This document shows positions 1-64,000 of a stretch of DNA of 64,000 nucleotides, in pieces. The position numbers were made by a program, and so were the translations under genes. This stretch comes from a virus: IMG/VR virus record IMGVR_UViG_3300027365_000009, positions 64,001 to 128,000 of that record; one strand, written 5' to 3'. The notes beneath the pieces are model-generated. The model had not been told where the DNA came from. It ran no database searches and saw only the letters and a program-made list of their open reading frames with translations. Within the stretch, counting starts at the first letter, position 1. The number at the start of each line of letters is the position of its first letter.

Positions 1-928
1 AGGCAGAGTCTCCTTGAAGGGTATCCAAGAACTCTTGTTCCGTACCTGTGAATCCCTGCGCTACGGCTAATTCATAAATGCCCTGACCATCTTGTCCATG
101 GAGGCTGTTCAGCCAGTCATTTAATGTGCCGGTATACCCCTGCTCTACCGCATGGTCATACGCACTGGGTCCGGGTTCACCTTTCAGTGACTCCAGATAT
201 TCCTGCTCAGTCCCGGTAAAGCCCTGCTCTTGAGCAAGCGCATATGCCGATTTACCCTCCAGTGATGCCAGGTAGGTGGCGAGATCGCCCGTGAAGCCCT
301 CCTGAACGGCGAGATCGTAGGAAGAGGGGCCAGGGTCCCCCTGAGGGCCCGGCTGGCCCTCAGGGCCTTGTATGCCCTGTATACCGGCATCGCCTTGGGG
401 ACCCTCTGGCCCAATGGGACCCTCCGGGCCTTGAGGACCCTGGAGACCCATTTCGCCTTGAGGACCTTGGGGGCCCTCCGGGCCTGTGGGTCCCTGGGGT
501 CCGGGAGGACCCTGAATACCGCCTGCGTTTAACCAGCTCTCTCCTATCCAGACATGGAGTTCACCGTCGATCAAATACGCATCGCTTTGTGTTGCATCGG
601 TGGGCAACTCCGCGGTTGAAAGTAACTCCCCTTTCAGCACCACCACTGCTGCCGGATCGCCTTCGGGTCCTTGCGGTCCTACGGGCCCTGCAGGGCCTTC
701 TGGCCCCACCAGACTACTAAGCCATTCCGCTTCTGTTCCGGTAAAACCCTGTTCAATTGCCAGGTCATAGGCAGACTTACCGTCGGTACCCACCATGTCT
801 TTCAAGCGGTAACGGCGGTTTTGCCAGGGTTCGAAGGTGTCACTACGTTCAATGACCTCAATAAAGACATCGCGTCCTTGGATGTCGACTAACTCACTTA
901 GCTGGGAAATCTTTCTCGGTCCCGCCAT
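1..928 (-). CDS. Collagen-like/repeat tail fibre protein; runs off the left edge; absent from the ORF track
   Basis: ATG at 928 after AAGGAG RBS. Reads [17 protein letters not shown]..., then G-X-Y collagen run and SAYxxAxxxGFxGTxxEWLxSL repeats; open to position 1; paralogous to 1010..4903. Confidence 0.85.
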
Positions 929-961
929 GGGATTCTCCTTTTACAAACTGGATACATCACA

Positions 962-999
962 ACATAACAGGGCGGGCGACATGGCCCGCCCTGTTATGT
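962..999. terminator. Long inverted repeat between the two fibre genes
   Basis: ACATAACAGGGCGGGC-gacatg-GCCCGCCCTGTTATGT, 16-bp stem. Confidence 0.6.
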
Positions 1000-1009
1000 G
1001 TTAGTGGGT

Positions 1010-4000
1010 TTAGACTGCTGGTGCAATGGTACCTTCGTCGTTGACCCAATCCCCTGCGGCTTCGTCGTAGTAGACGCCGAGTTGATCGAGCAGGAAGGTT
1101 TCCAGGGCTACTGGGGTGACCGCTTTATCGACCACAGTGGTATTGGGTTGCATGTCAGCTGTCGCATCAGCAAAGCCCAGCGGTACCCAAGTCCCATCAC
1201 CTTTCCGCACATACGTCAGAGTCGGGTCGGTATCGGGCACCTCCTCCACTTCGGCAGTCAGGATTGCCCAGGCACCGTCAATACGAACGTATTGCTGTCC
1301 ATCGACAGGGGCTTCTTCCACCTCAGCGGTTTGGACTTCCCAGAGACCATTCTTACGCACGTAAGCCTGATTGTCCTCTGGAGCCTCTTCCACTTCAGCG
1401 GTCAGCACTGCCCATTCGGCATTCAGACGCACATACTGTTGGCCGTCTTGAGGGGCCTCGTAGACGGTACCGCCACCCAGGTAACCCATCGCGGACCAAG
1501 TGGTATCAGAGACCTTCTGGAACCACTGGTTAGTGACTGAGTTGATGGCGAAGTCGCCGATGTCCCCAGTCACGGCGTCGGGGTCGTAATCCCGGGCGAT
1601 CCAGCGGTTACCGTTGAGGCTATCCAGCCAGTCGATCTCAGTACCCACATAGTCAGGGTACTGTTCGAGATAGACTTCATATGCTGACGGACCCCGAATA
1701 TCGCCCATGTCGAGCCAGCTGCCCGCACTGGCTACCCACAGGAAGATGTGATCACCCACCTGGTAGGCTTCACCCTGGAAACTCCCCGCCGTAGGCAGGT
1801 CGGCTTGAGATGCCAATTCGCCTTCGATGATGATACCCAAGGCATCGGCGCCCTGTGGACCTTGGAGGCTATCTAACCACTCCTGCTCGGTCCCAGTGAA
1901 GCCCGCATCGACAGCCACTTGGTAAGCGGACTTACCCTGGAAACCGATCAGGCTATCCAACCACTCCTGACGAGTCCCGACGAAGCCTTCATTAACCGCC
2001 ACTTCATACGCGGAGTAACCGCGCGGACCGACGAGCGTGTCGAGCCATTCTGCCTTGGTTCCGGAGAACCCTTCGGCTACAGCAATGGCGTAGGCACTAT
2101 CGCCTTGGGCACCCTTGATCGACTCGAGCCACTCGGCTTCAGTGCCCACGAACCCACCAGCAACCGCGATGTCGTAGTTGCTGTCACCCTTGTCACCTTT
2201 GAGGGAATCCAGGAACTCCTGTTCGGTGCCCACAAAACCATTATCGAGGGCCACGGCGTAGGCATCACCCCCCTTCAGGGAGTCCAACCATTCGGTTTCA
2301 GTACCTGAGAAGCCCTGCTCAACAGCCACCTCATACGCGGAGGGACCTTCCAGCGACTCAAGCCATTCGGCTTCGGTACCTGTGAAGCCACCAGATACCG
2401 CAGCATCATAGGCTGACGGACCCGTATCGCCTTGGATACCCTGATCGCCCTGCGGGCCTTTCACAGTGCCCAGGTTCTTCCACTGGTCGTTGACCCAAGC
2501 GTACAGGTCCTCACCCACTAGATAACCTTCACCAACGGTACCGGAGGTGGGAAGCTCACCAGTGGTTGCGACACTGTCCACGATATTCAGGCTCGGACCG
2601 GGGTCGCCCATGTCACCCTGCGGACCTTGAGGGCCTTGGGGACCGACCAGCGACTCCAACCACTCACCGGCCGTACCAGTGAAGCCGTTGGCTACAGCCA
2701 CCTGGTAAGCATCATCACCTACCAGTGATGCCAACCATTCACTGCGGGTTCCGGTGAAGCCATCAGCCACTGCGACGTCGAAGGCATCCCCACCCTTGAG
2801 GGATTCGAGCCACTGACCCACACTGCCCGAGAAGCCGTTTTCCACCGCCTGCTCGTAGGCAGACGCGCCGACCAGGCTATCCAGCCACTCTTGTTGAGTA
2901 CCCACGAAGCCTTGATCCAGTGCTACCTGGAAGGCGCTATCCCCGGCCAGCGGACCAGCATTGACCCACTCACCTGCCAGACGCAGATACAGGTCAGACC
3001 CTGCCACGTAGGCTTCGCCGTCTGCACTGTCAGTCGGGAGGTCAGCTTCCGTCGCCACCACACCGGTGATGTTCAGGCCAGTGCCCATCGGACCCGCCGG
3101 ACCTTGCGGGCCGACCAGGGTATCGAGCCACTCTTGCTCGGTACCACTGAACCCCGTGGAGAGAGCCACTTCATAGGCGGACTTGCCAACCAGGGTCTGG
3201 AGCCACTGAGTCTCAGTACCATTGAATCCCTGGTCTTGAGCGTGTTCAAAGGCCGACTTACCGGTAGCGCCTTGGAGGCTGTCCAGGAACTCTTGCTCCG
3301 TTCCCACGAAACCGTTCTGCACCGCTACGGAATAGACGGAGTCGCCCTCGAGGGTACTCAGCCAGTCGCTTTCCGTGCCCTGGAAGCCATTGTTAACGGC
3401 AACGTGATAGGCGCTGTCACCATCATCACCCTTGGGACCCTGAACCCCCTGGATGCCTTGCTCGCCCTGAGGACCGACAACAGGACCCACGTCCAGCCAC
3501 TGGGAGTCGTCCCAGACGTAAAGGTTCTCACCAATGAAGTAGGCATCGCCCGGGGCGTTACCTGATGCCGGAAGGTCGCCCACAGCGGCGACTTTGCCCA
3601 GGACCTTGATGGCCGCAGACGGTTCACCCTTGGGACCTTGAACCCCTTGGATACCCTGATCCCCCTGAGGACCAACGAGGCTATCGAGCCATTCGGCGCG
3701 GGTGCCGGTATAGCCATCAGCCACGGCCACTTCGTAGGCATCGCCCCCTTTCAGGGAGTTAATAAAATCCTGTTCGGTACCCACGAATCCGGTGGAGAGG
3801 GCGACCTGATAGGCGCTATCACCAATCAGGCTGTCGAGCCACTCACTCACGCTGCCAGCAAAGCCATTAGCCAGGGCCAGTTGGTAGGCGCTGTCACCTT
3901 CCAGGTCTGCCAGCCACTTCTGGACGGTGCCTTCATAGCCCTGCTCCACGGCCAGGACATAGGCCGACTTACCGTCCGGACCGGTCTGACCGACAGGCTC

Positions 4001-4903
4001 CCACTCAGTACCTTCCCATACGTACATCATGTAATCGATGATGTAAGCATCACCCGGGGCGTTGTTCTGCATCGGCAGGAATGCCGTGTCTTCAAAACTA
4101 CCCAGGATACGCAGGCCGTTACCGGTACGCCCTTGCAGGGAGGCGAGCCACTCTTCCTCGGTACCAATGAACCCATCAGCGACGGCGATTTCATACGCGG
4201 ACATCCCGCGCTCACCACCAAGGGTATCCAGCCACTCCTGACGGGTGCCGGTGAACCCTTCTTCCACGGCAATCTCGTAGGCGTTCTCGCCTTTGAGCGA
4301 TGCCAACCATTCTGTTTCGGTTCCGGTAAACCCGTCATCGACCGCCACCTCAAAGGCGCTCTTGCCGGTCTCTCCTACCAGGGAGTCCAGGAACTCCTGC
4401 TGGGTACCCACAAAACCTTCAGAGACCGCGAGGTCATACACGGACATCCCGGTCTCGCCCTGAGGACCAACCAGGGATGCCAGGAACTCAGCTTCAGTAC
4501 CCACAAAGCCGTTTTGTTGGGCGAGCTCATAGGCGGAATAACCACGGGGACCTTGGTCACCGGTATCACCTTTCACGCCCTGGATACCTTGGTCGCCTTG
4601 CGGTCCAATCAGGTGGTCAAGCCATTCCTGTTCGGTACCGGTGAATCCGTTTTCCACGGCCACGTTGTAGGCAGACCAGCCACGGGGGCCTTCAGGACCC
4701 ACAAGGGTGTCCAGCCACTCTTGGCGTGTGCCTTCAAAACCTTGATCGACAGCCACCTCATAGGCATCTTTACCGATCAGCTCGCGCACATAAGCGCTGA
4801 GGTTCTCAAATCCGCCACCAAACGAAGGACGGATAACTTCCAACATCTCAGTGCCGGATAAACCACCCGCCGCTTCTAATTGAGAAATCTTCCTGTTGGC
4901 CAC
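1010..4903 (-). CDS. Long tail fibre/whisker protein: ~25-aa repeats, collagen segments, knob domains, C-terminal tandem foldon-like repeats
   Basis: GTG start after GAGGAGG; dozens of G[KD]SAY[EQ]xAVxxGFxGTxxEWLxSLxG repeats; GPQGDQGIQG collagen; C-terminal EAPxDGQxYVRxxxxW repeats like the T4 fibritin foldon. Confidence 0.85.
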   Translation of the reverse strand: MANRKISQLEAAGGLSGTEMLEVIRPSFGGGFENLSAYVRELIGKDAYEVAVDQGFEGTRQEWLDTLVGPEGPRGWSAYNVAVENGFTGTEQEWLDHLIGPQGDQGIQGVKGDTGDQGPRGYSAYELAQQNGFVGTEAEFLASLVGPQGETGMSVYDLAVSEGFVGTQQEFLDSLVGETGKSAFEVAVDDGFTGTETEWLASLKGENAYEIAVEEGFTGTRQEWLDTLGGERGMSAYEIAVADGFIGTEEEWLASLQGRTGNGLRILGSFEDTAFLPMQNNAPGDAYIIDYMMYVWEGTEWEPVGQTGPDGKSAYVLAVEQGYEGTVQKWLADLEGDSAYQLALANGFAGSVSEWLDSLIGDSAYQVALSTGFVGTEQDFINSLKGGDAYEVAVADGYTGTRAEWLDSLVGPQGDQGIQGVQGPKGEPSAAIKVLGKVAAVGDLPASGNAPGDAYFIGENLYVWDDSQWLDVGPVVGPQGEQGIQGVQGPKGDDGDSAYHVAVNNGFQGTESDWLSTLEGDSVYSVAVQNGFVGTEQEFLDSLQGATGKSAFEHAQDQGFNGTETQWLQTLVGKSAYEVALSTGFSGTEQEWLDTLVGPQGPAGPMGTGLNITGVVATEADLPTDSADGEAYVAGSDLYLRLAGEWVNAGPLAGDSAFQVALDQGFVGTQQEWLDSLVGASAYEQAVENGFSGSVGQWLESLKGGDAFDVAVADGFTGTRSEWLASLVGDDAYQVAVANGFTGTAGEWLESLVGPQGPQGPQGDMGDPGPSLNIVDSVATTGELPTSGTVGEGYLVGEDLYAWVNDQWKNLGTVKGPQGDQGIQGDTGPSAYDAAVSGGFTGTEAEWLESLEGPSAYEVAVEQGFSGTETEWLDSLKGGDAYAVALDNGFVGTEQEFLDSLKGDKGDSNYDIAVAGGFVGTEAEWLESIKGAQGDSAYAIAVAEGFSGTKAEWLDTLVGPRGYSAYEVAVNEGFVGTRQEWLDSLIGFQGKSAYQVAVDAGFTGTEQEWLDSLQGPQGADALGIIIEGELASQADLPTAGSFQGEAYQVGDHIFLWVASAGSWLDMGDIRGPSAYEVYLEQYPDYVGTEIDWLDSLNGNRWIARDYDPDAVTGDIGDFAINSVTNQWFQKVSDTTWSAMGYLGGGTVYEAPQDGQQYVRLNAEWAVLTAEVEEAPEDNQAYVRKNGLWEVQTAEVEEAPVDGQQYVRIDGAWAILTAEVEEVPDTDPTLTYVRKGDGTWVPLGFADATADMQPNTTVVDKAVTPVALETFLLDQLGVYYDEAAGDWVNDEGTIAPAV

Positions 4904-4971
4904 AATAGCCTCCTCATTAACATTGACCCAACGTGAAGCTATGCCTCACCACGTCATATAATAGTTAATCT

Positions 4972-5826
4972 TTACGCAACCGACTGACTATATTTATCAA
5001 ACGCTCTGGCCAACCGGGTGTCATAGGGGGGATTATGCTTCGCGTAAGCGGGTCCATTGTAGATTCGTGCAAAACGGGCCCAGTTGCGTTCTTTCAGCGC
5101 TTCGTGTAATCGCTGGTCGGCCCGAATGAATTTCACAAAGGCCATCAAATGGTGGCGTTCGCTTTCTTTCATTAAGCCGACGAACTGATTAACACTTTGG
5201 TAACCTAATTGTTCCCAGTGAAAGCCCATGATTTGGAACAGTCCCCACGAGGCCGACTCGAGGCCACTTTCCTCATGGAGTTGGCATGCAGCGTTTAGCC
5301 GTTGGTGTTCCGCCACGCCCCCGCGATACCCACCGGTTTTGGTGTTGACGATGTTCGGGTATTGATCGACATATGGGCGGGGGTCAATTCCATGGTGCTT
5401 CATGCGCCGAAACATGATGTGTCGTTCATAGAGGATCGTCGGTTTGTCCTCAGTGAAAAACCCACTCCCCCGAGACTCGACGGCGTTGACAGCCATCACG
5501 GAAGCCACCGGGACATCCAACATGACCGCGGCATCTTGGATATCGTCTTGAGATAGGACTTTCGGATCTTTCGGATGGTTATCCAATCGCCATTGGGTTT
5601 TCGGGCCCACCCGACCATCCTGGACCAACCCAACGTCTTTTTGGAACTGACGGATAACCCGTTCGGTACCGGGACCAAACGCGCCGTCGATGGTGATGTC
5701 ATATCCCGCTTCTTTCAGCTGTCGTTGGATGGATTCAACCTGGTGGCCCGAATCTCCCCGCTCCAGCATGATGTCTTGTTCTGGGATAAAATCCACGTCA
5801 TCAAACCAGTGTTGTGTTTCGCTCAT
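4972..5826 (-). CDS. Modular endolysin: N-terminal peptidoglycan-binding domain + N-acetylmuramidase (DUF3380-type)
   Basis: DGAFGPGTERVIRQFQ..GLVQDGRVGPKT (PG_binding_1); AVNAVESRGSGF, ILYERHIM, SASWGLFQIMGFH, FARIYNGPAY motifs. Confidence 0.9.
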   Translation of the reverse strand: MSETQHWFDDVDFIPEQDIMLERGDSGHQVESIQRQLKEAGYDITIDGAFGPGTERVIRQFQKDVGLVQDGRVGPKTQWRLDNHPKDPKVLSQDDIQDAAVMLDVPVASVMAVNAVESRGSGFFTEDKPTILYERHIMFRRMKHHGIDPRPYVDQYPNIVNTKTGGYRGGVAEHQRLNAACQLHEESGLESASWGLFQIMGFHWEQLGYQSVNQFVGLMKESERHHLMAFVKFIRADQRLHEALKERNWARFARIYNGPAYAKHNPPYDTRLARAFDKYSQSVA

Positions 5827-5829
5827 CTA

Positions 5830-6045
5830 TTACCTCCGGCTGTCAAAACAGTGTTGTAACTTGGTTAAGGTCAGGGCATCGACTCGACCATGGTAAGGCA
5901 GGCGCAGATCGCGCTGGAAGGCCCTCACACCGCGAATCGTACGTTCATCAGGGGTACAGGCCATGGTGCCTTGAAAATAGCCCAGGCGACGTAACATGAA
6001 CTGGATATCGTAACACCGGGAGTGTAAGTAGTCAGTCGTCGCCAT
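5830..6045 (-). CDS. Stand-alone peptidoglycan-binding domain protein
   Basis: MATTDY...IQFMLRRLGY...RTIRGVRAFQRDLRLPYHGRVDALT matches the PG_binding_1 pattern; GGAG RBS before ATG 6045. Confidence 0.7.
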   Translation of the reverse strand: MATTDYLHSRCYDIQFMLRRLGYFQGTMACTPDERTIRGVRAFQRDLRLPYHGRVDALTLTKLQHCFDSRR

Positions 6046-6400
6046 GGAATGCTCTCCGATAGGCCCCATACGCTTCGACGGCACCAACCATTAAGGCACG
6101 CCGCCACCAGGTGACCCGCTGGGCTTTTAATGTTTGTCGGAAACGTAGATTGGCGACGCGCCAGCCTACGCCTTGTTTGAGTAGATAGTCATGTAGAATT
6201 GCCGCCGGTAAATACCGACACACGGGAGGAAACACGATCCACATCCAGCGTGGTGTGGTTGCGGCATCGGTTTCAAATCCCAAGGGGACTTGCGTGCCGT
6301 TAATTGACAAGGTCTCTTTTAACCGGTAGATAACCGGGTTCCACCACTTTTCAGGGAGGATGATATCGACCGGATAGGTTTGGCGTAGGGTTAAATCCAT
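6032..6400 (-). CDS. DUF1353-family protein
   Basis: VPLGFETDAATTPRWMW..FPP..YLPAAILHDYL motif typical of DUF1353. Confidence 0.8.
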   Translation of the reverse strand: MDLTLRQTYPVDIILPEKWWNPVIYRLKETLSINGTQVPLGFETDAATTPRWMWIVFPPVCRYLPAAILHDYLLKQGVGWRVANLRFRQTLKAQRVTWWRRALMVGAVEAYGAYRRAFHGDD

Positions 6401-6537
6401 TACCCCACCTCCATGCGATGAGGGCTCACGGCTTTTTGTTCGATAAAAAGCTCACGTGCTCCAGGTTAGTATGTTTGCGGATTACGTGCGTTCTGGATCA
6501 CAGGATTGGGTAACTTTACCCGGTAGACGACATAAAG

Positions 6538-6557
6538 GACCTCCCCATAGGGAGGTC
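6538..6557. terminator. CCTCCC/GGGAGG-family hairpin
   Basis: GACCTCCC-cata-GGGAGGTC, preceded by GACGACATAA. Confidence 0.55.
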
Positions 6558-6656
6558 ACTGGTACTCATTTTTACTTGTATTGCTCTGATGTCGACGAGC
6601 GCTAGCAAAGAACCCTACCAAGTACCGACGATCGTCGACGTCCGCTCAGCGGTCTG

Positions 6657-7544
6657 TTAGGCCACTAATTCCAAAGCCGGCCGCCACCCGAAGTTGGTAT
6701 GCGTACCCGCCGCAGTATTGCGAGAGAAGTACGACACACCAATGTAGCCACGAGTGACGCGATTGCCGGTATTATCCCCATTCGTTTCCTGACACCAGCT
6801 GTAGCTGCCGTTACCGTGAGTGTACTCCACTAGCAGGTCGGCATCGCTGTAGCTGGCCCAGCTCGCAAACGGGTCAGCGTTAGGGTCTGAGTGAGTGGTG
6901 GGATTGGAGGTATTGGTATGCTGACCCGAATGAATCGGGTAGAACAATCGGTTCCATTCTGAGCCGTCACCAATCGAGACGTCGAAACCATACCATACCC
7001 CGTCAGGGCCTTGTACGGTGGGGTCGGATCCAGCCCCGCGCAGTAAGCGCACACGGTAGTCAAAGCCATCCACGGTCACCACCGCGTCTTGCAGGCGGGC
7101 GGTACTTGAGGGATTACTGCCGTTGGTGTCGTCGCCGTACACCGCGCCCGCCTGGTAAATGTGTTCCCAACTCACGGAATGACGAAACGTCAGTTTGGGT
7201 ACTAAGATCACTTGGCCATTACTGGCAAACTTTAACCAGTCACTGGTGCTGTGTTGACTGGTGCCAGCACTGAGACCAATCGCGGACGCTAGCGCGTCAC
7301 CGCTGATGAAATCCGTGCTGGCCACTTCCCCATAAAAGCCCCAGGTGGTGTCCCCACCGATGATCGACTGAGGCCCATGGCCCACAGGCTCATAAGCCTG
7401 CTGGCCGACGATTTCAAACCCACCCAGCGTACTGCCGTCATGAATACGCAGTCCTTTGGTTTCGCTATCAAACGACAGCTCCCCGGCGGGTAGCGTCAAC
7501 CCATTGTTTTCAGTACGGTTACCACGTAAAAACCGTGTACGCAT
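6657..7544 (-). CDS. Mtd-like (major tropism determinant-like) virion/receptor-binding protein
   Basis: N-term FLRG...GELSFDSETKGLRIHDGSTLGG resembles the Mtd N-terminal domain; C-term SWCQE...RVTRG...FGWRPALEL resembles CLec-fold DGR target ends. Confidence 0.7.
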   Translation of the reverse strand: MRTRFLRGNRTENNGLTLPAGELSFDSETKGLRIHDGSTLGGFEIVGQQAYEPVGHGPQSIIGGDTTWGFYGEVASTDFISGDALASAIGLSAGTSQHSTSDWLKFASNGQVILVPKLTFRHSVSWEHIYQAGAVYGDDTNGSNPSSTARLQDAVVTVDGFDYRVRLLRGAGSDPTVQGPDGVWYGFDVSIGDGSEWNRLFYPIHSGQHTNTSNPTTHSDPNADPFASWASYSDADLLVEYTHGNGSYSWCQETNGDNTGNRVTRGYIGVSYFSRNTAAGTHTNFGWRPALELVA

Positions 7545-7550
7545 CTGGTA

Positions 7551-7991
7551 TTACTCCTCATCTATGCGGTGGGATTCCATCCGCTTCATAAAATCACTAG
7601 AGGTCTCAGAAATCACGCCGATTTCCTCTTCCCCATCCACCAGTTCATGTTCCCCTAACTTCTCGGGATTGGCCTCGGGTACCGGTACGTGTTCCACACT
7701 TCCATCGGGATTGCGTTCAAACGGGTTGCGGTTCTGTTGCATCAGCACCATTTCCCGCATGGCCTCTGCCACTTCTTTGGAGCTATCCGCGTTACGTTCA
7801 TCAATGTTGTTCTTGCGATCATTGATGGCAGTGGTATCCATGTCCTTTAAGGCTTTCAGGACAATTTCAATGTCTTTCGGGTCATTGGGGATGGTCTCCT
7901 TGATGAAGTTATCCACCACCCGTTTGCGGATGTTTTGAGAATACGCTAACGTCTCCTCATATGACAGCCGGTCTTGGGCGTTATCGCTCAT
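7551..7991 (-). CDS. Conserved jumbo-phage hypothetical protein
   Basis: 146-aa ORF with AGGAG RBS; position in the phiKZ-like conserved block. Confidence 0.7.
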   Translation of the reverse strand: MSDNAQDRLSYEETLAYSQNIRKRVVDNFIKETIPNDPKDIEIVLKALKDMDTTAINDRKNNIDERNADSSKEVAEAMREMVLMQQNRNPFERNPDGSVEHVPVPEANPEKLGEHELVDGEEEIGVISETSSDFMKRMESHRIDEE

Positions 7992-8051
7992 CCTGTCTCT
8001 CCTACTACCTAAATTTACCCACCACGTTGATGGTGTGATGAGTAGACGACG

Positions 8052-8069
8052 TTTGACATCTATATCATT
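8052..8069 (+). promoter_or_regulatory. Putative phage early promoter (CTATATCAT variant)
   Basis: TTTGACATCTATATCATT; matches a motif repeated 6 times in the window. Confidence 0.55.
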
Positions 8070-8132
8070 GCCACGATGCCCCTAAGACTGGGCGTTTGCT
8101 CCACTAACCCATTCCCATAAGGAGCCACCACC

Positions 8133-8645
8133 ATGTTCGGTCGTCATATGCGACTGCGCCGTTACCTGCGCCAATACGAGGCGTTATCACCCAGTGCCAC
8201 CGACAGTCAAAATGTCGCCACTCAGCTCGCCGCCTTTTGGAAGGGAGTTCGATTACGTGATGTGTTGTCCATGCCCAATGACGTTCGTGGCGTGGCCACG
8301 CTAACGGTATGGTTTCCCAATCTGGAACAGCTGGTCAAGGAGTTGAAGTTACACAACGATCTGATCGCCGAACAAGACGACGGTGGATTGGAGTCCCGTA
8401 ATCGGAAAACCATTCAAGAACGCACCACCGTGATCCTGGATTTCTACTTTGCGGATGCCAATCACTACCCTGTTGATGAAACCCACCTCTTAAGGCGCCT
8501 ACAAGGCCTCTTACAGGAGCATTCGTATTTAGTTGACCAGTATGAGGGGCATTACTACCAACGCCTCTCAGAGCGCTTCTACGACGATGTCATCGCCCTT
8601 ACCCAAACCCTACTCGACGCTAACCGACCCAAGGAGTCTCCGTAA
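8133..8645 (+). CDS. Hypothetical protein
   Basis: 170-aa ORF with AAGGAG RBS. Confidence 0.7.
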   Translation: MFGRHMRLRRYLRQYEALSPSATDSQNVATQLAAFWKGVRLRDVLSMPNDVRGVATLTVWFPNLEQLVKELKLHNDLIAEQDDGGLESRNRKTIQERTTVILDFYFADANHYPVDETHLLRRLQGLLQEHSYLVDQYEGHYYQRLSERFYDDVIALTQTLLDANRPKESP

Positions 8646-8736
8646 CGCCTTATCGCCTACCCCACTACCCTGTGGTGTCATCAGACACCGGGCCTTGCCC
8701 ATTGACCGTTGGTCAACCATTAGAGAGAATACGACG

Positions 8737-9504
8737 ATGTCTAAGACCGTAAAAGAGCTGCTGAGTGACCCTTTAAAGGGGACGAACCGCGCTCACGGGA
8801 TACTTTGCTATCTCTTCCGTCATGTCCTGCTGTGGCGAAAGGTGAATCAGTTCGCCTGGGACAAACGAGCGAAACTCTTCTTTGACAAGCCCCACAACAA
8901 GAACAACCAAGATAAAGGGAACTTGAATAAGGCATTAGTGCATGACGAGTTTACCTGGGCGACGTTTAAAGAAGCCATCGATTTTCTAAACCCAGTGTCA
9001 GCGACCCTGACAATTCAGCTGACCTGGAAAAGCGGACGGATATCACGCTACACTGTCGTGATCGATCCTGCCGAAGACGAGTCTGATCCTGAAGTCAATA
9101 CGTTTGACATGCAAGAAGGAGAAGGCAGTGATGTCTTTGCGAATAAGAAGAAGCCGACCAGTACCTTGGCTCGCCTTTTTCGTAAGATCGTCGCGGAAGA
9201 AGACATCAACGCCACACAGTGGGCGGCATTACTGGAAGCTTATGCGCGTAATCCTGTGAATGGGATTGCCCAGAACAGTCGGGAAATCAATCAAGCGATT
9301 TCCGGTCTCCAGCGCATGTTGCTCTCCCCCCGCATGTCATGGGGGACGTTCCGTAAGGGGCTTCTGGTCCTTGGGCCGAAACAAGAAGACTACATCCTTG
9401 AGATGCGGTGGTCCAAGAAACCCGGAGACGTCACCACCCATGTGGTCACCCTACGTGATCCGCTCACGATGGTACCCCCACCGCTGGAATCGGACTCCGA
9501 ATAA
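8737..9504 (+). CDS. phiKZ gp171-like protein with internal duplication
   Basis: Likely start MSKTVKELL at 8737; two copies of LxxLFRxxx...MxWxTFxxxxxxL; synteny. Confidence 0.65.
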   Translation: MSKTVKELLSDPLKGTNRAHGILCYLFRHVLLWRKVNQFAWDKRAKLFFDKPHNKNNQDKGNLNKALVHDEFTWATFKEAIDFLNPVSATLTIQLTWKSGRISRYTVVIDPAEDESDPEVNTFDMQEGEGSDVFANKKKPTSTLARLFRKIVAEEDINATQWAALLEAYARNPVNGIAQNSREINQAISGLQRMLLSPRMSWGTFRKGLLVLGPKQEDYILEMRWSKKPGDVTTHVVTLRDPLTMVPPPLESDSE

Positions 9505-9523
9505 TCAACACTAAGGAAACGGC

Positions 9524-9988
9524 ATGTCGCAGGTAGCTTTCACCTATAACGACGTCACCTCACGCGATGGGGTGGCACACATCAATATCGGCAGTCTGGC
9601 GAAGACCGCCCTGGGGCGGCACCTGGGGTACTACCACGCCAGTCCCAAGTCCACCATCGATGGACAATCGTTCTCTCTGTACGCGGGGTTCTATTACTAC
9701 CTGATCACAGAAGGGGACAATCGGCGTTTTCTCACGGCCACCACACGACAGGAGCTGGGGGCGAAACGGAAATACCGGTGGGAGAACGTGCCAGGTATTG
9801 AGACACACCTCGAAAGTGTGCTGAGCTACAACCTACGGCAGTCGCCCATGGCGATACCGTTAATCATCCGACATCCCTTACCCCTAGTGTGGGAGGAGCC
9901 CGACCGCGCCCTGACGAACGCTGAGAAGCGGTGGTTACGGGTGGTACAACGCACGGTGGACCGTTTGCGGTTTGAACACACCCAGTGA
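9524..9988 (+). CDS. phiKZ gp172-like protein (possibly NADAR-related)
   Basis: DGVAHINIGSLAKTALGRHL...FSLYAGFYYYL resembles the DGxxHINxYSxGxTxLGR phage family. Confidence 0.55.
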   Translation: MSQVAFTYNDVTSRDGVAHINIGSLAKTALGRHLGYYHASPKSTIDGQSFSLYAGFYYYLITEGDNRRFLTATTRQELGAKRKYRWENVPGIETHLESVLSYNLRQSPMAIPLIIRHPLPLVWEEPDRALTNAEKRWLRVVQRTVDRLRFEHTQ

Positions 9989-9994
9989 CGGCAG

Positions 9995-10039
9995 ACGACC
10001 CTCCCTACGGGGAGGGCGTTTATCTCGTCTTTTTTTTTT
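9995..10039 (+). terminator. Intrinsic terminator-like hairpin + T tract
   Basis: CCCTCCC-tacg-GGGAGGG followed by T11. Confidence 0.6.
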
Positions 10040-10078
10040 GTCCCCGATCTTATAGTTCACCCATCAAAGGATTCTCTC

Positions 10079-11059
10079 ATGTCACGTATTGCCAATCCTG
10101 TTTTTAACGGCTCTCCCTTAGATGACCTTCAAGCTGTTGATGTCTACAATGAAGTTGCTGATAGTGTCCGTAATAGCTTCACCACACAGTTTTCTGCCTT
10201 TGGTCAATCCCTCCAAGATAGCCTCGGACAACTGACCGGCGGTCTTGGAAACCTCCGTGGTGACTTAAAAGGGGGACTCGCCGATACCCGAGAAGCCACC
10301 CAGCGTATCCGCGATGCGCTACGAGGTGCTAAGGGCGATCTAGATAAGTTACGCGATAATTTGAAAACTAATATCATCGCATCCACCGGCATCGACGTTG
10401 AGGGCCTAAAAGAACTCAAGGTGACGGTTGAGGGGGAAATTAAACGCTTTAAAACAGCAGACCTGGGAAGTGCTAAAGGCGTCATGTCCCTTGCTCGTGA
10501 CCTCACCGGCAGTGACCTATTTGACGTCGTGGATTTTGGTGCTGAAGTGGGACTTTTCCGTGGGGTGCTGGAAGAAATCTCGGCGTGGGGAGTACCAGAG
10601 CTCATTGATGAGGTCTTAGGTAATATTGATGACCCTGCCATGCGCCGCCGGGTAGTCCAGGAAAGTACCGGTGTCCTGAGCACCAATGGGGATATTGATA
10701 GCATTGAAGCTATCCTCAATCAGGTAGGTGCGGCTCCCTTAACGGCGGGTCGCCCTGACTTCCCCAAGCAGGTCTTACAACGTTATAAGTTCAAGAAGGG
10801 GACCACACCAGCGGATTACCCCGCACGGTTAACCCAACTGACGGGGGTCATGAATCGCCTTCAGTTTGATTGGCTCTGGACGCAACGAGGTGGGGAGGCA
10901 GTATGGAACTTGAGTTTGATCCAACATGCCAGTGACGACGCCCGTACGTTGTTTCTGTCCACTGAAGAGTACCGCACACCAATGTTAATCGCGGGACACT
11001 ATACGTCAGTGCCCGTGACTACATTAATGCGTGAGACCTATCCAGGTATTGCAGTGTGA
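10079..11059 (+). CDS. Virion structural protein (phiKZ gp174-like)
   Basis: 326-aa ORF, N-term F.G..DDL.AVDVY motif; synteny next to the head protease. Confidence 0.65.
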   Translation: MSRIANPVFNGSPLDDLQAVDVYNEVADSVRNSFTTQFSAFGQSLQDSLGQLTGGLGNLRGDLKGGLADTREATQRIRDALRGAKGDLDKLRDNLKTNIIASTGIDVEGLKELKVTVEGEIKRFKTADLGSAKGVMSLARDLTGSDLFDVVDFGAEVGLFRGVLEEISAWGVPELIDEVLGNIDDPAMRRRVVQESTGVLSTNGDIDSIEAILNQVGAAPLTAGRPDFPKQVLQRYKFKKGTTPADYPARLTQLTGVMNRLQFDWLWTQRGGEAVWNLSLIQHASDDARTLFLSTEEYRTPMLIAGHYTSVPVTTLMRETYPGIAV

Positions 11060-11060
11060 C

Positions 11061-11092
11061 AAAAAAAAAAGCCTCCCCGAAGGGAGGCGTTT
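11061..11092. terminator. Bidirectional terminator between convergent genes
   Basis: A-tract, then GCCTCCC-cgaa-GGGAGGC. Confidence 0.65.
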
Positions 11093-11098
11093 CTGCCA

Positions 11099-11863
11099 TC
11101 ACCATCCCAAGTACGCCGGGGTCGACGCTTTTTCGGTGGTCTTCTCCCACCCTAAATCACGGGCCAGAGTTTCATAATCCACTTGAGCCGATTCCATCCC
11201 TGATGCCATCTGAGCCTTTTGTTCTTCGGCCAGGCCCCACAGCATGGTTGGGGTGAGTTCGACCTCTGAGAAGGACTCTAACGCCGGAGAGTAATACTTA
11301 TTGGCGTTATAGATACCGCCTTCGTTGACAAAGTCCCAGGTCACGATATCGCGGGTGTACTTTACGCCGCGCATCATGTCATCCACGGTGAGACTGCGCA
11401 CTGAGAAGTAGACGTTCTCGTGAGGATTATCTAACGCGTCCTTCAGGACTTGGCCATAAGGACCCGAGGGACGTACCTCACCGATGACCACAGTGACAGG
11501 ACGCCCTTTATCGTCCTTCTGGCCCGGTTCAAGACGCAGGTTACGGATATGGAACGCCACCCGATCGGAATCGATCTGGCGAATCCGTCCAATAAAGGCT
11601 TGGTCAGATTGCCCTGCCTGTTTCTCCGGGTGTTTGTACTCACCGCGCAGTACCCCCTTCTCCAACATCCGTATCAGGGGTGAGCCCTGTTGGAAGAACG
11701 GTACTGCCGATTGCAGGTCATAGAACATCCCGGCGCTGTTATACGCCCCATAGGCGCCTAACACGACAGTGTAATACCCATCCTCATCAGGGGTCAGTAC
11801 CCCTTTCTTTTGGGTGCCCATGAGCATGGTACAGCCCATACTCACACTACGTTTCGGTTGCAT
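11099..11863 (-). CDS. Prohead (head maturation) serine protease, phiKZ gp175-like
   Basis: LRGEYKHP (catalytic His), FSVRSLT (catalytic Ser), IVTWDFVNEGG; C-terminal ALE/GME autocleavage-type sites. Confidence 0.85.
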   Translation of the reverse strand: MQPKRSVSMGCTMLMGTQKKGVLTPDEDGYYTVVLGAYGAYNSAGMFYDLQSAVPFFQQGSPLIRMLEKGVLRGEYKHPEKQAGQSDQAFIGRIRQIDSDRVAFHIRNLRLEPGQKDDKGRPVTVVIGEVRPSGPYGQVLKDALDNPHENVYFSVRSLTVDDMMRGVKYTRDIVTWDFVNEGGIYNANKYYSPALESFSEVELTPTMLWGLAEEQKAQMASGMESAQVDYETLARDLGWEKTTEKASTPAYLGW

Positions 11864-11872
11864 GTTTCTCTC

Positions 11873-12589
11873 CTACGTCCTCAATAACTGTTCGATCCGC
11901 TCCACTCGCTCACTGGGATTCACCAACGCTGAAGTCACACCATCGCTAAAGTACGCACCAATTAATTTACTGGTAGTATCGCTCGTATTATAGATCACGC
12001 TTCGGAAGGGCACGACCTTAGGGGCAAGTCGGTATACGTCCTCAACCTTCTTAATGGCGTGACGGTACAACCGTGTGATCTCTTTAGGGTCGCGGGCAAT
12101 GGTAGAGATGATCAACTCCAACACCGCCGGGTTCCCCAAGTTCATCCCTGCGTGTTCTTTTGCCGTTTCAAACAACTTGGCCATATCAAAGTAGTTCATG
12201 AACCACGGGATACGGCCCTTGGCTACAAACTCATCGTAGATATAGTAAGTTAAGGTGTTGTTCTGGACGAGGTCGGTGGAGTCAAACACCCGATCCCCTG
12301 CCTGGAAGTGGAACTCCAGGTAGTTCTCTTCTTCGATCTCTACGGTCTCGGTGCTGGCCGGGTTGATGCGCATCATCGCGTTGGTCAGGGATACCGCGTA
12401 ATCCTGATCCACGATAATGGCAAAGATGCCGAGGATATACACCTCGGCACCAATGCTGGCCAACTGACGATTCAGGTACCGCTCGGGTACCTGAATCTTA
12501 CACGGTTTCGTCGTGACAATCCCGCCGTCCGACGTCTCCTTCAGGACCGCATTGACCGCCTCAGCATTACGCCGGTACGGTGTCGTCAT
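11873..12589 (-). CDS. Conserved jumbo-phage protein (phiKZ gp176-like)
   Basis: Likely start MTTPYRRNA at 12589 (GAGGAG); TTSKLIGAYFSDGVTSALVNPSERVERIEQLLR C-terminus; synteny. Confidence 0.7.
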   Translation of the reverse strand: MTTPYRRNAEAVNAVLKETSDGGIVTTKPCKIQVPERYLNRQLASIGAEVYILGIFAIIVDQDYAVSLTNAMMRINPASTETVEIEEENYLEFHFQAGDRVFDSTDLVQNNTLTYYIYDEFVAKGRIPWFMNYFDMAKLFETAKEHAGMNLGNPAVLELIISTIARDPKEITRLYRHAIKKVEDVYRLAPKVVPFRSVIYNTSDTTSKLIGAYFSDGVTSALVNPSERVERIEQLLRT

Positions 12590-14210
12590 GCGTCTCGCTC
12601 TCCTCAGCCTTTTCCTCATCGTCAGTGGTGACGTCCGCTTCTTCTTCGCTCACGTCCTCACCACGCTCGGGCTCTTGCGCCGGGTTCTCCGCTTCGTGTT
12701 CAGTGACGACTTCACTGTCAGCCACTTCACGAATATCCGGGGTAAACGGCTCACTGCGAATCTGCTTAGCCAGCCACTGGGCGGTCATCTCGACGGTGGC
12801 GAGAGTTGCCAGCTCACGTGCCGGGATGTCCCCATGAACCTTTGCCATCCGATCCATGGCGGTAAGGAACTCTTCATAAGGCGTATTGGGGTAATACACA
12901 CGACACACCAGACGTACGATAGTCCGCCACGGGTCATCAAAGTGCTCCTCCCGCAGGGCCTTGAGTTCTTTACTTGCCCGCTCGACCAGTTCGTTATACC
13001 CAATCGAAGGCAGGGCTCCAGACAACTCATCGTTCTGATCGTTCAGGTTGGGAGCATCCACCAGCAACATGCGCAGGTTGTCCCGACGCTTCTTCAGGAA
13101 ACGGTCCATCGCTGTCTGACGGATCAGGTGATGACGGCGCTTCCAACGACGCACCAGTTCTTCACGGGCCTCTTCGAGGTCCTTGGCGTGCATGCGGGTC
13201 GGCGCTTCAACAGCCGCCCCCAGCAGTACTTCGATATCCCCACCCTGTTCGAGCCAGTCGGTGTAGATATCGCCGTTAACATGCACGGTAATCATGTCAT
13301 TGCCGTACCGGGCATCACGCTCGACGTCGTAGCGGAACACCACCCGCTCACGTTCCCGTGCCTTGGCGCGAAACTCGTACGCCTGACACAGCAGGGCACC
13401 CATCAGGCTGTGCAGCTGACTCATGCCATGGTGCCATTCGTCGATGGACACCGACTCACCCGCCACGTCCTGCGGCTCTTTACAGAGGTACGCGGTCAGC
13501 AGATAGGCGATCAAGATTTGGTCCAGACAAAACGGCAGGTTACCCCGTGACGCAAACGAAATATCGCTCAGGGTGATTTCCCGACGATGACCAAACAGCA
13601 GATCCCAAACGGCACCGATTTCAAACTCATGGTCCTCTCGCGCCAGCAACCATTCGGTGGTGGTCTTGGCATCAACATGTTTGTTGTCGGCAATCCATTC
13701 CACCAGGGTCTCAACGGAAGGACGATCGATAATGAATGACCGATAACTTTCCTTGGGGCGCTGGTTACAATAGCCTTCCAGGATATGTGTGGTCAGCGTC
13801 GGATCATTGTGGATCTCATGGAAGACAAACGGTTTAACTTCCAGCTTGGGGACGCGCTGGTGGTCGCCAATGGTGTCGTAGTCTTCCTTCATGCGTTTAC
13901 AGACCGGCACCACCACACCACGCACCTGAGTCAGCATGCGCTTCAGGCCCTGGGCCATCAGGTCAGTGAGTTGGTCGAACTCTTCCTCGTTGCCTTCTGA
14001 GGTGGTCTGGTTGGCCTTTTCGATCAAGGTGTTGATCTTCTGGCCCCGCTCACGTGTGAACGGGCAGTAATCGGCATCCACCGCGGTGCGAATCTGAGAA
14101 GCCATCACCCCCACCGGGTAATGGTCAGATTTCGGAGTCAGGACCAGGCGGTTGTCGGTCAGTGCTGCCGCTACTGAGCTGACCACCGGGATCGTGGGTC
14201 GCTTTAACAT
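12567..14210 (-). CDS. Conserved jumbo-phage/virion protein (phiKZ gp177-like)
   Basis: 547-aa ORF, AGGAG RBS, acidic tail, synteny. Confidence 0.65.
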   Translation of the reverse strand: MLKRPTIPVVSSVAAALTDNRLVLTPKSDHYPVGVMASQIRTAVDADYCPFTRERGQKINTLIEKANQTTSEGNEEEFDQLTDLMAQGLKRMLTQVRGVVVPVCKRMKEDYDTIGDHQRVPKLEVKPFVFHEIHNDPTLTTHILEGYCNQRPKESYRSFIIDRPSVETLVEWIADNKHVDAKTTTEWLLAREDHEFEIGAVWDLLFGHRREITLSDISFASRGNLPFCLDQILIAYLLTAYLCKEPQDVAGESVSIDEWHHGMSQLHSLMGALLCQAYEFRAKARERERVVFRYDVERDARYGNDMITVHVNGDIYTDWLEQGGDIEVLLGAAVEAPTRMHAKDLEEAREELVRRWKRRHHLIRQTAMDRFLKKRRDNLRMLLVDAPNLNDQNDELSGALPSIGYNELVERASKELKALREEHFDDPWRTIVRLVCRVYYPNTPYEEFLTAMDRMAKVHGDIPARELATLATVEMTAQWLAKQIRSEPFTPDIREVADSEVVTEHEAENPAQEPERGEDVSEEEADVTTDDEEKAEESETHDDTVPA

Positions 14211-14222
14211 GGTATTCTCTCC

Positions 14223-14423
14223 TTAGGCGCCCAGGATCTTACCCAGACGGCTGGCCAGAAGTTCTTGGATATCACGGGTTTCTTGGGTCTCTCCATTGAT
14301 CTGGGTGGAAGTTTCCTCCCCACCCAGAACTTTCTGAAGAGCTCCCTCACCCAGGGCAACCGCGCCAGCCAGCACGGTTACGTTTTCTGCGTATGCCTTA
14401 TTCGGGCTTTGGGGCTTGGCCAT
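14223..14423 (-). CDS. Small hypothetical protein
   Basis: 66-aa ORF with GAGGAG RBS, overlapping the end of RNAP exon 3. Confidence 0.6.
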   Translation of the reverse strand: MAKPQSPNKAYAENVTVLAGAVALGEGALQKVLGGEETSTQINGETQETRDIQELLASRLGKILGA

Positions 14424-14634
14424 CTTTCTCTCCTCGATAAACCGCCGCTACATGTTGGGATAGGCTCCGGAGAAGCCGGTTGGTGGTCCCCATCAGTTTG
14501 GGTGACAATACCATCCGGTCTTCGATACTGGTGTTACCGAATATGGCGTCCAGGGGCTGACCTGATTCAGTACGGTTCTCACCTGACATGACACGAGACA
14601 CCACAGTCTTCATCTGGTTGGCAAAGACGAATTT
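14398..14634 (-). CDS. rpoB: Virion RNA polymerase beta-like subunit (gp178-like), exon 3
   Basis: Begins AAA TTC GTC TTT GCC AAC CAG ATG AAG (KFVFANQMK) right after the intron omega-G at 14635; restores the GDK motif. Confidence 0.88.
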   Translation of the reverse strand, partial: KFVFANQMKTVVSRVMSGENRTESGQPLDAIFGNTSIEDRMVLSPKLMGTTNRLLRSLSQHVAAVYRGEKDGQAPKPE

Positions 14635-15012
14635 CTACTGCTTTCATATGGCATCGTTACTACCATACCGTCCCGTCGTTGTATATCCAACGATGGACTG
14701 CTCCAGGCTTTCCCTGGACGTAAAGACTATATCTTCTCCTTCAGCATGACCTGGTCAGGAGGCTCCCATTTCGAGGTCACTTGACCCCTACACCGTGGTA
14801 AACGGTTAGTCGTTGAACGTTCCCCGTGGGGTCCTTTAGGACCCGGTAGGGGCTTCGCTGCTGATTGCCCAATCCTTCTACTTGTCAAGCCGTCAACACC
14901 TGCTTTCGCGGTGCTTGTGGCAAGAAGGCTCTAAGGGGTTCCCAGCAATTAGAGAGCATTCACTTAACCCTTTCGGATTAAGCGGACTGTGTTACTGCAC
15001 TCGGCAGTCACA
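14635..15012 (-). ncRNA. Group I intron (IA-type, ORF-less, 378 nt) in the beta-like gene at GD|K
   Basis: P AAUUGCUGGGAA, Q AAUCAGCAG, R UCAACGACUA, S GAAGAUAUAGUC; P1 GAU|UGUG..CACAGUC with U.G at the splice site; P7.1/P7.2; terminal G. Confidence 0.92.
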
Positions 15013-15933
15013 ATCACCAACCCCCGCAGGGATGTCGTGGTCAATGTACACCTGAATGGCCAGGGTATCCGGATCAAGCGCATTACCTTCCACACGGAAA
15101 CTGGTATCGACTTCCCCGGTAAAGGGAGGTTGACCCAATTGTTTCGCACGCTTCTTGCGTTGCTTGTCCGACCATCCCGCCAGTTCTTGGAGGGATTCTG
15201 AGAGGTCCTCAAATTCCCCGTGGTAGAAACACTCCACACGACTGACCGTACCGACCACCTTCGCTCGGGGTGTCATCGCTGACAGACGCCGTAACGTATC
15301 GAGTGCGGCGTCGTCAAATAACGGATTCTCGGCAGTCTCCGGATCTTCAATCGTACATAAGATTGTCTCGAGGTCAACGTGATCACCCTCTTTAACGAGA
15401 CCTGAGACACTTTGGTCGAACTTCACCTGAATAGTTCGTACCTCCGTGGTCTGGGTGGTCATCTTTTTGGCCATGGCCTCAGAGATCACCGAGCCATCTT
15501 CCAGCGTGTCAATGTTGTCGATCAATGCAGTACGACAAAGGGCTCCCGGCTTTAACGTCACCTGACCAGGATTGAACACATCGGGGGTGAAGTACTTTCG
15601 GTTATAGGCAATGACATCGCCTTGGTTAACCTTATCCCCTTTCTTGAAGTCAGTGACGACCTCGTGCGGGTAAGTTACCCCGGCCGCTTTACCGTAGCGC
15701 TTCCCCAACTCGACCTTCTTGACACTTCCATCTGTATACGTCACGGTAATGGCGGTCTTGGTAACATCAGTGACCTTACCATCGGCCTCCGCCGTGGCCG
15801 CAAACAGATCCGTCATTCGGTGCGGAATGACCTGTTCATAGCCTGTCCGGAGTGGAATCGGCTCATACCCATCAGCATACACACTCTGTTGATTCTGGAT
15901 AGCGACAAAATTTATTCTTTTTGCATCGTCATG
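15013..15933 (-). CDS. rpoB: Virion RNA polymerase beta-like subunit, exon 2
   Basis: HDDAKRINFVAIQ (cf. bacterial beta HDDANRALM), LEDGSVISE, ends AGVGD; 921 nt in frame. Confidence 0.9.
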
Positions 15934-17994
15934 CAACTATGTTCAGTTACACCGCTACGTGTAACCCGCGATCCGATTGCTGTGAGGCAACCGAACGCTG
16001 CTCTAGGTCTCCCTAGAAGTTCAGACCATATCTTCTTCCCTTTTAAGGAAGCCTCCCATTTCGGAATCGCTTGATTCCTACTCCCCTGCCGGGGATGGTC
16101 GTTGAACGTTCCCCGTAGGCGCTCTAGGAGCGCCCGTAGGGGCTTCGCTGCTAAAGGGGGTCTTAGACCCCACGGTTGTCCATTGCTGCTCTTGGAGAGC
16201 TTTATCCGTCCCGTTGTTAGACCGTCGACGTCTGCTTTCGCGACGCCTGTGGTGGGACAGCTTTAGGAGTTCCCAGCAATTAGAGAGGTTATCATTCTGA
16301 AATTTCTTTCAGAAGGGACCATGTCGAGTTCATTCCCAATCTTCTTTTGAAGACAGTTTACGAACCTGCGTACCTTTACTATGCACTTCCTTACAGCTCT
16401 GACGCAACCAACTGAACATGGTAGATTTACCCACCCCTATCGCCGTGGCTGCTTCAGTTATACTTCCATAACAGGACACCACTCCTGTAGTAACATCTCT
16501 AACTTCGACGGGTTCTTTATTATTAGGCGCTTCGAGAATTTCTTCTTCGGAAACGTCGCGCCATGGAGACGCATCACTCTTTTTCTTTATTAAAAACCGA
16601 CAATCCCATAACGGCTGTCCGGCAGCTGCAATACGTCGAGTCATTTGTGGTTTAGAAATACCAAGGGCGTGTGCGGCGTCTTTCTGCCTCTCGTATTCCT
16701 TTACTTCGCCACTTACAACGTCTTTAACAAGAACCTTATTGCTGCGACCATAGAGTTGAAGTTCTCGTTCGGGATCGTCTACTTTTCTCCACGGCGTTGG
16801 GTCGTTCTTAAATTTCATTAAAACACCAGGTGGTATGAGGGGCTGATTTTTTCTCTTTAGCCAATAAACCACCGTATTACCCGATACGCCAAATGCTTCA
16901 CCACACTTGTGCATACTCTCATAGGTGGTTATTTCGCCTGTATACACATTCTTAACATCGACCCGACGTTCCCACTTTTCAAAAAGAGGTTCTGTGGCTA
17001 AATCCACATCACGCCACGGGGTTAAATCCGATTTGAATTTAACTTGTATATTACCGACGAAGACGGGCTGGTTAGGGCGTTTAAGATAATCATTAATGAC
17101 CCAAATATCCACCCCTAACTCTTTAGCGCATTGAAGTTTTGAATTATATTCCCTTACGATATTTTCATCCAAATACCGCACCAGAACAGGTTGGGGGGCA
17201 TTAGTAGTATTCTCTCTAATTTTACCTCTATCGCGCGTTGTATTCCACGCATGGATATGATTTTCACTCACTGTTGTCCATTCGAGGTTATCCAACCCGT
17301 CGTTGCCTGGAATACCATCAATATGGTTAACGTGTAATTGTTTATAGTTATTGGGGTAATTCGAATACGCCAACATCATTGCGCGATGCCGACCTAGGTT
17401 TGTCCTTCGATTGTCACTATCGCGTTTTATTTGATAGATAACGTAACCACTATCCATGACTGAATAGGGTGCAACTTCCCCACTCAGTACATGTATCACC
17501 ACACCTTCCCGATTTATTGCATATTGGGTATAATCGGGAATATAAGCGTAGCCTGGCCGAAGGAATGGCTCAAGTCCATTCGGTATTTTAAAATGTAAAT
17601 TATTAGGGTGGTGATTGGTGAGATCACCATCGTCGAAGCCCACCTCAATGAGATGCCAGAATTCTACTGGTATCCATATTGAGTTAAAAGTGAATGCGAT
17701 AAGTCTCGCCACTTTATGGGGTTTGATGTTACCTAGCCAACTGACTTTAGTCCAACGCAAGCCATCTCGGTCAGGGTATGTGTTAATAACCCGTTCCTTC
17801 TTACCTGTGACTTCGCCAAGTCGACTAACAAACAATGTTGCGGTGCTGTAAGGTACTGGCAGTAAGGCATTATCGTCGTAAAACATAGGGCATCCGTTGG
17901 TTGACTGAGATATGCTCATAAAGTTACTTAGGTGAGTGAAAACACACCGAAACTAAATTTCATACTCGTCCAACGGATGGTAACTCAAACGTTA
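15934..17994 (-). mobile_element. Mobile group I intron (2061 nt) with homing endonuclease ORF in the L1 loop
   Basis: Starts UAA after exon ...GCGGAU; IGS UCGACAUGGUCC after the ORF pairs with the exon 1 end (P1, U.G) and exon 2 CAUGACGA (P10); P/Q/R/S core at ~16020-16290 with P7 GACCA/UGGUC; omega-G at 15934. Confidence 0.92.
16330..17919 (-). CDS. Intron-encoded HNH homing endonuclease with C-terminal NUMOD1/IENR1-like repeats
   Basis: HRAMMLAY...HVNHIDGIPGNDGLDNLEWTTVSENHIHA; four VxVxxxxxGxxxxYxSxxxxAxxxG repeats; AT-rich relative to flanks; alternative start at 17886. Confidence 0.88.
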   Translation of the reverse strand: MSISQSTNGCPMFYDDNALLPVPYSTATLFVSRLGEVTGKKERVINTYPDRDGLRWTKVSWLGNIKPHKVARLIAFTFNSIWIPVEFWHLIEVGFDDGDLTNHHPNNLHFKIPNGLEPFLRPGYAYIPDYTQYAINREGVVIHVLSGEVAPYSVMDSGYVIYQIKRDSDNRRTNLGRHRAMMLAYSNYPNNYKQLHVNHIDGIPGNDGLDNLEWTTVSENHIHAWNTTRDRGKIRENTTNAPQPVLVRYLDENIVREYNSKLQCAKELGVDIWVINDYLKRPNQPVFVGNIQVKFKSDLTPWRDVDLATEPLFEKWERRVDVKNVYTGEITTYESMHKCGEAFGVSGNTVVYWLKRKNQPLIPPGVLMKFKNDPTPWRKVDDPERELQLYGRSNKVLVKDVVSGEVKEYERQKDAAHALGISKPQMTRRIAAAGQPLWDCRFLIKKKSDASPWRDVSEEEILEAPNNKEPVEVRDVTTGVVSCYGSITEAATAIGVGKSTMFSWLRQSCKEVHSKGTQVRKLSSKEDWE

Positions 17995-20900
17995 ATCCGC
18001 ACAGGGTGCCGCTAAGGTACTGGAAGAGAGCAGTTTGGTGGGCCCATCTTCCTTTGGATCAAACCGCCGTGTTTGCCCCCGGAGGTTGGTGAAGTTGGCA
18101 TCCGGTGAGAGATACGCCACCACCCCCACGTCTCCCGAATCAACGGTGGACTCACTGACGACCCCCAGATCCGACTTGTGGTATTTCCGGGTACGTTCCA
18201 CCATCGATTTGCCACCACGACCACCATCACCTCGGTAAGACATGACCTCCTGCTCACGCATATTGGCAAAGGGGTTGGTGTCCTCTACTAGCGAGACCGA
18301 TGGATCTTGCACGATCTTCTGCCAGACAGCATGTGGGTTGAGTTCAACCGCATGATCGCCCATTCCGGCTTTGGCATTAAATGTTTTCGCCGCCCGTGCA
18401 AGTTCACCATACACCATTCCAGCGAAGCGCTCATAGCCGCGATAGCGCATGTACGCACCGTCTACTTCTTCCGGTGAGAAGTCCGTTTGTAGGAGTTCCA
18501 CACCACGTAGGAGCAAGGGACCAAATTCGGTGGGCTCGCCCATCTCTTCCAATAGACCACGGGTGATGGGATCGACCCAGGCTTGGAACAGGGCATCGAT
18601 TTCACGAAGATACCGTACGCCAAGCCCCGCGTCCTCTAGAATGCGATAATAGACGTCTTGACGGTCAAAGTCCCACACGCTGAATTGTTTCAAGGACTGA
18701 TGATACCGATTGAAGCCCGCCATCACCATCATGGCTTTCTTGTCCAGTCGTGAGAACACCAGCGTCTCGTCCTGGAAAACGATACGGTATTCATCTGACG
18801 TATACGGGATATGCTCGCCACGTTTAAAGCGGCTCACCGATGCCCCTACCATCTTAATGAGTTCCGCCAGGCCGAACCGGTAGGCCAACACCACCCCGAC
18901 TGGCAAACTTTTGTTTGCCACGGTCATATCCACCACTTCTAGCGGGGCTTTTCCCAAATCCAATCCCAAGACATCATGAATCGTGCCTGCAACCTCAGTA
19001 CCTTCCTCTGTCACGACGTAAAACACATCGTTATGGTCCACTAAAAGGGGCACATTCCGGTAACGTCCCACGACCACCAGGTCATCGGTCTCGTGGTCAC
19101 TGACGTCAAACCCGGCGGTCTCTTTGAAATGCTTCTCTCGGGAATGATAATCCAAGTAGAAATGGTAATCCCCACTTTTAAATGCACTCATTCGACTGGC
19201 GAGGATCGAATACACTCGGGGGAGGTCCAGGCTTTTATCGAACACATTGGATAGTCTGACATCCCCAATATGATCGTTATCCTGGTCCAGTCCCTGTTCG
19301 GTGATCTGCGCCGTCAACCACTTCGCGTAATTATTGGTCACGCGTTCACTGCGATCCAAGAACGTCTTGTTATAGTACGACGTTAACGCCACACGGTGGG
19401 GATGAACCTTCCGTAAAGGAACGTCAACCCGTTGAAGTCTTAGTCGATTTGACACCCCGTTAGAGATGAACCGTCCATCGTCATCCACCACAGGCAGGCG
19501 AAAACGAACCGTTGACTGACGTCCTCTCACGGGCTTCAGCGTCACCGTATGGACTTCGTAGTGGTTCATGGTGTCTTGAACGGTTTCGACACTATAATCT
19601 TTAACGGCAATCCCCTGTTGCTGAATCGCCAAAACGGATGACACCACATCCTTGTGCATGACATTACGCAGATACTGTTGGTTCATTACCTTCAGTTTGG
19701 AATGTAGCATGGACTTATCGGGGATGGTGTCTCGATCGGGGAACGCCGGAATGTCCGGTAGGGCGAGATCCTCCTGAGATACCTCCAGAAGCGTTTCTAG
19801 GGACTGCCCTGACCCGTAGGGGTCTTTGAGCTTCTTGTACGTCTCAGCGTCCTGTATGGCCCTCTGATAGGCTTTCCCTGACATCAGCCCGATATCGTGC
19901 AATTCCCACGCTTTCTTGGCGATCGGCTGGGTCAGGCGTTCTTCCGTTCCTACCGGCTCAACCTCAATGGGATCGTCCTGGTCAGCAACGTTGGGGAGAC
20001 TAACCTCACTGTTATCGGGACCGTCGGATTCGCGTCCATCAAACGCCGGTTGGGGAACCAACGGATCACTGACCGGTTCGGGCAGTACCAGGTCGTCATC
20101 AAGCCCGTTAAGAAGACTTAAACCGAACGACTCGTCGGGAGTCGATGCCTGGGCCGTTGATGTCTCGGTATCATCCGTTTGGGATGCTGGGGTATCTGAC
20201 GATGGAGTCGATGATGTGGTAGGCGCTGCCTTGGTCTGGGCGGGGCCTTCGTTTCGATCGAGTTGGGTGACACCACCGACCAGGTCGCGTAGTCCATGGA
20301 GTAGACGGAGGAAATACCTCTGTAATGTACTTGCGCTAAGGCCAGAGTCCTGGTCATCATCTTTCTCCTTCCGCCACTCGTTGAGTTTCCCCAAATTAAT
20401 GACAAAGAAGTAGCCCTTTACCTTAATCAGGTAATTGACATGGTCGATGGCGTCGTCAGACAGGACACTTAACGATGACAACTCCCGATCATCCGAAAGC
20501 CACAACCACAGGTCCAGAATGTTGAGTTCGGCAGGCCCTGAAAAAGCCGCCAGTGACTTCTGGGTGATGGTCCGTTCAATCCGTTTGAAGTCCTCAAACG
20601 TCGGAATGCGATCCGGGAGATGGAGGTCCACAAACTGGTGACGTTTAAACCGCCGATGGGTGGCTTCCACGTTATCCCAGAAGGTCCGAGCCACGTTCTT
20701 CCACCGGAAGTATTCCGCCTTATAGGAAGGGATATACCGATAGAGGTGAGAGAGCAGTGCGTAATTCACCACCAGCAGGTTCTTGGGGTTAATGGTGAGG
20801 GCCTGGTCTTTCCGCAGTGGCTTGAACAGACGGTTCTTACGCCGGTATTCGTTCTCCATCATCCGGGCATTGAACACGGTCCTACGTGGACCACCTTCGA

Positions 20901-21135
20901 GATGCCGTAACTCATGGAGGTGTTCGATGAAAATCCGACCTCCTACGTCAGAAAAGATCGGGTCTTGAGGGTTGGGACCATAGCTCACCGTGTCGTCCGG
21001 CCAGAAATGGTACACGCTTTCCAGCGGGAAGGTGAGTTGGTTAATTGGCGTCAGGTGGGGCTTCATCAGTTGGTTACGGTGACGTACCCCAACCTGACGA
21101 TAATACTGTGGATATTTTAACCGCATGGGACTCAT
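17995..21135 (-). CDS. rpoB: Virion RNA polymerase beta-like subunit (gp178-like), exon 1; spliced product ~1432 aa
   Basis: GDGGRGGKSMVERTRKYHKSDLGVVSESTVDSGDVGVVAYL (beta region D-like); 1047+307+78 aa join in frame. Confidence 0.9.
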
Positions 21136-21146
21136 CCCTATTGATG

Positions 21147-21333
21147 TTAGGCAAATGTCTCGACGGGATCGCCGGTCATGAAGCGCAAGGCAAGTTTGAT
21201 GGTGTGGATATCCACACTGAAAGCTAGCCCACCACCTGCGTCGAGGTACGCCTTACGTGTGTTAAAATGTTTTTCCGCTTCTTCATTAGCTTCTTTCGAA
21301 TAAGTCGCCAAATAGGAAATGGTATCGCCGTCA
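21147..21333 (-). CDS. rpoC: Virion RNA polymerase beta'-like subunit (gp180-like), exon 2; absent from the ORF track
   Basis: T GAC GGC GAT ACC ATT...GCC TAA; completes GGDF-DGDTISYLATYSKEANEEAEKHF. Confidence 0.88.
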
Positions 21334-21783
21334 CGTTATGTCCACTTGAGGCGCTACCCTCAAGCCGGTGTGCTAAGACACCCGCCCACCGTCACCGGTG
21401 GGGCCAGACCATATCTCCACCCGCCGACGATGACGTCGGGTAGGGTGCCTCCCGTTTCCCCGCCGCTTGGCAGGTACTCTACTCGCTTCTCCCCGTGGGG
21501 TGCTTTCGATGGTCGTTGAACTCATCCCTTAGTGTATCAGCACCTTAGAGACTTCGCTGCGTCGGTTGTGTCTACCATTGACGTTTTTACCATGCCCACC
21601 ACTTCCATTACTGGGGTGGGTATTACACTCAGTTTCCTGGTGTAAGTGGTAGTCAATGACGTAACGACAGTTTCCCGCAATTAGAGAGGTTTTACTAAAG
21701 GTGCTTTCACACCTTGGGACTCTGATCAAATAGCATATTTTTCAATGTCATTTAGATGAGAAAAAATCTACACTATTTTACTA
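21334..21783 (-). ncRNA. Group I intron (ORF-less, 450 nt) inside the Phe codon of the DFDGD catalytic motif
   Basis: P1 GGGACUU/GAGUCCC with U.G; P AAUUGCGGGAAA, R UCAACGACCA, S GAGAUAUGGUC; omega-G at 21334. Confidence 0.92.
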
Positions 21784-23243
21784 AAGTCCCCACCCAATTG
21801 CCCGAGCGTAATGGGACTGACTGACAATGAATCATGGTATTGAGGATCACCACCAAGCCTTGGGTATTCCAACGCCAAGGGAAGCGAATTATCTCGTTCA
21901 AACTCATGATTCAATGGGTAGCGAAGTTCACCCACCACGGTGGTCTTTACGTAGCTTTTTACCGGAATCGAAGAATACATGCCTGTCACGGGATAGCGTG
22001 TAATAAACGCATGGTTTTTGTACCACATCGAAAGGCCAGTGAGGTATATCAGTTCCACGTACGTGATGGGCCTCACCCACTGGGTGTCCCACCCCTCAGG
22101 GACTTCGTCGATACTCCGGAGGATACGATAGTTCTGTTCATCGTCTACATACACCAGCGCCAGGTAATGGCCTGCCACTTCCACATAACGGTGACGCTTG
22201 TCCACGACTTCTAAGTCGTTGATGACTTTCTCCAACCCTTCGTCTGTACTCCAACGATCCATGTCTTCGTTAGAGACCTCCACCCACACCCGCTGATAGG
22301 TCTTCGGGTCCACCAGCTCGACATTATTCGAGGTACTGGCAAAAATCTCTCCCACCAGGGAGGTTTTCAGGTGATAGATCGTCTTGGGAAGTACTGCCTT
22401 GGCAGCCTGATAGAGACCGACTTGGCAGTCGTTAAACCGTGGTCGATTCGGAGCGTCAAGATCGGGCACCGACGTGTCCATGGAGGAGATCACATTTCGG
22501 GTACCATTAAATACCCGTCGTGACGCCCAACGCCCCTGAATAAAACCTTTCTTACCAGAAATCAGATTTTCAATGTATTCATAGATCGCCTGTAGACGTA
22601 GAGTCAATACGAAACGCGTTCGATCGTACAGAGGGAGATCGCTTTTACCAATCTGGTCTGGAAGGTTACGGACGAGCATAAGCACGTTTTGGTACAGCTC
22701 ATTGATCTCATCCATGCTGACGCGGTTATCGCTGTCGATATCAGCGTCCCGGAGTCCCGCCGGCATTACCAACAAGTGTTTCAGGGTGGCCTGTTGACGA
22801 TACCGATTGATCAGCTCGACACGCATGTCCCGACTGGACGAACCTGTTTTCTTAGGGGACAGCTCCTCCCAGTGTGTCATGAAGAAAGCATACCCCGTCG
22901 CGCCATCCAGTTCAGTGGCGGCTTCAAAATCTTTTTCTTCGGGATTCCATTTGGCGTATTCTTGTCCTGAGAGAATTCCTTTATAAAGACTTTTGAGTTT
23001 GATCAGTCGAGAGTACATGACGGGATGCAGGACAGCAATCTTTAGTGGGATGTACCCAAAGCGACGATCCCGGTCGGGGTCACCCACCCGACCAAACGTG
23101 ACGGTGGAGAAGAGCCCATCATCATGGAAATTTCCACCCGGACCATCAAAGATGTCCAAACTGGTAATCGGACGAAGGCGTTGTAGCTGTTGTGGGGTGG
23201 GTGAGAGTAGGGATAAATTAAAAGGTACACTAACTGATTTCAT
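21784..23243 (-). CDS. rpoC: Virion RNA polymerase beta'-like subunit (gp180-like), exon 1; spliced product ~548 aa
   Basis: FHDDGLFSTVTFG, RFGYI, LLVMPAGLRD, GKKGFIQGRWASRRVFNGTRNVIS, TRYPV, ends LGGD-TT. Confidence 0.9.
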
Positions 23244-23337
23244 AGTCTATCCTGTATAAAAGAATCGTCACAGTATTAGGTAGAAGCGTGAAAGCGCTAG
23301 ACGATATGACAGACTTCCTAGCGCCGGAGGATATTCC

Positions 23338-26300
23338 ATGGCGGATAAAAGAAAAGACCTCGAAGAAGAGAACCTGGATTTACGGATTCTTGACCTCGAT
23401 GCGTTAGACGATGAATTTGATTTTGATCCCCCGAAAGACGATAAACCCGTTAAACGGTTTGCGGTCAATTTTAAGCGGGGGTTTTTACAGCAGACCAAAT
23501 CAAAAGTCCTGCTGCGCAATTTCTTACGCAGTTCTCTACCGGATGGTTATTCCCGACTCTGGGCTGCGGGTGAGAGTGCGTTCTCTAGCGGTAAGTCCAC
23601 GGCAGACGACGTCTTCCGGGAAACCGCGCCTGAGCTGGACAGCATTGCCCAAAAGATGGAAGAGGTCTTGCCGAATATTGAAGGCAGGACACCAAAGCGT
23701 CTTTATGGGCGTATTGAAAAGGGAGTAGGACGTTTCCGTCGGGCGACTCAGGATCAACAAGACTCAGGATTCTCGCGTCGCACCCAGGCGGATGACGATA
23801 ACAGCGAACTTGCCGACGCACTGGATGCGCTTAATGAAACATCGCGTGCTGAAGGTGAACAGGCGTCATTAGAAGCTGAAGAAAGACGCGTCCGCGATAA
23901 GCTGGACGCGGGGCGCTTTGACGTTCTGACGCGCCAGATGGACCGCATCGGGACGGGCGTTGAGCATCAGGTTTCATACCAAGACCAGATTCAGTACAAG
24001 TTCCAACGCAAGTCCTTAGAACTTCAATACCGTTCTTATTTCGCACTGCGCGACCTGCGTAAGTTTGCAGAAGTCGCCCAAGACACGCATGAGACGGCTT
24101 ACAACGCCCTGGTTCACAACAGTGCGTTACCTGATCACCTCAAAATGACGAAAAGTCAGCGGGTGAGGTTTGGAACTCAGGACAGCCTCGTCGGTGCCTT
24201 GGGTACCCAGATGGCGGCCTCATTGCCTGGGTTCTTGGCTTCCTACTACCCCACCATTATGGAGAATATCCGTAAGAGTGCGGTGCAGGGCATTCAAGCT
24301 GCGGGCGGTATGCTCTCTACCACTGACATGATGAGTGGGATGGGCGGCGACAGCGCCAGCACCGCCGGTCAGGTCGCCGGAGATGTCGCTGGGGGCTTTT
24401 TCCGCAATACCCTGGTGTCACGGGCTGCCATGATGGCCAAGCCTGGTATGGAGCGTTTAGGGGACAAGCTGGGTGGTGGGCATCACGTAGTGTCCTATTT
24501 CCTGAATAACCTCCCCGCATTACTGCAGGAGTACACTCAGGATCACTCCCACTCCACCGGGTTCCGTGGCGTTATCCAACGGATGGTGCGTGCTATTGTC
24601 CCGTCCTATTACCAGGACGATACTTTAGAGGACGGTTCCTTTCAGACCATTGATCGACAAGCGGCCTTTAACCAGCTGACACAACGTTCCATCGTTGAGG
24701 TCATCCCCGGATACCTGTCGCGCCTCCTGCAAGAAACCCGGATGATTCGCACCGGAAGTGACGACGTCGAACGTGAAGTGTGGGATGTCACCACTGGTCA
24801 GTTCACTGGTTATAAAGCGGCGAGAAAAGCCCTTCAGGGTCGTGTCATTAATGAGGCCCAGCGCCGCAACATTGATGCCACCCTTAATCAAACCGTCGAG
24901 AACTTTGATCCGGATGGCTACCTGTCCGACACGGCACGTGCTGTCCTGAAAGAACGGATGATGCGGGAAGCCTCCCGTAATGACCGTTTTGATCCCAACA
25001 CCTATGCGTCGGGTGAAGGTTATGGGGAGGAGGTCGATGACGCCACCCTGAAGGAACTGACGTCGTTCTTTAAGGCCCAGTTCGATTTTGACGACCAAGG
25101 CAGTATGGTAGAGGACGCCGAAAACCGTCGGCGCCGTAATGCCTTTTCGGACGCCTTCCTGGAAGTACGTAATACCATCCCCGACCCACGCGCAGAGATT
25201 CAGCGGATTTCAGGGGTGGGGATGCAAGAGATCCTCCACGACCTGGGACTGATGACCAGTGATTACGGTCGTAACCGGGTGAACTACGATCGTGTGTGGG
25301 ATCTGTATCGTGGCGATGGTCCTTCAACGCCCAACCGTAGCGGTCCGCGTCCTGAGGGACCGATCCCCCGTACCCAAATCAAGACCGGGTATGACGAGAA
25401 CGTTACCTTTAAAGAGTCTGTCCAACGGGCTAAAGAGGCGGCCAAGGAGAATCTGCGGTTCAAACGCCTGAAAATTGAACTGCCTAAGTTCGATGACGCG
25501 CTTATCAAGCGTCTACCTGAATTGGATGGGAAAACCCTCGCCAAAGTGGTGGAGTGGCGGCCTGAGCTGCTCGATGCATTAAAACGTATCGATGGGGATA
25601 TTGAACTCCGCCTTGCTCCCCATATTGAGAAATTACGCCAACGGGGCAAACCGAAGAAACTGGATCGTGAGACCGCTGAAGCCCTGTGGACACTCGTATC
25701 AGAAAAATCCCGGCATGAGTGGGATGATGTAAAAGCTAAGGCCAAAAAGCACTACGATCAAGCGGAAGAGGCCACACGGGATTGGCGGATTAATACCGCA
25801 AGCGATGTCCACGAAACCGTAGAGAAAGCCAAGAAAACCTGGGAAGGTGTTGACAAAGACCCTGAGTCTTGGAAAGAGAAGGCGGCCAAGAAAACTCAAG
25901 AAGAGAAACAGCGACTTAAGGAGACTTGGGAAAAGACCCGTACTGCAACTGAGGAGCAAACCGAGCAGCTCAAAGAGCAAGTTCGGGAACACACCGATCC
26001 GATGGTTGAGCAAACGCGTGAGAATGCGAATCGCTGGCGCGAAGAAGCCAGTCGTCGTTCGGAAAATATCCGTGAACAGTTCGCCCAACGGGTACGGGAT
26101 CCACTCCATACACCCAGCGATGAAACGACCCCCGGTTATGGTCAAACCGAATACGATCAATACGTCGATGGTATTCAGCGTATAGCAGAGCGGCAAGCGG
26201 AGACGTCCGATAACATCTTTACCCTGCTACGTGAAGAAATGCAGCGTGGCTTCAAGGTAAGGGAGCTTCCGGAACTAACGTTTGCCGATCAGGATGGTAA

Positions 26301-29300
26301 CGCCACCAAAGCGAAAGGTAAGGCCAAACCTGAGAAGAAATGGTCATCCATCCTGAAACGGGGAGCTGATGGTATTGCGGGGTACTATAAGAACCTATTC
26401 CCGGGCATCGGTAAGGGGATGGGTGGTCTCGTTTCAGGTATGGGACGTGGTACGGGTGCTGTGTTCAGTGGAATGGGACGTGCTGTCGGCCGCATGATTG
26501 GCGGTAAAGAGGACGAGGTATTGCCTGATATCTACGTCAAGGCCCGTCCTGACACGCCTGTTCTGCTAGCACGTGACATTAAAACCGGGCGTTATATTGA
26601 CGCCAACACCAACACCGTTATCAAAAGTATTGATGACATCACCGGTGGGGTGTGGGATACCGTTGAAGAACGCATCGCCATCACCCATACTGAGTTTGAA
26701 GAGGGCCTTTTCACACGAGGAGGCGAGAAAATTAAAACTACTCGGGGCCCTGGGATTTTGGGTACCTTGGGGAGTTTTTATAACAACGCTTACCTCAAGC
26801 CCACCCTCTTTGCGGCAAAACAGCTCCCCAATTTAGGGAATGTGGCCAAAGACATGATCTTCTCCGAACGGGATGCGTATATTCCCGGGGAGAAAGAACC
26901 TCGGATTCGGGCGAACCTACTGAAAAAGGGGATTTATTTCGACCAAGCCACAGGTGATCCCATCACCCGCTATAAGGACATTTCGGGCACCGTGGTGGAT
27001 GCCAACAACAACGTCGTTGTCAATGCTGCCGAAATCCCTCACCTGGTTGGTTATGACGGACGTCCTCTTGAGACAGCCGGTACTAAGCTAGGTGGGGTAG
27101 CCAAAGCCATCGGTGGGGCGTATGTGGGGGCCCTTAAAGCAGGATGGCACGCTACGAAATCGGTAGCGAAAGGTGCTTTTGATCTAGGCAAAGCGGTTTC
27201 GGATCGTGTGATTGGCATGATTCGTGGCAAGCGAGGGAAGCGTGATGAAGAATCCATGTCCCGTGAAGGTCAGATAATCTCCATTCTGGGGGGTATTTAC
27301 GACCTGCTCGATCAGCGTCTTCCTCAGAACCAAAACTTCCGTAAAGGGTCATGGCAGGAAGAACTTGCCAAACGAGCTGAAGAACGGGAAGAGGAGAAAG
27401 ACTTCAAGGAAGAACAAGAGTGGCGAGAAGAAGGTATCTTCGGAAGAATTGGTCGTCGTCTAGGTGGTCTACTGGGAATGTACCAGGACCGTCAGGATAC
27501 CCTCGATGAGATCGCCGAAAACACCGAAGACATGGACGATGGTGGGACTGACATACTCGCGACAGGTGGCGGAGACGGTCCTGATGGCCGACGGCGTCCT
27601 GGTCGCACCCGACGTACCCCTAAGAAGCCTGCACCAAAAGGGTTTTGGCGTAAAGCCGCTCATTACGGCGGTAAAGGTTTCCGTAGTGTGGGTCGCGGTG
27701 CAGCGTCACTTGGACGCGGTGCCCTGAACCTGATGGGTATGGGAGGTCTCGCCAATCCGATCGGTCGTGCCGCCGGTGGTCTCGGTAAGGGTATGGCCTG
27801 GGCCGGTAAGGGTCTGTTCGGTGTTGGGGGCATGCTTGTCCGCGGTGGAGCAATGGCCGCCACGGGCTTGGTCAGTATGTTGGGCGCCCCCGTGGTGCTC
27901 GCCGGTACTGCTGTCGCCGGTGCTGCGGCTGGCGGTTTTTGGTTGTGGAACCGCCACAAGAAGACGGCCGGTAAGTTCCGGCAGTTGCGTCTCGCTCAGT
28001 ATGGTTTCCCCGAAGATGGTGGGTTACAGCGCCGGGTGGTTGCCCTGGAAAACCGCCTGGATGAGGTCACCCAACGCAATGAAGGTTCTGAGCCCACGCT
28101 GAACTTACCGGAAATCGACCCATTAGAGTTAATTGAAATAATGGGCATTTCAGAGGACGATGAACCCGCCCTTCTCGCCTTGGGGGATTGGTTTGCCAAC
28201 CGGATGCTTCCCGTTTATCGCAAGTACCAGCAAGTGATGATGACCCACTTCCCCGATACCCCCTTGGGGGAATTGGATGACGTGGTGGATCATGATACCG
28301 CAGGTGATATTCTGCGCATGGTCTCATTTAGCGACGGTGGGAGTAGTCCTTACCAAGTGCGTGCTAATCCCTTCGATCCCGAGACCCCACTGCCGGATGT
28401 CACATCCATTATTGAAGAACGTAAGGAGGCAATTCGTAAGGAGTATGATACCCCGGAAGCGGTACGTGACGCTTCCCGTGCAACCACCGCAGGGGCGGGA
28501 AGTACCGCGGCAATCATGACGTCAGTTAATCATGCCGTCGTACAAGCCCGTGAACGTGAGCGACGCAATAGACAGGCTGAACAGCAAGGAGGGCGTCAGG
28601 TATTTGGTAACGTGGGAGCTACTGCTGCGTTAGCGGTTGCGGGCGCTACTAACGTTACTGAACTGGCGAGTCGCCGCGCGGCGATCCCCGAGTACCGTCG
28701 CATGACCGGTAGTAACCTCACGGCCCTTCAAGCCATGCGGGTGCGGGGGTATGGCCTAGTTGACCTTAACCGGTCAAAGGTCATTGCGCTACTGACCCTT
28801 GAGGATACGGTAGTCCCTTACTTAACGTTCAGTGGGGATGGGACAGTTGCCTTTGAGGGGAGTATCAATGATGTTTTCCGTGAGGTTGCGCCCCTCTTTG
28901 GTCTATCGTTGTACGGGTCATCCACAGGGGACGAAACACGAACCGACAAGGAAAAGTTCCGTTTGTGGTTTAGGAGTCGCTTTTTGAGTGTCTTCCTCAC
29001 CTACGTCAGTGCAATCCGGCAGATTGACGAAAACGTCGGTATCCCGAACGCGGAGCGTCGATTGGATGACATTGGTAAACTGGACGTCGGAAAGAGCCTG
29101 TACTCCGCCACCTGGGAATCGCGGGAGTCGGGTACCATGTCGGTTTGGGAAGTTCCATGGTTGATCTTTGATCAGCCCGCGGCCTTCTCTGCCAAGGAAT
29201 TGGCGAAGATGGAGTTGATGGTATTGGAACAGGCAGTGAGTGGCGAAACCGTAGGGACAGCCGCACAAAGTGCAGAGCAGGCACGTCAACAGGCCCAAGG

Positions 29301-30798
29301 GAATGTAGCGCTGTCGGCATCGGCAATCAATTCTGCACTCCAAGTCGCTAACAGTGGAACGTCATCTCTCGCCTCACGTCATCTCCAAGCCTCACGAACT
29401 GCAGTGCAACGGGCACAGAACCGTTGGGGAACCGCAGGAGTCGAACCCCCTCGGCGGCCCGGTGGTACCGCTGGCGCGTTAGGAAATACGTTCTCCGGTA
29501 TTGTCCAAGGAAATGGAGGGCAGTGGGAGGAGGTCCCCATGCCGCGCGCTAATAAATCCAAGGAAGCCGCGTTACCGACACTTCAGGCGGTAGAAGCCAT
29601 GACGGGTGTTGATGCCAACCTTCTCATGACGTTCGCCTCGATTGAGTCGGCGTTTGATTACACGGTAAAGGCACCGACTTCATCCGCCACTGGGTGGTTC
29701 CAGTTCATTGACGCCACCTGGGATGGCATGATCGAACAACATGCCGACAAATATGGGATTCCTCATACCGGCATGACCAAGAATGCCATTCGGGAAATGC
29801 GTAAGGACCCCCGTATAAACGCCTTGATGGGGGCGGAGTTCTTGAAAGGGAACTACAAGTACCTGGAACGAAAATTGGGACGCAAACCCACCGATACCGA
29901 CCTCTACCTGGCGCACTTCTTTGGTGCAGGCACCGCATACAAGTTCTTGAAGGCGGACCAGAACGCTGTTGCGGCAAATCTGTTCCGTTCTCAAGCGAAC
30001 TCTAACCGGAATATTTTCTACCGGGGCGGTCAGCCACGCACCATTGCTGAAGTGTATCAGGTCATGGACGAGAAAGTGTCGGGACATCGGTTTGGTGGAA
30101 CCAGCGCCTCTCGTACAGTGGATATGGATGAACCTGATCCGGTGTCGGTTCCGGAAGGGGCGTCCATGGAAGCGGCGAATGATCCCGAAGCAGGGGATGC
30201 GGGGATTATTGAAGAGGGCGGTCGTGAGATGATCCAGCTGGCGCCAGAAGGGGTTAACAATCACCTTCAGGGTGTGGATAACCCCATGCTGACAGAAGGG
30301 CAACGAAATGCCCATCGGCGGCGGCAATCGACCAGTAGTCGCGTTGGGTCAACCATCAATCCAGCAAACGCCGCAGTGGCGGGCGCTGGCTTGGGTGGAC
30401 CACTAGGTCAAAACGCCACACCACCGACTGGGGGTAGATTCTACGGGGCGATCGACTCCGATCCTCAGGATGACCCCGTGGTGCGTCAGCGGGAACGCCA
30501 ACGCCAACAGGCGGAGGTGGCAGATCTCCAACAGCGCGAGCTTGCCGATCGAGATCGGGAAACCAACCGGAATGTGGGTCGTGTTCTCAGTCGCCAACTG
30601 GAAGTCCAGCAAACGATGGCGGATTACCTTAAAGCTATCGCGGAGAATATTACAGGTGGGGCGCGGGAATCCACGACGACGGAACGTCAGGACGACCGTC
30701 AGAATCGCAATGATTCCAGTCGGCCCCCTGAACCGCGTGGGGGTGAACGACGTCAGCATCACGTACCGCCCATCAACATGAGACGGAATTCTCCGTAA
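23338..30798 (+). CDS. Large tail/tape-measure-like protein with C-terminal lytic transglycosylase (phiKZ gp181-like)
   Basis: 2486 aa; SLT motifs ASIESAF, SSATGWFQFIDATW, YLAHFFGAG; Gly/Ala-rich hydrophobic stretch; synteny. Confidence 0.88.
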   Translation: MADKRKDLEEENLDLRILDLDALDDEFDFDPPKDDKPVKRFAVNFKRGFLQQTKSKVLLRNFLRSSLPDGYSRLWAAGESAFSSGKSTADDVFRETAPELDSIAQKMEEVLPNIEGRTPKRLYGRIEKGVGRFRRATQDQQDSGFSRRTQADDDNSELADALDALNETSRAEGEQASLEAEERRVRDKLDAGRFDVLTRQMDRIGTGVEHQVSYQDQIQYKFQRKSLELQYRSYFALRDLRKFAEVAQDTHETAYNALVHNSALPDHLKMTKSQRVRFGTQDSLVGALGTQMAASLPGFLASYYPTIMENIRKSAVQGIQAAGGMLSTTDMMSGMGGDSASTAGQVAGDVAGGFFRNTLVSRAAMMAKPGMERLGDKLGGGHHVVSYFLNNLPALLQEYTQDHSHSTGFRGVIQRMVRAIVPSYYQDDTLEDGSFQTIDRQAAFNQLTQRSIVEVIPGYLSRLLQETRMIRTGSDDVEREVWDVTTGQFTGYKAARKALQGRVINEAQRRNIDATLNQTVENFDPDGYLSDTARAVLKERMMREASRNDRFDPNTYASGEGYGEEVDDATLKELTSFFKAQFDFDDQGSMVEDAENRRRRNAFSDAFLEVRNTIPDPRAEIQRISGVGMQEILHDLGLMTSDYGRNRVNYDRVWDLYRGDGPSTPNRSGPRPEGPIPRTQIKTGYDENVTFKESVQRAKEAAKENLRFKRLKIELPKFDDALIKRLPELDGKTLAKVVEWRPELLDALKRIDGDIELRLAPHIEKLRQRGKPKKLDRETAEALWTLVSEKSRHEWDDVKAKAKKHYDQAEEATRDWRINTASDVHETVEKAKKTWEGVDKDPESWKEKAAKKTQEEKQRLKETWEKTRTATEEQTEQLKEQVREHTDPMVEQTRENANRWREEASRRSENIREQFAQRVRDPLHTPSDETTPGYGQTEYDQYVDGIQRIAERQAETSDNIFTLLREEMQRGFKVRELPELTFADQDGNATKAKGKAKPEKKWSSILKRGADGIAGYYKNLFPGIGKGMGGLVSGMGRGTGAVFSGMGRAVGRMIGGKEDEVLPDIYVKARPDTPVLLARDIKTGRYIDANTNTVIKSIDDITGGVWDTVEERIAITHTEFEEGLFTRGGEKIKTTRGPGILGTLGSFYNNAYLKPTLFAAKQLPNLGNVAKDMIFSERDAYIPGEKEPRIRANLLKKGIYFDQATGDPITRYKDISGTVVDANNNVVVNAAEIPHLVGYDGRPLETAGTKLGGVAKAIGGAYVGALKAGWHATKSVAKGAFDLGKAVSDRVIGMIRGKRGKRDEESMSREGQIISILGGIYDLLDQRLPQNQNFRKGSWQEELAKRAEEREEEKDFKEEQEWREEGIFGRIGRRLGGLLGMYQDRQDTLDEIAENTEDMDDGGTDILATGGGDGPDGRRRPGRTRRTPKKPAPKGFWRKAAHYGGKGFRSVGRGAASLGRGALNLMGMGGLANPIGRAAGGLGKGMAWAGKGLFGVGGMLVRGGAMAATGLVSMLGAPVVLAGTAVAGAAAGGFWLWNRHKKTAGKFRQLRLAQYGFPEDGGLQRRVVALENRLDEVTQRNEGSEPTLNLPEIDPLELIEIMGISEDDEPALLALGDWFANRMLPVYRKYQQVMMTHFPDTPLGELDDVVDHDTAGDILRMVSFSDGGSSPYQVRANPFDPETPLPDVTSIIEERKEAIRKEYDTPEAVRDASRATTAGAGSTAAIMTSVNHAVVQARERERRNRQAEQQGGRQVFGNVGATAALAVAGATNVTELASRRAAIPEYRRMTGSNLTALQAMRVRGYGLVDLNRSKVIALLTLEDTVVPYLTFSGDGTVAFEGSINDVFREVAPLFGLSLYGSSTGDETRTDKEKFRLWFRSRFLSVFLTYVSAIRQIDENVGIPNAERRLDDIGKLDVGKSLYSATWESRESGTMSVWEVPWLIFDQPAAFSAKELAKMELMVLEQAVSGETVGTAAQSAEQARQQAQGNVALSASAINSALQVANSGTSSLASRHLQASRTAVQRAQNRWGTAGVEPPRRPGGTAGALGNTFSGIVQGNGGQWEEVPMPRANKSKEAALPTLQAVEAMTGVDANLLMTFASIESAFDYTVKAPTSSATGWFQFIDATWDGMIEQHADKYGIPHTGMTKNAIREMRKDPRINALMGAEFLKGNYKYLERKLGRKPTDTDLYLAHFFGAGTAYKFLKADQNAVAANLFRSQANSNRNIFYRGGQPRTIAEVYQVMDEKVSGHRFGGTSASRTVDMDEPDPVSVPEGASMEAANDPEAGDAGIIEEGGREMIQLAPEGVNNHLQGVDNPMLTEGQRNAHRRRQSTSSRVGSTINPANAAVAGAGLGGPLGQNATPPTGGRFYGAIDSDPQDDPVVRQRERQRQQAEVADLQQRELADRDRETNRNVGRVLSRQLEVQQTMADYLKAIAENITGGARESTTTERQDDRQNRNDSSRPPEPRGGERRQHHVPPINMRRNSP

Positions 30799-30809
30799 CG
30801 GTATGACCT

Positions 30810-30840
30810 AGGGCCTCCTAGTGAGGCCCTTTTCTTTTTT
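30810..30840 (+). terminator. Intrinsic terminator
   Basis: AGGGCCTC-ctagt-GAGGCCCT followed by TTTTCTTTTTT. Confidence 0.7.
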
Positions 30841-30852
30841 CCGGAGGTAATT

Positions 30853-32871
30853 ATGGGATCACCCACGAACGACAGGCGTTGGATTCGTCACGCCTTCTTG
30901 TTACCCATCAACTCCACTAGTGCTGAGGTGGGTACTAATTCGCGTCGGCGGCTGGCCACTTCCGCCGCCTATAAATTTCAAAACGCTTCCCTAGGAGGTC
31001 ATTACGCTGTTAATGTCCCACCCCAATTCACACGCTTTGCGGACATCCGCGTGCCCGGTAAGGGACGTTCCGAAGACGAGTGGGATAAAGGCATGGGGCG
31101 TTATTACAGTGAAGCGATTGATGACCCCAAGCAGATTGTTCACCTTTCGTTTGGTGTCCCTCGGTATTCGTCGTGGACAAGTTTCTTCACCAACTTCTAT
31201 GACCGACATAGTGCGTTATTGGCCAATACCGGTCGCTCCAGTGGGCCGTTCTATAACCTCGGCCTGGCGGGTGGGTATATCGTCAGTCTCCCGCTGCAGC
31301 CTTTCATTATGGCGTTTAGTGGGGCTTCTAGGGTATGGAACTTCTTGTCCAAAGCCCAACCGAGTAAATGGTACTACTTTAAACCCACCATGCATTCGTA
31401 TTGGTCGTCGGTGAATACCATCGCCAACGAACTGGCCATCAACATGGGATTGATTCCCCGTGTGTTCTCCGATGGTCAATCATCCCTGCAGGAAGGCGGT
31501 GAAATTAGCGATCAAGAAATCAGACGGATGCACGAAATGTTCCCGACCATTTGGCGGGAGGACGGTGGTATTGATGTCATGTCGCTGGCGCGGGAAGCAC
31601 AGCGTCGCTCCGATCATGCGGACCTTGCCGCTAAACGCATGAAAGAAAGTGCCACCAACATTCGAGAACTGGGTGATGCCTTGGTGCAATTTCAACGCCA
31701 AAAAGCAGAAGAGCCCCAACGGAATTTCTCAGATGCAAAAGACTACTTTCTGGCAGCTGTAAAACAAGAAGATTATCGGACGGACGATGGTATTGTCACT
31801 GAAGGTTTCCAATCAACCGGAACAGGTAACGAAGAAGAACCGACCTTCTCCACTTGGAAAGGGCTGAATGGGATGTATGAATTTGTGCGGGCTTCTCAAC
31901 GTGATGGTTCGCAGTTCGCGTCTTTCTATGTTCAGTATAATGGTTCAGTATCGGAATCATTCAATAACTCAACACGTGAGTCCAATATCTCCCAGACACT
32001 CAATCAAAAGGTCGCTTCTGGACGCTCGGCAAGTTTCGACCTGATGGCCGGTAATATATCCGGTGGGATCGGGGAAATTATTAACTCGTTTCAATCTTTC
32101 GCTGCTGGATTGTTGGACAGTGTAAATCTGGGTGGTCTAGCAACGCTTGCTGGTACCGCCTATCTTGACATACCTAAGATGTGGGATGGTTCCACAGCGA
32201 ACTTACCGCGGGCTGAATACACCGTTCCCCTACCCAGTCCGTATGGGAATCCCATTTCCCGCTACACCAACATGATGATTCCGTTGAGCATGCTGCTAGC
32301 GGGGGCCTTGCCTTTATCGGCAGGTAAATCCGCCTACACCAGCCCGTTCTTGTGTCAGATCTACCATCAGGGACGAGTACAAATCCAGTTAGGGATGATT
32401 GACTCGATCACCATCACCCGCGGTACCGGCAACGTGGGGTGGAGTGCTGAACACAACATGCTGGGGGCAGAGGTCAGCTTCTCGGTGGTGGACATGTCAT
32501 CCATTATGCATGTGCCCATCAAAGGGGGGTTCGCCAGTGCAGATTGGATTGGGACCGCCACGCGGGCGGCTGTCATGCAGGGTGCTCAGTCTGGGGGTGG
32601 GGATACCGCCGCGGCGATTGCCGGTATGGCCACCAACGGGTCGGTATGGGATGAACAAAACACCTTTACGGATTACATGTCAGTGCTCAGTTCCTTGTCG
32701 CTTGATAATATCTATTACGTCGGTAAACGTCTGAACCTTAACATGACGCGTACATTACGTAGCTTCAAAACGTGGAAATCACCGTCTAATGTTATGTCGT
32801 GGATGTTAGATGGTCAACCTGCCCGGACCCTATCGGGTCTTTCCCAGTACAGTAACCGTTTCAACGAATAA
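30853..32871 (+). CDS. Virion structural protein (phiKZ gp182-like)
   Basis: 672 aa; SLGGHYAVNVPPQFTRFADI, GMGRYYSEAIDD motifs; synteny after gp181-like. Confidence 0.8.
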   Translation: MGSPTNDRRWIRHAFLLPINSTSAEVGTNSRRRLATSAAYKFQNASLGGHYAVNVPPQFTRFADIRVPGKGRSEDEWDKGMGRYYSEAIDDPKQIVHLSFGVPRYSSWTSFFTNFYDRHSALLANTGRSSGPFYNLGLAGGYIVSLPLQPFIMAFSGASRVWNFLSKAQPSKWYYFKPTMHSYWSSVNTIANELAINMGLIPRVFSDGQSSLQEGGEISDQEIRRMHEMFPTIWREDGGIDVMSLAREAQRRSDHADLAAKRMKESATNIRELGDALVQFQRQKAEEPQRNFSDAKDYFLAAVKQEDYRTDDGIVTEGFQSTGTGNEEEPTFSTWKGLNGMYEFVRASQRDGSQFASFYVQYNGSVSESFNNSTRESNISQTLNQKVASGRSASFDLMAGNISGGIGEIINSFQSFAAGLLDSVNLGGLATLAGTAYLDIPKMWDGSTANLPRAEYTVPLPSPYGNPISRYTNMMIPLSMLLAGALPLSAGKSAYTSPFLCQIYHQGRVQIQLGMIDSITITRGTGNVGWSAEHNMLGAEVSFSVVDMSSIMHVPIKGGFASADWIGTATRAAVMQGAQSGGGDTAAAIAGMATNGSVWDEQNTFTDYMSVLSSLSLDNIYYVGKRLNLNMTRTLRSFKTWKSPSNVMSWMLDGQPARTLSGLSQYSNRFNE

Positions 32872-32884
32872 CGCAGGAGTTCGT

Positions 32885-33130
32885 ATGGGTAATTTTGTCT
32901 TAAAGCTGTTGATTTCACAGCTCATTGGTCGTATCATGAAAAACGTCGATCTGGATGCGCTGATCGACTTTGTGGTGGAGGCAGAGAAGCAGTACGATAA
33001 TGCCTTTGCCAAGAAAGGTTATGTGTATCGCACCATCAAGGAACTGGAACCTCAAGACATCTCCACCACGGCGGTGAACCTCGCCATTGAAGCAGGGGTA
33101 TACTACGCCAAGCGCTACGTCTTTTCATGA
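32885..33130 (+). CDS. Small hypothetical protein
   Basis: MGNFVLKLLISQL after CAGGAG RBS. Confidence 0.65.
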   Translation: MGNFVLKLLISQLIGRIMKNVDLDALIDFVVEAEKQYDNAFAKKGYVYRTIKELEPQDISTTAVNLAIEAGVYYAKRYVFS

Positions 33131-33135
33131 CATAC

Positions 33136-33157
33136 GGCCTCCCCGAATGGGGAGGCC
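33136..33157. terminator. Hairpin/terminator
   Basis: GGCCTCCCC-gaat-GGGGAGGCC preceded by GACATA. Confidence 0.6.
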
Positions 33158-33198
33158 AATAAACCGCTGGGGCATTTTCTATCGGGCGTGGTGGTCTG

Positions 33199-33459
33199 TT
33201 AGACCACGAGTTCTAATACGGGTCTCCAACCAATATCCGAAAGCATGTACGACGAAGTATTCGTCTTGAAGTTCGTCAAGGAAGAACGACCCCGGTAGAC
33301 ACGCCGTGAGGCGTCTGACGCCGAGGTCTCCTGCACCCACGACGCGCGTCCGTACCCCGACCCCACGCCAATGTCTCCATTGGTGTAGGATGCCCAATGG
33401 GTGCCGGTGGGGTCGTCGACGTGGACGCGGTAGATCAAGTCGTTCCATTCACCCCCTAA
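33199..33459 (-). pseudogene. Orphan C-terminal fragment of the GWRPxLE virion-protein family (possible silent cassette)
   Basis: LGGEWNDLIYRVH...SWVQE...RVYRG...GWRPVLELVV*, homologous to the C-termini of 6657..7544 and 63671..64000; no N-terminal part. Confidence 0.65.
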
Positions 33460-33565
33460 ACGTCCTCTTCTTGGTTTAACAAAAAAAAAACGTGTCCGTC
33501 ACATAACATTGTTAATCTTCACGGGCCTCCGCAATATAATGACACACACCAAAAGGAGGTACCCA

Positions 33566-33967
33566 ATGTCAACTCGCACGTTACGTTCCCATATCGTCAA
33601 TCCCGCTAACGATAAGATCACGATCAACGTCACCGACGAGCCCGGAGATGGTGGTGCCAACCATCGTTATGAGATTAGCGGTTTCAATATCGAATCCAAC
33701 GCCTCAAAAGAAGACCATGACGGGAACCGAAATCAGGTGAACCTCCTGTTCCAAAATGGTCCGATTCCTGAAAAGGGTGTCAATGGTATCACCCATGAGG
33801 TGTTGCTCGCTATCTTGATTGACCGCCTCCAAGGGTTCCAGGACGGTCCCTTCCGCTGCCGTGAAAATGCCCTGGCCCTCACCAAACTGGAAGAGGCTCA
33901 GATGTGGTTGCAGAAGCGCACACGTGATCGGATGTCAAGAGGGGTCGAGGGGACCCATGAGCAGTAA
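33566..33967 (+). CDS. tad1: Thoeris anti-defence 1 (Tad1)-family nucleotide-signal sponge
   Basis: FQNGPIPEKGVNGITHE..LIDRLQGFQ..FRCRENALALTKLEEAQMWLQKRTRDRMSRGVEGT; AGGAGG RBS before ATG 33566. Confidence 0.85.
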   Translation: MSTRTLRSHIVNPANDKITINVTDEPGDGGANHRYEISGFNIESNASKEDHDGNRNQVNLLFQNGPIPEKGVNGITHEVLLAILIDRLQGFQDGPFRCRENALALTKLEEAQMWLQKRTRDRMSRGVEGTHEQ

Positions 33968-34262
33968 CCCCGTTAGTGACCATGATATCAACGGGATGCC
34001 CATACGGCATCTCTATGTGCGGTATCTGATGGCCAGCTACTTGTACTATGTGTGTGATGAAGCCTCACCTTGGTCGGATTACGAATACGACCTCGCCTGC
34101 CGGCGTTTACACACTGAGTGGGAAAGCTTCGATCATCCCCATAAGTACCTATTACGTAATCCCGATAGTCTCTTAGCGGGGACAGGGTTTGATATCATCA
34201 ACTACCCCAGCATTGTCCGGGTCTGTTCCTGGTCATGGAAAGAGGGTGAGTTCAACAGATAG
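33957..34262 (+). CDS. Stand-alone NAD+-dependent DNA ligase domain Ia (Nlig-Ia)-like protein
   Basis: YLMASYLYYVCDEASPWSDYEYDLACRRL matches the LigA Ia YYxxDxPxxSDxEYD motif; overlaps the tad1 end. Confidence 0.7.
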   Translation: MSSNPVSDHDINGMPIRHLYVRYLMASYLYYVCDEASPWSDYEYDLACRRLHTEWESFDHPHKYLLRNPDSLLAGTGFDIINYPSIVRVCSWSWKEGEFNR

Positions 34263-34273
34263 GAGTAGCAACA

Positions 34274-34507
34274 ATGCGTTTTCAAACCGCGTATGTGTGG
34301 ATGAAGCATGGTAAGCGGATGCGTGTGCCAGGCTTCAAGGGGTATTGGCGTTTCAATAAAGAAACCGAAACTATTGAGATTGTCACGAAAGACAATGTTG
34401 TCATGGATATCCGTGACACTAAAGACGTTGATTTCACGATGTCGTTCATTAACTCCGACGAATGGGAGTTCTACGAAGGACATAATGACCCGCGTCAGAA
34501 CACATAA
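34274..34507 (+). CDS. Tad2/DUF2829-like small protein
   Basis: MxFxxAxxxMKxGKxxRxPxxxGYW...MDIRDT...INSDEWE resembles the Tad2-family N-terminus and terminal DW/EW motif. Confidence 0.6.
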   Translation: MRFQTAYVWMKHGKRMRVPGFKGYWRFNKETETIEIVTKDNVVMDIRDTKDVDFTMSFINSDEWEFYEGHNDPRQNT

Positions 34508-34512
34508 CTCCA

Positions 34513-34532
34513 AGGGCTCCTGCGGGAGCCCT
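34513..34532. terminator. Hairpin closing the tad operon
   Basis: AGGGCTCC-tgcg-GGAGCCCT followed by TATGCCG. Confidence 0.55.
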
Positions 34533-34551
34533 ACTATGCCGTCCCACTGTA

Positions 34552-34569
34552 TTTAACATCTATATCACT
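34552..34569 (+). promoter_or_regulatory. Putative early promoter
   Basis: TTTAACATCTATATCACT. Confidence 0.65.
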
Positions 34570-34603
34570 CTATTGCCCACTCACCCAAGGAACTAACACG
34601 CTA

Positions 34604-35107
34604 ATGAATACCAATGCTTCGTTAATCACACTAAGTAACCGCATCCCCGACACTGACGTCACTGCGTTTATCGCAGCCCTTGAAAACAAAGAGGGCCCAT
34701 ACTTCCCCAAAACCGTCGTATTCGATGATCCAGTATCACATTACCAAGTATATTGTGGGAATGTCGAAAAGGGGAGTCGTCACTGGTATTTGGATTTCAC
34801 CAGCATTGCCCTCAAAGAAGGGAAAATCGACGCGCGTGAGGTTTTGCGCGTATACAATGACCTGGCGCTGAAAGGCGGGGATCTCCTCTACGCAGGCGAT
34901 ACCAGTCACTTTATCTTGGACATAGCGCGACGCATTACTAACGGTCCGCGGTTCTACCGTCAGGACGGCATTACCGTTTATGGCATTGTCCGTGAGTTCT
35001 GCCATCGGATGGAAGACCTCAACCATCACCTAGTGGAGATAGGTCCCGTCAATAACCCCAACCACCCTTACGTTATCAAGGTCGTCAGCAAGACCAATCG
35101 GGATTAG
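34604..35107 (+). CDS. Hypothetical protein
   Basis: 167-aa ORF with AAGGA RBS downstream of the promoter motif. Confidence 0.65.
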   Translation: MNTNASLITLSNRIPDTDVTAFIAALENKEGPYFPKTVVFDDPVSHYQVYCGNVEKGSRHWYLDFTSIALKEGKIDAREVLRVYNDLALKGGDLLYAGDTSHFILDIARRITNGPRFYRQDGITVYGIVREFCHRMEDLNHHLVEIGPVNNPNHPYVIKVVSKTNRD

Positions 35108-35120
35108 TCATCCCAACGAG

Positions 35121-35138
35121 TTTAACACCTATATCACT
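35121..35138 (+). promoter_or_regulatory. Putative early promoter
   Basis: TTTAACACCTATATCACT. Confidence 0.65.
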
Positions 35139-35169
35139 ACCATGCATCCACTGGAAAAGGAACCCCGTC

Positions 35170-35277
35170 GTGAAACAATTTCTCAAAGCCGTCGCCATCG
35201 GTACCATCACTGGCGTCGCCATCACGCTGACCATGGAAGAAATCCATAAGTGGCGCCAGCGTAACGCACGTCACTGA
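35170..35277 (+). CDS. Small membrane peptide (35 aa)
   Basis: AAGGA RBS, GTG start, MKQFLKAVAIGTITGVAITLTMEEIHKWRQRNARH. Confidence 0.5.
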   Translation: MKQFLKAVAIGTITGVAITLTMEEIHKWRQRNARH

Positions 35278-35330
35278 CCCCCATCAAGCCTTAGAATAAA
35301 CCGAAACACAATCACAGGACACGCAACACC

Positions 35331-35468
35331 ATGGACATCAATACCCTGATCGATCTTGTCGAAGCTCACGATGACCTCTCCGCTTCCCTGTACGAAGAGC
35401 AGTTTCGGCACGTCGATCCCGAGCAAGTTTCCCTCTCCACCAACGACAAACTCGTTGATGTGGAATAA
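35331..35468 (+). CDS. Small acidic protein (45 aa)
   Basis: CAGGA RBS; MDINTLIDLVEAHDDLSASLYEEQF...DVE*. Confidence 0.5.
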   Translation: MDINTLIDLVEAHDDLSASLYEEQFRHVDPEQVSLSTNDKLVDVE

Positions 35469-35549
35469 CCATGGCGGGGAAACTACCCGCCAGCACCATC
35501 CGATGAGGGGTAATGCCCTCACCACTGACCCAGAGAAGAGAGAACTGTA

Positions 35550-35963
35550 ATGAGCGAACTCAAGTCCCGCAAGTACGCCGACAAACATGGCCTGGCTGAC
35601 AAGCTGAAGGTGGACGCCAAAACTGGCGAGATCACCCCCAGTGATGATTACTACGAGGCCACACTCGAGGGAACGGGTGTGACCCTGGACCAACTCAAGA
35701 AGGTCCAGAATAACAATGCCGAGCTACTTTCATCCACCACCCTGGTGGCTGGGGAAATGGCTGCCGAACATTTCAAGGAACACCCCGAGACGAACGAGCT
35801 GTCGCTGCGCTATTCCGCTGGACGCGATACCTATGCGATGAACTTCTCCCGCGCGGAAGACGCCAAGCCAGTCCGGCATGAGATCAGCATCTATGGCGCT
35901 GAAGACAAAGGTGAGCTCAAGAAGGTGAAAAAGCTCGTCAAGGGTCTCTTTGACGAGATCTGA
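35550..35963 (+). CDS. Hypothetical protein
   Basis: 137-aa ORF with strongly biased codon use, followed by a terminator. Confidence 0.75.
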   Translation: MSELKSRKYADKHGLADKLKVDAKTGEITPSDDYYEATLEGTGVTLDQLKKVQNNNAELLSSTTLVAGEMAAEHFKEHPETNELSLRYSAGRDTYAMNFSRAEDAKPVRHEISIYGAEDKGELKKVKKLVKGLFDEI

Positions 35964-35988
35964 TCACAGCGTGTCAAAACCTGTTGCT

Positions 35989-36020
35989 AACCGTTCCACC
36001 TTCGGGTGGGGCGGTTTATT
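35989..36020 (+). terminator. Intrinsic terminator
   Basis: AACCGTTCCACC-TTCG-GGTGGGGCGGTT followed by TATTT. Confidence 0.65.
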
Positions 36021-36094
36021 TGTTACCTCCTTTCTTTTTTAGGTTCCGTAATCGTATGTCATCCCCTGTTACTTTGTTACCTAAGGTTCCTATT

Positions 36095-36736
36095 ATGCAA
36101 CACCAACCTCTTTTCATTTGTTTTGAGGGTATTGATGGTGCGGGTAAAACGACCCAACTGGATCGACTTTACACCTACTTGGTGGACTGTGGTATCGATG
36201 TTATCAAGACACGCGAGCCTGGCGGGACCCCATTGGCAGAACATATTCGAGAAGGTATGCTATCAACTGACTTAACCGAGTCCGTCAGTCCGATGACGGA
36301 ACTTCTCATGGTTTATGCGGCTCGTCAACAACACCTCGATAATGTGATTCGTCCCGCCCTTACCAATGGCACATGGGTGTTATGCGACCGTTTTATCGAT
36401 ACCACCTACGCGTACCAAATCCGCGGACGCTGTCTATCCCCAGCCCTATTCCATCAGCTAAACGACATCGTAGTGCGGGACACGAAACCCGATCTGACGC
36501 TATTCTTCACTCTCCCCGACGAGGTCTACCAGGCACGTCTCGCTGGACGGACCGAGAAGTCCGATCGTCTTGATCGTGAATCCCACTTATTTGCCGAGAG
36601 GGTCATTGGCGGCCTAAAAGAACGAGCCCGGTTCTGTGGGCATCCGACGGTTATGGCCGATGGGGCGATTGAAGAAGTTACCGAACGCATGCTTGACACA
36701 CTGCGTCGTTATATTAACCTCCCGGAGGCCGCATGA
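36095..36736 (+). CDS. tmk: Thymidylate kinase
   Basis: FEGIDGAGKTTQ P-loop, TREPGGT, AARQQH, LCDRF..TYAYQ, PDLT. Confidence 0.93.
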   Translation: MQHQPLFICFEGIDGAGKTTQLDRLYTYLVDCGIDVIKTREPGGTPLAEHIREGMLSTDLTESVSPMTELLMVYAARQQHLDNVIRPALTNGTWVLCDRFIDTTYAYQIRGRCLSPALFHQLNDIVVRDTKPDLTLFFTLPDEVYQARLAGRTEKSDRLDRESHLFAERVIGGLKERARFCGHPTVMADGAIEEVTERMLDTLRRYINLPEAA

Positions 36737-36984
36737 ACCCCGACCTGTATTTACTACAACAGAACTCTAAGGGATTCTGGCAACACCCACGGACCGAGCG
36801 GGTCTATCAAGTGCTCACGGTCGCCAACAAACACAGCACCCGACCTGACGAGTTTCCGATAACTGTGGTTTATCAAGATATCGTTGATGAACGTATCTGG
36901 TCCCTTCCCATCAAGTGTTTTGTCGATAAGTTCGACCCTTGGCAACCACATACCCCCGAGACCGCTCCAGGAGGCCGTCAGTGA
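36733..36984 (+). CDS. DUF1653-like small protein
   Basis: WQH..YQVLTVAN..TVVYQ...IWSLP...FVDKF pattern. Confidence 0.55.
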   Translation: MNPDLYLLQQNSKGFWQHPRTERVYQVLTVANKHSTRPDEFPITVVYQDIVDERIWSLPIKCFVDKFDPWQPHTPETAPGGRQ

Positions 36985-37403
36985 GCTTTTCACCCACTCC
37001 CTGTGACAAGCACCCGGGGTTTTATGAAATACCCGGATATCGCCGCTACGGAGCAAATAGAAAGGGGGAGATCCTCTTTAAGGATACGGGTCATGTGACT
37101 GCTGGTGGAAATGCCGGTCGTTACCTTAAGGTTGCGGTTTTCCGAGACGGAGATAGTGAGAGAACGCTACAGTATGTCCACGATCTCATCTGTCGGGCGT
37201 TTCGTGGGAAACCCAAACCTGGTCAGGTTGTATTGCATGCCGATGATGATCGCCGCAATAATCGCCCAAGTAACCTGGCATGGGGGACGCAGTCCTCTAA
37301 CATTAAGGCGACCTATGATAATGGTTTGAGAAAGCCCACCACCGGACCACGCCCGAGTAAGGAAGAGTATCGCCACTCTCCTTTCGTGCGACCTTGTCTA
37401 TAA
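36981..37403 (+). CDS. Free-standing HNH endonuclease (NUMOD4-like N-terminus)
   Basis: IPGYRRYGANRKGEI...YVHDLICRAF...VLHADDDRRNNRPSNLAWGTQSSN; GGAGG RBS before GTG. Confidence 0.82.
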   Translation: MSFSPTPCDKHPGFYEIPGYRRYGANRKGEILFKDTGHVTAGGNAGRYLKVAVFRDGDSERTLQYVHDLICRAFRGKPKPGQVVLHADDDRRNNRPSNLAWGTQSSNIKATYDNGLRKPTTGPRPSKEEYRHSPFVRPCL

Positions 37404-37412
37404 ACCAAATAC

Positions 37413-37430
37413 TTTCACGCCTATATCACT
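37413..37430 (+). promoter_or_regulatory. Putative early promoter
   Basis: TTTCACGCCTATATCACT. Confidence 0.6.
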
Positions 37431-37485
37431 ATGGTGCAGGACTTTGACTGCCCTAACGTAACACTAAGTGACTCAAGGAACTCAC

Positions 37486-37680
37486 ATGGCTGTTAATGCA
37501 ATCGAACAAAACCTCAACAAACTGTTCGTTAAAGAGATGTACGGGCAAACCACCGAAGCCATTCTACGAGAAATCCGTAAGAAGAAAGTCGTACTTCAGT
37601 GTCCTAAGCGAGAGGACAGCTACACGATCCCTGTCGCTGAATTCAATAAGAAGTACCGCCTGGCAGCCATGGCTCCTTAA
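37486..37680 (+). CDS. Small hypothetical protein
   Basis: MAVNAIEQNLNKLF after AAGGA RBS. Confidence 0.6.
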   Translation: MAVNAIEQNLNKLFVKEMYGQTTEAILREIRKKKVVLQCPKREDSYTIPVAEFNKKYRLAAMAP

Positions 37681-37685
37681 GTAAG

Positions 37686-37709
37686 GCCCTCCCCGCGGGG
37701 AGGGTTTTA
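37686..37709 (+). terminator. Hairpin/terminator
   Basis: CCCTCCCC-gc-GGGGAGGG followed by TTTTATGACG. Confidence 0.55.
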
Positions 37710-37830
37710 TGACGTCACCGCTGTCTAAACGTTCTGTTCGCGGTAAAAACTACTGGTTGTTGCAATGATACACCGGGGGTCGTTTGACCTCCACTTATTC
37801 AGGCCCTACCAAAGGAAGGATTGCGTTATC

Positions 37831-38226
37831 ATGTTGATTCCGGCTCACGAGCGGCGTGTGATGCGTCACGACAGCGAAACCCTGATGCACACCCCGTCGT
37901 CCAAATCCCCCTTCGATATGTTCCATAAGGACGCCGTGTCACACCCCAGTGACAGTTATTCCGAGAACGAACTCGAGGCCATGTCCCACAGTGAGTTGGC
38001 TGACCTCAGTGACTTTAGCGTTACCACCATCCGCATTCGGCGTGAGAAGAAAGGGCTATGTGCTCGGGATTCGGTCGTTCGTGCGACGTTAACCTCTTCC
38101 AGTCATTACCGGGCCCTTGCCCAAGACAATGATATCACCTATCACAAGTTAATGGCGGCTCGACGTAAGTACCCGGATGTTGCACTAACGGACATCGTTG
38201 AACGTCTCAAGATGGGGAAGAAGTGA
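37831..38226 (+). CDS. Putative HTH DNA-binding protein
   Basis: SHSELADLSDFSVTTIRIRREKKG HTH-like; paralogue of the next gene. Confidence 0.55.
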   Translation: MLIPAHERRVMRHDSETLMHTPSSKSPFDMFHKDAVSHPSDSYSENELEAMSHSELADLSDFSVTTIRIRREKKGLCARDSVVRATLTSSSHYRALAQDNDITYHKLMAARRKYPDVALTDIVERLKMGKK

Positions 38227-38229
38227 TCC

Positions 38230-38622
38230 ATGCGTTTATCCGCCCATGAGAAATCCCGACTTACGCAATCACGATACAGTGAAGAAGAACTAAGTAAGAT
38301 GAGCTGGCGCGAGTTATCTAAACTCAGTCGGTTCAGTCATCAGGCGATCCGTTACCGGGTAGTCGAAATGGGGATGTCCTACCGGGATGCTATCACCAAA
38401 CCACAGACACCTCGAACGTCTAAGGTGTCTCAGTTGGCAGAAGAACACAATCTCGGGTATTCCACACTGATGAGCCGTAAACGCCGAAACCCCAACGTTC
38501 CGCTTGAGGTACTCGCTAAACAACCGTTACTTGACCCCTGTGAGTCCTCCCGCCGCGCTAACGATCAGAAAAGGAGGCGTCTTGAGCAAAACCAAACAAC
38601 GTCGTCAAGCAGCGTACAATGA
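38230..38622 (+). CDS. Putative HTH DNA-binding protein
   Basis: SWRELSKLSRFSHQAIRYRVVEMGMSYRDAIT and VSQLAEEHNLGYSTLMSR. Confidence 0.6.
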   Translation: MRLSAHEKSRLTQSRYSEEELSKMSWRELSKLSRFSHQAIRYRVVEMGMSYRDAITKPQTPRTSKVSQLAEEHNLGYSTLMSRKRRNPNVPLEVLAKQPLLDPCESSRRANDQKRRRLEQNQTTSSSSVQ

Positions 38623-38770
38623 AGGGTATCGTGATGGACAGGCGGGTGTTCGCCCCAAGCGTCGACATAAACTCCCCGGCTTTTACCGCCGGGGATATAA
38701 TCGGGCTATCCGAGAAGAACGTCTGAAACGACCTAAACACCTATCTTTCGATGACGACTATCTGGATTGA
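38582..38770 (+). CDS. Small basic RMF-like protein
   Basis: AGGAGG RBS + TTG; RRQAAYNEGYRDGQAG...FYRRGYNRA. Confidence 0.5.
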   Translation: MSKTKQRRQAAYNEGYRDGQAGVRPKRRHKLPGFYRRGYNRAIREERLKRPKHLSFDDDYLD

Positions 38771-38772
38771 CC

Positions 38773-39054
38773 ATGGGACGCCATCACCATAAACGAGGTC
38801 GTCAAACATTGGATACCCTTTACTATCAGGGACGTGCCGATGGACGACGGGGACGACCTTACACGATGATACATGCCAAGAAACTCCGTGGGGTATGGTA
38901 CTGGCATGAAGATCGGTATTGGCAAGGGTATCGGGATGGGAAATGTGAAGGAACACCGTGGGTACTTGCGATTTGGCAGAAACGATGGGCGCGCCAAGTC
39001 TGCTACCTTTTCCTCGCTTCCGGTCTCACTGTTGCCATCCTTAGTTTATTATAA
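38773..39054 (+). CDS. RMF-like protein with C-terminal TM helix
   Basis: LYYQGRADGRRGRPY...YWQGYRDG; hydrophobic C-terminus. Confidence 0.5.
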   Translation: MGRHHHKRGRQTLDTLYYQGRADGRRGRPYTMIHAKKLRGVWYWHEDRYWQGYRDGKCEGTPWVLAIWQKRWARQVCYLFLASGLTVAILSLL

Positions 39055-39169
39055 CCATAGCGAAGAAATCATTCGGTTAATGGACGGACCTTCCGATAGC
39101 ATCCACCATTCCAGGGAGTATTTTGATGCAACGGACGGTAAATAAAACACCTTACTAGGAGGTGGTGTT

Positions 39170-39361
39170 ATGTTCAAACACATTAACATTCCCAATGTTG
39201 GTTATTTTTCCGTGACTGAAAACAGCGCCAAAGGTCGCCACCGGTGCGTGGGTATGCGCCCACTACTGACGGAAGAATCAACCCGCCCAATTACTGAAGA
39301 AAAGCAACGCTATATCAATGAGATTCAACAGCGAATCATGAGAAAACCCAATGACCGATAA
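39170..39361 (+). CDS. Small hypothetical protein
   Basis: 63-aa ORF with AGGAGG RBS. Confidence 0.55.
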   Translation: MFKHINIPNVGYFSVTENSAKGRHRCVGMRPLLTEESTRPITEEKQRYINEIQQRIMRKPNDR

Positions 39362-39405
39362 CATCCGTAACACCATGTTCGGACCGAATGCAACGTTCGG
39401 TAGAA
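39351..39405 (+). repeat. 55-bp exact direct repeat, copy 1 (upstream of DHFR)
   Basis: ATGACCGATAACATCCGTAACACCATGTTCGGACCGAATGCAACGTTCGGTAGAA, identical to 41475..41529. Confidence 0.92.
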
Positions 39406-39433
39406 ACGCACTTTTTGATATGGGAATCCCTTT

Positions 39434-39958
39434 ATGATGATTTCGCTAATTGCGGCAGTAGGGACCAACCGTGTGATCGGTCACGAAGGAAAGATTCCTT
39501 GGTACGTGCCGCGGGACTTCCGGTTCTTTAAGAAGGCCACCACGGGGTGTCCGTGTATCATGGGACGAAAGACGTTCGACTCATTGCCAGGGCCCTTACC
39601 AGAACGCCTCAACCTCGTTTTGACGCGCCACCCTCATCTGGTGAACGTCAAAGGGGGTAACGTACTTCCCCATGCTGAGTGGAGGCATCTCCTGAACAAG
39701 GCGATCCAGTATGCCGAGAACAACCACTCCCCTCGAATCGTCATCATGGGCGGTGAAGACGTCTACCGTCAGTTTATGCCCCTTGCCCACGAATTGCTCT
39801 TGACTCGCATTCGCTATGATGGACCGGGCGATACGTTTTTCCCCGAACTACCACCCAACGAATGGGAGCTTGTCGAAACGATGGACATCTCCGAAGAGGC
39901 GCTTGTGCAACGATACGGGCGCTGTTTTCCCGAGACTATTATGCCGTTATTCCCGTGA
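39434..39958 (+). CDS. folA: Dihydrofolate reductase
   Basis: ISLIAAVGTNRVIG..IPW..PRDFRFFKKAT..IMGRKTFDSL..PLPERLNLVLTR, MGGEDVY, GDTFFP. Confidence 0.93.
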   Translation: MMISLIAAVGTNRVIGHEGKIPWYVPRDFRFFKKATTGCPCIMGRKTFDSLPGPLPERLNLVLTRHPHLVNVKGGNVLPHAEWRHLLNKAIQYAENNHSPRIVIMGGEDVYRQFMPLAHELLLTRIRYDGPGDTFFPELPPNEWELVETMDISEEALVQRYGRCFPETIMPLFP

Positions 39959-40254
39959 CGCGGCGCGCCCAACGAGAGCGCACGGTGTTTGAGCAGGGGT
40001 TTGCTGACGGACAAAAAGGACGCCCTTTCCGTTACAACAAACCCACCAAGCGTCGGCGTGGGCACGATGGAATACCGGGGCGATACTCCCATCTGTACTG
40101 GTATTACACCAAATATCAAGCTGGTTACAAGCTAGGGAAAGAAAGTCGGGGCACCTACTGGCTCCATCAACCAAAAGTGTCCAAGTGGGTAGTGAAGTGC
40201 CTCATAGGGGCACTAGGAGCTCTTCTGGTGGTTTCTTTTTATGCGGCACTGTAA
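39955..40254 (+). CDS. RMF-like protein with C-terminal TM helix
   Basis: GTG overlapping the DHFR stop; VFEQGFADGQKGRPF...KYQAGYKLG; hydrophobic C-terminus. Confidence 0.5.
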   Translation: MTRRAQRERTVFEQGFADGQKGRPFRYNKPTKRRRGHDGIPGRYSHLYWYYTKYQAGYKLGKESRGTYWLHQPKVSKWVVKCLIGALGALLVVSFYAAL

Positions 40255-40265
40255 GGGGTGGAGTC

Positions 40266-40436
40266 ATGACAAAAAACAAACACGAGCGCTTGTTGATCGA
40301 AATACAGCGTGAGTTAGAAATCTTACAGCGAGACCTTAAAATAGCCATTAACACCCGTCCCGAGGACGCCATCGGGATTTGTATCAGGACACGGCGAGTT
40401 ATTAAACGACTGTCGGTCATGAAAGAGCCCACCTAA
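40266..40436 (+). CDS. Small hypothetical protein
   Basis: MTKNKHERLL after GGGGTGGAG RBS. Confidence 0.5.
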   Translation: MTKNKHERLLIEIQRELEILQRDLKIAINTRPEDAIGICIRTRRVIKRLSVMKEPT

Positions 40437-40453
40437 TCAAAGAGGACCACCTC

Positions 40454-41206
40454 GTGAGCAATGACAACATCACACAGCTTAACTCGTTTCGCAGCAAGAA
40501 ACGCAACCGCGAACGGCTTGAGGACAATCAGGCGTTCAACCAAAGACTAGTGGATGACGTGGCCGCACTGAACCGGATCTTGAATCCTCAGCGATTAGCG
40601 CTGGATGGGTTTGTAGAGGCCATCCGGGGGTATATGCGCTTGTCCGCTCGGACATTGGCCGAAGATCCCCACAATCCGATAGCCGGCCAGTTTATTGGAG
40701 GTGTTGAACAAGGAGGTGACGACCCCAATAGCGTGGTCCTCGTTTTTTACAACGGCTTTGTTGTTGATGGTGCAGTGACCGTTGAGGACCTCCCTAACTA
40801 CCAGATCAACCGTCTTGCCTGTACAGTCCTTGACACTCCCCAGTGGTTTCCTACGGTCCTTGATGACGACGCGGTATTCGCCGCTATGGAAAACGACATT
40901 GAGACGTTCCACGAGGGGCGTCCGATTCTGCAGGAGTTTGCCCACCTGTATTTGCTGTCAATTACGGCACTTCAGCGCCTTGAGTTCAAAATGACCCACT
41001 ACGTTTTCCATGACGGCGTGATGGAACTGACCCTGGTTAACCGAGCGGAGCAGGTCGCCATATCTCTCGATGTGAAACAACTAATCCTCTCGGCCGAAAA
41101 GGTAGCCAGGAAGTACCGAGAGGGTCTTCATCACATCACCCAAGAAGAGGCTCGGGACCTGGGGGTGGAAGTTGAGAAAGACTGGCTGGAAGAGAACCCG
41201 AAGTGA
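40454..41206 (+). CDS. Hypothetical protein
   Basis: 250-aa ORF, GAGGA RBS. Confidence 0.7.
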   Translation: MSNDNITQLNSFRSKKRNRERLEDNQAFNQRLVDDVAALNRILNPQRLALDGFVEAIRGYMRLSARTLAEDPHNPIAGQFIGGVEQGGDDPNSVVLVFYNGFVVDGAVTVEDLPNYQINRLACTVLDTPQWFPTVLDDDAVFAAMENDIETFHEGRPILQEFAHLYLLSITALQRLEFKMTHYVFHDGVMELTLVNRAEQVAISLDVKQLILSAEKVARKYREGLHHITQEEARDLGVEVEKDWLEENPK

Positions 41207-41243
41207 CGTAGCCGTAAATCGATAATTGAAAAAGGATATCCCC

Positions 41244-41447
41244 ATGTCAGACAGCTCCCACCGTATTCCGGAAGCCCTCAACATCAATAGCCTTATGTCG
41301 TGCGCTATGTACAACCCCAACCCCGGGATTGGGCGAGACGCAATGTTCTCCACCCCCGCAGAAAGACAGAGGTCGGCTGTCCAATTCGCTGAGCGGGATT
41401 TGAAGAAAATCGCCGACATTCAGAAAAAGATTGCTCGCCGTACTTGA
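41244..41447 (+). CDS. Small hypothetical protein
   Basis: MSDSSHRIP after AAGGA RBS. Confidence 0.5.
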   Translation: MSDSSHRIPEALNINSLMSCAMYNPNPGIGRDAMFSTPAERQRSAVQFAERDLKKIADIQKKIARRT

Positions 41448-41471
41448 TTCAACCCAACCGAAAAGGAATGT

Positions 41472-43016
41472 ATGATGACCGATAACATCCGTAACACCAT
41501 GTTCGGACCGAATGCAACGTTCGGTAGAACCTATGTCGACACTCAAACCCCCAACAGTAAGGACATCACAGTGACCAAGCGTTTTGAACTTCCCAAATCC
41601 CTAGTTAACGTCGCCAAAACCCAGAAGGGCCAGGAGATCCTGAAGAAAGCGCAGCAGGGCATACCGCAAACCATGGAAGAACACGATGCTGACATCTTTC
41701 CGAAGTTTCCCGAAAACAACTACGAGGAACACCAATACCTATCGCTCCTGGAGCATATCCTTGAGAATGGTCAATATAAGGGAGACCGTACTGGGGTGGG
41801 ATGTTACTCCGTGTTCGGTGAGATGATGCGGTTCGACCTCAAGGGCGGAAAGATCCCGCTACTGACTACCAAGAAGATGGGGATTAAATCCATCATCGCT
41901 GAACTGCTGTGGTTCCTGGAAGGATCTACCGACAATCGCCGACTCAACGAGCTCGGTGCGACTATCTGGGACGAGTGGGCACTAGAGAACGGCGACCTGG
42001 GTCCCATTTATGGGAAGTGGTGGACGGCCTGGGAAGTGGTGGACAACCACCACATCGAAACAACCCTCCATGAGGCACTAAACGACCTTAATAGTGATAA
42101 GGAAATCGCGAGAGCCCGTCTGTCGGGACTTCTTGAGTACATTAAAAACCCACCCAAGATTAACCAGATTCAGGAGCTAGTCACCGCGCTTAAGGAGAAC
42201 CCCACCTCGCGCCGGATGCTGGTGACTGCTTGGAACCCGGCAGTTCTTCCCCGTGATGTCAAGTGGGAGTATAATTGGCTTGACCCCATGGCGGCGACGG
42301 AAGCGGTACATACTCGCTGGGAACCCATGTCGTTTGACCAGCGGGCGGACTGGCTCTGGGAAACCAAAGGAATCGGTAACGGTGTTTTTGAAGAGGACTA
42401 CCTCGAAGAGTACAATGCTCCCACTCACCGACGGCGTGTGAAAGTATCGCCTCAGGATAACGTCAAGGAAGGACGCGCAGCACTTCCGGCATGTCACACC
42501 ATGTTCCAGGTTCATACTCGGGAGCTATCGGTGGATGAACGCCTTAACATAGCAGAACGCACAGTCAGTGACGGGGTGGCGTTAGACGAAATGTTCGAGT
42601 TGGCAATTTGTGGTTTGGTCGACGATGACAAAGAGGTCATCCAACGGGAACTTGTTGAAAAACTGGACGCAGTGTCGGTTCCCAAGAGGGCCCTGACGCT
42701 ACAGTTCTACGCTCGTTCCCAAGACACGCCGCTTGGAACACCGTATAACATCGCTTCCTACGCAATCCTTGCCCACATGCTGGCGCAATCGGTTGGGATG
42801 GTTGCCGAAGAGTGCATCTGGATGGGAGGCGATTGCCATATCTACAGCAACCAACTCGAAGGCGTCAAAGTCCAATTGGAGCGTGAACCCAGAAGTTGGC
42901 CAACGATTAAACTTAACCCTGACGTAAAGGATATTTTCTCCTTTACAACTGAAGACATTGAACTGATCGGGTACGAACCTCACCCCAAGATTGATTTTGG
43001 GCCGGTTGCGATATAA
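41472..43016 (+). CDS. thyA: Thymidylate synthase (ThyA) with insertions
   Basis: DRTGVG, PLLTTKK, ELLWFL, IWDEWA, LGPIYG, SRRMLVTAWNP, ALPACH, RSQD..LG.PYNIASY, GDCHIYSN. Confidence 0.93.
   Translation: MMTDNIRNTMFGPNATFGRTYVDTQTPNSKDITVTKRFELPKSLVNVAKTQKGQEILKKAQQGIPQTMEEHDADIFPKFPENNYEEHQYLSLLEHILENGQYKGDRTGVGCYSVFGEMMRFDLKGGKIPLLTTKKMGIKSIIAELLWFLEGSTDNRRLNELGATIWDEWALENGDLGPIYGKWWTAWEVVDNHHIETTLHEALNDLNSDKEIARARLSGLLEYIKNPPKINQIQELVTALKENPTSRRMLVTAWNPAVLPRDVKWEYNWLDPMAATEAVHTRWEPMSFDQRADWLWETKGIGNGVFEEDYLEEYNAPTHRRRVKVSPQDNVKEGRAALPACHTMFQVHTRELSVDERLNIAERTVSDGVALDEMFELAICGLVDDDKEVIQRELVEKLDAVSVPKRALTLQFYARSQDTPLGTPYNIASYAILAHMLAQSVGMVAEECIWMGGDCHIYSNQLEGVKVQLEREPRSWPTIKLNPDVKDIFSFTTEDIELIGYEPHPKIDFGPVAI
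41475..41529 (+). repeat. 55-bp exact direct repeat, copy 2 (5' end of the thyA ORF)
   Basis: Identical to 39351..39405. Confidence 0.92.
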
Positions 43017-43022
43017 GAAGAC

Positions 43023-43048
43023 GAGGGGAGGGCTATAGCCCTCCCCTC
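43023..43048. terminator. Hairpin after thyA
   Basis: GAGGGGAGGGC-tata-GCCCTCCCCTC. Confidence 0.6.
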
Positions 43049-43135
43049 TACCGTGACGCTGTACTCATTATAACCAACCTTTCTAAAGATGCTAACCGCG
43101 TTCCAAGTCAATCATCACCCCAAGAGGAAATTAAG

Positions 43136-43831
43136 ATGGCAGAGCAAATTGTAAGTAACCTGTCCCACCATGACGCAATCGAATGGGCGATCAATGGCAT
43201 CGGGGTAAACACCAGTCCCCAAGTCGTATTCGAAGAAGGCAAACAATGCCAAATTGGCCTGACCATGGTAAATGGAGGTGAGGTCGATTTAGGGCCCAGT
43301 GACTATACCCACACGTTTACCTTGGTGAAAACCCTAGATGAGCTACGTTTTCATGCTAGAACGAATTGTCCCGAGAATAAGCGGGTCGTTTACATTCGTG
43401 TCTACCCGTCCGAAGAGCCGCTCGATACCGTGAAGGAAGTCCACGACAGTTCCTTTCATTTCTTCTGGGAGGAATACGCCTTCTTTAGCGGTGGACCTCA
43501 CCCTAGCCCGTATGACCAAGGCTATGCAGTGACGGAAGAGAAAAACGATTTTCTCAATCTTGTTTACACCGAAGGTCGCCATGCGATTAAAGAGCTATGG
43601 GATAAACGCGATAAATACGGTACATCCGAAGAAAACGTAAAAGAATTGTTGGCCGATTCGGTGCGGCTTGGTCAACGCTCCGTGTTTAACGTACTAGATG
43701 GGGATCCTGAAATCCACGACTCCGGGTATCATGTCATCGCGCGAAAATACAACACTCCCGATGAGTGCATTAAGAAAAGTGTCTCGGGGGACCTTAAAGC
43801 CACTATTAGGTTGTTGTTCGACAACATCTGA
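43136..43831 (+). CDS. Hypothetical protein
   Basis: 231-aa ORF, GAGGA RBS. Confidence 0.65.
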   Translation: MAEQIVSNLSHHDAIEWAINGIGVNTSPQVVFEEGKQCQIGLTMVNGGEVDLGPSDYTHTFTLVKTLDELRFHARTNCPENKRVVYIRVYPSEEPLDTVKEVHDSSFHFFWEEYAFFSGGPHPSPYDQGYAVTEEKNDFLNLVYTEGRHAIKELWDKRDKYGTSEENVKELLADSVRLGQRSVFNVLDGDPEIHDSGYHVIARKYNTPDECIKKSVSGDLKATIRLLFDNI

Positions 43832-43927
43832 TATCGTTCCGTCACAACCTATTGGTACCACCTAAAAACATTGGCATGGGGTTTCCTATGCCAATCATAG
43901 CCCAGTTCATTCATAGAGGGTATTGTC

Positions 43928-44743
43928 ATGGCCACCCGTCGCCTTGAACGCATCAAAACTCGAATCGATGAAGAACGTCGAGAACTCAAACATAGTTCGT
44001 CGTCGTACGATGTCGAACGCATCGCCGACCTACACAAAGTTTTCAATAGCCTCAACAAACTTAGGGATGAAGTTATTCGGAATTTGGTGCATGTTGGCGG
44101 TAATTCGCTTGATGATGTGACCAAACTTTTTGATATATCTTCCGCTGAAGTGTACCAAATCGCCCATGGGAAACACGCCAGCACTAGATTGGTTAATGCC
44201 CTGGCCGCACGCTTTGTTAATCTTGACGAAACCCAATACATTGCTACTCAGAAATTCAACAATGCAAAACCAACAACGACAGAAACGTGCTACCCAGTGA
44301 CCCTCACATTTAGCGAAGACGAGTCATACACCATTGTCACTGACGGTGAGGGGTATGTACGAACCCTGGATGATTCAGTGGTGGTAAAATACACCACATT
44401 TGAAGATGCCGACTATCAGCCGAACAATCGGCCAGTCATCATGTTGTCGCCGGTACCGAATATGGCATTTGATGACATGGAAAGCGAATTTGACGGTACG
44501 CGCTATTGTGAATATAACGCCTATGTCAACGATGTTCACCTCAGCGAAGAAGCAATCCGACACACTATCGGGCTACTCATCGCGGTAGATCGGTTCTACC
44601 GGGATTCGAATCGCCCAGGGCGCTTTGTGACCTGGGTCTTCGATGACGTCAAAAACGACCTCTTTGAAAACCAACCCATCCCCGTCCCCGAGTTCGATCG
44701 CGAGTATCAACTCGATATCGGGGTTAACTACACCTATAAGTAG
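43928..44743 (+). CDS. Protein with XRE-like HTH
   Basis: SLDDVTKLFDISSAEVYQIAHGKHASTRLVNALA. Confidence 0.55.
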   Translation: MATRRLERIKTRIDEERRELKHSSSSYDVERIADLHKVFNSLNKLRDEVIRNLVHVGGNSLDDVTKLFDISSAEVYQIAHGKHASTRLVNALAARFVNLDETQYIATQKFNNAKPTTTETCYPVTLTFSEDESYTIVTDGEGYVRTLDDSVVVKYTTFEDADYQPNNRPVIMLSPVPNMAFDDMESEFDGTRYCEYNAYVNDVHLSEEAIRHTIGLLIAVDRFYRDSNRPGRFVTWVFDDVKNDLFENQPIPVPEFDREYQLDIGVNYTYK

Positions 44744-44764
44744 GTCCTAGGGGAAACCACAACA

Positions 44765-45067
44765 ATGAAAACATTACACATCGTCAAGTATAGCCCGCCC
44801 AGTACACCGGCCTGTTATACCGTGCCCATTCCCGACCGTCATGAGAAATGGGGATATAAGACCGAACTGTCGCTGAATGCGTTCATGAAAGCGCAGTCCT
44901 ATCTGAAACAACAGGGATGTACCTACGCAGTGATCATGGAGGACTGTCATGGTAAGGAAACCAACATACCTAAATTCCCCTGTGAGGATCTGTGGGATTT
45001 CTACCAAAAGACCCATTGGGATGCGTCTCACCGTGCGTTCACCGGTCTGGGTGATCGGTGGAATTGA
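44765..45067 (+). CDS. Hypothetical protein
   Basis: 100-aa ORF in an operon. Confidence 0.6.
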   Translation: MKTLHIVKYSPPSTPACYTVPIPDRHEKWGYKTELSLNAFMKAQSYLKQQGCTYAVIMEDCHGKETNIPKFPCEDLWDFYQKTHWDASHRAFTGLGDRWN

Positions 45068-45107
45068 GTTAATTCGATCACCAATGTCAGTGCAAAGAGA
45101 AACTACC

Positions 45108-45476
45108 ATGTCAACCACCACTGAAATTGTTAACCACCCTTCAGAATTTGAGCATGACTTTCTGAAGAATATGGTGGGGGTTCCGGCGATAGACCCAGAA
45201 CGATATTCGCCGTTCTATACGTACCTGGCAGTGTTTGATAAAACACGGAATTACCCGGGCGAAAAGTACAACGAATTGTTAAAAGACAGCTTTTCACCTG
45301 AGGCGATCGTTGACGTTATCCTTAACCAAACGTCCCATAGGCAGTATGAGTTTAGTATTGGTGGATACGACGGTCTTGTCGACACGTGGTTTTTTCAGGA
45401 TGGCGCTGCCGACCAAGAAAAACCGCAGATCGAGGTCGTTACCGTAATCGACGTCACTACCCGCCAGGAGACATGA
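45108..45476 (+). CDS. Hypothetical protein
   Basis: Likely start MSTTTEIV at 45108. Confidence 0.6.
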   Translation: MSTTTEIVNHPSEFEHDFLKNMVGVPAIDPERYSPFYTYLAVFDKTRNYPGEKYNELLKDSFSPEAIVDVILNQTSHRQYEFSIGGYDGLVDTWFFQDGAADQEKPQIEVVTVIDVTTRQET

Positions 45477-45479
45477 AAC

Positions 45480-45803
45480 ATGCAAAAGCCCATTAAGGGA
45501 ATCGATCGACTTCTCGCCCAACTCCAACAGCTTGTCCATCACGACGAATACCCGGAGAATCCCGGGTTTGATCTAAGTGCAGCACTCCCATTCCTCAATC
45601 TTTCCGACGGAGCACGGAGACTTGTGGAAGACATCATTCGCCTTGCTGCCGAGGAGTGTTTCGGCGAGTCCAATAATGTCATTTGGTCACAGCTCGACTA
45701 CTTGCGACAGTACGGCTTTCCCTGCGACCTAGGCTACGATCACGAGGGTCTGGGTCGTTTGAGTTTAGTGATCTACACCACCAAAGGTGCCATTGAAGTT
45801 TAG
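45480..45803 (+). CDS. Hypothetical protein
   Basis: 107-aa ORF, CAGGAG RBS. Confidence 0.6.
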   Translation: MQKPIKGIDRLLAQLQQLVHHDEYPENPGFDLSAALPFLNLSDGARRLVEDIIRLAAEECFGESNNVIWSQLDYLRQYGFPCDLGYDHEGLGRLSLVIYTTKGAIEV

Positions 45804-45853
45804 TGTTTTACTCAGTTCACCAATAGCATGACCCACCCATCGAAGGAGCTTCC

Positions 45854-46234
45854 ATGTCCGCAAGTGCTGTTTATTCAGATAACGTCCTGATTGATCTCAT
45901 CGCTGAGAAGCTGTCCCAGTACCAGGAGATTCTGATCTCCCGCGTAGCAAGCGGACGTACACAAGACCAATCCATTGAACCCACCATGATCCTGTCAATC
46001 GATGAACTCAAGACCTTGACGGGTCGTCGTCGTGGTCGTCAAGCATTCATCGAAGCATTCATCGAAGGACTTGAAGAAAAGGGCCTTTCTGTGGAACGTC
46101 TCAAACACAACCGTTTTGCGGTAACAAAACCCGCAGATAACCTCCCCACTGAGTTTGATTCATTTGAAGAATTCAGTGAGCTGTATGATGAGGTCATCAG
46201 CGAGTTAGAACTCGAACAGGAAGAAGCCGCTTAA
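45854..46234 (+). CDS. Hypothetical protein
   Basis: 126-aa ORF, AAGGAG RBS, followed by a hairpin at 46243-46263. Confidence 0.65.
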   Translation: MSASAVYSDNVLIDLIAEKLSQYQEILISRVASGRTQDQSIEPTMILSIDELKTLTGRRRGRQAFIEAFIEGLEEKGLSVERLKHNRFAVTKPADNLPTEFDSFEEFSELYDEVISELELEQEEAA

Positions 46235-46297
46235 CTTATAAACGCCCTCCCGCCGGGGAGGGCTATCTATATTCACTTTCACTTTTTTGGAGTTGTT

Positions 46298-47233
46298 ATG
46301 AGTTCGGTTGAGGCCCGTTTAAAAAACTTAGAAGATGCTTTTCGTTATCTCTCTTCTCAGCTCGATGCGGCCTTCCCCACCATGGGACTTGGCGGGGAGA
46401 GCGATGTAATGGACGCCACCCTACGGGAGATTCGTGATTTAACTGCAGAGCAACAGCTTCGCGGGGAAACGGAATCCGCTGAACTCTTCCGTCGTATTGT
46501 CCCGAAACTGGATGCTTCGGTAGGAAAACGTAACGAGACATTCTATCCGCGCGACCTTCTGCGTCCCACAATAGAACGGTACAGTGGGATTCATGCTGTT
46601 GAACGGTGGATGAAGGATTTCTATCTGGGTCGGGGTTTTGATCTTCCTATCATTGCCAGCTTTGCGAAGCAACTCCGAGAGACTTTCATTCGTAAAGCCC
46701 GGGAGAATCCTGTTGAGGAACCACCAACCACAGCCAAGGAAGGTGTGGTATTTCGTCACCGTATGGGACTCTGGTTTCGTATGACAATCGAACACCGGAC
46801 AGGAGAACGTCATCAGGTTGATGTCGGGTGGGAGGATGCCAATAAGTTCGGCTTTGATCTCCAGTGGCCCACCATTCTGATCACCACAGAAGTGGAATGG
46901 GAACCTCGTCCGATTGGACCCCACCGCCGCATTGAGTTACTGCGTTACGATGACCTCACTCGGGTTTTCCGCCAGCTGGCGAAGACCGTAGGAATTGAAC
47001 TCCCCTTCCAACACACCAGCCATTTTAAGCCTGGTCCAATCGACAACCCCGTCGCGGTGGTAGGCTTTGGGAAAAAGGCCCTCAACTGGTCTGTCCATGG
47101 GGAAGTCCTGATCAATAACAGTACCATCGGGACCCCGCATTGGGTACGTATCCCATATGCAGGACTCCATGAACTCCACATGCTCCATCCTGACCACCCC
47201 ATTTCTCAGAAGGTAACCGATGATGATGGATAA
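46298..47233 (+). CDS. Hypothetical protein
   Basis: 311-aa ORF, GGAG RBS. Confidence 0.65.
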   Translation: MSSVEARLKNLEDAFRYLSSQLDAAFPTMGLGGESDVMDATLREIRDLTAEQQLRGETESAELFRRIVPKLDASVGKRNETFYPRDLLRPTIERYSGIHAVERWMKDFYLGRGFDLPIIASFAKQLRETFIRKARENPVEEPPTTAKEGVVFRHRMGLWFRMTIEHRTGERHQVDVGWEDANKFGFDLQWPTILITTEVEWEPRPIGPHRRIELLRYDDLTRVFRQLAKTVGIELPFQHTSHFKPGPIDNPVAVVGFGKKALNWSVHGEVLINNSTIGTPHWVRIPYAGLHELHMLHPDHPISQKVTDDDG

Positions 47234-47771
47234 GTATTACACCGGCGTAGGGAGCCGCAATACCCCAAAGGAAATTCAAGCTTGGGAGAGCCGTCTAGCG
47301 ACCGAACTTGAACAACGTGGATATAAGGTACGCACAGGCGGCGCACAAGGCTCTGACAAGGCATTCGAATGGGGAGTAGGGAATGTGTTCCGCAAAGAGG
47401 TTTACGTCCCTTGGGAGGGCTTTAACGGCTATTCTGAAGGACCTGGAGTCATTGTCGCCCCAACCTTGAACAATTACCATCAAGCGGTTGAGATTGCCGC
47501 CTCCATACACCCCGCTTGGAACCGCCTTACCAGGGGCGCACGCGCGCTACATATCCGCAACGTCTACCAGGTATTGGGACAGGACCTTAATACCCCCAGT
47601 CAGTTTCTTCTGTGCTGGGCCGAGTATCAGGGTAAAACGAGAACGGCGGTAAAAGGCGGGACAAACACTGCCGTGCAGCTGGCACGCCAACATCATGTTC
47701 CAGTGATTAACCTTTTCGGCGCCCCTAGCTACGACGCCATTTACGAAAAAGTCCAACCGTACCTCATTTGA
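47220..47771 (+). CDS. SLOG-superfamily (DprA/Smf-like) protein
   Basis: YTGVGSRNTP, RTGGAQGSDKAFEWG, RNVYQVLG, GGTNTAVQLA..VPVINL. Confidence 0.78.
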   Translation: MMMDKYYTGVGSRNTPKEIQAWESRLATELEQRGYKVRTGGAQGSDKAFEWGVGNVFRKEVYVPWEGFNGYSEGPGVIVAPTLNNYHQAVEIAASIHPAWNRLTRGARALHIRNVYQVLGQDLNTPSQFLLCWAEYQGKTRTAVKGGTNTAVQLARQHHVPVINLFGAPSYDAIYEKVQPYLI

Positions 47772-47808
47772 TCTAACCGAGAGAGTCCCCACGATAGGAG
47801 GGTCTCGT

Positions 47809-48504
47809 ATGGCGCTTCAAATTGGTAAGTTAATAAGGAAGACGTTTGAAAGCCCGGATGGCTTATTTCATCTCTACACCTTATACTGTCCAGGGGGTCA
47901 TTTCGAGACGGCCGTTTACCGTGGAGACGATGCACCACCTCCCAGAAAAACGGTGGAGTATCAACTCAGTGGGGAATGGATCACCCATCCTCGATACGGC
48001 AAAGAGTTCGAGATTTCCCGATGGCAGAAAACAGGCCGACCCGACCATCGTGGAGAAAGTAAAGTCATGTTGCGGGTCATGAAAAAACTCAAGGAGTCCG
48101 ATGTGAAAGACGAAGCATACTACCAGCAAGACCAAGACGTCATCTGGAAACATGAGCGCGATGTATTCATGGAGCAGGTGATCGATGCTGTCGATAAACG
48201 GATCGTACAGGCTGAAGAGGATCTCAACGAGTACCCCGCTGATAAACTCCATGAGTTGATGACTAACCATATCCGCGGTACAGCAGGTGACGTCCTCGGT
48301 GTGTTGGATAACGGCGGATCAGGTCATGGGTATTTTGTTATCGAGAAAACCGACGACCTGGGGATGTTGCCGGCTTCTCAGGAAGTCTATCATCAGTCCC
48401 GAGATAAAGACCAGATGAAGGTGGGTCTGGATATTGCCGAAAAAGGATCTCTTGCAAAAGAACTCCTGGATCGAGTATCTAATCAGGACGACATCGAAGA
48501 GTGA
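47809..48504 (+). CDS. RecD2 N-terminal OB-like domain fused to a hypothetical domain (possible internal start at 48103)
   Basis: YQLSGEWITHPRYGKEFEI resembles the RecD2 N-term GxWxxHPxYGxQF; AAGGAG + GTG at 48103. Confidence 0.55.
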   Translation: MALQIGKLIRKTFESPDGLFHLYTLYCPGGHFETAVYRGDDAPPPRKTVEYQLSGEWITHPRYGKEFEISRWQKTGRPDHRGESKVMLRVMKKLKESDVKDEAYYQQDQDVIWKHERDVFMEQVIDAVDKRIVQAEEDLNEYPADKLHELMTNHIRGTAGDVLGVLDNGGSGHGYFVIEKTDDLGMLPASQEVYHQSRDKDQMKVGLDIAEKGSLAKELLDRVSNQDDIEE

Positions 48505-48510
48505 CATAAC

Positions 48511-48540
48511 AAGCCTCCTTATCGGGAGGCTTTTTTTTTT
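48511..48540 (+). terminator. Intrinsic terminator
   Basis: AAGCCTCC-ttatcg-GGAGGCTT followed by a T tract. Confidence 0.75.
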
Positions 48541-48553
48541 ACATTCCAACCAT

Positions 48554-48571
48554 TTTTAGGTCTATATCACA
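48554..48571 (+). promoter_or_regulatory. Putative early promoter
   Basis: TTTTAGGTCTATATCACA-GACATG. Confidence 0.6.
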
Positions 48572-48616
48572 GACATGAAGAAGCCCACATAACTAAGAAC
48601 CCCAATGGAGTTTCCC

Positions 48617-48745
48617 ATGACCATCGAACAGAAAGTCGCCATGCGCCAAGCCCTTCGCCGCCTGGATCGTCAAGACCTACATAAGAAACGCGAAGAACAG
48701 CGCCGTAAGGCCGCTTTGGCCCGTATTCTGCGCCAACACCAATAA
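48617..48745 (+). CDS. Small basic protein (42 aa)
   Basis: GGAG RBS; MTIEQKVAMRQALRRLDRQDLHKKREEQRRKAALARILRQHQ. Confidence 0.55.
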   Translation: MTIEQKVAMRQALRRLDRQDLHKKREEQRRKAALARILRQHQ

Positions 48746-48790
48746 ATGCTACATACACCATAAAACGAAAGAACCATAAGGAGTACGATC

Positions 48791-49330
48791 ATGAACTTCA
48801 ACTTCGCCAATGCCTCTCTTGCCGGTGAGATGGGTATCCCTGTTAACGAAGAGTATGACATCAACCAGGTTATGAGTGTCTTTAATAACATCAGTGACGC
48901 GGCACGCTCCCGCATTCACGAACTGATTGATGACACACCTGTTGTAGTAATTGACCACATGGAAGTACCAATGGCGGCCGTTGTTGTGTTGAACAATGAG
49001 CCCCACTTTGCCCTGAATGCCGACACCTTCAACAACCTCTTTGAAGGCGAGGAAAACGCCGTCATTGAGATCATTGCGCATGAAGCCTGCCATCTACAGC
49101 AGGTGCGGGATGGACGCCTTATCATCGACAACACTACCCGCACCCTCACCTGGGAAGGGAAAGCGTACGACGCGGATGAGATTGACCCCTACGACGAATC
49201 CTATCTGGATCTCCCATGGGAGTTTGAAGCCCATGAGGCGGGACTCAAAGAACTGGTTAAACTCGGCCGGTTTGATTCCTTAGACGAAGGGTGGGCTACC
49301 CTTCGTGAAGCATACCAGAACCTGATCTAA
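48791..49330 (+). CDS. Zincin-like metallopeptidase
   Basis: IIAHEACHLQQ (HExxH) and YLDLPWEFEA. Confidence 0.75.
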   Translation: MNFNFANASLAGEMGIPVNEEYDINQVMSVFNNISDAARSRIHELIDDTPVVVIDHMEVPMAAVVVLNNEPHFALNADTFNNLFEGEENAVIEIIAHEACHLQQVRDGRLIIDNTTRTLTWEGKAYDADEIDPYDESYLDLPWEFEAHEAGLKELVKLGRFDSLDEGWATLREAYQNLI

Positions 49331-49357
49331 CCCAACGAAAGAAAAAAGGAAACCAAA

Positions 49358-49621
49358 ATGACCACTATCGCTATCCTCGATATCGCTCTCTTCATCGCCT
49401 TCACCGGCATGGCCGTACTGAAAGCGGCCAGTTGCTGGGATCATAAAGACATCCCCGATCGTCGGGATATCGCTGCTTGGACCGTTGCCCTGTGTGTTAT
49501 CGCCTACGGACTGAGCGCCATCCTAGGACTCGTCTTTGCTGCGCTTGGCATGTTTGTATGGGCCCTCTCTGTTGTAGTAAAAGGTTTGACGTTACGTTTC
49601 AATCGTCATCTCGCGGAATAA
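49358..49621 (+). CDS. Small membrane protein
   Basis: Two to three hydrophobic segments; AAGGA RBS; followed by a terminator at 49626-49653. Confidence 0.65.
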   Translation: MTTIAILDIALFIAFTGMAVLKAASCWDHKDIPDRRDIAAWTVALCVIAYGLSAILGLVFAALGMFVWALSVVVKGLTLRFNRHLAE

Positions 49622-49678
49622 CATCAAGGGCCCACAACGGGCCCTTATTTTTTACTTGTAAACCCGAAGGTACTGACC

Positions 49679-50245
49679 ATGTACACCGATATGTCTTTAT
49701 TCAACGCCGATACCCGCCAATGTTTTCAAGACTTTCTTGGCGAGCTTCTTCTCGCACATGGGGAGGGGGAAGTCCCGGACTTTGCACTGAAGGAAAACGA
49801 CCGCCCAGATAAATGTGATCGCAATACCCTGTATGTTGATATATGCCGCGATGTAGTTGAGTTACGTCGTCCTTTCCCCCAAATGCATGGACTGATTGAT
49901 CACTTGGTCGAGCGTGTAAGTCTTCCTTACCTGTTGACTAAAAAACCTGATCAAGGTGTTGTCTCAATCACAGATGCGATGTCGGGACTCCTTCAACGGC
50001 TCTACCCGAGTCATCAAAAGATTCATCGCCTTAAGTTAGACCATGACAACCGATTTGGGCGCGATGTGGTCAACTATGCAACTTTCCGAAATGAACTGCG
50101 AGCGTCGTTCTATCGGTTAGAGAAAGAACCCGCCGTAAAGGCGGTAAGGATCGCCATCACCTCTTCGGGCATGGTGTCGATCACAGTAATGAGTAGCCGT
50201 GGAATTCCCATTTCCGAATACACCCGCCGTTTCACTTTCCAATAA
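49679..50245 (+). CDS. Hypothetical protein
   Basis: 188-aa ORF. Confidence 0.6.
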   Translation: MYTDMSLFNADTRQCFQDFLGELLLAHGEGEVPDFALKENDRPDKCDRNTLYVDICRDVVELRRPFPQMHGLIDHLVERVSLPYLLTKKPDQGVVSITDAMSGLLQRLYPSHQKIHRLKLDHDNRFGRDVVNYATFRNELRASFYRLEKEPAVKAVRIAITSSGMVSITVMSSRGIPISEYTRRFTFQ

Positions 50246-50255
50246 AGGAATACTC

Positions 50256-50417
50256 ATGGCCGATAATAGTCTTAATGCCCTGATGAAACAGTATCAGGAT
50301 ACCAATCGGGAACATCCGGAACCGTCACCACAGAAGGTGTTGAAAAACGAACTCGATCGGGCCTTCGAGCGTAGCCGTACTCACCGAACGGTGGAAATCA
50401 ACTTTATCGGTCTCTAA
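50256..50417 (+). CDS. Small hypothetical protein
   Basis: MADNSLN after AAGGA RBS. Confidence 0.55.
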   Translation: MADNSLNALMKQYQDTNREHPEPSPQKVLKNELDRAFERSRTHRTVEINFIGL

Positions 50418-50427
50418 GGAAAACATC

Positions 50428-51228
50428 ATGAAAACGTTCATCTACATTGTACTAAGCTTTCTGTTTTTCGGTATCACGGCCGAAGCCCATGCCGACTGGT
50501 GGTATAAAGAAACACCCTCTTTTCTGAGCGACCAGTACCCTGACACGCTTTCCTGCCGTACAGACGGTTTAAACCACTCGGGGAAATTGAGTGTTCTCTG
50601 TTATCCTAAAGGGATTGCAGCTACGGAACAAGTCCTGGTGAAAACCACCGACGGGAAGGTTCAGGTCGAAAGCCATGACACTGTGGCCATAGCGAATTGC
50701 AGTCAGGGTCTGTGTGTGGATACGCGCTACGGCGATTACATGGGAAAACTGGACCTTTCGCGTCTTCCCGACGCTTCAAGAAAAATACTCGGGTTAGATT
50801 TCATTAAGGTCTTCAGTGGGTACTACCTCCATCTCAACGACGACGATATCATCGTTGCCTATCGGGTGGGGACAGGTCCGTTAGCGGACGATTTCCCGAT
50901 TCCACTGATCGAAGACGACGCTGGTGCATTCTATCATGACCTGGCGGGTGTCGAGGAGACCACTGAGTCGGCGATCACCGTCAGCGCACCCCAGGGATCG
51001 TCCATGTCCGGAGGTCAAACTGACGAAACCTACGATCTCTGGTGCGACCCTCGAGGAGATTACTGCTATTACACTACCGACGATGGGACGGGATACGAGC
51101 TCACACGTGAAGAGCTCACTACGTACATCCCGATCGCACAGGACACCAGTGATTGCGACATGGAAGTGTGCTATGATGCTGACATGAATGTCATTGGTCT
51201 CAATCCTCAATATCACCTCTACGATTGA
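50428..51228 (+). CDS. Secreted/periplasmic Cys-containing protein
   Basis: Signal peptide MKTFIYIVLSFLFFGITAEAHA; paired Cys; acidic. Confidence 0.65.
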   Translation: MKTFIYIVLSFLFFGITAEAHADWWYKETPSFLSDQYPDTLSCRTDGLNHSGKLSVLCYPKGIAATEQVLVKTTDGKVQVESHDTVAIANCSQGLCVDTRYGDYMGKLDLSRLPDASRKILGLDFIKVFSGYYLHLNDDDIIVAYRVGTGPLADDFPIPLIEDDAGAFYHDLAGVEETTESAITVSAPQGSSMSGGQTDETYDLWCDPRGDYCYYTTDDGTGYELTREELTTYIPIAQDTSDCDMEVCYDADMNVIGLNPQYHLYD

Positions 51229-51284
51229 CCTACGCAGCACCGATTACCGAAGTTACTCACCAACGAAATTATAAAGAGGACTCT

Positions 51285-51875
51285 ATGTCAAATCTGCTGG
51301 CCAACATCCTGGAAGAGGACGTTCGCATGACCCAATACAAAAAAGCGCTGAAGGCGCTGGAGGACGTCATCCGTGATGACGAGTATCGGACCATTGAGGA
51401 CTCCGCTGTCGCGCAAGCTGGAGTGGTTGTCGCGGACTTCACGTTGGGTGCTGTCGCCCTGCGGTGGATCTTCACCAACTACACCTATTTCTTCATTGAT
51501 CTGATGAAGGAAATGGGTCGGCTGAGTTACGTCCTTAAGGATCGTCAAACCAAGTACGATCCCTATAAGACATCGGTGTCGATGATCGCCACATTCTGCT
51601 TGTGGGTAGTAAAAGATTATGCCGCTGAGCGGGAAGGTCGTATCACACCCGCAATGGGTCTCAGAGAAGCGAACCGCGTGATGCGTTCACTGAAAGTCCC
51701 GGATGACATTCAAATTCACGTTCGGTCGGCGTTCCGACACCATTTCAGGCTGTACATCTCGGAATCCGGATGCTACCACTGTGGTCTTACCCAGATGGTA
51801 GCGGAGGGTACAGTCTCCCCCAAAACGGGCTGGGGGAGCGGCACGGTCGTTCGCCTTCCCTCAGGTAACAAGTGA
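51285..51875 (+). CDS. Hypothetical protein
   Basis: MSNLLAN after GAGGA RBS; terminator at 51884-51927. Confidence 0.65.
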   Translation: MSNLLANILEEDVRMTQYKKALKALEDVIRDDEYRTIEDSAVAQAGVVVADFTLGAVALRWIFTNYTYFFIDLMKEMGRLSYVLKDRQTKYDPYKTSVSMIATFCLWVVKDYAAEREGRITPAMGLREANRVMRSLKVPDDIQIHVRSAFRHHFRLYISESGCYHCGLTQMVAEGTVSPKTGWGSGTVVRLPSGNK

Positions 51876-51965
51876 GTGATCCATGAGGCCCCCGCGGGGG
51901 TCTCTTTTTTTTTTCGTTTTTTTTTTTGTTCCCAATCACATGTACTAACTACAACAGGGAACAGA

Positions 51966-52352
51966 ATGATGCCATCTACCACCTACGCAGCCACTGAGCG
52001 TGTTAAACTCCAAGATCCGCTATTATTAAAGTATGCTGCATTGGCTGCCAATTACACCATTCATGACGTATTGCCTTCAGGGGAATTGCTCATCGGTGAA
52101 TATCCCGAAGGTTACTGGAATCCCCTATCCTGTAGCGTAAGTGCCCTACACCTGACAGGAACGCTCAGTATGAGTGTCTCTTCGGTATTACAGCAAGGTC
52201 ACGGCGTGATGCCCTATTACCAGATTACGGTGTGGTCGCCTTATCTCCCCGGACGACCATTGATTCTCCACGGAAGCCAATACCCGCAGCTTTATCGGGA
52301 CGCCGTCACGCTCCTGGCGGCACAATGCTACATCGCGACCATCGACGATTAA
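51966..52352 (+). CDS. Hypothetical protein
   Basis: Likely start at 51966; WNPL..ALHL motif. Confidence 0.55.
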   Translation: MMPSTTYAATERVKLQDPLLLKYAALAANYTIHDVLPSGELLIGEYPEGYWNPLSCSVSALHLTGTLSMSVSSVLQQGHGVMPYYQITVWSPYLPGRPLILHGSQYPQLYRDAVTLLAAQCYIATIDD

Positions 52353-52363
52353 AAGGAAACCCC

Positions 52364-52795
52364 ATGTACTTCTTTATTGATTGTGAGTTTAACTCGTTAG
52401 GCGGGAACCTCATTTCTTTGGCGCTAGTAGCGGAAGACGGAGTGCATGAGTTCTATGAGGTGTTAAAACTCAACGAACCGATAGATCCCTGGGTCGAAGA
52501 AAACGTCATGCCTCATCTTGAGAAAGACGCCATCGAATATGCGATCTTCCAAGACAAGCTAAAGAAGTTCCTCAAGCAATTCCCTAAAGTCCACGTGCTT
52601 GCCGATTACCCCATCGATTTGAAACACTTCTGTCAATCGATCGAAACGGGTGCCGGAGATTGGATGGAAATTCAGCCCCTGGTACTTGAAATTGACGACG
52701 ATTTGTCAGCTAAGGCATCCAAGGTCCCACACAACGCTCTACATGATGCTCGGGCCCTGAGGGAGTCATGGTTGAAAAAGGAAGGAGTACTTTAA
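52364..52795 (+). CDS. DEDDh 3'-5' exonuclease
   Basis: FFIDCEFN..LISLALV, WVEENVMPHL, HNALHDARAL. Confidence 0.82.
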   Translation: MYFFIDCEFNSLGGNLISLALVAEDGVHEFYEVLKLNEPIDPWVEENVMPHLEKDAIEYAIFQDKLKKFLKQFPKVHVLADYPIDLKHFCQSIETGAGDWMEIQPLVLEIDDDLSAKASKVPHNALHDARALRESWLKKEGVL

Positions 52796-52796
52796 G

Positions 52797-53528
52797 ATGT
52801 CCAAGCCACACACTCGCCACACAATGAAATATCAAAAACCCCTGTCGCCTGAAGAGTTGGTGGTTAAGAAACCTCAACGCAGAAGCTCGGGCGAAGGATT
52901 GCTACGCCGATTGATGGCGAGTAGCTACCCTCACGCCATATTTGCCAACACAGCTTATAAGCTGGTAGATGGGATCGATAAAGAACAATTCGAGCTTTCT
53001 CAAGAACAAATCCTCAGTGAGTTGGCTAAAGTGGAAGGAGAATTTAGCTTTCTCGACTTCCCACGTTACATCGAACTAAAGCGTCACGACGAGGGTATAG
53101 TTGTTACCTTTCGCCGCCTAATACTCGACGATTCCGCATCGACCATTAAAGACCAACGCCACCACCATGAGGATTTAGCGGAATACCACCTCAATGTTGA
53201 TGATTCTGTCGTAATTGATCGGGTTGAAGACATTGTTATGGAGTGGGCTAATGCCCATTATCACGTAGCCGTTCCGTTCCAGCTTCGGACGAAGAACATT
53301 AATGATTCAGAATGGGTTCTTCAGAGCAAAGTAATGAAAGCGGAACGTAACACATGGGACCTTAGAGATGTGAAGTTTGCAAAAGAAGCCCACAACGGCG
53401 TGTTTTCTGATGTAGTAAACGCGATGAAAGCGAGTATGGAGAAACCGCGGTTTCATGTCGCCATGACCCCCAAAGCCATCTTCTGTTTTGATCAGGGTCT
53501 AAAGATCACTACTGCCCGTATTAAGTAA
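52797..53528 (+). CDS. Hypothetical protein
   Basis: 243-aa ORF, AAGGAG RBS. Confidence 0.65.
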   Translation: MSKPHTRHTMKYQKPLSPEELVVKKPQRRSSGEGLLRRLMASSYPHAIFANTAYKLVDGIDKEQFELSQEQILSELAKVEGEFSFLDFPRYIELKRHDEGIVVTFRRLILDDSASTIKDQRHHHEDLAEYHLNVDDSVVIDRVEDIVMEWANAHYHVAVPFQLRTKNINDSEWVLQSKVMKAERNTWDLRDVKFAKEAHNGVFSDVVNAMKASMEKPRFHVAMTPKAIFCFDQGLKITTARIK

Positions 53529-53536
53529 CGGCATAC

Positions 53537-53566
53537 ACTCCCTCCCGGTATGGGAGGGAGGTATGT
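53537..53566. terminator. Bidirectional hairpin between convergent genes
   Basis: CTCCCTCCC-ggtat-GGGAGGGAG flanked by GGCATAC/GTATGTC. Confidence 0.65.
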
Positions 53567-53568
53567 CA

Positions 53569-55362
53569 TTAAATGGGAGTGAGACCCACGCCATCGTAAT
53601 TAAACGGATTGCCTGTGGACGCGGATTGAATGGTGCAGGGGTACGGTAGTATCTTTTTCAATTCAGAAAATGCCTTAAACTCCCACGACCCCACAACTGG
53701 ATCAAACACACCAAAGGTTATTCCCTGTTCATCCATGATGTACCATGTATCGTCACCAACTACATTTAGTTCGGCATCAATATCCCCACTCGTTGCCACT
53801 GTATGTGGAGTGACAGTGGGGAACGTATTACCCCCACCCTCTAACAAAGCGCGCTGCTCTAGGCTGATTCTCTGCAACACCGCCGCCAATGAGAGATAAC
53901 TGCCACCGTAGTGTCGCGTTACATAATCCGCTAACTCCTCGACGAGGCTATAGCGATTTAGTCCTGACGCATCGACACTTTGAAGCTCTTCTAGTGTTAG
54001 TGATGTGTTGTAAGAGCCTGACAGAGGGATGGGTTGCGTTTCTACCGAATGCGTTGATGCATACCGGATTGGGGCATCAATCTGTATATCGACAGTGACG
54101 TTATCGAAAGTTGGGAACCCAGTACTTCCTGGAATTGCCCATTGATAAGTGGTACCATCGGTCTGGTTTGTCTGAAACGTGCCCGCAAACACCCCGTCGA
54201 CGTAAATGCGCCCAAATAACGTACCCAATTCCGCATCAAGATTTTCGATGCGTATATCGCCGATACCACGAAATGTGGTTAGTCCTCTGGCGGTAGGGAC
54301 GGTTCGATCCAGCCTTCCTGGATAGATAAACTCTCCGTCCACCACCGTGAAGGCATAACGTTCGGTTACCACAGAGCCATCGTCCATCAAGCCCAGGAAA
54401 TTAACTTCATGCTTTCCTGGAATGGTCAGGTCGGTAGGTGGGATTGATGTCGGACTATACGTCGTGACTTCTGTCACCACCACACGGGATTCTGATCCCC
54501 CCGCCCAAATGTCTTCTGCGTCAGCCATTCCACTGTAAAGTGGGTGGTCGCCGTACGTACTCCTTAAAAACCCCACATTGACTGGTGTGCGATCATAGTC
54601 ATCCGTGAAATAAGCGCCGAAGTTAACAGCAATCCGATTCACTAGCGTAAAGAACCCAGTGTGGGGGAGCATTGCCGCATCCATCCCCGAGAGTACCGGA
54701 CCATGATCTGTAATCAAGATCATTCCATTACCCTGTTCTCTGTATGTCACAATATCCTGAACAGAAGAGTTAGTAATAACGTCGAAGTTATCGGTAGCGA
54801 CACTTGCCATGACAATGATGCATGCGTACTGATCAAGTTCAGCAAACGTGGGGGTGAGAGTACCACCCCAGTCGTCTCGGTCTTTTATTGTGAGCGTAAA
54901 TCCCGCAATATTACACAATCGCTCAAAACTCGTTCTAAAGTCGCTTGCGTTGGTCCCCTTTAGTGAATATGATTGGCCTAATATAGCATCACCGAAGGCC
55001 AGGACTTTTTTATTGCCCGCTGCAACTTTTTCGGGGTTAGCGGTAAAGTTCAACGCGTTATATAGAAACTTGAAACTCCCATTAAGATCCCCGAACGTGG
55101 TGTCGGTACTCAATGGACCATTTGTGTTGTAAAATTTAGGGAATCCCCCGTCATACACTACATTCCCTTTCCCGTCTTGGGTGACAGCAAGGAAGGGATT
55201 CGGGGGGTTGAGAGTATCGTACGCAATATACTCGGAAATGGCAGGAGGAAGGGAGTTAATCGAACTCGCCACTTGACGTACTGACGGATTAGCAGTCCAG
55301 TTGATGGTCTGGGTGGTACTATAATAGCGAGGTTCTTTATCCGGGGTAAAGACAGCCATCAT
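53569..55362 (-). CDS. Probable virion-associated protein
   Basis: 597 aa, late-strand orientation; VVYDGGFPKFYN and ILITDHG segments; AGGAGG RBS. Confidence 0.6.
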   Translation of the reverse strand: MMAVFTPDKEPRYYSTTQTINWTANPSVRQVASSINSLPPAISEYIAYDTLNPPNPFLAVTQDGKGNVVYDGGFPKFYNTNGPLSTDTTFGDLNGSFKFLYNALNFTANPEKVAAGNKKVLAFGDAILGQSYSLKGTNASDFRTSFERLCNIAGFTLTIKDRDDWGGTLTPTFAELDQYACIIVMASVATDNFDVITNSSVQDIVTYREQGNGMILITDHGPVLSGMDAAMLPHTGFFTLVNRIAVNFGAYFTDDYDRTPVNVGFLRSTYGDHPLYSGMADAEDIWAGGSESRVVVTEVTTYSPTSIPPTDLTIPGKHEVNFLGLMDDGSVVTERYAFTVVDGEFIYPGRLDRTVPTARGLTTFRGIGDIRIENLDAELGTLFGRIYVDGVFAGTFQTNQTDGTTYQWAIPGSTGFPTFDNVTVDIQIDAPIRYASTHSVETQPIPLSGSYNTSLTLEELQSVDASGLNRYSLVEELADYVTRHYGGSYLSLAAVLQRISLEQRALLEGGGNTFPTVTPHTVATSGDIDAELNVVGDDTWYIMDEQGITFGVFDPVVGSWEFKAFSELKKILPYPCTIQSASTGNPFNYDGVGLTPI

Positions 55363-55369
55363 AGCCTCC

Positions 55370-55732
55370 TTAGGTCAGACGTGGGACGTCGATGCGGACA
55401 TGACATGTCACACTGCTGGTTCGGTAGTTATGTAGTCTTACCGTCCCAGTGGCGTTGGCACCAACGGTGATTACGCCCTCTGAGTTGATGTACAAATTAT
55501 GCGTTGGTGATGTGGTTTCATCATCTAATACTTTAACTTCAACACGTGCGGAGAGTAGATCATAGTTGGCGGAATCCGCCCCAATCAGGGCGGCGACATC
55601 ATAGTCTTTAGTTCCATTGCCACTTAATGTGACTTGCTCCGATATCAGAGCGATACCTAGGTTGGATCTAAGGTAGTCTTTTATTGCCTGGGTATAGTTG
55701 CTAATCGACGTGGTTAAGTCAGCTAGTGCCAT
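55370..55732 (-). CDS. Probable virion-associated small protein
   Basis: 120-aa ORF, AGGAG RBS, co-transcribed with 53569..55362. Confidence 0.6.
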   Translation of the reverse strand: MALADLTTSISNYTQAIKDYLRSNLGIALISEQVTLSGNGTKDYDVAALIGADSANYDLLSARVEVKVLDDETTSPTHNLYINSEGVITVGANATGTVRLHNYRTSSVTCHVRIDVPRLT

Positions 55733-55747
55733 AAGGAATGCTCCTGT

Positions 55748-57796
55748 TTACCATGTGGTGTACACGGGTCGGGTGTTTATCAATTGACGCTCCAGGGTTT
55801 TGAGATCGTAGGTCTCTTCCAATTCGTACGCCTCACTAGACACCGTCATGGTACCGTTATCCTCAGATACGTCGAACGGAGACTTAATCCCTAGGATAGC
55901 CTCCACTTGTTGTTGAGACCATGCCAAGATATCGCCGGAGCGTGTGGAGATGTTAGGTTCATTTCCAGTGTCGAGGAAACATTCCCACACCGTCGTTTGG
56001 GTGTCAGCTCCGAGGCGATGAATCCGGCTGATCGCTTGTTCACGAATGTACGCACGGAACGGTGCGTTAATCATGATCATCGTATCGGCCATAGTGAGTG
56101 GGACTGCGGTGGACAGTGACTGATAGGTCGCGATGAGGGGGTTGAGGTCTTCCTGTCGGTCAAACTGCTGGACCGTTTTATTCAGTTCACTGTTATTCTT
56201 TCCGTACACCATCACCGGGTTCATTTCCTGTTTGGTGAGGTGGTCATAGGACGCCTCGAGTGCCTCAACAAATGACGTAAATACCACGGTCTTCTTCGGG
56301 GTCGATCCACACACCCCTTTGAAGTCAATGTGGGGTACCATGTCCACATGACACTGAATGCGTTTACGTCCTAGAATGCGACCTAACGCCTCACCCTGGA
56401 TTTTCAAGTTTACGTACTTAACGATAGACTTGATGTCCTTGAACTCATTGCGAAGTTCTTTGGGGAGACTTGGGATAATATACCGTTTCTCGTAGTCGTT
56501 AGATCGTTTGATCTCTTCGGCACAGAACCGCGCGTCCCCATTGAACTTCTGGACCTTCTTAACATCTTCCCGATAGATCGCTAGGTCGGCTGCGTGCTTA
56601 CGGTCCTTGACTTGGTCAGCATGGATCTTCATACATTTGTCGTAAAACGCATGATCGTCCTTTTTCCGACTCTGGTAATACTTAGTCCTTTCCGCAATAA
56701 ACGCTTTCATGTCTTTGCGGATTTCCGTTAAGGTATAATCCCTACCGTTCGGGATTACCACCGGGAGTTTCTTCATCACTGGCTTATCTAGACCAAGTTG
56801 ATGTTTCTCGACCTTAAAAGCGATCTTTCCAATACGATGTTGAAGAATGTCCAAAGCACGCAGACCGTCACGTCCATAGATTTTCTTGAACCGTTCCTCT
56901 ACGTCCTTGGTGAAATAAGGATCAATCGCCCTGAGAAGCGGAATCGCTTCACTACCAATACTCTTGAACGGCGTCCCTGAGGCGTATAGCGTATCAGTGG
57001 GCTCAAGCTTTTCCAGCAAGGTAAGGAACTTCTGGGTACGTTGACTACCGATGTCGTTCAGATTATGGGATTCATCCAGGATCACTACCGTACGTTCGGT
57101 GCGTAGGTCATTGGCGAGATCCAATGCTTTATCTAGCGCCTCATAATGGAAGATCGCAACATGTTCGTTTTTGAACGGTTTGTCGTGCTGGGCGACCCAA
57201 CTCGACGGGGCTTTCTTGAATAGTTTATTGACCTCACTTTCCCAGACACGCTCTGTGGCATTTTTAGGGCAGACCACCACAATCCGTTCAGCCTTTAAAC
57301 AGTTGGCAATAGTGAGGCCCATCAGGGTCTTACCACTACCCGCTACCGCAGCAAGAAGGTATCCTTTAAGTTGGTACTGCTGGGTGAGTCGATCATATTC
57401 TTCATAAAACGTCTGTTGGTAATCCAACGGACGGTAGATCATGTCATTGACAAGGGACAAATCCATTCTCGGCTTCGGTTCCAACTGTGTGTCTTGGAGC
57501 CAGGTGTGTTCGAGAAGTAGATCCTTGATCTTAGTCAGAGTACGGACATTGGTCCACCGGGAACGATGGGTAGTCATCGTCTCCAACATGTAATAAATGT
57601 CGGTCGCAAAAAAGATAGGAAACGCCAGCGTGTTACGTGACGCGGTCGTGAACATGTACTGGTTAATGCGCGATGTCTTCCAAATGCGTGAAATATCGCG
57701 GGCCATGGTATCAGCAGGAATCCCGCTGATCACAATTTCTTTTTCGGTCTGAGTGACTTTAATGTTGCCAAGAATGCGGCGGATTTTAGAGAACAC
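55748..57796 (-). CDS. SNF2/SF2-family helicase (jumbo-phage virion-type)
   Basis: AVAGSGKT, LDESHN, ASGTP, QAISRIHRLG motifs. Confidence 0.88.
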   Translation of the reverse strand: MFSKIRRILGNIKVTQTEKEIVISGIPADTMARDISRIWKTSRINQYMFTTASRNTLAFPIFFATDIYYMLETMTTHRSRWTNVRTLTKIKDLLLEHTWLQDTQLEPKPRMDLSLVNDMIYRPLDYQQTFYEEYDRLTQQYQLKGYLLAAVAGSGKTLMGLTIANCLKAERIVVVCPKNATERVWESEVNKLFKKAPSSWVAQHDKPFKNEHVAIFHYEALDKALDLANDLRTERTVVILDESHNLNDIGSQRTQKFLTLLEKLEPTDTLYASGTPFKSIGSEAIPLLRAIDPYFTKDVEERFKKIYGRDGLRALDILQHRIGKIAFKVEKHQLGLDKPVMKKLPVVIPNGRDYTLTEIRKDMKAFIAERTKYYQSRKKDDHAFYDKCMKIHADQVKDRKHAADLAIYREDVKKVQKFNGDARFCAEEIKRSNDYEKRYIIPSLPKELRNEFKDIKSIVKYVNLKIQGEALGRILGRKRIQCHVDMVPHIDFKGVCGSTPKKTVVFTSFVEALEASYDHLTKQEMNPVMVYGKNNSELNKTVQQFDRQEDLNPLIATYQSLSTAVPLTMADTMIMINAPFRAYIREQAISRIHRLGADTQTTVWECFLDTGNEPNISTRSGDILAWSQQQVEAILGIKSPFDVSEDNGTMTVSSEAYELEETYDLKTLERQLINTRPVYTTW

Positions 57797-57935
57797 GAAA
57801 ATTGCCTCGGGCGTGGATAGGTTGCGAAATCATAAGATTGACGACATAACCGGATGACCTCCCTGCGCGTGGGAGGTCGGTACCACAACTGTAACAGTGT
57901 GTCTTACATAGTATTACGTATAATGCCCTAATGTT

Positions 57936-58110
57936 ATAGCACTGGTAGGGTTCGGCGTAATGCCCTACGTTAAGGAAGGTGATCCAGTCGCTAAAGGTCG
58001 GTAGGAGGATGAGTTCCGCACTACCGGCTGGGGGTCAACCAATCACCGTGAGGTGACCGTATCCCCACCCTAGGCTACCGGTGCGCATCGCCCTCCCTTC
58101 GGGGAGGGCC
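57936..58110 (+). ncRNA. Candidate structured non-coding RNA
   Basis: ORF-free intergenic region with nested stems (TAGC-ACTGG/CCAGT-C-GCTA; GTAGGGT/GCCCTAC; GGTCGGTAG/CTACCGGCT; TCACC-GTGA-GGTGA), ending in a CCCTCCC-TTCG-GGGAGGG hairpin. Confidence 0.45.
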
Positions 58111-58136
58111 CCTATTCCAACTCTTAGGTGTTAACC

Positions 58137-58277
58137 ATGGATATTCCTCCTGAAGGTACATCCCCTGAGGAAACGATCAACCATTGTTTACATGAGCTTC
58201 TGTCTCGACAACGACCTCTTGATGAAGAATTTCAGCGTGTCTTAAACGAAGAGGCGTTCGACCTCTACGAGGAGTAG
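58137..58277 (+). CDS. Small acidic protein (46 aa)
   Basis: TAGGTG RBS; MDIPPEG...QRPLDEEFQRVLNEEAFDLYEE. Confidence 0.55.
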   Translation: MDIPPEGTSPEETINHCLHELLSRQRPLDEEFQRVLNEEAFDLYEE

Positions 58278-58788
58278 TTATACGCACAGTACCCATGATG
58301 TGCTGAGGTACATAACTACCGAAGCATTTTAGAAAGTTCGCCGCCCATTGGCTTAGTGGCAGGCGAGCACCACTAAACAAGAACGGTAGTATGAATTGTT
58401 CCTAAACCCATTTCTCGTGTTTCTATCGTCTCTTTTGGTTCTTCTTTGGTTAACCCGACCCTGTGGTGGGCAGTTGGGGTTTACCTGGTCTGAAGAGCAT
58501 CGTGAAACGCGGGACACACTAAAGATTGGGTGTTCATTACACCGCAACGCTCTGGCCGTTGTATGGATAATGACGCTTAGTCTAGGCCCACCACCCAGTA
58601 AGTCGTGGTTAAAACGAAACACTCCCCTGCGGGAGTGATACCCGACGCGGGTATAAGGAGCCTCCCATGTGGGAGGCTCCTATGTCGTAGGGTAGTATTA
58701 TTACGATAAAGATAATCTTATGACGAGATGTGTGAGTCTCATAATACCAAACCAAAACGCAATCACGCAGCACTGAAGGATACCACCC

Positions 58789-58977
58789 ATGGATTTACCC
58801 AATGATACCTTTTTAGTTGACCAACATGTGTTAGATCTCCCGGTACAGGCCATTAGCCTCGACTGCAATTTCTGGCAGGGAATGGACCCCTACATGGAAG
58901 TCCCACAAGAAATGACTCGCTATGTCCCAGACCTTATCGACTGTGGGGAGTTTGGTCAGCGCCTACTAGAAAACTGA
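58789..58977 (+). CDS. Small hypothetical protein
   Basis: 62 aa, AAGGA RBS. Confidence 0.55.
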   Translation: MDLPNDTFLVDQHVLDLPVQAISLDCNFWQGMDPYMEVPQEMTRYVPDLIDCGEFGQRLLEN

Positions 58978-58999
58978 TTATCGTCTAAAAGGTATTGTA

Positions 59000-59482
59000 A
59001 TGTACGCCATATCACAAGAACGATTTCTGGCTCGCGTGAGCGACACATTCGACATTGAACTCACCAACAGTCAACCCGATAGCATCGAAAGCTACCAGGT
59101 CACGCCGATGTGGCTAGGGAATGGCTGGTTCCAGTTGGACGATCACCACCCGCGATTGTTGTCGATCACCACCCGCGATCGACATTGGGGCGTATTGGTA
59201 TATTTCTTGAATGGCGCAACACACAAACCCTACATGACGGTACATGGTGCTAATGTTACGTGTTGGGATGATTTCCCTTCAGAAGTCCAGTGGGCGCTTT
59301 GGAAGATCCTTCATCATTTCCATCGCCCGGACAGCGATCTTCATCCCAAACATCTAACACAACACACGTTACACCTCTTACAAGAGAACGGTACTTTATC
59401 GAAGCGAAAGTGCGCTAAGATACGTCCCATCATGGAGCGTTGGTTCTATCGACTGAATCCCGTGTATCAACCACCCATGTAG
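59000..59482 (+). CDS. Hypothetical protein
   Basis: 160-aa ORF, AAGGT RBS; terminator at 59493-59517. Confidence 0.6.
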   Translation: MYAISQERFLARVSDTFDIELTNSQPDSIESYQVTPMWLGNGWFQLDDHHPRLLSITTRDRHWGVLVYFLNGATHKPYMTVHGANVTCWDDFPSEVQWALWKILHHFHRPDSDLHPKHLTQHTLHLLQENGTLSKRKCAKIRPIMERWFYRLNPVYQPPM

Positions 59483-59599
59483 ATGGCGCCCCGCCCTCCC
59501 TTCGGGGAGGGATTTTCTGTCCTTAACGTGAAAATACCCACTTGCCTGATGATCTGCTAATGACTTTCTGTCTGTCACTTGACTACTAAGGATATGTCC

Positions 59600-60091
59600 A
59601 TGGATATGCAATCACCCAATGAGACCCCTGCGGTGTTCGTTCAATCACGGCCTTTTACCATCAAGATGGGGGAGTCCTGCTTTGGCCTACAAACCACGGA
59701 CGCTGATAGCGTTCAACACACGACGCTTACCCTGTATCAGGAAGAAGGCGGTGCCAATACCATTATTCAAGCCGAAGGGCAGGTGGTAGCCACTACAGTC
59801 GAACCCATCATGGGCGTTGATGAAGAAGGCAAGGTTATTGCTGACCGGTCAGTCGGGGCCTATATTGGTGTCCTCACCCAGTGTCAAGACGACGTTTTTA
59901 TTGTCACCCTCATCATCGAGGGTACTGATGGAATCTTCCATGAGCAACGGTCGGTGTCCGTGGAGTGTGATCGGAAAGACGACCTAGTGTTAAGTTATCA
60001 TCACCACCATAACTGCGTTTTCATTACGTCTAACCGAAAGAACGGGACCTTGGCCCGCATCGATAACATCCGCAAAGGAGTCGCCGCGTGA
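59600..60091 (+). CDS. Hypothetical protein
   Basis: TAAGGA RBS; stop overlaps the dcd start (GTGA). Confidence 0.6.
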
Positions 60092-60747
60092 TCCTTTCTG
60101 ACCGCACCATTCGTAATCTTTGTCAACACCCTTATCAACACGAACATGTTATTGAACGGAAGACATACGAGAGTGGGTTAGAGGCTGTACGTATCGACGA
60201 TAACCTGTCGATCTACAACAACCAACGCCCAATGATTCAGCCGTTTGTCGATGGTCAAGTGCGGGAAGTGGAAGGACAGAAGATCGTTAGCTATGGCTTG
60301 TCGTCTTATGGATACGATGTCCGACTGGCCGACGAATTCAAAATTTTCACTAACGTCAGAAACGCCGTGATTGATCCTCTCAATCCTGACCCGGATTGTT
60401 TTATCAGTCACAAGGGTGATTCCTGCATTATCCCGCCGAACAGCTACATCCTGGGACACACGGTAGAAACCTTTCGTATCCCTCGCAATGTCATGGTGGT
60501 GGCGGTTGGGAAAAGTACCTATGCACGTCTCGCCGGTATCATTAATGTGACACCGATCGAACCTGAGTTCGAAGGAAATGTGGTCATCGAAATCGCAAAC
60601 GCGTCCACGCTTCCATTGAAGGTTTATGCAGGTCAAGGCATTGCGCAGTTCATGTTTTTCAAAGGCGATGCGGAATGTGAAACCTCTTATGCGGATAAGG
60701 ATGGAAAATACCAAGGTCAGACGGGCTTGACGCTCGCTCGTCTCTAA
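60088..60747 (+). CDS. dcd: dCTP deaminase
   Basis: [49 protein letters not shown]. Confidence 0.93.
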
Positions 60748-60804
60748 ATATACCCTCCCCAATATGGGGAGGGAGTCTATGCCGATAAGAAAAAGGAACA
60801 CGTA

Positions 60805-61281
60805 ATGACGCACACTATAATGACCAAACACCGGCCACACCTTCTAGATTTCTTTATGCCGTTAAATGGGTACTGTGGGTCGGAACTCCACATCCAGCTC
60901 ACCATGACTCCCATTGAGATTGTCACCAAAACAAAGTATCATGACTATCTATCTGAGGTAGTGGTAGAAGGAGACCTTGGGATTTATCGATACACGGTGA
61001 TATTCCCAACAGCGGAATGGGACCATTTGCACATATACGACGCCCTGGACATCCAACGCGAATGTTTGGCCAAAATCGGAGATAACCACGGTGTTGTGTT
61101 ACGCTATGTAGGACCGGCAGTGAAACATCGGGCGTGTCCCAGTAACATGCTGTCCCCTACGGATGACCTGCCAATCTTCAACCAATACTACGATCCAGAA
61201 GACTATACCGATTGGCGTTTGGGAATTGAAGCCCATCCTCAGCGAGAAACCCTGTTTCTTCCTTACCGTATCACACGGTGA
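60805..61281 (+). CDS. Hypothetical protein
   Basis: 158-aa ORF, AAGGA RBS. Confidence 0.6.
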   Translation: MTHTIMTKHRPHLLDFFMPLNGYCGSELHIQLTMTPIEIVTKTKYHDYLSEVVVEGDLGIYRYTVIFPTAEWDHLHIYDALDIQRECLAKIGDNHGVVLRYVGPAVKHRACPSNMLSPTDDLPIFNQYYDPEDYTDWRLGIEAHPQRETLFLPYRITR

Positions 61282-61310
61282 GCCTTAAGGGTGGGTGTGA
61301 GTCAACCAGT

Positions 61311-61328
61311 AATAAAACCTATATCACT
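61311..61328 (+). promoter_or_regulatory. Putative early promoter
   Basis: AATAAAACCTATATCACT-GACATG. Confidence 0.55.
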
Positions 61329-61362
61329 GACATGACCCATCCACCCTAAGAAGGACACCGCC

Positions 61363-62286
61363 ATGTTGTTCTGTACCCGCCAACCGCTGTTCGTCGATAT
61401 CACCAAGCATATTTTGGTGTGGCTTGCCGATCTGTCTATCACCCCGGATAGTGTTATCCAAAACACCCTTAGTGCATTACCCAAATGCCAGGATTATCAG
61501 ATTCGACTCTCGTCGGCGACGGTAGAGGTCGTCGCGATTGACGATGACGAGTATCCTTACGGGTTTACGTTGGCTAAACGTGATCTCCCCCTCCGAGATA
61601 AAGCAATCCAGTTCAGCACTGCCGACGCAACCGCTCAGCAGATTGCACAGATTATCACGGAAAGCAGCGTGGTAGACGACATGCCACTTCAACACGCTCA
61701 TTTCGGGACCGCAATGACATACGCCTTGATGCGCCATGTTGGCGAGGACCTTCGGCTGACGCTGCATTTTCGCTCCTCCATTGTAGGTCTCCATCTTGGT
61801 ATTGTGGGGAAAACCCGCACAGGGAGAGCGGTGGTGAATGAAGGGTTCGATTACCCCATCGAGATGGACAGTGCTCTTACGCCAAACGACCTACCGTTGG
61901 TTGATACAGGGAAAGAACACTTCTTCCGTCTCCACTACCTAGGGAAAGGGAATCAGGATATCGTTTATATGGCTTCAGAATGCGATCTGGAGGCTGTTCT
62001 CTTCCAAGGTAGGGACTTGTCCTACCTAGCAGGACAATGGCCTTATAAGGCGTTTACGGCCCTTTGTCGAGGGGATAACACAAAACGCCCTGGACTTGCA
62101 TTAAAAACTCCTAAAGGTTGGATCGTTTTGCTTCACGATTCACGCCATGATTCAGCTCCGTTTTATGTCTATCGTCTCCCTGATGCCTACAAAGGACAGT
62201 ATGGTATATCTAATGGCATGTACCTGGGAAGTGAGATGACACAACTCCTGCTGGCTAGCCAGCCGTTCCACGTTCTTACCCATTAA
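61363..62286 (+). CDS. Hypothetical protein
   Basis: 307-aa ORF, AAGGA RBS. Confidence 0.65.
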   Translation: MLFCTRQPLFVDITKHILVWLADLSITPDSVIQNTLSALPKCQDYQIRLSSATVEVVAIDDDEYPYGFTLAKRDLPLRDKAIQFSTADATAQQIAQIITESSVVDDMPLQHAHFGTAMTYALMRHVGEDLRLTLHFRSSIVGLHLGIVGKTRTGRAVVNEGFDYPIEMDSALTPNDLPLVDTGKEHFFRLHYLGKGNQDIVYMASECDLEAVLFQGRDLSYLAGQWPYKAFTALCRGDNTKRPGLALKTPKGWIVLLHDSRHDSAPFYVYRLPDAYKGQYGISNGMYLGSEMTQLLLASQPFHVLTH

Positions 62287-62332
62287 CCACACGCCCTTCT
62301 ACGGAAGGGCCTCTCTACCGAGGATCGATACC

Positions 62333-62881
62333 ATGATGATTCGTGCTGCACTGTATAACCTTTACCTGACGCTTGTCGCATTGGCATATGGAATAGTTCA
62401 CCGAATACCGGGCTGGAAATATCCATTGACCCACCAGATTGATCAAGGGGATACCTTCCACACCCATGGGTCGTCGATGGAACTCTTTGCTTTTAATCGT
62501 CTAAAACACGCCAAACAGCTGACATTGCTATCGTGGGTAAACGCCCCACTGGTGTTGGTCACCACGTTCCAGGGCAACATCATGTATGTAACAGCCTTTC
62601 GGTTAGTGAAAGACATTGGCCAAACCGATATCGCCGTTGCCACTCGGGGCGTGCAGGGTAAAGACGGCCGTTTCTTCTACCACTATACCAACGGCCAACT
62701 CCAACGGGCGCTCCGCCCGACCGGGAAAAGTCGGCATATGGGATTCCTTCCGAACGATCCCCTCTTCACTGTTGTGGAGCCACTGACCGACCGCGATAGA
62801 GCAGCGATTGATAATTATCGTGATAAGGCCGACGGACCACTTCTTCCGGATGTCGGTCCAGAAACGATCATCTCCCATTAA
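62333..62881 (+). CDS. Hypothetical protein with N-terminal TM helix
   Basis: 182-aa ORF, GAGGA RBS. Confidence 0.6.
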   Translation: MMIRAALYNLYLTLVALAYGIVHRIPGWKYPLTHQIDQGDTFHTHGSSMELFAFNRLKHAKQLTLLSWVNAPLVLVTTFQGNIMYVTAFRLVKDIGQTDIAVATRGVQGKDGRFFYHYTNGQLQRALRPTGKSRHMGFLPNDPLFTVVEPLTDRDRAAIDNYRDKADGPLLPDVGPETIISH

Positions 62882-62892
62882 TTCCCGTACTG

Positions 62893-63312
62893 GTGAACAC
62901 GATGTTAACGACCCCCGACTTACTGAAACTTATCGCCACCAACGGCGGAATCGAACAACAAAAAAACAACGCAGTAACCGCCTTAGTCAACCACCTTCAT
63001 CTCGATCACGATGAGAGTCCCCTGAAGCGCCGTCTTCAAGCCATTTTCCTAGACAATGTTTTCGGTTATGTGGCGATTGAATACATCGAGAAAACTCGTC
63101 CAGTTGGCGTATTATGGATAGGTAGTAAACAGATCATGGTATTTGTACATCCCGATCATCGTCGGTGTGGTATTGCCAAAAAACTAATCGGTCGGGTAAC
63201 GGGTATTCTCGATGACCGACCCAGTCTGTGGTATGATAATAGCGAGGGCCTCTATCGTCTAATGGATCCATTCTGTACGTTGAGTGGCCCCACTCAACGA
63301 CAGCGCGCCTGA
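62893..63312 (+). CDS. GNAT-family acetyltransferase
   Basis: MVFVHPDHRRCGIAKKLI acetyl-CoA-binding motif A. Confidence 0.75.
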   Translation: MNTMLTTPDLLKLIATNGGIEQQKNNAVTALVNHLHLDHDESPLKRRLQAIFLDNVFGYVAIEYIEKTRPVGVLWIGSKQIMVFVHPDHRRCGIAKKLIGRVTGILDDRPSLWYDNSEGLYRLMDPFCTLSGPTQRQRA

Positions 63313-63358
63313 TTGGCGTCATAGAAGAAGGGTCCTGCGGGGCCCTCTTTTTTTTTGT

Positions 63359-63613
63359 TTAACGGCGTTGGTTTCGGTATTGATATCGGTACATGGCCAG
63401 TTCGGTCACCAGTCTCACTGCCGGTTCACTGTTCCCATGTTCGATACCTCGAAGGCGATCTTTCACATAGTGGCGTTTTGCTGCAGTGGTACTCTGCCAT
63501 CGATGGGCATTGATCACGATATCATGCAGTGCTTCTCCGGTTAGTGCCGATAACTGAGAACGAATTAAAAAATCAATCGCAACATGCATGGCGATCTGTT
63601 TGACGTCTTTCAT
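63359..63613 (-). CDS. Hypothetical protein
   Basis: 84-aa ORF, AAGGGT RBS. Confidence 0.55.
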   Translation of the reverse strand: MKDVKQIAMHVAIDFLIRSQLSALTGEALHDIVINAHRWQSTTAAKRHYVKDRLRGIEHGNSEPAVRLVTELAMYRYQYRNQRR

Positions 63614-63670
63614 TTTAGTACCCTTCAGGATAGTAGTGAAATCCTTCAGGTTCCCTGGTTTTTTTTTGGT

Positions 63671-64000
63671 TTACTCAACGGATCGCAGCACCGGCCGCCA
63701 ACCATGGACGGCGACAGCATAATCTGTTCTTACTGAACTGAAGGCCGTCAAGGAAGAATGACCACGGAATATTCTATCCCCGTAGGTATCGGTTTCACTT
63801 GCCGATGTCCAAGTGGCTCGCCCATCTCCCTCGCCAATAGATAAATCGCCATTCGTATAGTTAATACCCCACTCCAAACCGTCCGGATCGTCAATATGTA
63901 TTGGATACATCAGTCTATTCCACTCACCCCCAGGACTCGATGCTGGATTGGTATCACCGCCAGTGAGTAGGGTGACTTTAAAAACATTATCATTTACCGT
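63671..64000 (-). CDS. C-terminal part of a GWRPxL-family virion protein (start outside the window)
   Basis: Frame open from the right edge: ..TVNDNVFKVTLLTGGDTNPASSPGGEWNRLMYPIH...HGWRPVLRSVE*; paralogue of 6657..7544. Confidence 0.75.
   Translation of the reverse strand, partial: TVNDNVFKVTLLTGGDTNPASSPGGEWNRLMYPIHIDDPDGLEWGINYTNGDLSIGEGDGRATWTSASETDTYGDRIFRGHSSLTAFSSVRTDYAVAVHGWRPVLRSVE

Follow-up and report, generated by a model that had tools for sequence, protein, structure and literature searches.

What interrupts two adjacent RNA polymerase (RNAP) genes in this DNA within their catalytic motifs, and does the phage gain control over its polymerase from the interruptions? The window, by which we mean the whole 64-kb stretch of DNA that was analysed, derives from an uncultured jumbo phage of the phiKZ-like (chimallivirus) type, and we put at roughly 0.87 the probability that two adjacent virion RNAP genes of this phage are split at catalytic motifs by three self-splicing, selfish introns with IA-type cores. 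What the sequences establish, as set out below, are the orthology of the genes, the splice junctions and ribozyme cores, the homology of the endonuclease and the presence/absence polymorphism among relatives. The features of the locus are as follows, where a bar within a motif marks a splice junction.

21784..23243, minus strand: exon 1 of the virion RNAP beta' N-terminal gene (phiKZ gp180 orthologue); ends ...GGG GAC TT; phrog_2986, E 1.9e-190
21334..21783, minus strand: intron 1, 450 nt, without ORF, at DF|DGD, between bases 2 and 3 of the Phe codon; last base G = 21334
21147..21333, minus strand: exon 2 of the beta' N-terminal gene; 62 codons and stop; starts T GAC GGC GAT
17995..21135, minus strand: exon 1 of the virion RNAP beta gene (phiKZ gp178 orthologue); 1047 codons, ends GCG GAT
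15934..17994, minus strand: intron 2, 2061 nt, at AD|HDD; RF00028; last base G = 15934
16330..17919, minus strand: P0003, predicted HNH/NUMOD homing endonuclease of intron 2, 529 aa; phrog_59 and Pfam matches
15013..15933, minus strand: exon 2 of the beta gene; 307 codons, HDDAKR...GVGD; phrog_3148 positions 1048-1354
14635..15012, minus strand: intron 3, 378 nt, without ORF, at GD|K; RF00028
14398..14634, minus strand: exon 3 of the beta gene; 78 codons and stop; starts AAA TTC; phrog_3148 positions 1362-1423

Identity of the interrupted genes

Because Pfam finds nothing in the polymerase exons (0 matches), their assignment relied on PHROGs and on orthology. Using tblastn, all six of the phiKZ genes gp176, gp177, gp177.1, gp178, gp180 and gp181 were found in the window, in the same order. 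In these searches beta' exon 1 is 53% identical to phiKZ gp180 over 490 aa, while beta exon 1 is about 46% identical to phiKZ gp178 and to Noxifer. In the PHROG comparison, beta exon 1 matches phrog_3148 with an E-value of 0 over profile positions 2-1046 of 1424. Of the remaining beta exons, exon 2 is 58% identical to gp178 residues 1070-1376 and exon 3 aligns to residues 1377-1450; overall, the exons are 44-58% identical to gp178 and gp180. Judged by these similarities, gp180 and gp178, which encode virion RNAP subunits in phiKZ, are the orthologues of the interrupted genes. The whole region had no megablast match among GenBank phages, and relatives were reached by protein or sensitive DNA searches only.

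An earlier, sequence-only reading of this DNA had placed the interruptions at active-site motifs of the beta' and beta subunits of a virion RNAP, which agrees with the gene order from gp176 to gp181 and with a match of the beta motifs to Thermus RpoB. The DFDGD Mg motif of beta' can be read directly from the joined sequence. With a profile built from the C-terminal part of phage beta, HDD aligns with EHDDANR of Thermus RpoB and GDK with VGDKLANRHGNKG (E 2e-13); a profile of 12 beta sequences was required for this PDB match, as phmmer with a single Noxifer segment gave noise only. Both gp178 and gp180 are labelled structural head proteins in the phiKZ record, and virion packaging of phiKZ-type RNAP is supported by previous work (PMC10612078). 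By analogy with these labels and that work, the polymerase of the window is presumably packaged in the virion.

Joining the exons yields in-frame proteins of 548 aa (beta' N-terminal) and 1432 aa (beta), with no gaps at the junctions when compared with the uninterrupted Noxifer gp196 and gp195 and phiKZ gp178. Exon 2 of beta' aligns without gaps to Noxifer gp196 residues 489-548, and the joined-exon DNA is in register with that of the closest relatives (L009-L012), in which the introns are missing. The intron boundaries (21783-21334, 17994-15934 and 15012-14635) are the same as those of the sequence-only reading, and its junction strings GACTT|TGACGGC, GCGGAT|CATGAC and GGTGAT|AAATTC are correct in the sequence. 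A junction finder lacking the U/G rule misplaced several junctions, including that of intron 2, and the U/G-constrained version was used. Inteins were ruled out because in-frame stops occur at the junction or at most 7 codons from it and because the insertions contain ribozyme cores. For annotation, the two polymerase genes should be entered as spliced genes (548 and 1432 aa) rather than as five fragments.

Three group I introns with complete cores

Searching the 64-kb window with cmscan and the Rfam 15 model library gave exactly three matches above threshold, all on the minus strand and all to RF00028 (Intron_gpI; curated gathering score 50 bits). These lie at 21754-21385 in intron 1 (66.9 bits, E 8.8e-15), 16348-16001 in intron 2 (59.0 bits, E 2e-12) and 15029-14703 in intron 3 (61.1 bits, E 4.9e-13), so that a covariance model bears out the three group I introns proposed from the letters. 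The conserved core segments are intact in each of them. A consensus fold of 14 related cores, obtained with RNAalifold, contains 41 pairs, 25 of which have compensatory changes on both sides. The strands of P7 are GACCA/UGGUC in introns 1 and 2 and GACUA/UAGUC in intron 3, the covariation that had been claimed previously, and the 14 aligned cores extend it: pair 4 of P7 is a U-A pair in 12 of them and a C-G pair in the other 2, with both sides changed. Two extra covarying hairpins in this fold lie between P7 and P3' (alignment columns 272-303 and 307-331); we take them to be P7.1/P7.2, which are typical of subgroup IA and on which the subgroup call depends. On the basis of these sequence features, the three elements are group I introns with IA-type cores.

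As the sequence-only reading had also stated, every intron has a U.G pair in P1 and G as its terminal base. In each case the exon-final U faces a G of the guide sequence just 5' of P2. The pairing between exon and guide is short in two cases (4 bp in intron 2 and 3 bp in intron 3). In intron 1, P1 is formed by GGGACUU/GAGUCCC with the U.G pair at the splice site and a duplex energy of -13.4 kcal/mol; the P1 of intron 3 (GAU|UGUG.../...CACAGUC) has a duplex energy of -11.8 kcal/mol. The guide sequence of intron 2, GGUCC, is found at 16320-16316, just 5' of P2, and its long-range P1 (-5.9 kcal/mol) competes with a local helix, GCGGAU/AUCCGU (-9.8 kcal/mol), which has a U-A pair at the splice site.

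Splicing, as we infer it from these sequences, would begin with the attack of guanosine after the U of the P1 U.G pair, and the exons would then be ligated after the terminal G of the intron. Excision from the pre-mRNA would in this way restore DFDGD, HDD and GDK and give the full-length subunits of 548 and 1432 aa, where unspliced transcripts would give truncated products of 491 aa and 1047 aa. It could instead be argued that the introns are dead, with no splicing, and that the genes are pseudogenes or encode extra split subunits, given that jumbo-phage polymerase subunits are already divided among several polypeptides (PMC7598289) and that introns 2 and 3 have a short P1 pairing. However, the core segments are complete and all three introns exceed the Rfam threshold, the exons are in frame at the identities to gp178 and gp180 given above, the downstream exons open within motifs and lack a start codon at their boundary, and unspliced products would miss the DGD of the Mg site. 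We regard dead introns as very improbable indeed.

A predicted homing endonuclease in intron 2

Among the three introns only intron 2 has an endonuclease ORF (16330-17919), as had been read previously; the small ORFs within introns 1 and 3 match no Pfam family. The P1 loop houses this ORF, with the ribozyme core taking up roughly the final 400 nt of the intron. Its product, P0003, matches phrog_59 (HNH endonuclease) with an E-value of 6.6e-32 and exceeds the Pfam cut-offs for NUMOD1 (37.9 bits, cut-off 22.8) and I-HmuI_NUMOD-like (33.4 bits, cut-off 27), with HNH_3 slightly below its cut-off (22.4 bits against 24.8). The H-N-H residues are visible (HVNHIDG...NLEW...NH), the I-HmuI structure 1U3E is matched with an E-value of 0.006, and homologues include phiKZ gp179 (E 1e-36) and PhiPA3 gp210 (E 4e-31, about 29% identity). 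The GC content of P0003 is 41-45%, compared with 50-58% for the exons. P0003 is thus predicted to be an I-HmuI-like HNH/NUMOD homing endonuclease.

PhiPA3 gp210 nicks the intron-less gp178 allele (PMC11620839). By its homology, P0003 presumably has endonuclease activity of this kind and would nick the intron-less alleles of co-infecting relatives near AD|HDD, leading to homing; the intron-less allele of L009 reads CCGAT|CACGATGAT around this site. Intron 2 still has the make-up of a complete mobile element, and introns 1 and 3 are ORF-less kin within the same intron family. Such cutting might also act as a weapon, in which P0003 cleaves the polymerase gene of co-infecting intron-less relatives, lowers their yield and so benefits its carrier. 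In support of this, interference competition has been demonstrated for gp210 (Birkholz et al. 2024, PMC11620839), P0003 is homologous to both gp210 and phiKZ gp179, and 9 nt separate intron 2 from the insertion site of gp210, both being in one conserved segment. On the other hand, the effect between PhiPA3 and phiKZ needs the nuclease inside the nucleus-like compartment of the rival, where natural entry did not occur (PMC11620839), and two of the three introns have no nuclease. By analogy with gp210, a competitive role is therefore possible, but we hold it to be somewhat doubtful. It is compatible with the introns being selfish elements, and the intron sites are candidate targets for intron-endonuclease competition as shown for PhiPA3 versus phiKZ.

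Intron occupancy varies among relatives

The nearest relative with flanking DNA, L009 (78% identity), has none of the three introns, and across 58 IMG/VR loci and the best 120 protein clusters occupancy differs site by site. There is no interruption in 67 of these best 120 clusters; the HDD region is the end point of 33, a further 16 begin at site 595, and 2 end at GD. Rfam-supported introns occur at the same sites in seven relatives (L028, L051, L054, L059, L066, L067 and L071), while the site-595 insertions of L010, L013 and L066 are below the Rfam threshold. In total, at least six intron positions are used in phiKZ-like virion RNAP genes: DFDGD, 595, AD|HDD, HDD|, KR/I and GD|K.

The patchy presence among close relatives, and the absence of all three introns from L009, argue for selfish elements rather than a conserved control device. 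We propose that they would occupy hot spots of homing: the sequences conserved most strongly, and hence the catalytic ones. The sequence-only reading held instead that splicing gates the packaged RNAP. This stands in the trivial sense that active enzyme requires all three excisions; its regulatory sense, that three splicing steps time or limit production of the packaged polymerase, fares less well. Intron splicing in T4 is known to depend on translation as well as on the state of growth (Sandegren and Sjoberg 2007, as cited in PMC10914365), and splicing could be conditional here because long-read transcriptomics in one study gave no spliced reads for the phiKZ introns under the conditions used there (PMC10914365). 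However, a control device would be expected to be retained, whereas intron presence varies across the loci and clusters surveyed, and no sensor element was seen in the introns. A regulatory gate is accordingly improbable.

The GD|K site at first seemed novel, but 12 of 78 metagenomic protein clusters terminate exactly at ...GD, so that the site is occupied in at least 12 clusters, and contigs L067, L069 and L071 also speak against its novelty. No GD|K intron was present in the 58 IMG/VR loci or in 60 sampled GenBank rows, from a survey in which 281 records gave 281 single places. The AD|HDD position of intron 2 is occupied in no other sequence examined. No description of either site was found in the literature examined on these introns, and the AD|HDD position, together with the prevalence of GAU before the insertions of this intron family, may be a new detail. 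ARAGORN found no tRNA in L004, which is expected because the gene is interrupted.

Comparison with known phage introns

That jumbo-phage RNAP genes contain introns was already recognised in the sequence-only reading, and PhiPA3, phiKZ and 201phi2-1 provide examples. The phiKZ gene 180 intron (92 bits with Rfam), predicted since the 2002 genome paper (as cited in PMC10914365 and PMC11512511), encodes gp179 and lies in the same gene and the same DFDGD motif as intron 1; the annotation of phiKZ gp180 ends ...GAD, exactly at the stop of exon 1 in the window. It differs in its insertion point, which follows GAU (D|F) and precedes that of intron 1 (DF|, after TT) by 2 nt, and in encoding an HNH gene, which intron 1 lacks. 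The two cores are not close relatives, the nearest to that of intron 1 being the KR/I-site beta introns of L054 and L011. The PhiPA3 gp210 intron (gp211/209; Birkholz et al., Science 2024, PMC11620839) is in the same beta gene and HDD segment as intron 2 and has the same layout, its ORF being placed after the 5' splice site and before the guide sequence. It is inserted after the second Asp (HDD|), with intron 2 lying 9 nt upstream (AD|HDD), and its core is best matched by intron 3 (77% over 260 nt), not by intron 2. In 201phi2-1 (gp273/274, L016) an ORF-less group I intron of 336 nt at HDD| is the sole intron of the same beta gene, and its splicing is supported by proteomics and two long reads (PMC11512511).

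Several introns in these two genes are likewise found in related phages. L071 (ENA ERZ22679314 k127_63435115) has four that are Rfam-supported (DFDGD, 595, HDD region and GD|K), and L066 (IMGVR_UViG_3300020599_000004) has two, plus a third insertion. Both use other site combinations and other intron cores than the window, and neither uses AD|HDD. The view that three introns in adjacent genes are striking is therefore not sustained; since related phages have between two and four introns of this kind in these genes, the triple interruption is a well-documented case of a known phenomenon, adding new members and of modest significance.

Phage genes with multiple introns of the IA2 type are known from T4 (td/nrdB/sunY), SPO1 (I-HmuI) and Twort (orf142, three introns). 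Compared with these, the window shares IA-type cores with putative P7.1/P7.2, a predicted I-HmuI-like nickase and conserved catalytic insertion sites, but the host genes differ. This comparison set was drawn partly from PMC12908238. In T4, translation influences splicing, unlike the nucleus-like setting thought to apply to the phage of the window, where transcription is thought to occur in the phage nucleus, away from ribosomes (PMC12908238).

Similarity between introns at different sites

GAU ends 17 of the 22 inferred junctions, and three unrelated sites share GCGGAU|UAA, namely site 595 and those in phiKZ gp180 and of intron 2. It is possible, though less likely than not, that one IA-type family colonised at least six RNAP positions and a DNA polymerase gene via intragenomic moves to (G)GAU sites that fit a GUC(C) guide. 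Reverse splicing is one possible route for such movement, and fixed-site endonuclease homing would then not be the sole means of spread. If true, catalytic Asp codons would be intron magnets for reasons of RNA pairing as well as of protein recognition, and the GAU rule, combined with core similarity within genomes, offers a testable lead on how group I introns arrive at new sites. Introns at different sites of one genome are mutual nearest relatives: intron 2 is 72% identical over 340 nt to the DNA polymerase intron of the same phage, and the GD|K intron of L071 is 78% identical over 260 nt, and 96% over 53 nt, to its own DFDGD intron.

Three group I introns interrupt the virion RNA polymerase genes

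The source IMG/VR virus contig is 149,876 bp long and about half complete, and the window corresponds to its bases 64001-128000. Comparison with PHROGs identified five ORFs at 14398-23243 on the minus strand as pieces of two RNA polymerase genes. A 491-aa frame matches phrog_2986 (beta' N-terminal piece), and frames of 1047, 314 and 71 aa match phrog_3148 (beta) at positions 2-1046, 1048-1354 and 1362-1423, respectively, with a 529-aa HNH endonuclease ORF between the first and second beta pieces. Because tblastn matches to phiKZ proteins stand in phiKZ gene order (gp181, gp180, gp178, gp177.1, gp177, gp176), we assign the interrupted genes as orthologous to phiKZ gp180, for the beta' N-terminal part of the virion polymerase, and gp178, for its beta subunit, both labelled structural head proteins in the phiKZ record.

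The sequence-only reading had placed three group I introns in these genes, and a covariance model search bore this out: exactly three Rfam matches in the window exceeded threshold, all to RF00028 (66.9, 61.1 and 59.0 bits; E 1e-12 or better), and these fall in the three gaps between the polymerase gene pieces. The junctions can be read in the sequence, each intron being preceded by an exon-final U and ending in a terminal G.

Introns of the polymerase genes, with their guide sequences
21783..21334 (-), intron 1, 450 nt, DF|DGD; guide GAGUCCC
17994..15934 (-), intron 2, 2061 nt, AD|HDD; guide GGUCC
15012..14635 (-), intron 3, 378 nt, GD|K; guide CACAGUC

Joined at these junctions, the exons encode uninterrupted products of 548 and 1432 aa, in frame, that align to uninterrupted Noxifer gp196/gp195 and phiKZ gp178 with zero gaps at the junctions, and the joined-exon DNA is in register with L009-L012, related loci without introns. 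On these sequence grounds, the three insertions are real group I introns.

Their placement at catalytic motifs, also claimed earlier, was upheld. DFDGD is seen directly, and the phage beta C-terminal profile matches Thermus RpoB (E 2e-13), in an alignment that pairs the phage HDD with EHDDANR and the phage GDK with VGDKLANRHGNKG. The GDK lysine corresponds to E. coli K1065, the initiating-nucleotide lysine. The second Asp of HDD has been equated with E. coli D675 by Birkholz et al. (PMC11620839).

Intron RNA structure

In the consensus structure folded from 14 related cores, 25 of the 41 pairs carry compensatory changes, and two additional hairpins that separate P7 from P3' are read as P7.1/P7.2 of subgroup IA. 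The P7 covariation described previously is correct: introns 1 and 2 have C-G as the fourth pair, and intron 3 shares U-A with 11 other introns. Just 5' of P2, the guide sequence of each intron sets G against the exon-final U; given this location in intron 2, its endonuclease gene falls within the loop of P1, an arrangement shared with the phiKZ gp179 and PhiPA3 gp210 introns.

Weak points for splicing are the short exon/guide pairing of introns 2 and 3 and, in intron 2, competition between the long-range P1 (-5.9 kcal/mol) and a local GCGGAU/AUCCGU helix (-9.8 kcal/mol). This helix falls within 17995-17950 (-): some 30 nt downstream of GCGGAU at the end of the 5' exon lies AUCCGU, and the two can pair with U-A at the splice site; the guide at 16320-16316 (-), 1.7 kb from the exon end, pairs more weakly. 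Perhaps the local helix serves as a holding structure while the core is still untranscribed. Intron 1 opens with an AT-rich stretch of ~70 nt (21783-21715, -) that forms a long P1 loop, the 200-nt bin 21600-21799 having 39% GC versus 49-58% in adjoining bins; this stretch may have been left behind by an endonuclease gene since lost.

A single intron retains an endonuclease

As the sequence-only reading had it, just one intron carries an endonuclease, P0003 in intron 2; the small frames within introns 1 and 3 gave zero Pfam matches. An HNH motif and four repeats of NUMOD type are present in P0003, which is similar to I-HmuI (1U3E) and homologous to phiKZ gp179 (E 1e-36) and PhiPA3 gp210 (E 4e-31). 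Its gene has a GC content of 41-45%, versus 50-58% for the exons. Residues 1-125 (17919-17545, -) form an extra N-terminal region weakly resembling a second, degenerate HNH domain (phrog_17657, E 2.5e-4). A free-standing 154-aa ORF at 36939-37403 (+) contains a segment like the phiKZ gp179 HNH (tblastn 37011-37328, E 2e-8), and no ribozyme adjoins it.

Distribution of introns in related phages

In phiKZ, an intron carrying gp179 (Rfam, 92 bits) splits gp180 at the motif where intron 1 sits; the annotated gp180 ends ...GAD, and the site lies 2 nt upstream of that of intron 1. The PhiPA3 gp210 intron follows HDD, 9 nt downstream of the intron 2 site, and 201phi2-1 has an ORF-less intron at the PhiPA3 position. 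Across 58 IMG/VR loci, insertions occur in the two genes at DFDGD, residue 595 and several HDD-region positions; none was seen at GD|K in these loci or in cultured phages. That GD|K is vacant elsewhere is ruled out by an exact ...GD end in 12 of 78 metagenomic 'exon 2' protein clusters, by Rfam-supported introns exactly at GGUGAU| in the metagenomic loci L067 and L071, and by an HNH gene at the same site in L069. The best 120 beta clusters comprise 67 that are uninterrupted, 33 that end in the HDD region, 16 starting at site 595 and 2 that end at GD. An end at ...APCAD is unique to the protein from the window, and AD|HDD is therefore the sole position found nowhere else in the sequences examined.

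A ~1.5-kb insertion is frequent in beta at Noxifer residue 595, after QRAD|; it starts GAU|UAA and has AGATATAGTC near its 3' end. It scores below threshold against the Rfam group I model and probably represents a divergent, ORF-containing group I intron.

Insertions at site 595
L010:7026-8572
L013:6553-8100
L025
L034
L066:7559-8144

Three introns in adjacent genes had been called striking, a view that the relatives do not support. Two Rfam-confirmed introns apiece occur in L028, L051, L054 and L066, and these genes hold four Rfam-supported group I introns (842-1259, 3339-3771, 6209-6553 and 7714-8076) in L071, a 10.4-kb metagenomic contig from a distant relative; phiKZ, PhiPA3 and 201phi2-1 are published cases. 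The arrangement in the window is thus not unusual.

Splicing had further been proposed to gate the packaged polymerase. Splicing would indeed be required for an active enzyme; a conserved regulatory gate is argued against by the patchy distribution of the introns among relatives, all three being absent from L009, the nearest relative with flanking DNA (78% identity). A further weak point for splicing comes from the phiKZ introns, for which one long-read study saw zero spliced reads under its conditions (PMC10914365). By analogy with PhiPA3 gp210, for which such a role has been shown, P0003 could possibly act in phage competition. The best reading remains that all three are selfish, self-splicing elements occupying homing hot spots, one of them apparently still mobile.

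Other introns of the contig and intron spread

Two more group I introns lie outside the window on the same contig.

L005 (G000:C1:12371-15746), ~L005:1450-1878 (-), fourth group I intron, in a DNA polymerase gene; 48.8 bits, just under the Rfam threshold
L004 (G000:C1:44667-47866), ~L004:1470-1790, fifth group I intron; 51 bits

The L005 intron, whose 5' exon ends GGAU, splits a phrog_3011 phage DNA polymerase (exons matching profile positions 3-496 and 497-571). The L004 intron reads by eye as lying inside tRNA-Leu(UAA), where it separates U34 from A35, the position known from cyanobacteria and plastids; the tRNA gene on L004 was not called by ARAGORN. About 900 nt without ORFs follow the intron.

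GAU precedes 17 of 22 inferred junctions, and by eye that of the contig's DNA polymerase intron, and GCGGAU|UAA is present at three unrelated sites. Core similarity tracks genome rather than site: the core closest to that of intron 2 is in the same phage's DNA polymerase intron (72% over 340 nt), and that closest to the L071 GD|K intron is in the L071 DFDGD intron (78% identity over 260 nt and 96% over another 53 nt). The core nearest to that of intron 3 belongs to the HDD intron of PhiPA3. All of these observations agree with spread to new sites matching a short guide sequence. Conserved Asp codons, combined with exon co-conversion during homing, could also account for them. For guide-matched spread, the GAU junctions and core similarity are a lead worth following.

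Follow-up and report, generated by a model that had tools for sequence, protein, structure and literature searches.

A group I intron in a giant-phage genome raises the question of what ten intron nucleotides do when they have two possible partners: the ribosome-binding site of the intron's own endonuclease gene, and the end of the exon upstream. The original prediction described both pairings, termed fold B and fold A, and joined them in one device coupling splicing to endonuclease translation. The locus lies in a window of 64,000 nucleotides (positions 64,001 to 128,000 of IMG/VR record IMGVR_UViG_3300027365_000009), and its features are collected in Table 1. The folding calculations suggest that the most likely role of the 10-bp fold B helix is to hide the ribosome-binding site in front of a selfish endonuclease gene within a giant-phage RNA polymerase intron, much as in T4.

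Table 1. Positions of the intron features within the window
Feature	Position	Strand	Remarks
Group I intron, whole, 2061 nt	15934..17994	-	splice sites after U17995 (5') and G15934 (3')
Exon 1 end	17995..18000	-	last four bases form the P1 5' strand; also the fold A 5' strand
In-frame UAA stop, first intron bases	17992..17994	-	ORF 21135..17992 terminates here
Fold A hairpin	17973..18000	-	6 bp + 4 bp, CC bulge, -8.7 kcal/mol
Fold B upstream (anti-SD) arm	17970..17979	-	perfect 10-mer complement of 17900-17891
TATG no. 1	17961..17964	-	G 75 nt before start codon
Small apical hairpin of leader stem-loop	17931..17948	-	minimum-energy folds
TATG no. 2 (contains "AUG 17919")	17917..17920	-	G 31 nt before start codon
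Fold B downstream arm	17891..17900	-	contains SD-like GGA (17895-17893)
HNH homing-endonuclease gene, 518 aa	16330..17886	-	AUG 17886; stop UGA 16332-16330
Ribozyme core (P2-P9)	16001..16348	-	Rfam RF00028, 59.0 bits, E=2.8e-13
Internal guide sequence	16316..16323	-	read from sequence; location kept in relatives
P2 hairpin	16296..16313	-

The intron, its host gene and its endonuclease

The gene interrupted by the intron (17994-15934, minus strand) is a phiKZ-type virion RNA polymerase gene. The splice sites are fixed by homology: tblastn matches to Noxifer gp195 and PA7 gp189 stop at 17995 and restart at 15933. The terminal base of exon 1 is U and that of the intron is G. By its sequence, the element is a group I intron with a homing-endonuclease ORF in loop L1, a distant guide and predicted splicing activity. 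On this anatomy the original prediction agrees with the Rfam model (RF00028, gathering score 50), tblastn and Pfam. An in-frame stop at the intron start is usual for phage group I introns (PMC3073962).

The guide satisfies both exons. Bases 16319-16316 complement exon-1 GGAU with U.G at the splice site, and 16323-16320 complement the first four bases of exon 2 (P10); the whole guide, 16323-16316, shows 8-nt complementarity to the ligated exons, with U.G at the junction. Of the six relatives inspected, five have the guide motif immediately 5' of P2, and it is not evident in the sixth (L009). The true P1 is predicted to be weak, with 6 bp and about -4 kcal/mol. Neither a terminator nor a sigma-70 promoter was found in 17700-18200.

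The 5' splice site and the guide flank the endonuclease ORF. Judged from sequence, its product is an HNH, I-HmuI-like nicking homing endonuclease with an HNH motif and NUMOD DNA-binding repeats. Pfam matches include NUMOD1 (37.9 bits, cut-off 22.8) and the I-HmuI NUMOD-like family (33.4 bits, cut-off 27); the HNH_3 match (22.4 bits) falls slightly under its cut-off of 24.8, and the N-H...N..H columns are invariant in the alignment. The real start is AUG 17886, as read from homologue N-termini, which align to its Met, and from the protein-collection gene call, likewise of 518 aa. The N-terminal alignments rule out AUG 17919 as the start; this "AUG" is probably part of a TATG motif rather than a start codon. 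An 11-codon mini-ORF from AUG 17963 is without a convincing SD.

The closest relative of the endonuclease among 5.8 billion proteins is 32% identical, a search of IMG/VR with the single endonuclease protein gave no match, and a degenerate leader pattern had no metagenome match. Because the collections searched hold no orthologue of this exact intron, the fold B helix is without covariation support.

A predicted helix over the endonuclease ribosome-binding site

All coordinates of the original prediction were confirmed on the minus strand, and the two arms of fold B (17979-17970 and 17900-17891) are perfect 10-nt complements. As originally described, AUG 17919 and the TATG at 17964-17961 lie between them, and the SD-like GGA lies in the downstream arm, 6 nt before AUG 17886. 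The global minimum-energy fold predicted for the 2261-nt pre-mRNA contains fold B, in which the outermost of the ten pairs has a probability of 0.68 and the other nine reach 0.97-1.0. The predicted P(unpaired) of the endonuclease SD is 0.00; across 119 genes from this phage the median is 0.38, and the endonuclease SD ranks at the 3rd percentile. A shuffled-leader control for this masking gave p=0.02. In silico, the SD is base-paired on the long transcript, as in a T4-type gate, and in this respect the predicted masking was borne out. The helix belongs to an irregular stem-loop of 89 nt with about 27 pairs and bulges, and its loop, at 69 nt, exceeds that of most relatives.

On balance, we consider it probable that the 10-bp helix is the local version of a leader stem-loop that precedes L1 endonuclease genes in the group I introns of phiKZ-like jumbo phages. 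If so, both arms would be present on read-through RNA from the RNA-polymerase gene, and the excised intron would keep both too. The helix, if it forms in vivo, would pair the weak SD so that ribosomes do not load and translation is blocked. Such masking would matter for splicing: with just 6 nt separating the end of the endonuclease ORF from the guide, a translating ribosome would occupy the bases needed for P1, P10 and P2. The endonuclease would probably be made from a shorter RNA begun at a TATG between the arms, with G17917 preferred and G17961 possible; this transcript would lack the 5' arm, leaving the SD open.

The principal alternative, which we regard as unlikely, is that the inverted repeat arose by chance and does nothing, the weak SD by itself keeping the endonuclease low. 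Perfect 10-bp inverted repeats with loops of at most 100 nt are expected about 7.6 times per 64 kb, about nine distinct ones are present, and the 2.2-kb intron region holds five perfect repeats of at least 10 bp. Stability equal to that of fold B is reached by 20% of random 89-nt windows, and the z-score of the 18030-17860 fold is only -1.19. The fold B helix alone is close to chance; what rises above chance is its position over the SD. The SD itself is just GGA (-3.3 kcal/mol); 90% of the genes of this phage have a stronger one, and masking so weak a site may add little. Moreover, there is no orthologue to show conservation, and little masking is seen in four of 19 relatives (L008, L084, L091 and L097), where P(unpaired) is at least 0.32. 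Against a chance origin stand the specific position of the repeat, with the shuffled-leader result and the low rank among the phage's genes, and the same architecture in most of the 19 relatives, built from arm sequences that are unrelated from locus to locus.

Related jumbo-phage introns and the TATG motifs

The relatives comprise 19 further introns with an L1 ORF: ten from IMG/VR or cultured phages, eight from metagenomes, and PhiPA3 gp210. Their median SD accessibility is 0.16, and the masking is significant with the present locus left out (Mann-Whitney p=1.4e-4) and by combined shuffles (Fisher p=4e-5). Most of them have a short, simple hairpin with the SD at its centre. The endonuclease ORF of the relatives extends through the guide and P2.

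TATG, with its G as +1, is the late start motif of the phiKZ nvRNAP (PMC4666361, PMC12809450). In the present phage it is enriched about threefold at -40..-20 before genes. At this locus alone, a TATG between the arms has a chance p of 0.39. Among the relatives, a TATG from which the transcript would lack the upstream arm occurs in 12 of 19 as compared to 3.8 expected (P=2e-5; P=4.5e-4 for placement with three homologous leaders merged), and 16 of the 24 ATGs in their windows are preceded by T (p=0.005). The start G lies 13-52 nt upstream of the AUG, mostly 19-38, and in the folding model transcripts begun there leave the SD accessible. No TATG occurs in the stretch searched in PhiPA3, Goslar or three further relatives. 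Within the hairpin itself, 2050HW gp101 and EL gp185 carry a TATG, and PhiPA3 gp210, Goslar gp069 and HPP-Temi lack one. Taken together, sequence comparison and folding support the recurrence, in most of the 19 related introns, of an arrangement like that of I-TevI, in which the SD is masked and a TATG falls between the arms.

Here, RNA beginning at G17961 is predicted to raise SD accessibility from 0.00 to 0.59. Of the two candidate sites, G17917 is the likelier internal start, since its distance of 31 nt fits both the range of most relatives and the -40..-20 enrichment; either TATG would be a putative promoter. The original prediction of an internal late start is refined here: a candidate TATG between the arms recurs in most relatives, and the proposed site at 17961 gives way to the better candidate at G17917.

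In T4 I-TevI, a stable RNA structure sequesters the RBS and a late promoter yields a transcript that lacks the inhibitory strand (PMC2988022). When that hairpin is broken, ribosomes occupy the intron core and splicing is impaired (Gibb and Edgell 2010, as cited in PMC3073962). The present locus resembles the td/I-TevI gate, and those of I-TevII, I-TevIII, SegB and Aeh1 MobE, in that the endonuclease gene lies within a longer read-through transcript. It further resembles these gates in its predicted RBS-sequestering structure and in a candidate promoter, TATG, whose transcript would lack the inhibitory strand. The differences are several: an HNH/NUMOD enzyme in loop L1 rather than a GIY-YIG enzyme in P6; a presumed 4-nt promoter of the phage multisubunit RNAP rather than a T4 gp55 late promoter; a predicted stem that spans 69 nt, over a weak SD; and transcription that probably occurs in a ribosome-free phage nucleus. 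An operator in the style of I-TevI, a homing-site look-alike in the leader, was discarded, its best local alignment being no better than shuffles (p about 0.1).

The PhiPA3 gp210 intron (PMC11620839) interrupts the same virion RNAP beta gene. It carries a related HNH endonuclease (about 29% identity) in the same layout, in which the ORF precedes the ribozyme core and is followed by a GUCC guide, and its SD also lies within a hairpin. It differs in being inserted 9 nt further downstream, after HDD where the present intron precedes HDD, and in a hairpin loop without TATG. The gp210 paper (Birkholz et al. 2024, PMC11620839) presents this jumbo-phage RNAP-intron homing endonuclease as a weapon between co-infecting phages and gives no account of leader structure, promoters or splicing control. 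The timing of expression of such endonucleases has not been described. The comparison suggests that most of these genes carry a gate of the T4 kind, in which the ribosome site is masked and the mask itself contains a start site; this gate appears to have been remodelled to use TATG, the unusual 4-base promoter that belongs to the polymerase of the phage itself. Concrete predictions follow for the cultured phages 2050HW, EL, HPP-Temi, Goslar and PhiPA3.

Phage RNase III sites generally look like long imperfect bulged stems. The leader stem-loop shares this form, and it might instead be an element of RNA processing or stability, such as a site for RNase III or RNase E serving to release or protect the endonuclease mRNA, rather than primarily a mask; we consider this very improbable, as neither sequence nor comparison points to processing and the short SD-centred hairpin of most relatives suits masking better.

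Fold A and the proposed splicing switch

In Tetrahymena, P(-1) is a helix that competes with P1. In T4 introns, translation of the upstream exon prevents nonproductive exon-intron pairings (PMC3073962). Fold A would likewise keep the 5' splice site from reaching the guide; it differs from these P1-competing helices in being a predicted minor species that is not conserved and whose effect on splicing is a proposed one. It pairs 18000-17995 with 17978-17973 and 17994-17991 with 17984-17981 in a 28-nt hairpin. Both folds use 17978-17973 and, as originally stated, are hence mutually exclusive. Fold A was rejected as the real P1, since in it the splice-site U would face an A; the distal guide, which is conserved in relatives, provides both U.G and a contiguous P10.

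The proposed toggle would have 17979-17970 alternate between fold A, with the splice site buried and P1 blocked, and fold B, with the endonuclease silent and the splice site free; as a corollary, a ribosome on the endonuclease gene would turn splicing off. We judge such a toggle very improbable. Beyond the shared segment, it draws on energetics: fold A is the minimum-energy fold for nascent RNA ending before 17900, and only for that RNA, and forced fold A and fold B ensembles are only 1.7 kcal/mol apart in a 161-nt context. With so weak a P1, a local competitor could matter, and PhiPA3, Goslar and EL also have local hairpins around the 5' splice site. However, fold A has a probability of 0.05-0.07 when folded locally, falling to 0.001 in the entire pre-mRNA, and its stability is an ordinary one, equalled by 5.9% of random 28-nt windows. 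Nor do the relatives repeat the arrangement: in none of the 11 examined does the anti-SD arm pair with the exon end, hairpins over the exon end are not enriched, and exon-end accessibility is unremarkable at 0.18-0.50.

The ribosome-driven step meets further objections. A ribosome on the endonuclease ORF would itself already block the guide directly, and one halted at UAA 17994-17992 would melt fold A. In phiKZ-type phages, transcription takes place inside a ribosome-free nucleus (PMC12908238). Four of eight ORFs compared with PDB strongly match the phiKZ virion proteins gp29, gp98, gp128 and gp182; none of these eight suitably sized ORFs of the 150-kb fragment, from a record about 51% complete, is a chimallin. 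By kinship, the present phage would form a nucleus, and ribosome-driven switching is unlikely for that reason. If transcription does occur in a ribosome-free nucleus, the question is raised of where splicing and endonuclease translation separate.

A splicing-translation switch would, if true, be the more interesting outcome. The anti-splicing role of fold A and the ribosome-driven toggle are not supported. It is likewise highly doubtful that the SD-masking arm has here also gained 5' splice-site pairing, making a bistable switch between self-splicing and endonuclease expression in a nucleus-forming phage. For the most part the shared complementarity was bound to arise, as exon end and SD are both GGAU: fold A exists because the exon ends in this SD-like sequence, pairable by any anti-SD strand, and it is probably an incidental, transient alternative.

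The intron and its endonuclease

The 149,876-bp IMG/VR record of which the window is part comes from an uncultured phiKZ-like jumbo phage, several large ORFs of which have very strong matches among phiKZ virion proteins (PHIKZ029, for one, at E=2e-244). The intron interrupts the gene for the beta-like subunit of virion RNA polymerase (RNAP; ~1450 aa; 44-58% identity to homologues, varying by exon), with U17995 as the last base of exon 1 and G15934 as the last base of the intron. Its internal ORF encodes an HNH/NUMOD homing endonuclease. All homologues of this endonuclease start at a Met aligning with AUG 17886, and the gene call in the protein collection likewise has the 518-aa form.

Coordinates of the intron, its host gene and the two alternative folds
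Feature	Position	Strand	Basis or remark
Virion RNAP beta-like gene, exons	21135-17995, 15933-15013, 14634-about 14413	minus	homology to Noxifer gp195 and PA7 gp189
Intron under study	17994 to 15934	minus	homology puts junction at ...AD/HDD...
Three group I cores	21754-21385, 16348-16001, 15029-14703		Rfam
Guide sequence	16323-16316	minus	3' of endonuclease ORF; read from sequence
Fold A	18000-17995 with 17978-17973, plus UAAC/GUUA	minus	exon-1 end; hairpin at 5' splice site
Fold B	17979-17970 with 17900-17891	minus	10-bp helix over the SD-like GGA

Guide bases 16319-16316 complement the last four bases of exon 1, with a U.G pair at the splice site, and bases 16323-16320 complement the first four bases of exon 2. 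The same short motif stands directly 5' of P2 in five of six relatives inspected. Because the guide lies 3' of the ORF, the ORF sits in loop L1 and P1 must close over ~1.67 kb, bearing out the distant guide sequence of the original prediction. A gap of 6 nt separates the endonuclease stop codon (16332-16330) from the guide. In related loci L004, L005, L007, L008 and L010 (PhiPA3) the ORF runs on through the guide and P2, reaching P3 in L008, a case of 'core creep' in which an L1 ORF extends into the ribozyme. Separately, a 13-nt long-range pair (16422-16410 with 15948-15936, minus strand; 92% complementary, 10 perfect bp) flanks the entire ribozyme core and adjoins the 3' splice site. Such a pair is near chance for a 2-kb region; from its placement, it could hold the 3' splice site.

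Predicted masking of the Shine-Dalgarno sequence

Two folds had been proposed to compete for the segment just inside the intron, and all of their coordinates are correct on checking against the sequence. They are mutually exclusive, as 17978-17973 is common to both. Fold A is predicted to be a 28-nt hairpin (-8.7 kcal/mol); fold B encloses an irregular 89-nt stem-loop (-27.7 kcal/mol, predicted). Taken singly, neither stands out: 64 kb should contain ~7.6 perfect 10-bp repeats with loops of up to 100 nt, 20% of random windows are as stable as fold B and 5.9% as fold A, and the z-score of the region is -1.19. In a 161-nt local context, pair probabilities are 0.65-0.94 for fold B and 0.05-0.07 for fold A. 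In the whole 2261-nt pre-mRNA, they are 0.97-1.0 for nine pairs of fold B, 0.68 for its outermost pair and 0.001 for fold A, and the global minimum-energy fold includes fold B.

As no orthologue of the intron was found in the collections searched, the same architecture was sought in relatives. IMG/VR, GenBank phages and metagenomes yielded 19 further introns with a related endonuclease ahead of the ribozyme core, including those of PhiPA3 gp210, Serratia phages 2050HW and Kodama, Pseudomonas phages EL and HPP-Temi, and Escherichia phage Goslar. Most lie within one of two virion RNAP genes, and two within the DNA polymerase gene. In most, the SD is predicted to be paired by a hairpin in the 50-100-nt leader (the stretch ahead of the endonuclease start codon), with arm sequences that vary between loci. 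Median predicted SD accessibility is 0.16 in the 20 leaders versus 0.38 in 119 genes of the phage under study (Mann-Whitney p=5e-5 including this locus; 1.4e-4 excluding it). When the leaders are shuffled upstream of their SDs, p is 0.02 at this locus and 4e-5 (Fisher-combined) for the relatives. These accessibility and shuffle statistics argue that SD masking characterises this family of introns and endonucleases. Fold B would be the version present at this locus, the segment between its arms being unusually long.

In the virion RNAP beta gene, three distinct intron insertion points fall within 9 nt at the same conserved ADHDD codons: AD/HDD in the window (17995/15933), one codon before the last D in L090 (about 125-131, 2395-2405), and after or near the last D (residues 1072-1077) in PhiPA3 (3413/4766) and at least seven other loci (L004, L005, L007, L008, L009, L085, L091). 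A related L1 endonuclease is present at each, which gives the region the look of a hot spot that introns have invaded independently. In the Goslar DNA-polymerase intron (L087, NC_048170.1), the 10-nt exon/intron junction at 1406-1415 is identical to window 18000-17991, and the endonuclease is related to that of the RNAP intron from residue 1. Both observations fit an intron that moved from one gene to another, with the short GUCC guide sequence directing it.

A candidate internal start site

In phiKZ, the motif TATG signals the late start site, its G being +1 (PMC4666361, PMC12809450). Taken by itself, the presence of a TATG between the arms here does not stand out from chance (p=0.39). Across the family, a TATG was counted if its G falls downstream of 3 or more nt of the 5' arm but upstream of the SD, with shuffled leaders as the null. 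Of the 20 leaders, 13 have such a TATG where 4.2 would be expected (P=1e-5), as do 12 of the 19 relatives (P=2e-5; 4.5e-4 with three clearly homologous leaders merged). Since 16 of 24 ATGs in the leader windows have T immediately before them (p=0.005), the signal is TATG, more than AUG alone. RNA begun at these G's has its SD opened in silico, accessibility here rising from 0.00 to 0.59. In the phage's own genome (G000), the 119 predicted genes show a ~3-fold excess of TATG 20-40 nt ahead of their start codons (19 hits versus ~7 expected), which suggests use of a phiKZ-type late start-site motif with short 5' UTRs.

An internal start between the arms, as originally proposed, is retained as a candidate, with its position refined. 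The first candidate, G17961, lies 75 nt upstream of the AUG, whereas G17917, in the TATG containing 'AUG 17919' and also between the arms, lies 31 nt upstream. In relatives the distance is 13-52 nt, mostly 19-38, making G17917 the better candidate.

At least eight leaders (window 17963-17954; L004, L007, L008, L085, L090, L095, L107) carry a short A/T-rich motif, (A/T)ATGAA(A/T), 17-50 nt past the 5' splice site and either 5' or 3' of the anti-SD arm, depending on the leader; it may be an extended start-site motif. Outside an intron, 60753-60790 (plus strand) has a similar promoter-in-hairpin look: a 7-bp hairpin, rich in G+C, whose loop contains TATG and in which a strong SD is paired (predicted), just 5' of an 8-codon ORF and upstream of a 158-aa ORF without Pfam match.

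Translation, splicing and the 5' splice site

The favoured mechanism would be a gate of the T4 I-TevI, I-TevII, I-TevIII, SegB and MobE type (PMC2988022). The family comparison (SD masking, TATG placement) supports this half of the original prediction, with 17886 as the start codon. The intron would be a further case of an already known kind of control, differing in endonuclease class, ORF position in L1, promoter type and compartmentalised host-virus cell biology. Leader hairpins or internal start sites of these endonuclease genes are not described in searchable jumbo-phage intron and transcription papers; the added value is that the pattern holds over a family with members amenable to experiment.

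On unspliced RNA, ribosomes engaged in endonuclease translation would cover bases required for P1, P10 and P2, given the proximity of stop codon and guide here and the passage of the ORF through guide and P2 in relatives with inspected 3' ends. The same conflict is shown experimentally for I-TevI: as Gibb and Edgell (2010) are summarised in PMC3073962, destroying the RBS hairpin puts ribosomes on core sequences and impairs splicing. By this analogy and the ORF-guide proximity, endonuclease translation and splicing are likely linked, through ribosome occupancy of the guide region rather than fold A.

The evidence does not support an anti-splicing role for fold A. It is the most favourable fold only while the nascent RNA stops short of the downstream arm; it is a minor species in all equilibrium calculations, and its stability is ordinary. 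The anti-SD arm pairs the exon end in none of 11 relatives examined, and exon-end accessibility across relatives is unremarkable. PhiPA3, Goslar and EL do have local splice-site hairpins, but built from other segments. Judged from the sequence, most of the cross-pairing is unavoidable: a GUCC guide requires an exon ending in GGAU, GGAU is also present in the SD region here, and any SD-masking strand therefore matches the exon end too. Beyond this match, fold A adds just two pairs plus the short UAAC/GUUA helix. Termination at UAA 17994-17992 would place a ribosome over fold A and melt it. Moreover, phiKZ-type phages transcribe within a protein nucleus that excludes ribosomes (PMC12908238, PMC11620839); ribosomes cannot act there on nascent pre-mRNA. 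For the phage under study a nucleus is suggested by kinship; its shell gene was not found in the available half-genome. Fold A is probably incidental.

In PhiPA3, a 16-bp hairpin (L010, about 3398-3432; four pairs G.U) joins the last 16 exon bases to the first intron bases and holds the 5' splice site of the gp210 intron in its apical loop, with pair probability about 1.0 in local folding.

Follow-up and report, generated by a model that had tools for sequence, protein, structure and literature searches.

We find that, in a jumbo phage, a gene for a stand-alone domain Ia of the NAD+-dependent ligase LigA (Nlig-Ia) has been inserted, in this lineage only, into a conserved pair formed by a Tad1 gene and a gene for a protein of predicted Tad2 fold. 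The cassette lies within the 64,000-nt stretch of DNA analyzed here (the window), which is part of a 150-kb phage record about 51% complete. While the solo Nlig-Ia family is already known, its placement inside a Tad1/Tad2-fold pair is new, and this insertion into a sponge pair provides a new contextual hint that the gene may be put to counter-defense use. As the best explanation we propose, tentatively and with somewhat less than an even chance of being right, that its product binds NAD+ or NMN and serves, within an anti-defense islet, as a buffer or sensor against NAD+-consuming immunity.

Organization of the cassette

The cassette consists of three small, translationally coupled plus-strand genes: gene 1, of the Tad1 family (33566-33967, 133 aa, P0002), gene 2, for the stand-alone LigA domain Ia (33957-34262, 101 aa, P0003), and gene 3, for a putative divergent Tad2-fold protein (34274-34507, 77 aa, P0001). 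Direct reading of the sequence places a Shine-Dalgarno AGGAGG on the plus strand at 33554-33559, 6 nt before the gene 1 ATG at 33566; the ATG of gene 2 lies 11 nt inside the 3′ end of gene 1 (overlap sequence GGGACCCATGAGCAGTAA), and an 11-nt spacer containing GGAG separates the TAG of gene 2 from the start of gene 3. On the 3′ side of gene 3, at 34513-34532 on the plus strand, a GC-rich hairpin with an 8-bp stem and no U tract (stem AGGGCUCC, loop UGCG, stem GGAGCCCU) was obtained by folding the 61-nt region 34500-34560 (-18 kcal/mol, z -2.9); a terminator scan did not call it, and it is a candidate terminator only. The layout described in the first-pass annotation, with three coupled genes ending at one hairpin, is borne out by the open reading frames, which occupy the same positions, and by the presence of the 8-bp GC stem.

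All three genes are real, rather than open reading frames arising by chance, because each of them has many homologs. A megablast search of GenBank phages with the region gave no match, and NCBIfam had no entry matching the proteins of the cassette or those beside it. The three products are all acidic and cannot be told apart by net charge or pI. A thymidylate kinase gene is located 1.8 kb downstream of the cassette in the window.

The Tad1 gene and its Tad2-like partner

Gene 1 exceeds the cut-off of the Pfam model Acb2_Tad1_hairpin (PF24729; 32 bits vs. 27), matches phrog_2428 (E 1.6e-36) and the Tad1 entries of PDB (8kbb, E 3e-24; 7uav, E 2.3e-18), and is 57.6% identical to the annotated Tad1 of Bacillus phage SBSphiJ7. 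It is clearly a Tad1-family member by sequence, in agreement with the initial assignment, and would be expected to act as a sponge, as befits its family. Characterized Tad1 is a hexamer binding gcADPR and cyclic oligonucleotides.

The relationship of gene 3 to Tad2 emerges only at the level of fold. Pfam returned no match at E<=1, the Tad2 model (PF11195) included, and a phmmer search of PDB sequences found no relatives, Tad2 included. In contrast, its AF2 model (pLDDT 92.9) retrieved Tad2-family chains at all of Foldseek ranks 1-22 (probability 1.00, TM 0.65-0.67), and in VIA comparisons it matched all 10 Tad2-family entries with a Z of 7.7-8.7 and an rmsd of 1.8-2.1 over 61-63 residues, the best unrelated entry reaching a Z of 3.6. 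Its Atlas feature matches are clusters with PF11195 in 23% of members. Gene 3 is best described as Tad2-like by its predicted fold only, and the earlier designation of the third gene as Tad2-like holds for structure and fails for sequence and the Pfam model. Characterized Tad2 is a tetramer binding gcADPR, His-ADPR or cyclic dinucleotides. The gene 3 family includes at least 21 clusters and is often found beside Tad1; as a by-product, the analysis yields a putative Tad2-fold family, invisible to Pfam and recurring as a partner of Tad1 in jumbo phages, which would widen the set of recognizable sponge genes.

The Nlig-Ia gene and its predicted ligand site

Gene 2 scores 34.5 bits against the Pfam Nlig-Ia model (PF22745; cut-off 27), within the 28.6-49.1 bits seen in those of its relatives that were tested, matches phrog_19233 (E 1.2e-17), and contains the motif YLYYVCDEASPWSDYEYD quoted in the first-pass annotation. 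At E<=1e-3 it has homologs in 587 cluster representatives, almost all of them 80-170 aa long, and its identity to any other representative does not exceed 62%. Judging from these matches, and with no adenylation domain in its 101 aa, we identify gene 2 as a solo LigA domain Ia, and the earlier view that it encodes only this subdomain is upheld.

In structural comparisons, residues 13-84 of the AF2 model (pLDDT 92.3) align with LigA residues about 12-77, with 11 LigA entries occupying ranks 1-11 at a Z of 3.7-4.7, too low to settle the fold by itself, and in a wide VIA search of 48,161 chains LigA was at rank 1 (Z 4.3), by a small margin over rank 2 (Z 3.9) and not clearly above background. Foldseek gave no significant match of the model in PDB, and phmmer found no relatives of gene 2 among PDB sequences. 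A prediction of the homodimer with NAD scored 0.00, against a mark of 0.42, and carries no weight either way.

The putative NMN-contact positions, placed in register by profile alignment to S. aureus LigA, are occupied in gene 2 by Y30, Y31, D41, Y44 and D45, and are strongly conserved in 80 relatives (Y30 80/80, Y31 78/80, D41 80/80, Y/F44 80/80, D45 76/80). We take them to correspond to E. coli LigA Y22, H23, D32, Y35 and D36, residues which are needed for reaction with NAD+ and which contact NMN in E. faecalis LigA. Family-specific invariant residues are H60, H62/K63 and AGTG, and the similarity to LigA runs beyond domain Ia into an HP...SPTQxVG-like linker (HPHK...AGTG). The conserved pocket, as predicted, suits nicotinamide nucleotides (NAD+/NMN), and not nicotinamide-free gcADPR.

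These residues bear directly on the proposal of the first-pass annotation that gene 2 is a candidate NAD-signal sponge of a new kind. Taken here as capture of a TIR product such as gcADPR, His-ADPR or N7-cADPR, or of some other immune signal derived from NAD, this activity would turn the operon into a three-sponge cassette. Such an activity would agree with the position of gene 2 precisely between two sponge-family genes, with translational coupling to both, and with the small size and virus-restricted distribution that Nlig-Ia shares with known sponges. However, it is nicotinamide riboside that residues at the conserved positions grip, and the nicotinamide-ribose-phosphate part of NAD+ is missing from the known Thoeris signals, which speaks against ligands of the gcADPR type.

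Insertion and neighborhood survey

Gene 2 is a lineage-specific insertion into the conserved Tad1/Tad2-fold pair, since relatives carry Tad1 and gene 3 immediately next to each other. The syntenic relatives L005 and L090 both have the order p672, p80, Tad1, gene 3, p137, TMK, p83, with an HNH gene also belonging to the shared order of L005, and the Tad1-gene 3 adjacency recurs in L006, in an unrelated context, and in L098. What lies between gene 3 and p137 differs from one relative to another, and because of this variability the interval is likely to be a recombination-prone hotspot.

The survey of neighbors, in which all open reading frames within 5 kb of Nlig-Ia loci were searched, had been suggested as a check in the first-pass annotation and turned out to be essentially negative. 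No Tad1 or gene-3 homolog was found within 5 kb of any of the 80 other viral Nlig-Ia loci, and sponges are nearly absent from the 29 dereplicated records that contain Nlig-Ia: Tad1/Acb2 (PF24729) occurs in none of them, while Tad2 (PF11195) and Acb4 (PF13876) occur in one each, about 6 kb and about 56 kb away, respectively, and not adjacent. Conversely, Nlig-Ia is absent from 13 Tad1 loci and from a further 11 gene-3 loci, of which seven lack Tad1. The Tad1/Nlig-Ia/gene 3 trio is present only in this phage among about 100 loci examined. Recurrent adjacency or fusion of Nlig-Ia with known sponge families was not observed; the fusions seen were to DUF488-N3a, the only Pfam partner among the ten longest Nlig-Ia forms, and, in one relative, to a viral DHH/DHHA1 phosphoesterase, a class which includes cyclic-nucleotide phosphodiesterases.

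The DHH/DHHA1 fusion would be in keeping with sponging of an immune signal, as would the known stacking or fusion of sponge genes in phages, such as Tad2-Acb4 and Sequestin fusions (bioRxiv 10.1101/2025.07.12.664507). Nevertheless, no other sampled locus adjoins or is fused to Tad1, Tad2, Acb4 or Acb2, and the longest forms point to DUF488-N3a instead. Overall, the three family calls and the insertion into a sponge pair stand, but with a single locus, a negative survey and a pocket unsuited to gcADPR, we regard immune-signal sponging by gene 2 as possible but unlikely.

The uniqueness of the trio and the recombination-prone interval next to gene 3 would also be compatible with a coincidental neighborhood, in which gene 2 is a mobile accessory “moron” in a permissive intergenic site, with a function unrelated to Tad1/Tad2, such as binding NAD-capped RNA or some other ligand, or a part in nucleic-acid metabolism alongside DUF7178/DUF488 partners. 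The fusion to DUF488-N3a fits this picture, as does the fact that DUF7178 is the sole recurrent partner of Nlig-Ia, being found directly upstream and overlapping in 4 of 29 clusters, which together account for about a quarter of the viral loci. (A resemblance of DUF7178 to an archaeal 8-oxoG glycosylase, at E 0.038, vanished when a profile was used.) Mere coincidence nonetheless seems improbable to us: the tight translational coupling of gene 2 to its two neighbors points to co-regulation, conservation at the NMN site is strong, and hotspots beside sponge genes typically gather other counter-defense cargo.

Solo Nlig-Ia in other viruses

In the collection scan, performed with a 14-sequence subset of an alignment that was too diverse in full, Nlig-Ia was found at 86 viral loci vs. 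a single one in 185,579 prokaryote species genomes, the latter belonging to a T7-like element. The Pfam-recognizable neighbors belong to replication and nucleotide metabolism (among them DnaB, Toprim, DNA polymerases A and B, thymidylate synthase and dNMP kinase), or are terminase genes, early genes and DUF7178. An NAD+ salvage gene (NAPRTase/NadV) was found neither in the 29 Nlig-Ia records nor in the record of this phage, which also yielded no NUDIX. The ligase domains PF01653 and PF01068 are likewise missing from all 29 of the other records, including seven at least 90% complete and three complete GenBank phages, and from the record of this phage at its present 51% completeness.

Phages with Nlig-Ia, being without a ligase of their own, must use host LigA, and the solo domain may act on or with this enzyme: the free domain Ia would dock on the LigA adenylation domain and modulate adenylylation, so that either sealing is sustained at scarce NAD+ or high NMN, or host repair is blocked. 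This alternative draws on the absence of DNA ligases of either type, on the frequent replication and nucleotide-metabolism neighbors, including the thymidylate kinase downstream of the present cassette, and on the similarity continuing into the linker. The first of these is weak evidence, because most phages lack a ligase anyway; moreover, host LigA already has a domain Ia of its own, and the insertion between two sponge genes is left unexplained. We consider an action on host LigA to be unlikely, if somewhat less so than sponging or coincidence.

Solo Nlig-Ia has been described in 81 phages, with a proposed role in sensing or shielding NAD+ (Iyer, Burroughs, Anantharaman & Aravind, Viruses 2022, PMC9503650), and the ligase-free genomes seen here agree with that report, in which Tad1, Tad2 and sponges are not mentioned. 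The middle gene can no longer be called uncharacterized in the sense of unnoticed; no experimental study of solo Nlig-Ia was found in the open-access literature.

Possible role of gene 2

In the reading that we tentatively prefer, the three genes would form a co-expressed accessory cassette of the jumbo phage, in which the conserved pair of a Tad1 sponge gene and a Tad2-fold gene has, in this lineage, received Nlig-Ia between its members. Lacking an adenylation domain, the Nlig-Ia protein cannot act as a ligase, while it appears to keep the Tyr-Tyr...Asp..Tyr-Asp constellation by which LigA holds the NMN half of NAD+; since this constellation and the family-specific invariants are retained, binding of a nicotinamide nucleotide, NAD+ or NMN, is its likeliest activity. 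Being made together with two sponges that would blunt TIR/cGAS signaling, it is most plausibly a buffer or sensor of NAD+/NMN acting against NAD+-consuming immunity, rather than a gcADPR sponge. In favor of such a role, the phage invests in sponges, with an Acb4-family gene elsewhere in its record. On the other hand, the anti-defense link of Nlig-Ia rests on one locus, genomes with Nlig-Ia have hardly any genes of the known sponge families, and no NAD+ salvage partner is found; in addition, with cellular NAD+ at millimolar levels, it is difficult to see how a small protein could shield it stoichiometrically. The gene structure, the family and fold assignments, the residue conservation and the insertion are matters of observation, and the ligand and any counter-defense role are what we infer from them.

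The broader proposition, that Nlig-Ia is a new class of phage counter-defense proteins capturing a nicotinamide nucleotide or NAD-derived signal, and working with Tad1 and a Tad2-fold sponge against TIR/SIR2-type NAD+ immunity, is in our opinion rather doubtful; if true, it would give a first function to a family which is present in hundreds of phage lineages. As the first locus found here with Nlig-Ia inside a sponge operon, the cassette offers a concrete and cheap experiment. The negative survey is equally important: as a family, Nlig-Ia is not obviously anti-defense, and its role may lie instead with host LigA or in nucleotide metabolism.

Comparison with known systems

Comparison of gene 1 with Tad1 proteins of known structure (SBSphiJ7 Tad1 and CbTad1; 8KBB, 7UAV/7UAW) shows that its C-terminal 72 residues align at the E of 3e-24, and that the alignment to other Tad1 structures covers residues 19-131, while its N-terminal 50 residues are divergent. 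Gene 3 shares with Tad2 (DUF2829/PF11195; SPO1 Tad2 8SMF/8SMG, ModTad2 9EIB, SptTad2 8WJD, HgmTad2/AcrIIA7 8KBJ/8KBI) the nature of a small phage protein and a predicted fold spanning most of its 77 residues, but its identity is only 16-21%, beneath the reach of both the Pfam model and phmmer, and the Tad2 proteins of solved structure are longer.

Like LigA domain Ia (3JSL, 1TAE/1TA8, 7K72, 6LW8), to which it is 23-28% identical over the aligned residues 13-84, gene 2 is helical in its predicted model, with the YY...D..YD motif and the HP motif that follows, but it lacks the adenylation, OB, Zn, HhH and BRCT domains, and has an additional C-terminal helix (85-96) as well as the invariant H60, H62/K63 and AGTG. 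In its length of about 100 aa, conserved NAD+-contact residues, ligase-free genome and restriction to viruses, it resembles other solo phage Nlig-Ia proteins (PF22745; e.g. ECBP2_0056), and differs from them in its position, with a Tad1 gene on one side and a Tad2-fold gene on the other. The cassette as a whole recalls the stacked and fused sponge genes (10.1101/2025.07.12.664507), in that two sponge-family genes stand side by side as a unit, in a phage with a further gene of the Acb4 family, and is distinguished from them by its middle gene, which comes from no validated sponge family.

Organization of the cassette

Three small genes follow one another on the + strand with no spare room between them. 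AGGAGG precedes the ATG of gene 1 (P0002, 133 aa; 33566-33967) by 6 nt, gene 2 (P0003, 101 aa; 33957-34262) begins with an ATG located 11 nt inside gene 1, and gene 3 (P0001, 77 aa; 34274-34507) starts 11 nt past the gene 2 stop, the spacer containing GGAG. On the same strand, 5 nt past the gene 3 stop, is a GC stem of 8 bp closed by a UGCG loop (34513-34532). The first-pass annotation was therefore right to describe three tightly coupled genes ending at one hairpin, although the hairpin is only a putative terminator, since its stem has no U tract and a terminator scan of the region called nothing. The record holding the window is 149,876 bp long and an estimated 51% complete, implying a jumbo phage of about 300 kb as its source; contigs bearing relatives span 214-241 kb.

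The outer genes and their conserved pairing

Gene 1 is Tad1, as had been proposed: it scores 32 bits against the Pfam Acb2/Tad1 hairpin model (cut-off 27), matches solved Tad1 proteins (8kbb, E 3e-24; 7uav, 8kbe and 8kbg, E of about 2-3e-18), and over residues 49-133 shares 57.6% identity with the product of a gene annotated as Tad1 in Bacillus phage SBSphiJ7. Residues 27-131 also match residues 124-227 of the solved 230-aa protein gp184 (PDB 8y6v chain I, E 1.1e-18), and phrog_22140 and phrog_23843 are similar longer forms, so that Tad1-like domains can also form the C-terminal part of larger phage proteins. At L006:5406-5987 the Tad1 homolog is 193 aa long, about 60 aa of which extend it at the C-terminus, and the gene 3 homolog at L090:4001-4411, called at 136 aa, is longer by about 60 aa at its N-terminus; the added segments could be additional domains or result from wrongly assigned starts.

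The earlier description of gene 3 as Tad2-like stands for the fold and fails for the family match. Gene 3 has no match in Pfam, NCBIfam or PDB sequences and is not recognized as Tad2 by Pfam, yet its model, built from a 21-sequence alignment (pLDDT 92.9), has a predicted Tad2 fold. Foldseek ranks 1-22 are Tad2-family chains throughout (SPO1 Tad2, ModTad2, SptTad2, AcrIIA7, HgmTad2), reaching TM 0.67 at probability 1.00, and VIA-align superposes 61-63 of the 77 residues on all ten Tad2-family entries with Z 7.7-8.7 and rmsd 1.8-2.1 Å, the next unrelated chain being at Z 3.6. Language-model features point in the same direction, matching clusters with PF11195 in 23% of members. On a 217-kb stromatolite-metagenome contig, a NADAR-domain protein (PF08719), another NAD/ADP-ribose-related module, is encoded two genes downstream of a gene 3 homolog (L091:4699-5190).

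Two syntenic relatives, L005 (a 50-kb Logan contig) and L090 (a 241-kb TARA contig), share with this phage the order 2,400-aa protein, p672, p80, Tad1, gene 3, variable genes, p137, thymidylate kinase and p83, at protein identities of 33-72%. In both, the gene 3 homolog directly follows Tad1, with 11 nt between the called genes and no Nlig-Ia between them. Tad1 also adjoins gene 3 beside a tail-fibre-like gene in an unrelated context (L006) and on a 220-kb viral contig (L098); elsewhere gene 3 homologs lack an accompanying Tad1 (L087-L089, L091, L097, L099-L102). The conserved unit is therefore Tad1 plus the Tad2-fold protein; the Nlig-Ia gene was inserted exactly between these two genes, an event specific to this lineage.

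The stretch from gene 3 to p137 differs among the three syntenic relatives (window 34604-35963, L005:6348-8423, L090:4515-5335), with genes of 167 aa here, 287, 204 and 179 aa in L005 and 213 aa in L090, none of them with a Pfam, PHROG or NCBIfam name. It looks like an accessory-gene hotspot, and its variable genes are further anti-defence candidates; insertion of the Nlig-Ia gene into such a hotspot may have been coincidental. An HNH_3 endonuclease gene (window 36939-37403) overlaps the end of a small gene after thymidylate kinase; it is present in L005 (67% identity) and was undetected in L090. About 46 kb upstream of the window start, the same record encodes an Acb4-family sponge (G000:C1:17649-17879; Pfam PF13876 Phage_gp49_66, 74.5 bits). 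Together with Tad1 and the Tad2-fold gene, this phage therefore has at least three sponge-family genes, spread beyond one island.

The middle gene

The claim that gene 2 consists of the LigA Ia subdomain alone was borne out. It scores 34.5 bits against Pfam Nlig-Ia (cut-off 27) and matches phrog_19233 (E 1.2e-17), and the 150-kb record contains no ligase adenylation domain of NAD- or ATP-type; gene 2 is thus an Ia domain without its catalytic partner. An exhaustive HMMER search yielded 587 cluster representatives at E<=1e-3, and the best 150 of these were nearly all 72-170 aa long and included no full-length ligase. When a profile of 80 relatives was compared with PDB sequences, LigA was the sole match below E 0.5 (3jsl, E 0.005), aligning SYLYY...SD.EYD..C..L......HPHK with S. 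aureus LigA [24 protein letters not shown]...EHPEYK. The AlphaFold model (pLDDT 92.3, four helices) is consistent with LigA Ia without being decisive: its residues 13-84 align structurally with residues ~12-77 of LigA in eleven entries (Z 3.7-4.7, at 23-28% identity), and LigA ranks first among 48,161 representative chains at Z 4.3, the next chain being at 3.9. On the strength of its sequence, gene 2 is assigned as a solo LigA domain Ia.

In the 80-sequence alignment, Y30 (80/80), Y31 (78/80), D41 (80/80) and D45 (76/80) are conserved and position 44 is Y in 50 and F in 30, indicating strong purifying selection on the nicotinamide-nucleotide site; the solo family adds the invariants H60, H62/K63, A74-G-T-G77 and P84. 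We take Y30, Y31, D41, Y/F44 and D45 to correspond to E. coli LigA Y22, H23, D32, Y35 and D36, which are reported for LigA (Sriskanda & Shuman 2002; Gajiwala & Pinko 2004) to be indispensable to its reaction with NAD+ and to contact NMN. Gene 2 would accordingly be expected to bind NAD+ or NMN, its conserved aromatic and acidic residues being suited to the cationic nicotinamide riboside. A gcADPR-type sponge is less likely than an NAD+/NMN binder, because nicotinamide, which the site appears to suit, is no longer present in the Thoeris signals known (gcADPR, His-ADPR, N7-cADPR). Co-translation with two sponges at this single locus suggests that an NAD+/NMN-binding gene 2 would be used at the same time as they are, against the same class of NAD+-consuming immunity.

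Genomic neighborhoods of solo Nlig-Ia genes

An IMG/VR scan gave 80 further solo Nlig-Ia loci, forming 26 clusters at 80% identity, or 29 with three GenBank phage loci (L001-L003). A general association with anti-defence genes, which the first-pass annotation had proposed to look for, is mostly not seen. Neither Tad1 nor a gene 3 homolog lies within 5 kb in any of the 80 viral or three GenBank loci, and whole-record searches of the 29 representatives found the Tad1/Acb2 hairpin in none, Tad2 (PF11195) in one, Acb4 above cut-off in one (~56 kb away) and NAPRTase/NadV in none. Conversely, Nlig-Ia is absent from 13 close Tad1 loci and 11 further gene 3 loci. Among the Nlig-Ia phages sampled, only Vibrio phage SSP002 (JQ692107.1), the Tad2-bearing record, encodes a canonical Tad2 (69.8 bits); the Tad2 and Nlig-Ia genes (5334-5585 and 11377-11823) share a strand within the early region, Tad2 being ~6 kb upstream.

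Pfam annotation of two genes on each side at the 29 loci yielded DUF7178 in four, T7-type terminase in two, DnaB in two, and single cases of T7-like RNA polymerase, thymidylate synthase, DNA polymerases A and B, Toprim, dNMP kinase, integrase, HNH, sigma factor and others, with no sponge family among the 25 neighbor families listed. DUF7178 (PF23802, phrog_3842), the only recurrent partner, lies immediately upstream with overlapping stop and start (L038:4421-5011, L043:4400-4990, L065:4260-4907, L081:4077-4676), in four clusters that together make up about a quarter of viral loci. Its weak similarity to an archaeal 8-oxoG glycosylase was lost in a profile search. The closest gene 2 homologs (58% and 49% identity) follow a terminase-HNH pair or lie among unannotated genes, and the sole prokaryote-genome match is a T7-like element, in which a methyltransferase gene is followed by Nlig-Ia, genes of unnamed function and RNA polymerase. 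In several relatives the gene is labeled 'putative NAD-dependent DNA ligase' or 'terminase small subunit', probably mis-annotations.

Two fusions were found. On a 235,833-bp IMG/VR contig, a 528-aa protein (L056:4953-6539) joins N-terminal Nlig-Ia to a viral phosphoesterase of DHH/DHHA1 type, as indicated by phrog_4771 (E 1.4e-11) and by a structural match to a DHH cluster in the Atlas (TM 0.75). This phosphoesterase may be RecJ-like or a cyclic-nucleotide phosphodiesterase, alternatives that would separate a DNA-repair from a signal-degradation reading. The other (P0150, 254 aa), from among the cluster representatives, joins DUF488-N3a (PF22751) to C-terminal Nlig-Ia.

Neither ligase catalytic family occurs in any of the 29 records, among them seven with an estimated completeness of 90% or more and three GenBank genomes that are complete, in agreement with Iyer et al. 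(2022). This uniform absence, together with the replication-type neighbors, would fit the main rival explanation, in which the solo Ia domain works with host LigA. Such a role leaves the insertion site between two sponge genes unexplained, and host LigA already carries its own Ia domain.

Relation to known systems

The Nlig-Ia domain was named by Iyer, Burroughs, Anantharaman and Aravind (Viruses 2022, PMC9503650), who found it solo in 81 phages, noted its conserved ligand residues and the absence of ligases, and proposed that it acts as an NAD+ sensor reporting NADase effectors or as an NAD+ shield; Tad1, Tad2 and sponges are unmentioned there. The middle gene, previously regarded as uncharacterised, hence belongs to a described family, for which no experimental work was found in the literature searched. 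Its placement between two sponge-family genes was correctly observed at this locus; the neighborhood survey does not support a general anti-defence tie of the family. Stacking and fusion of sponge genes have been described in the literature. The cassette is a genuine islet of sponge genes that carries an unusual passenger, and the finding motivates an experiment on gene 2 rather than defining, as yet, a new kind of system.
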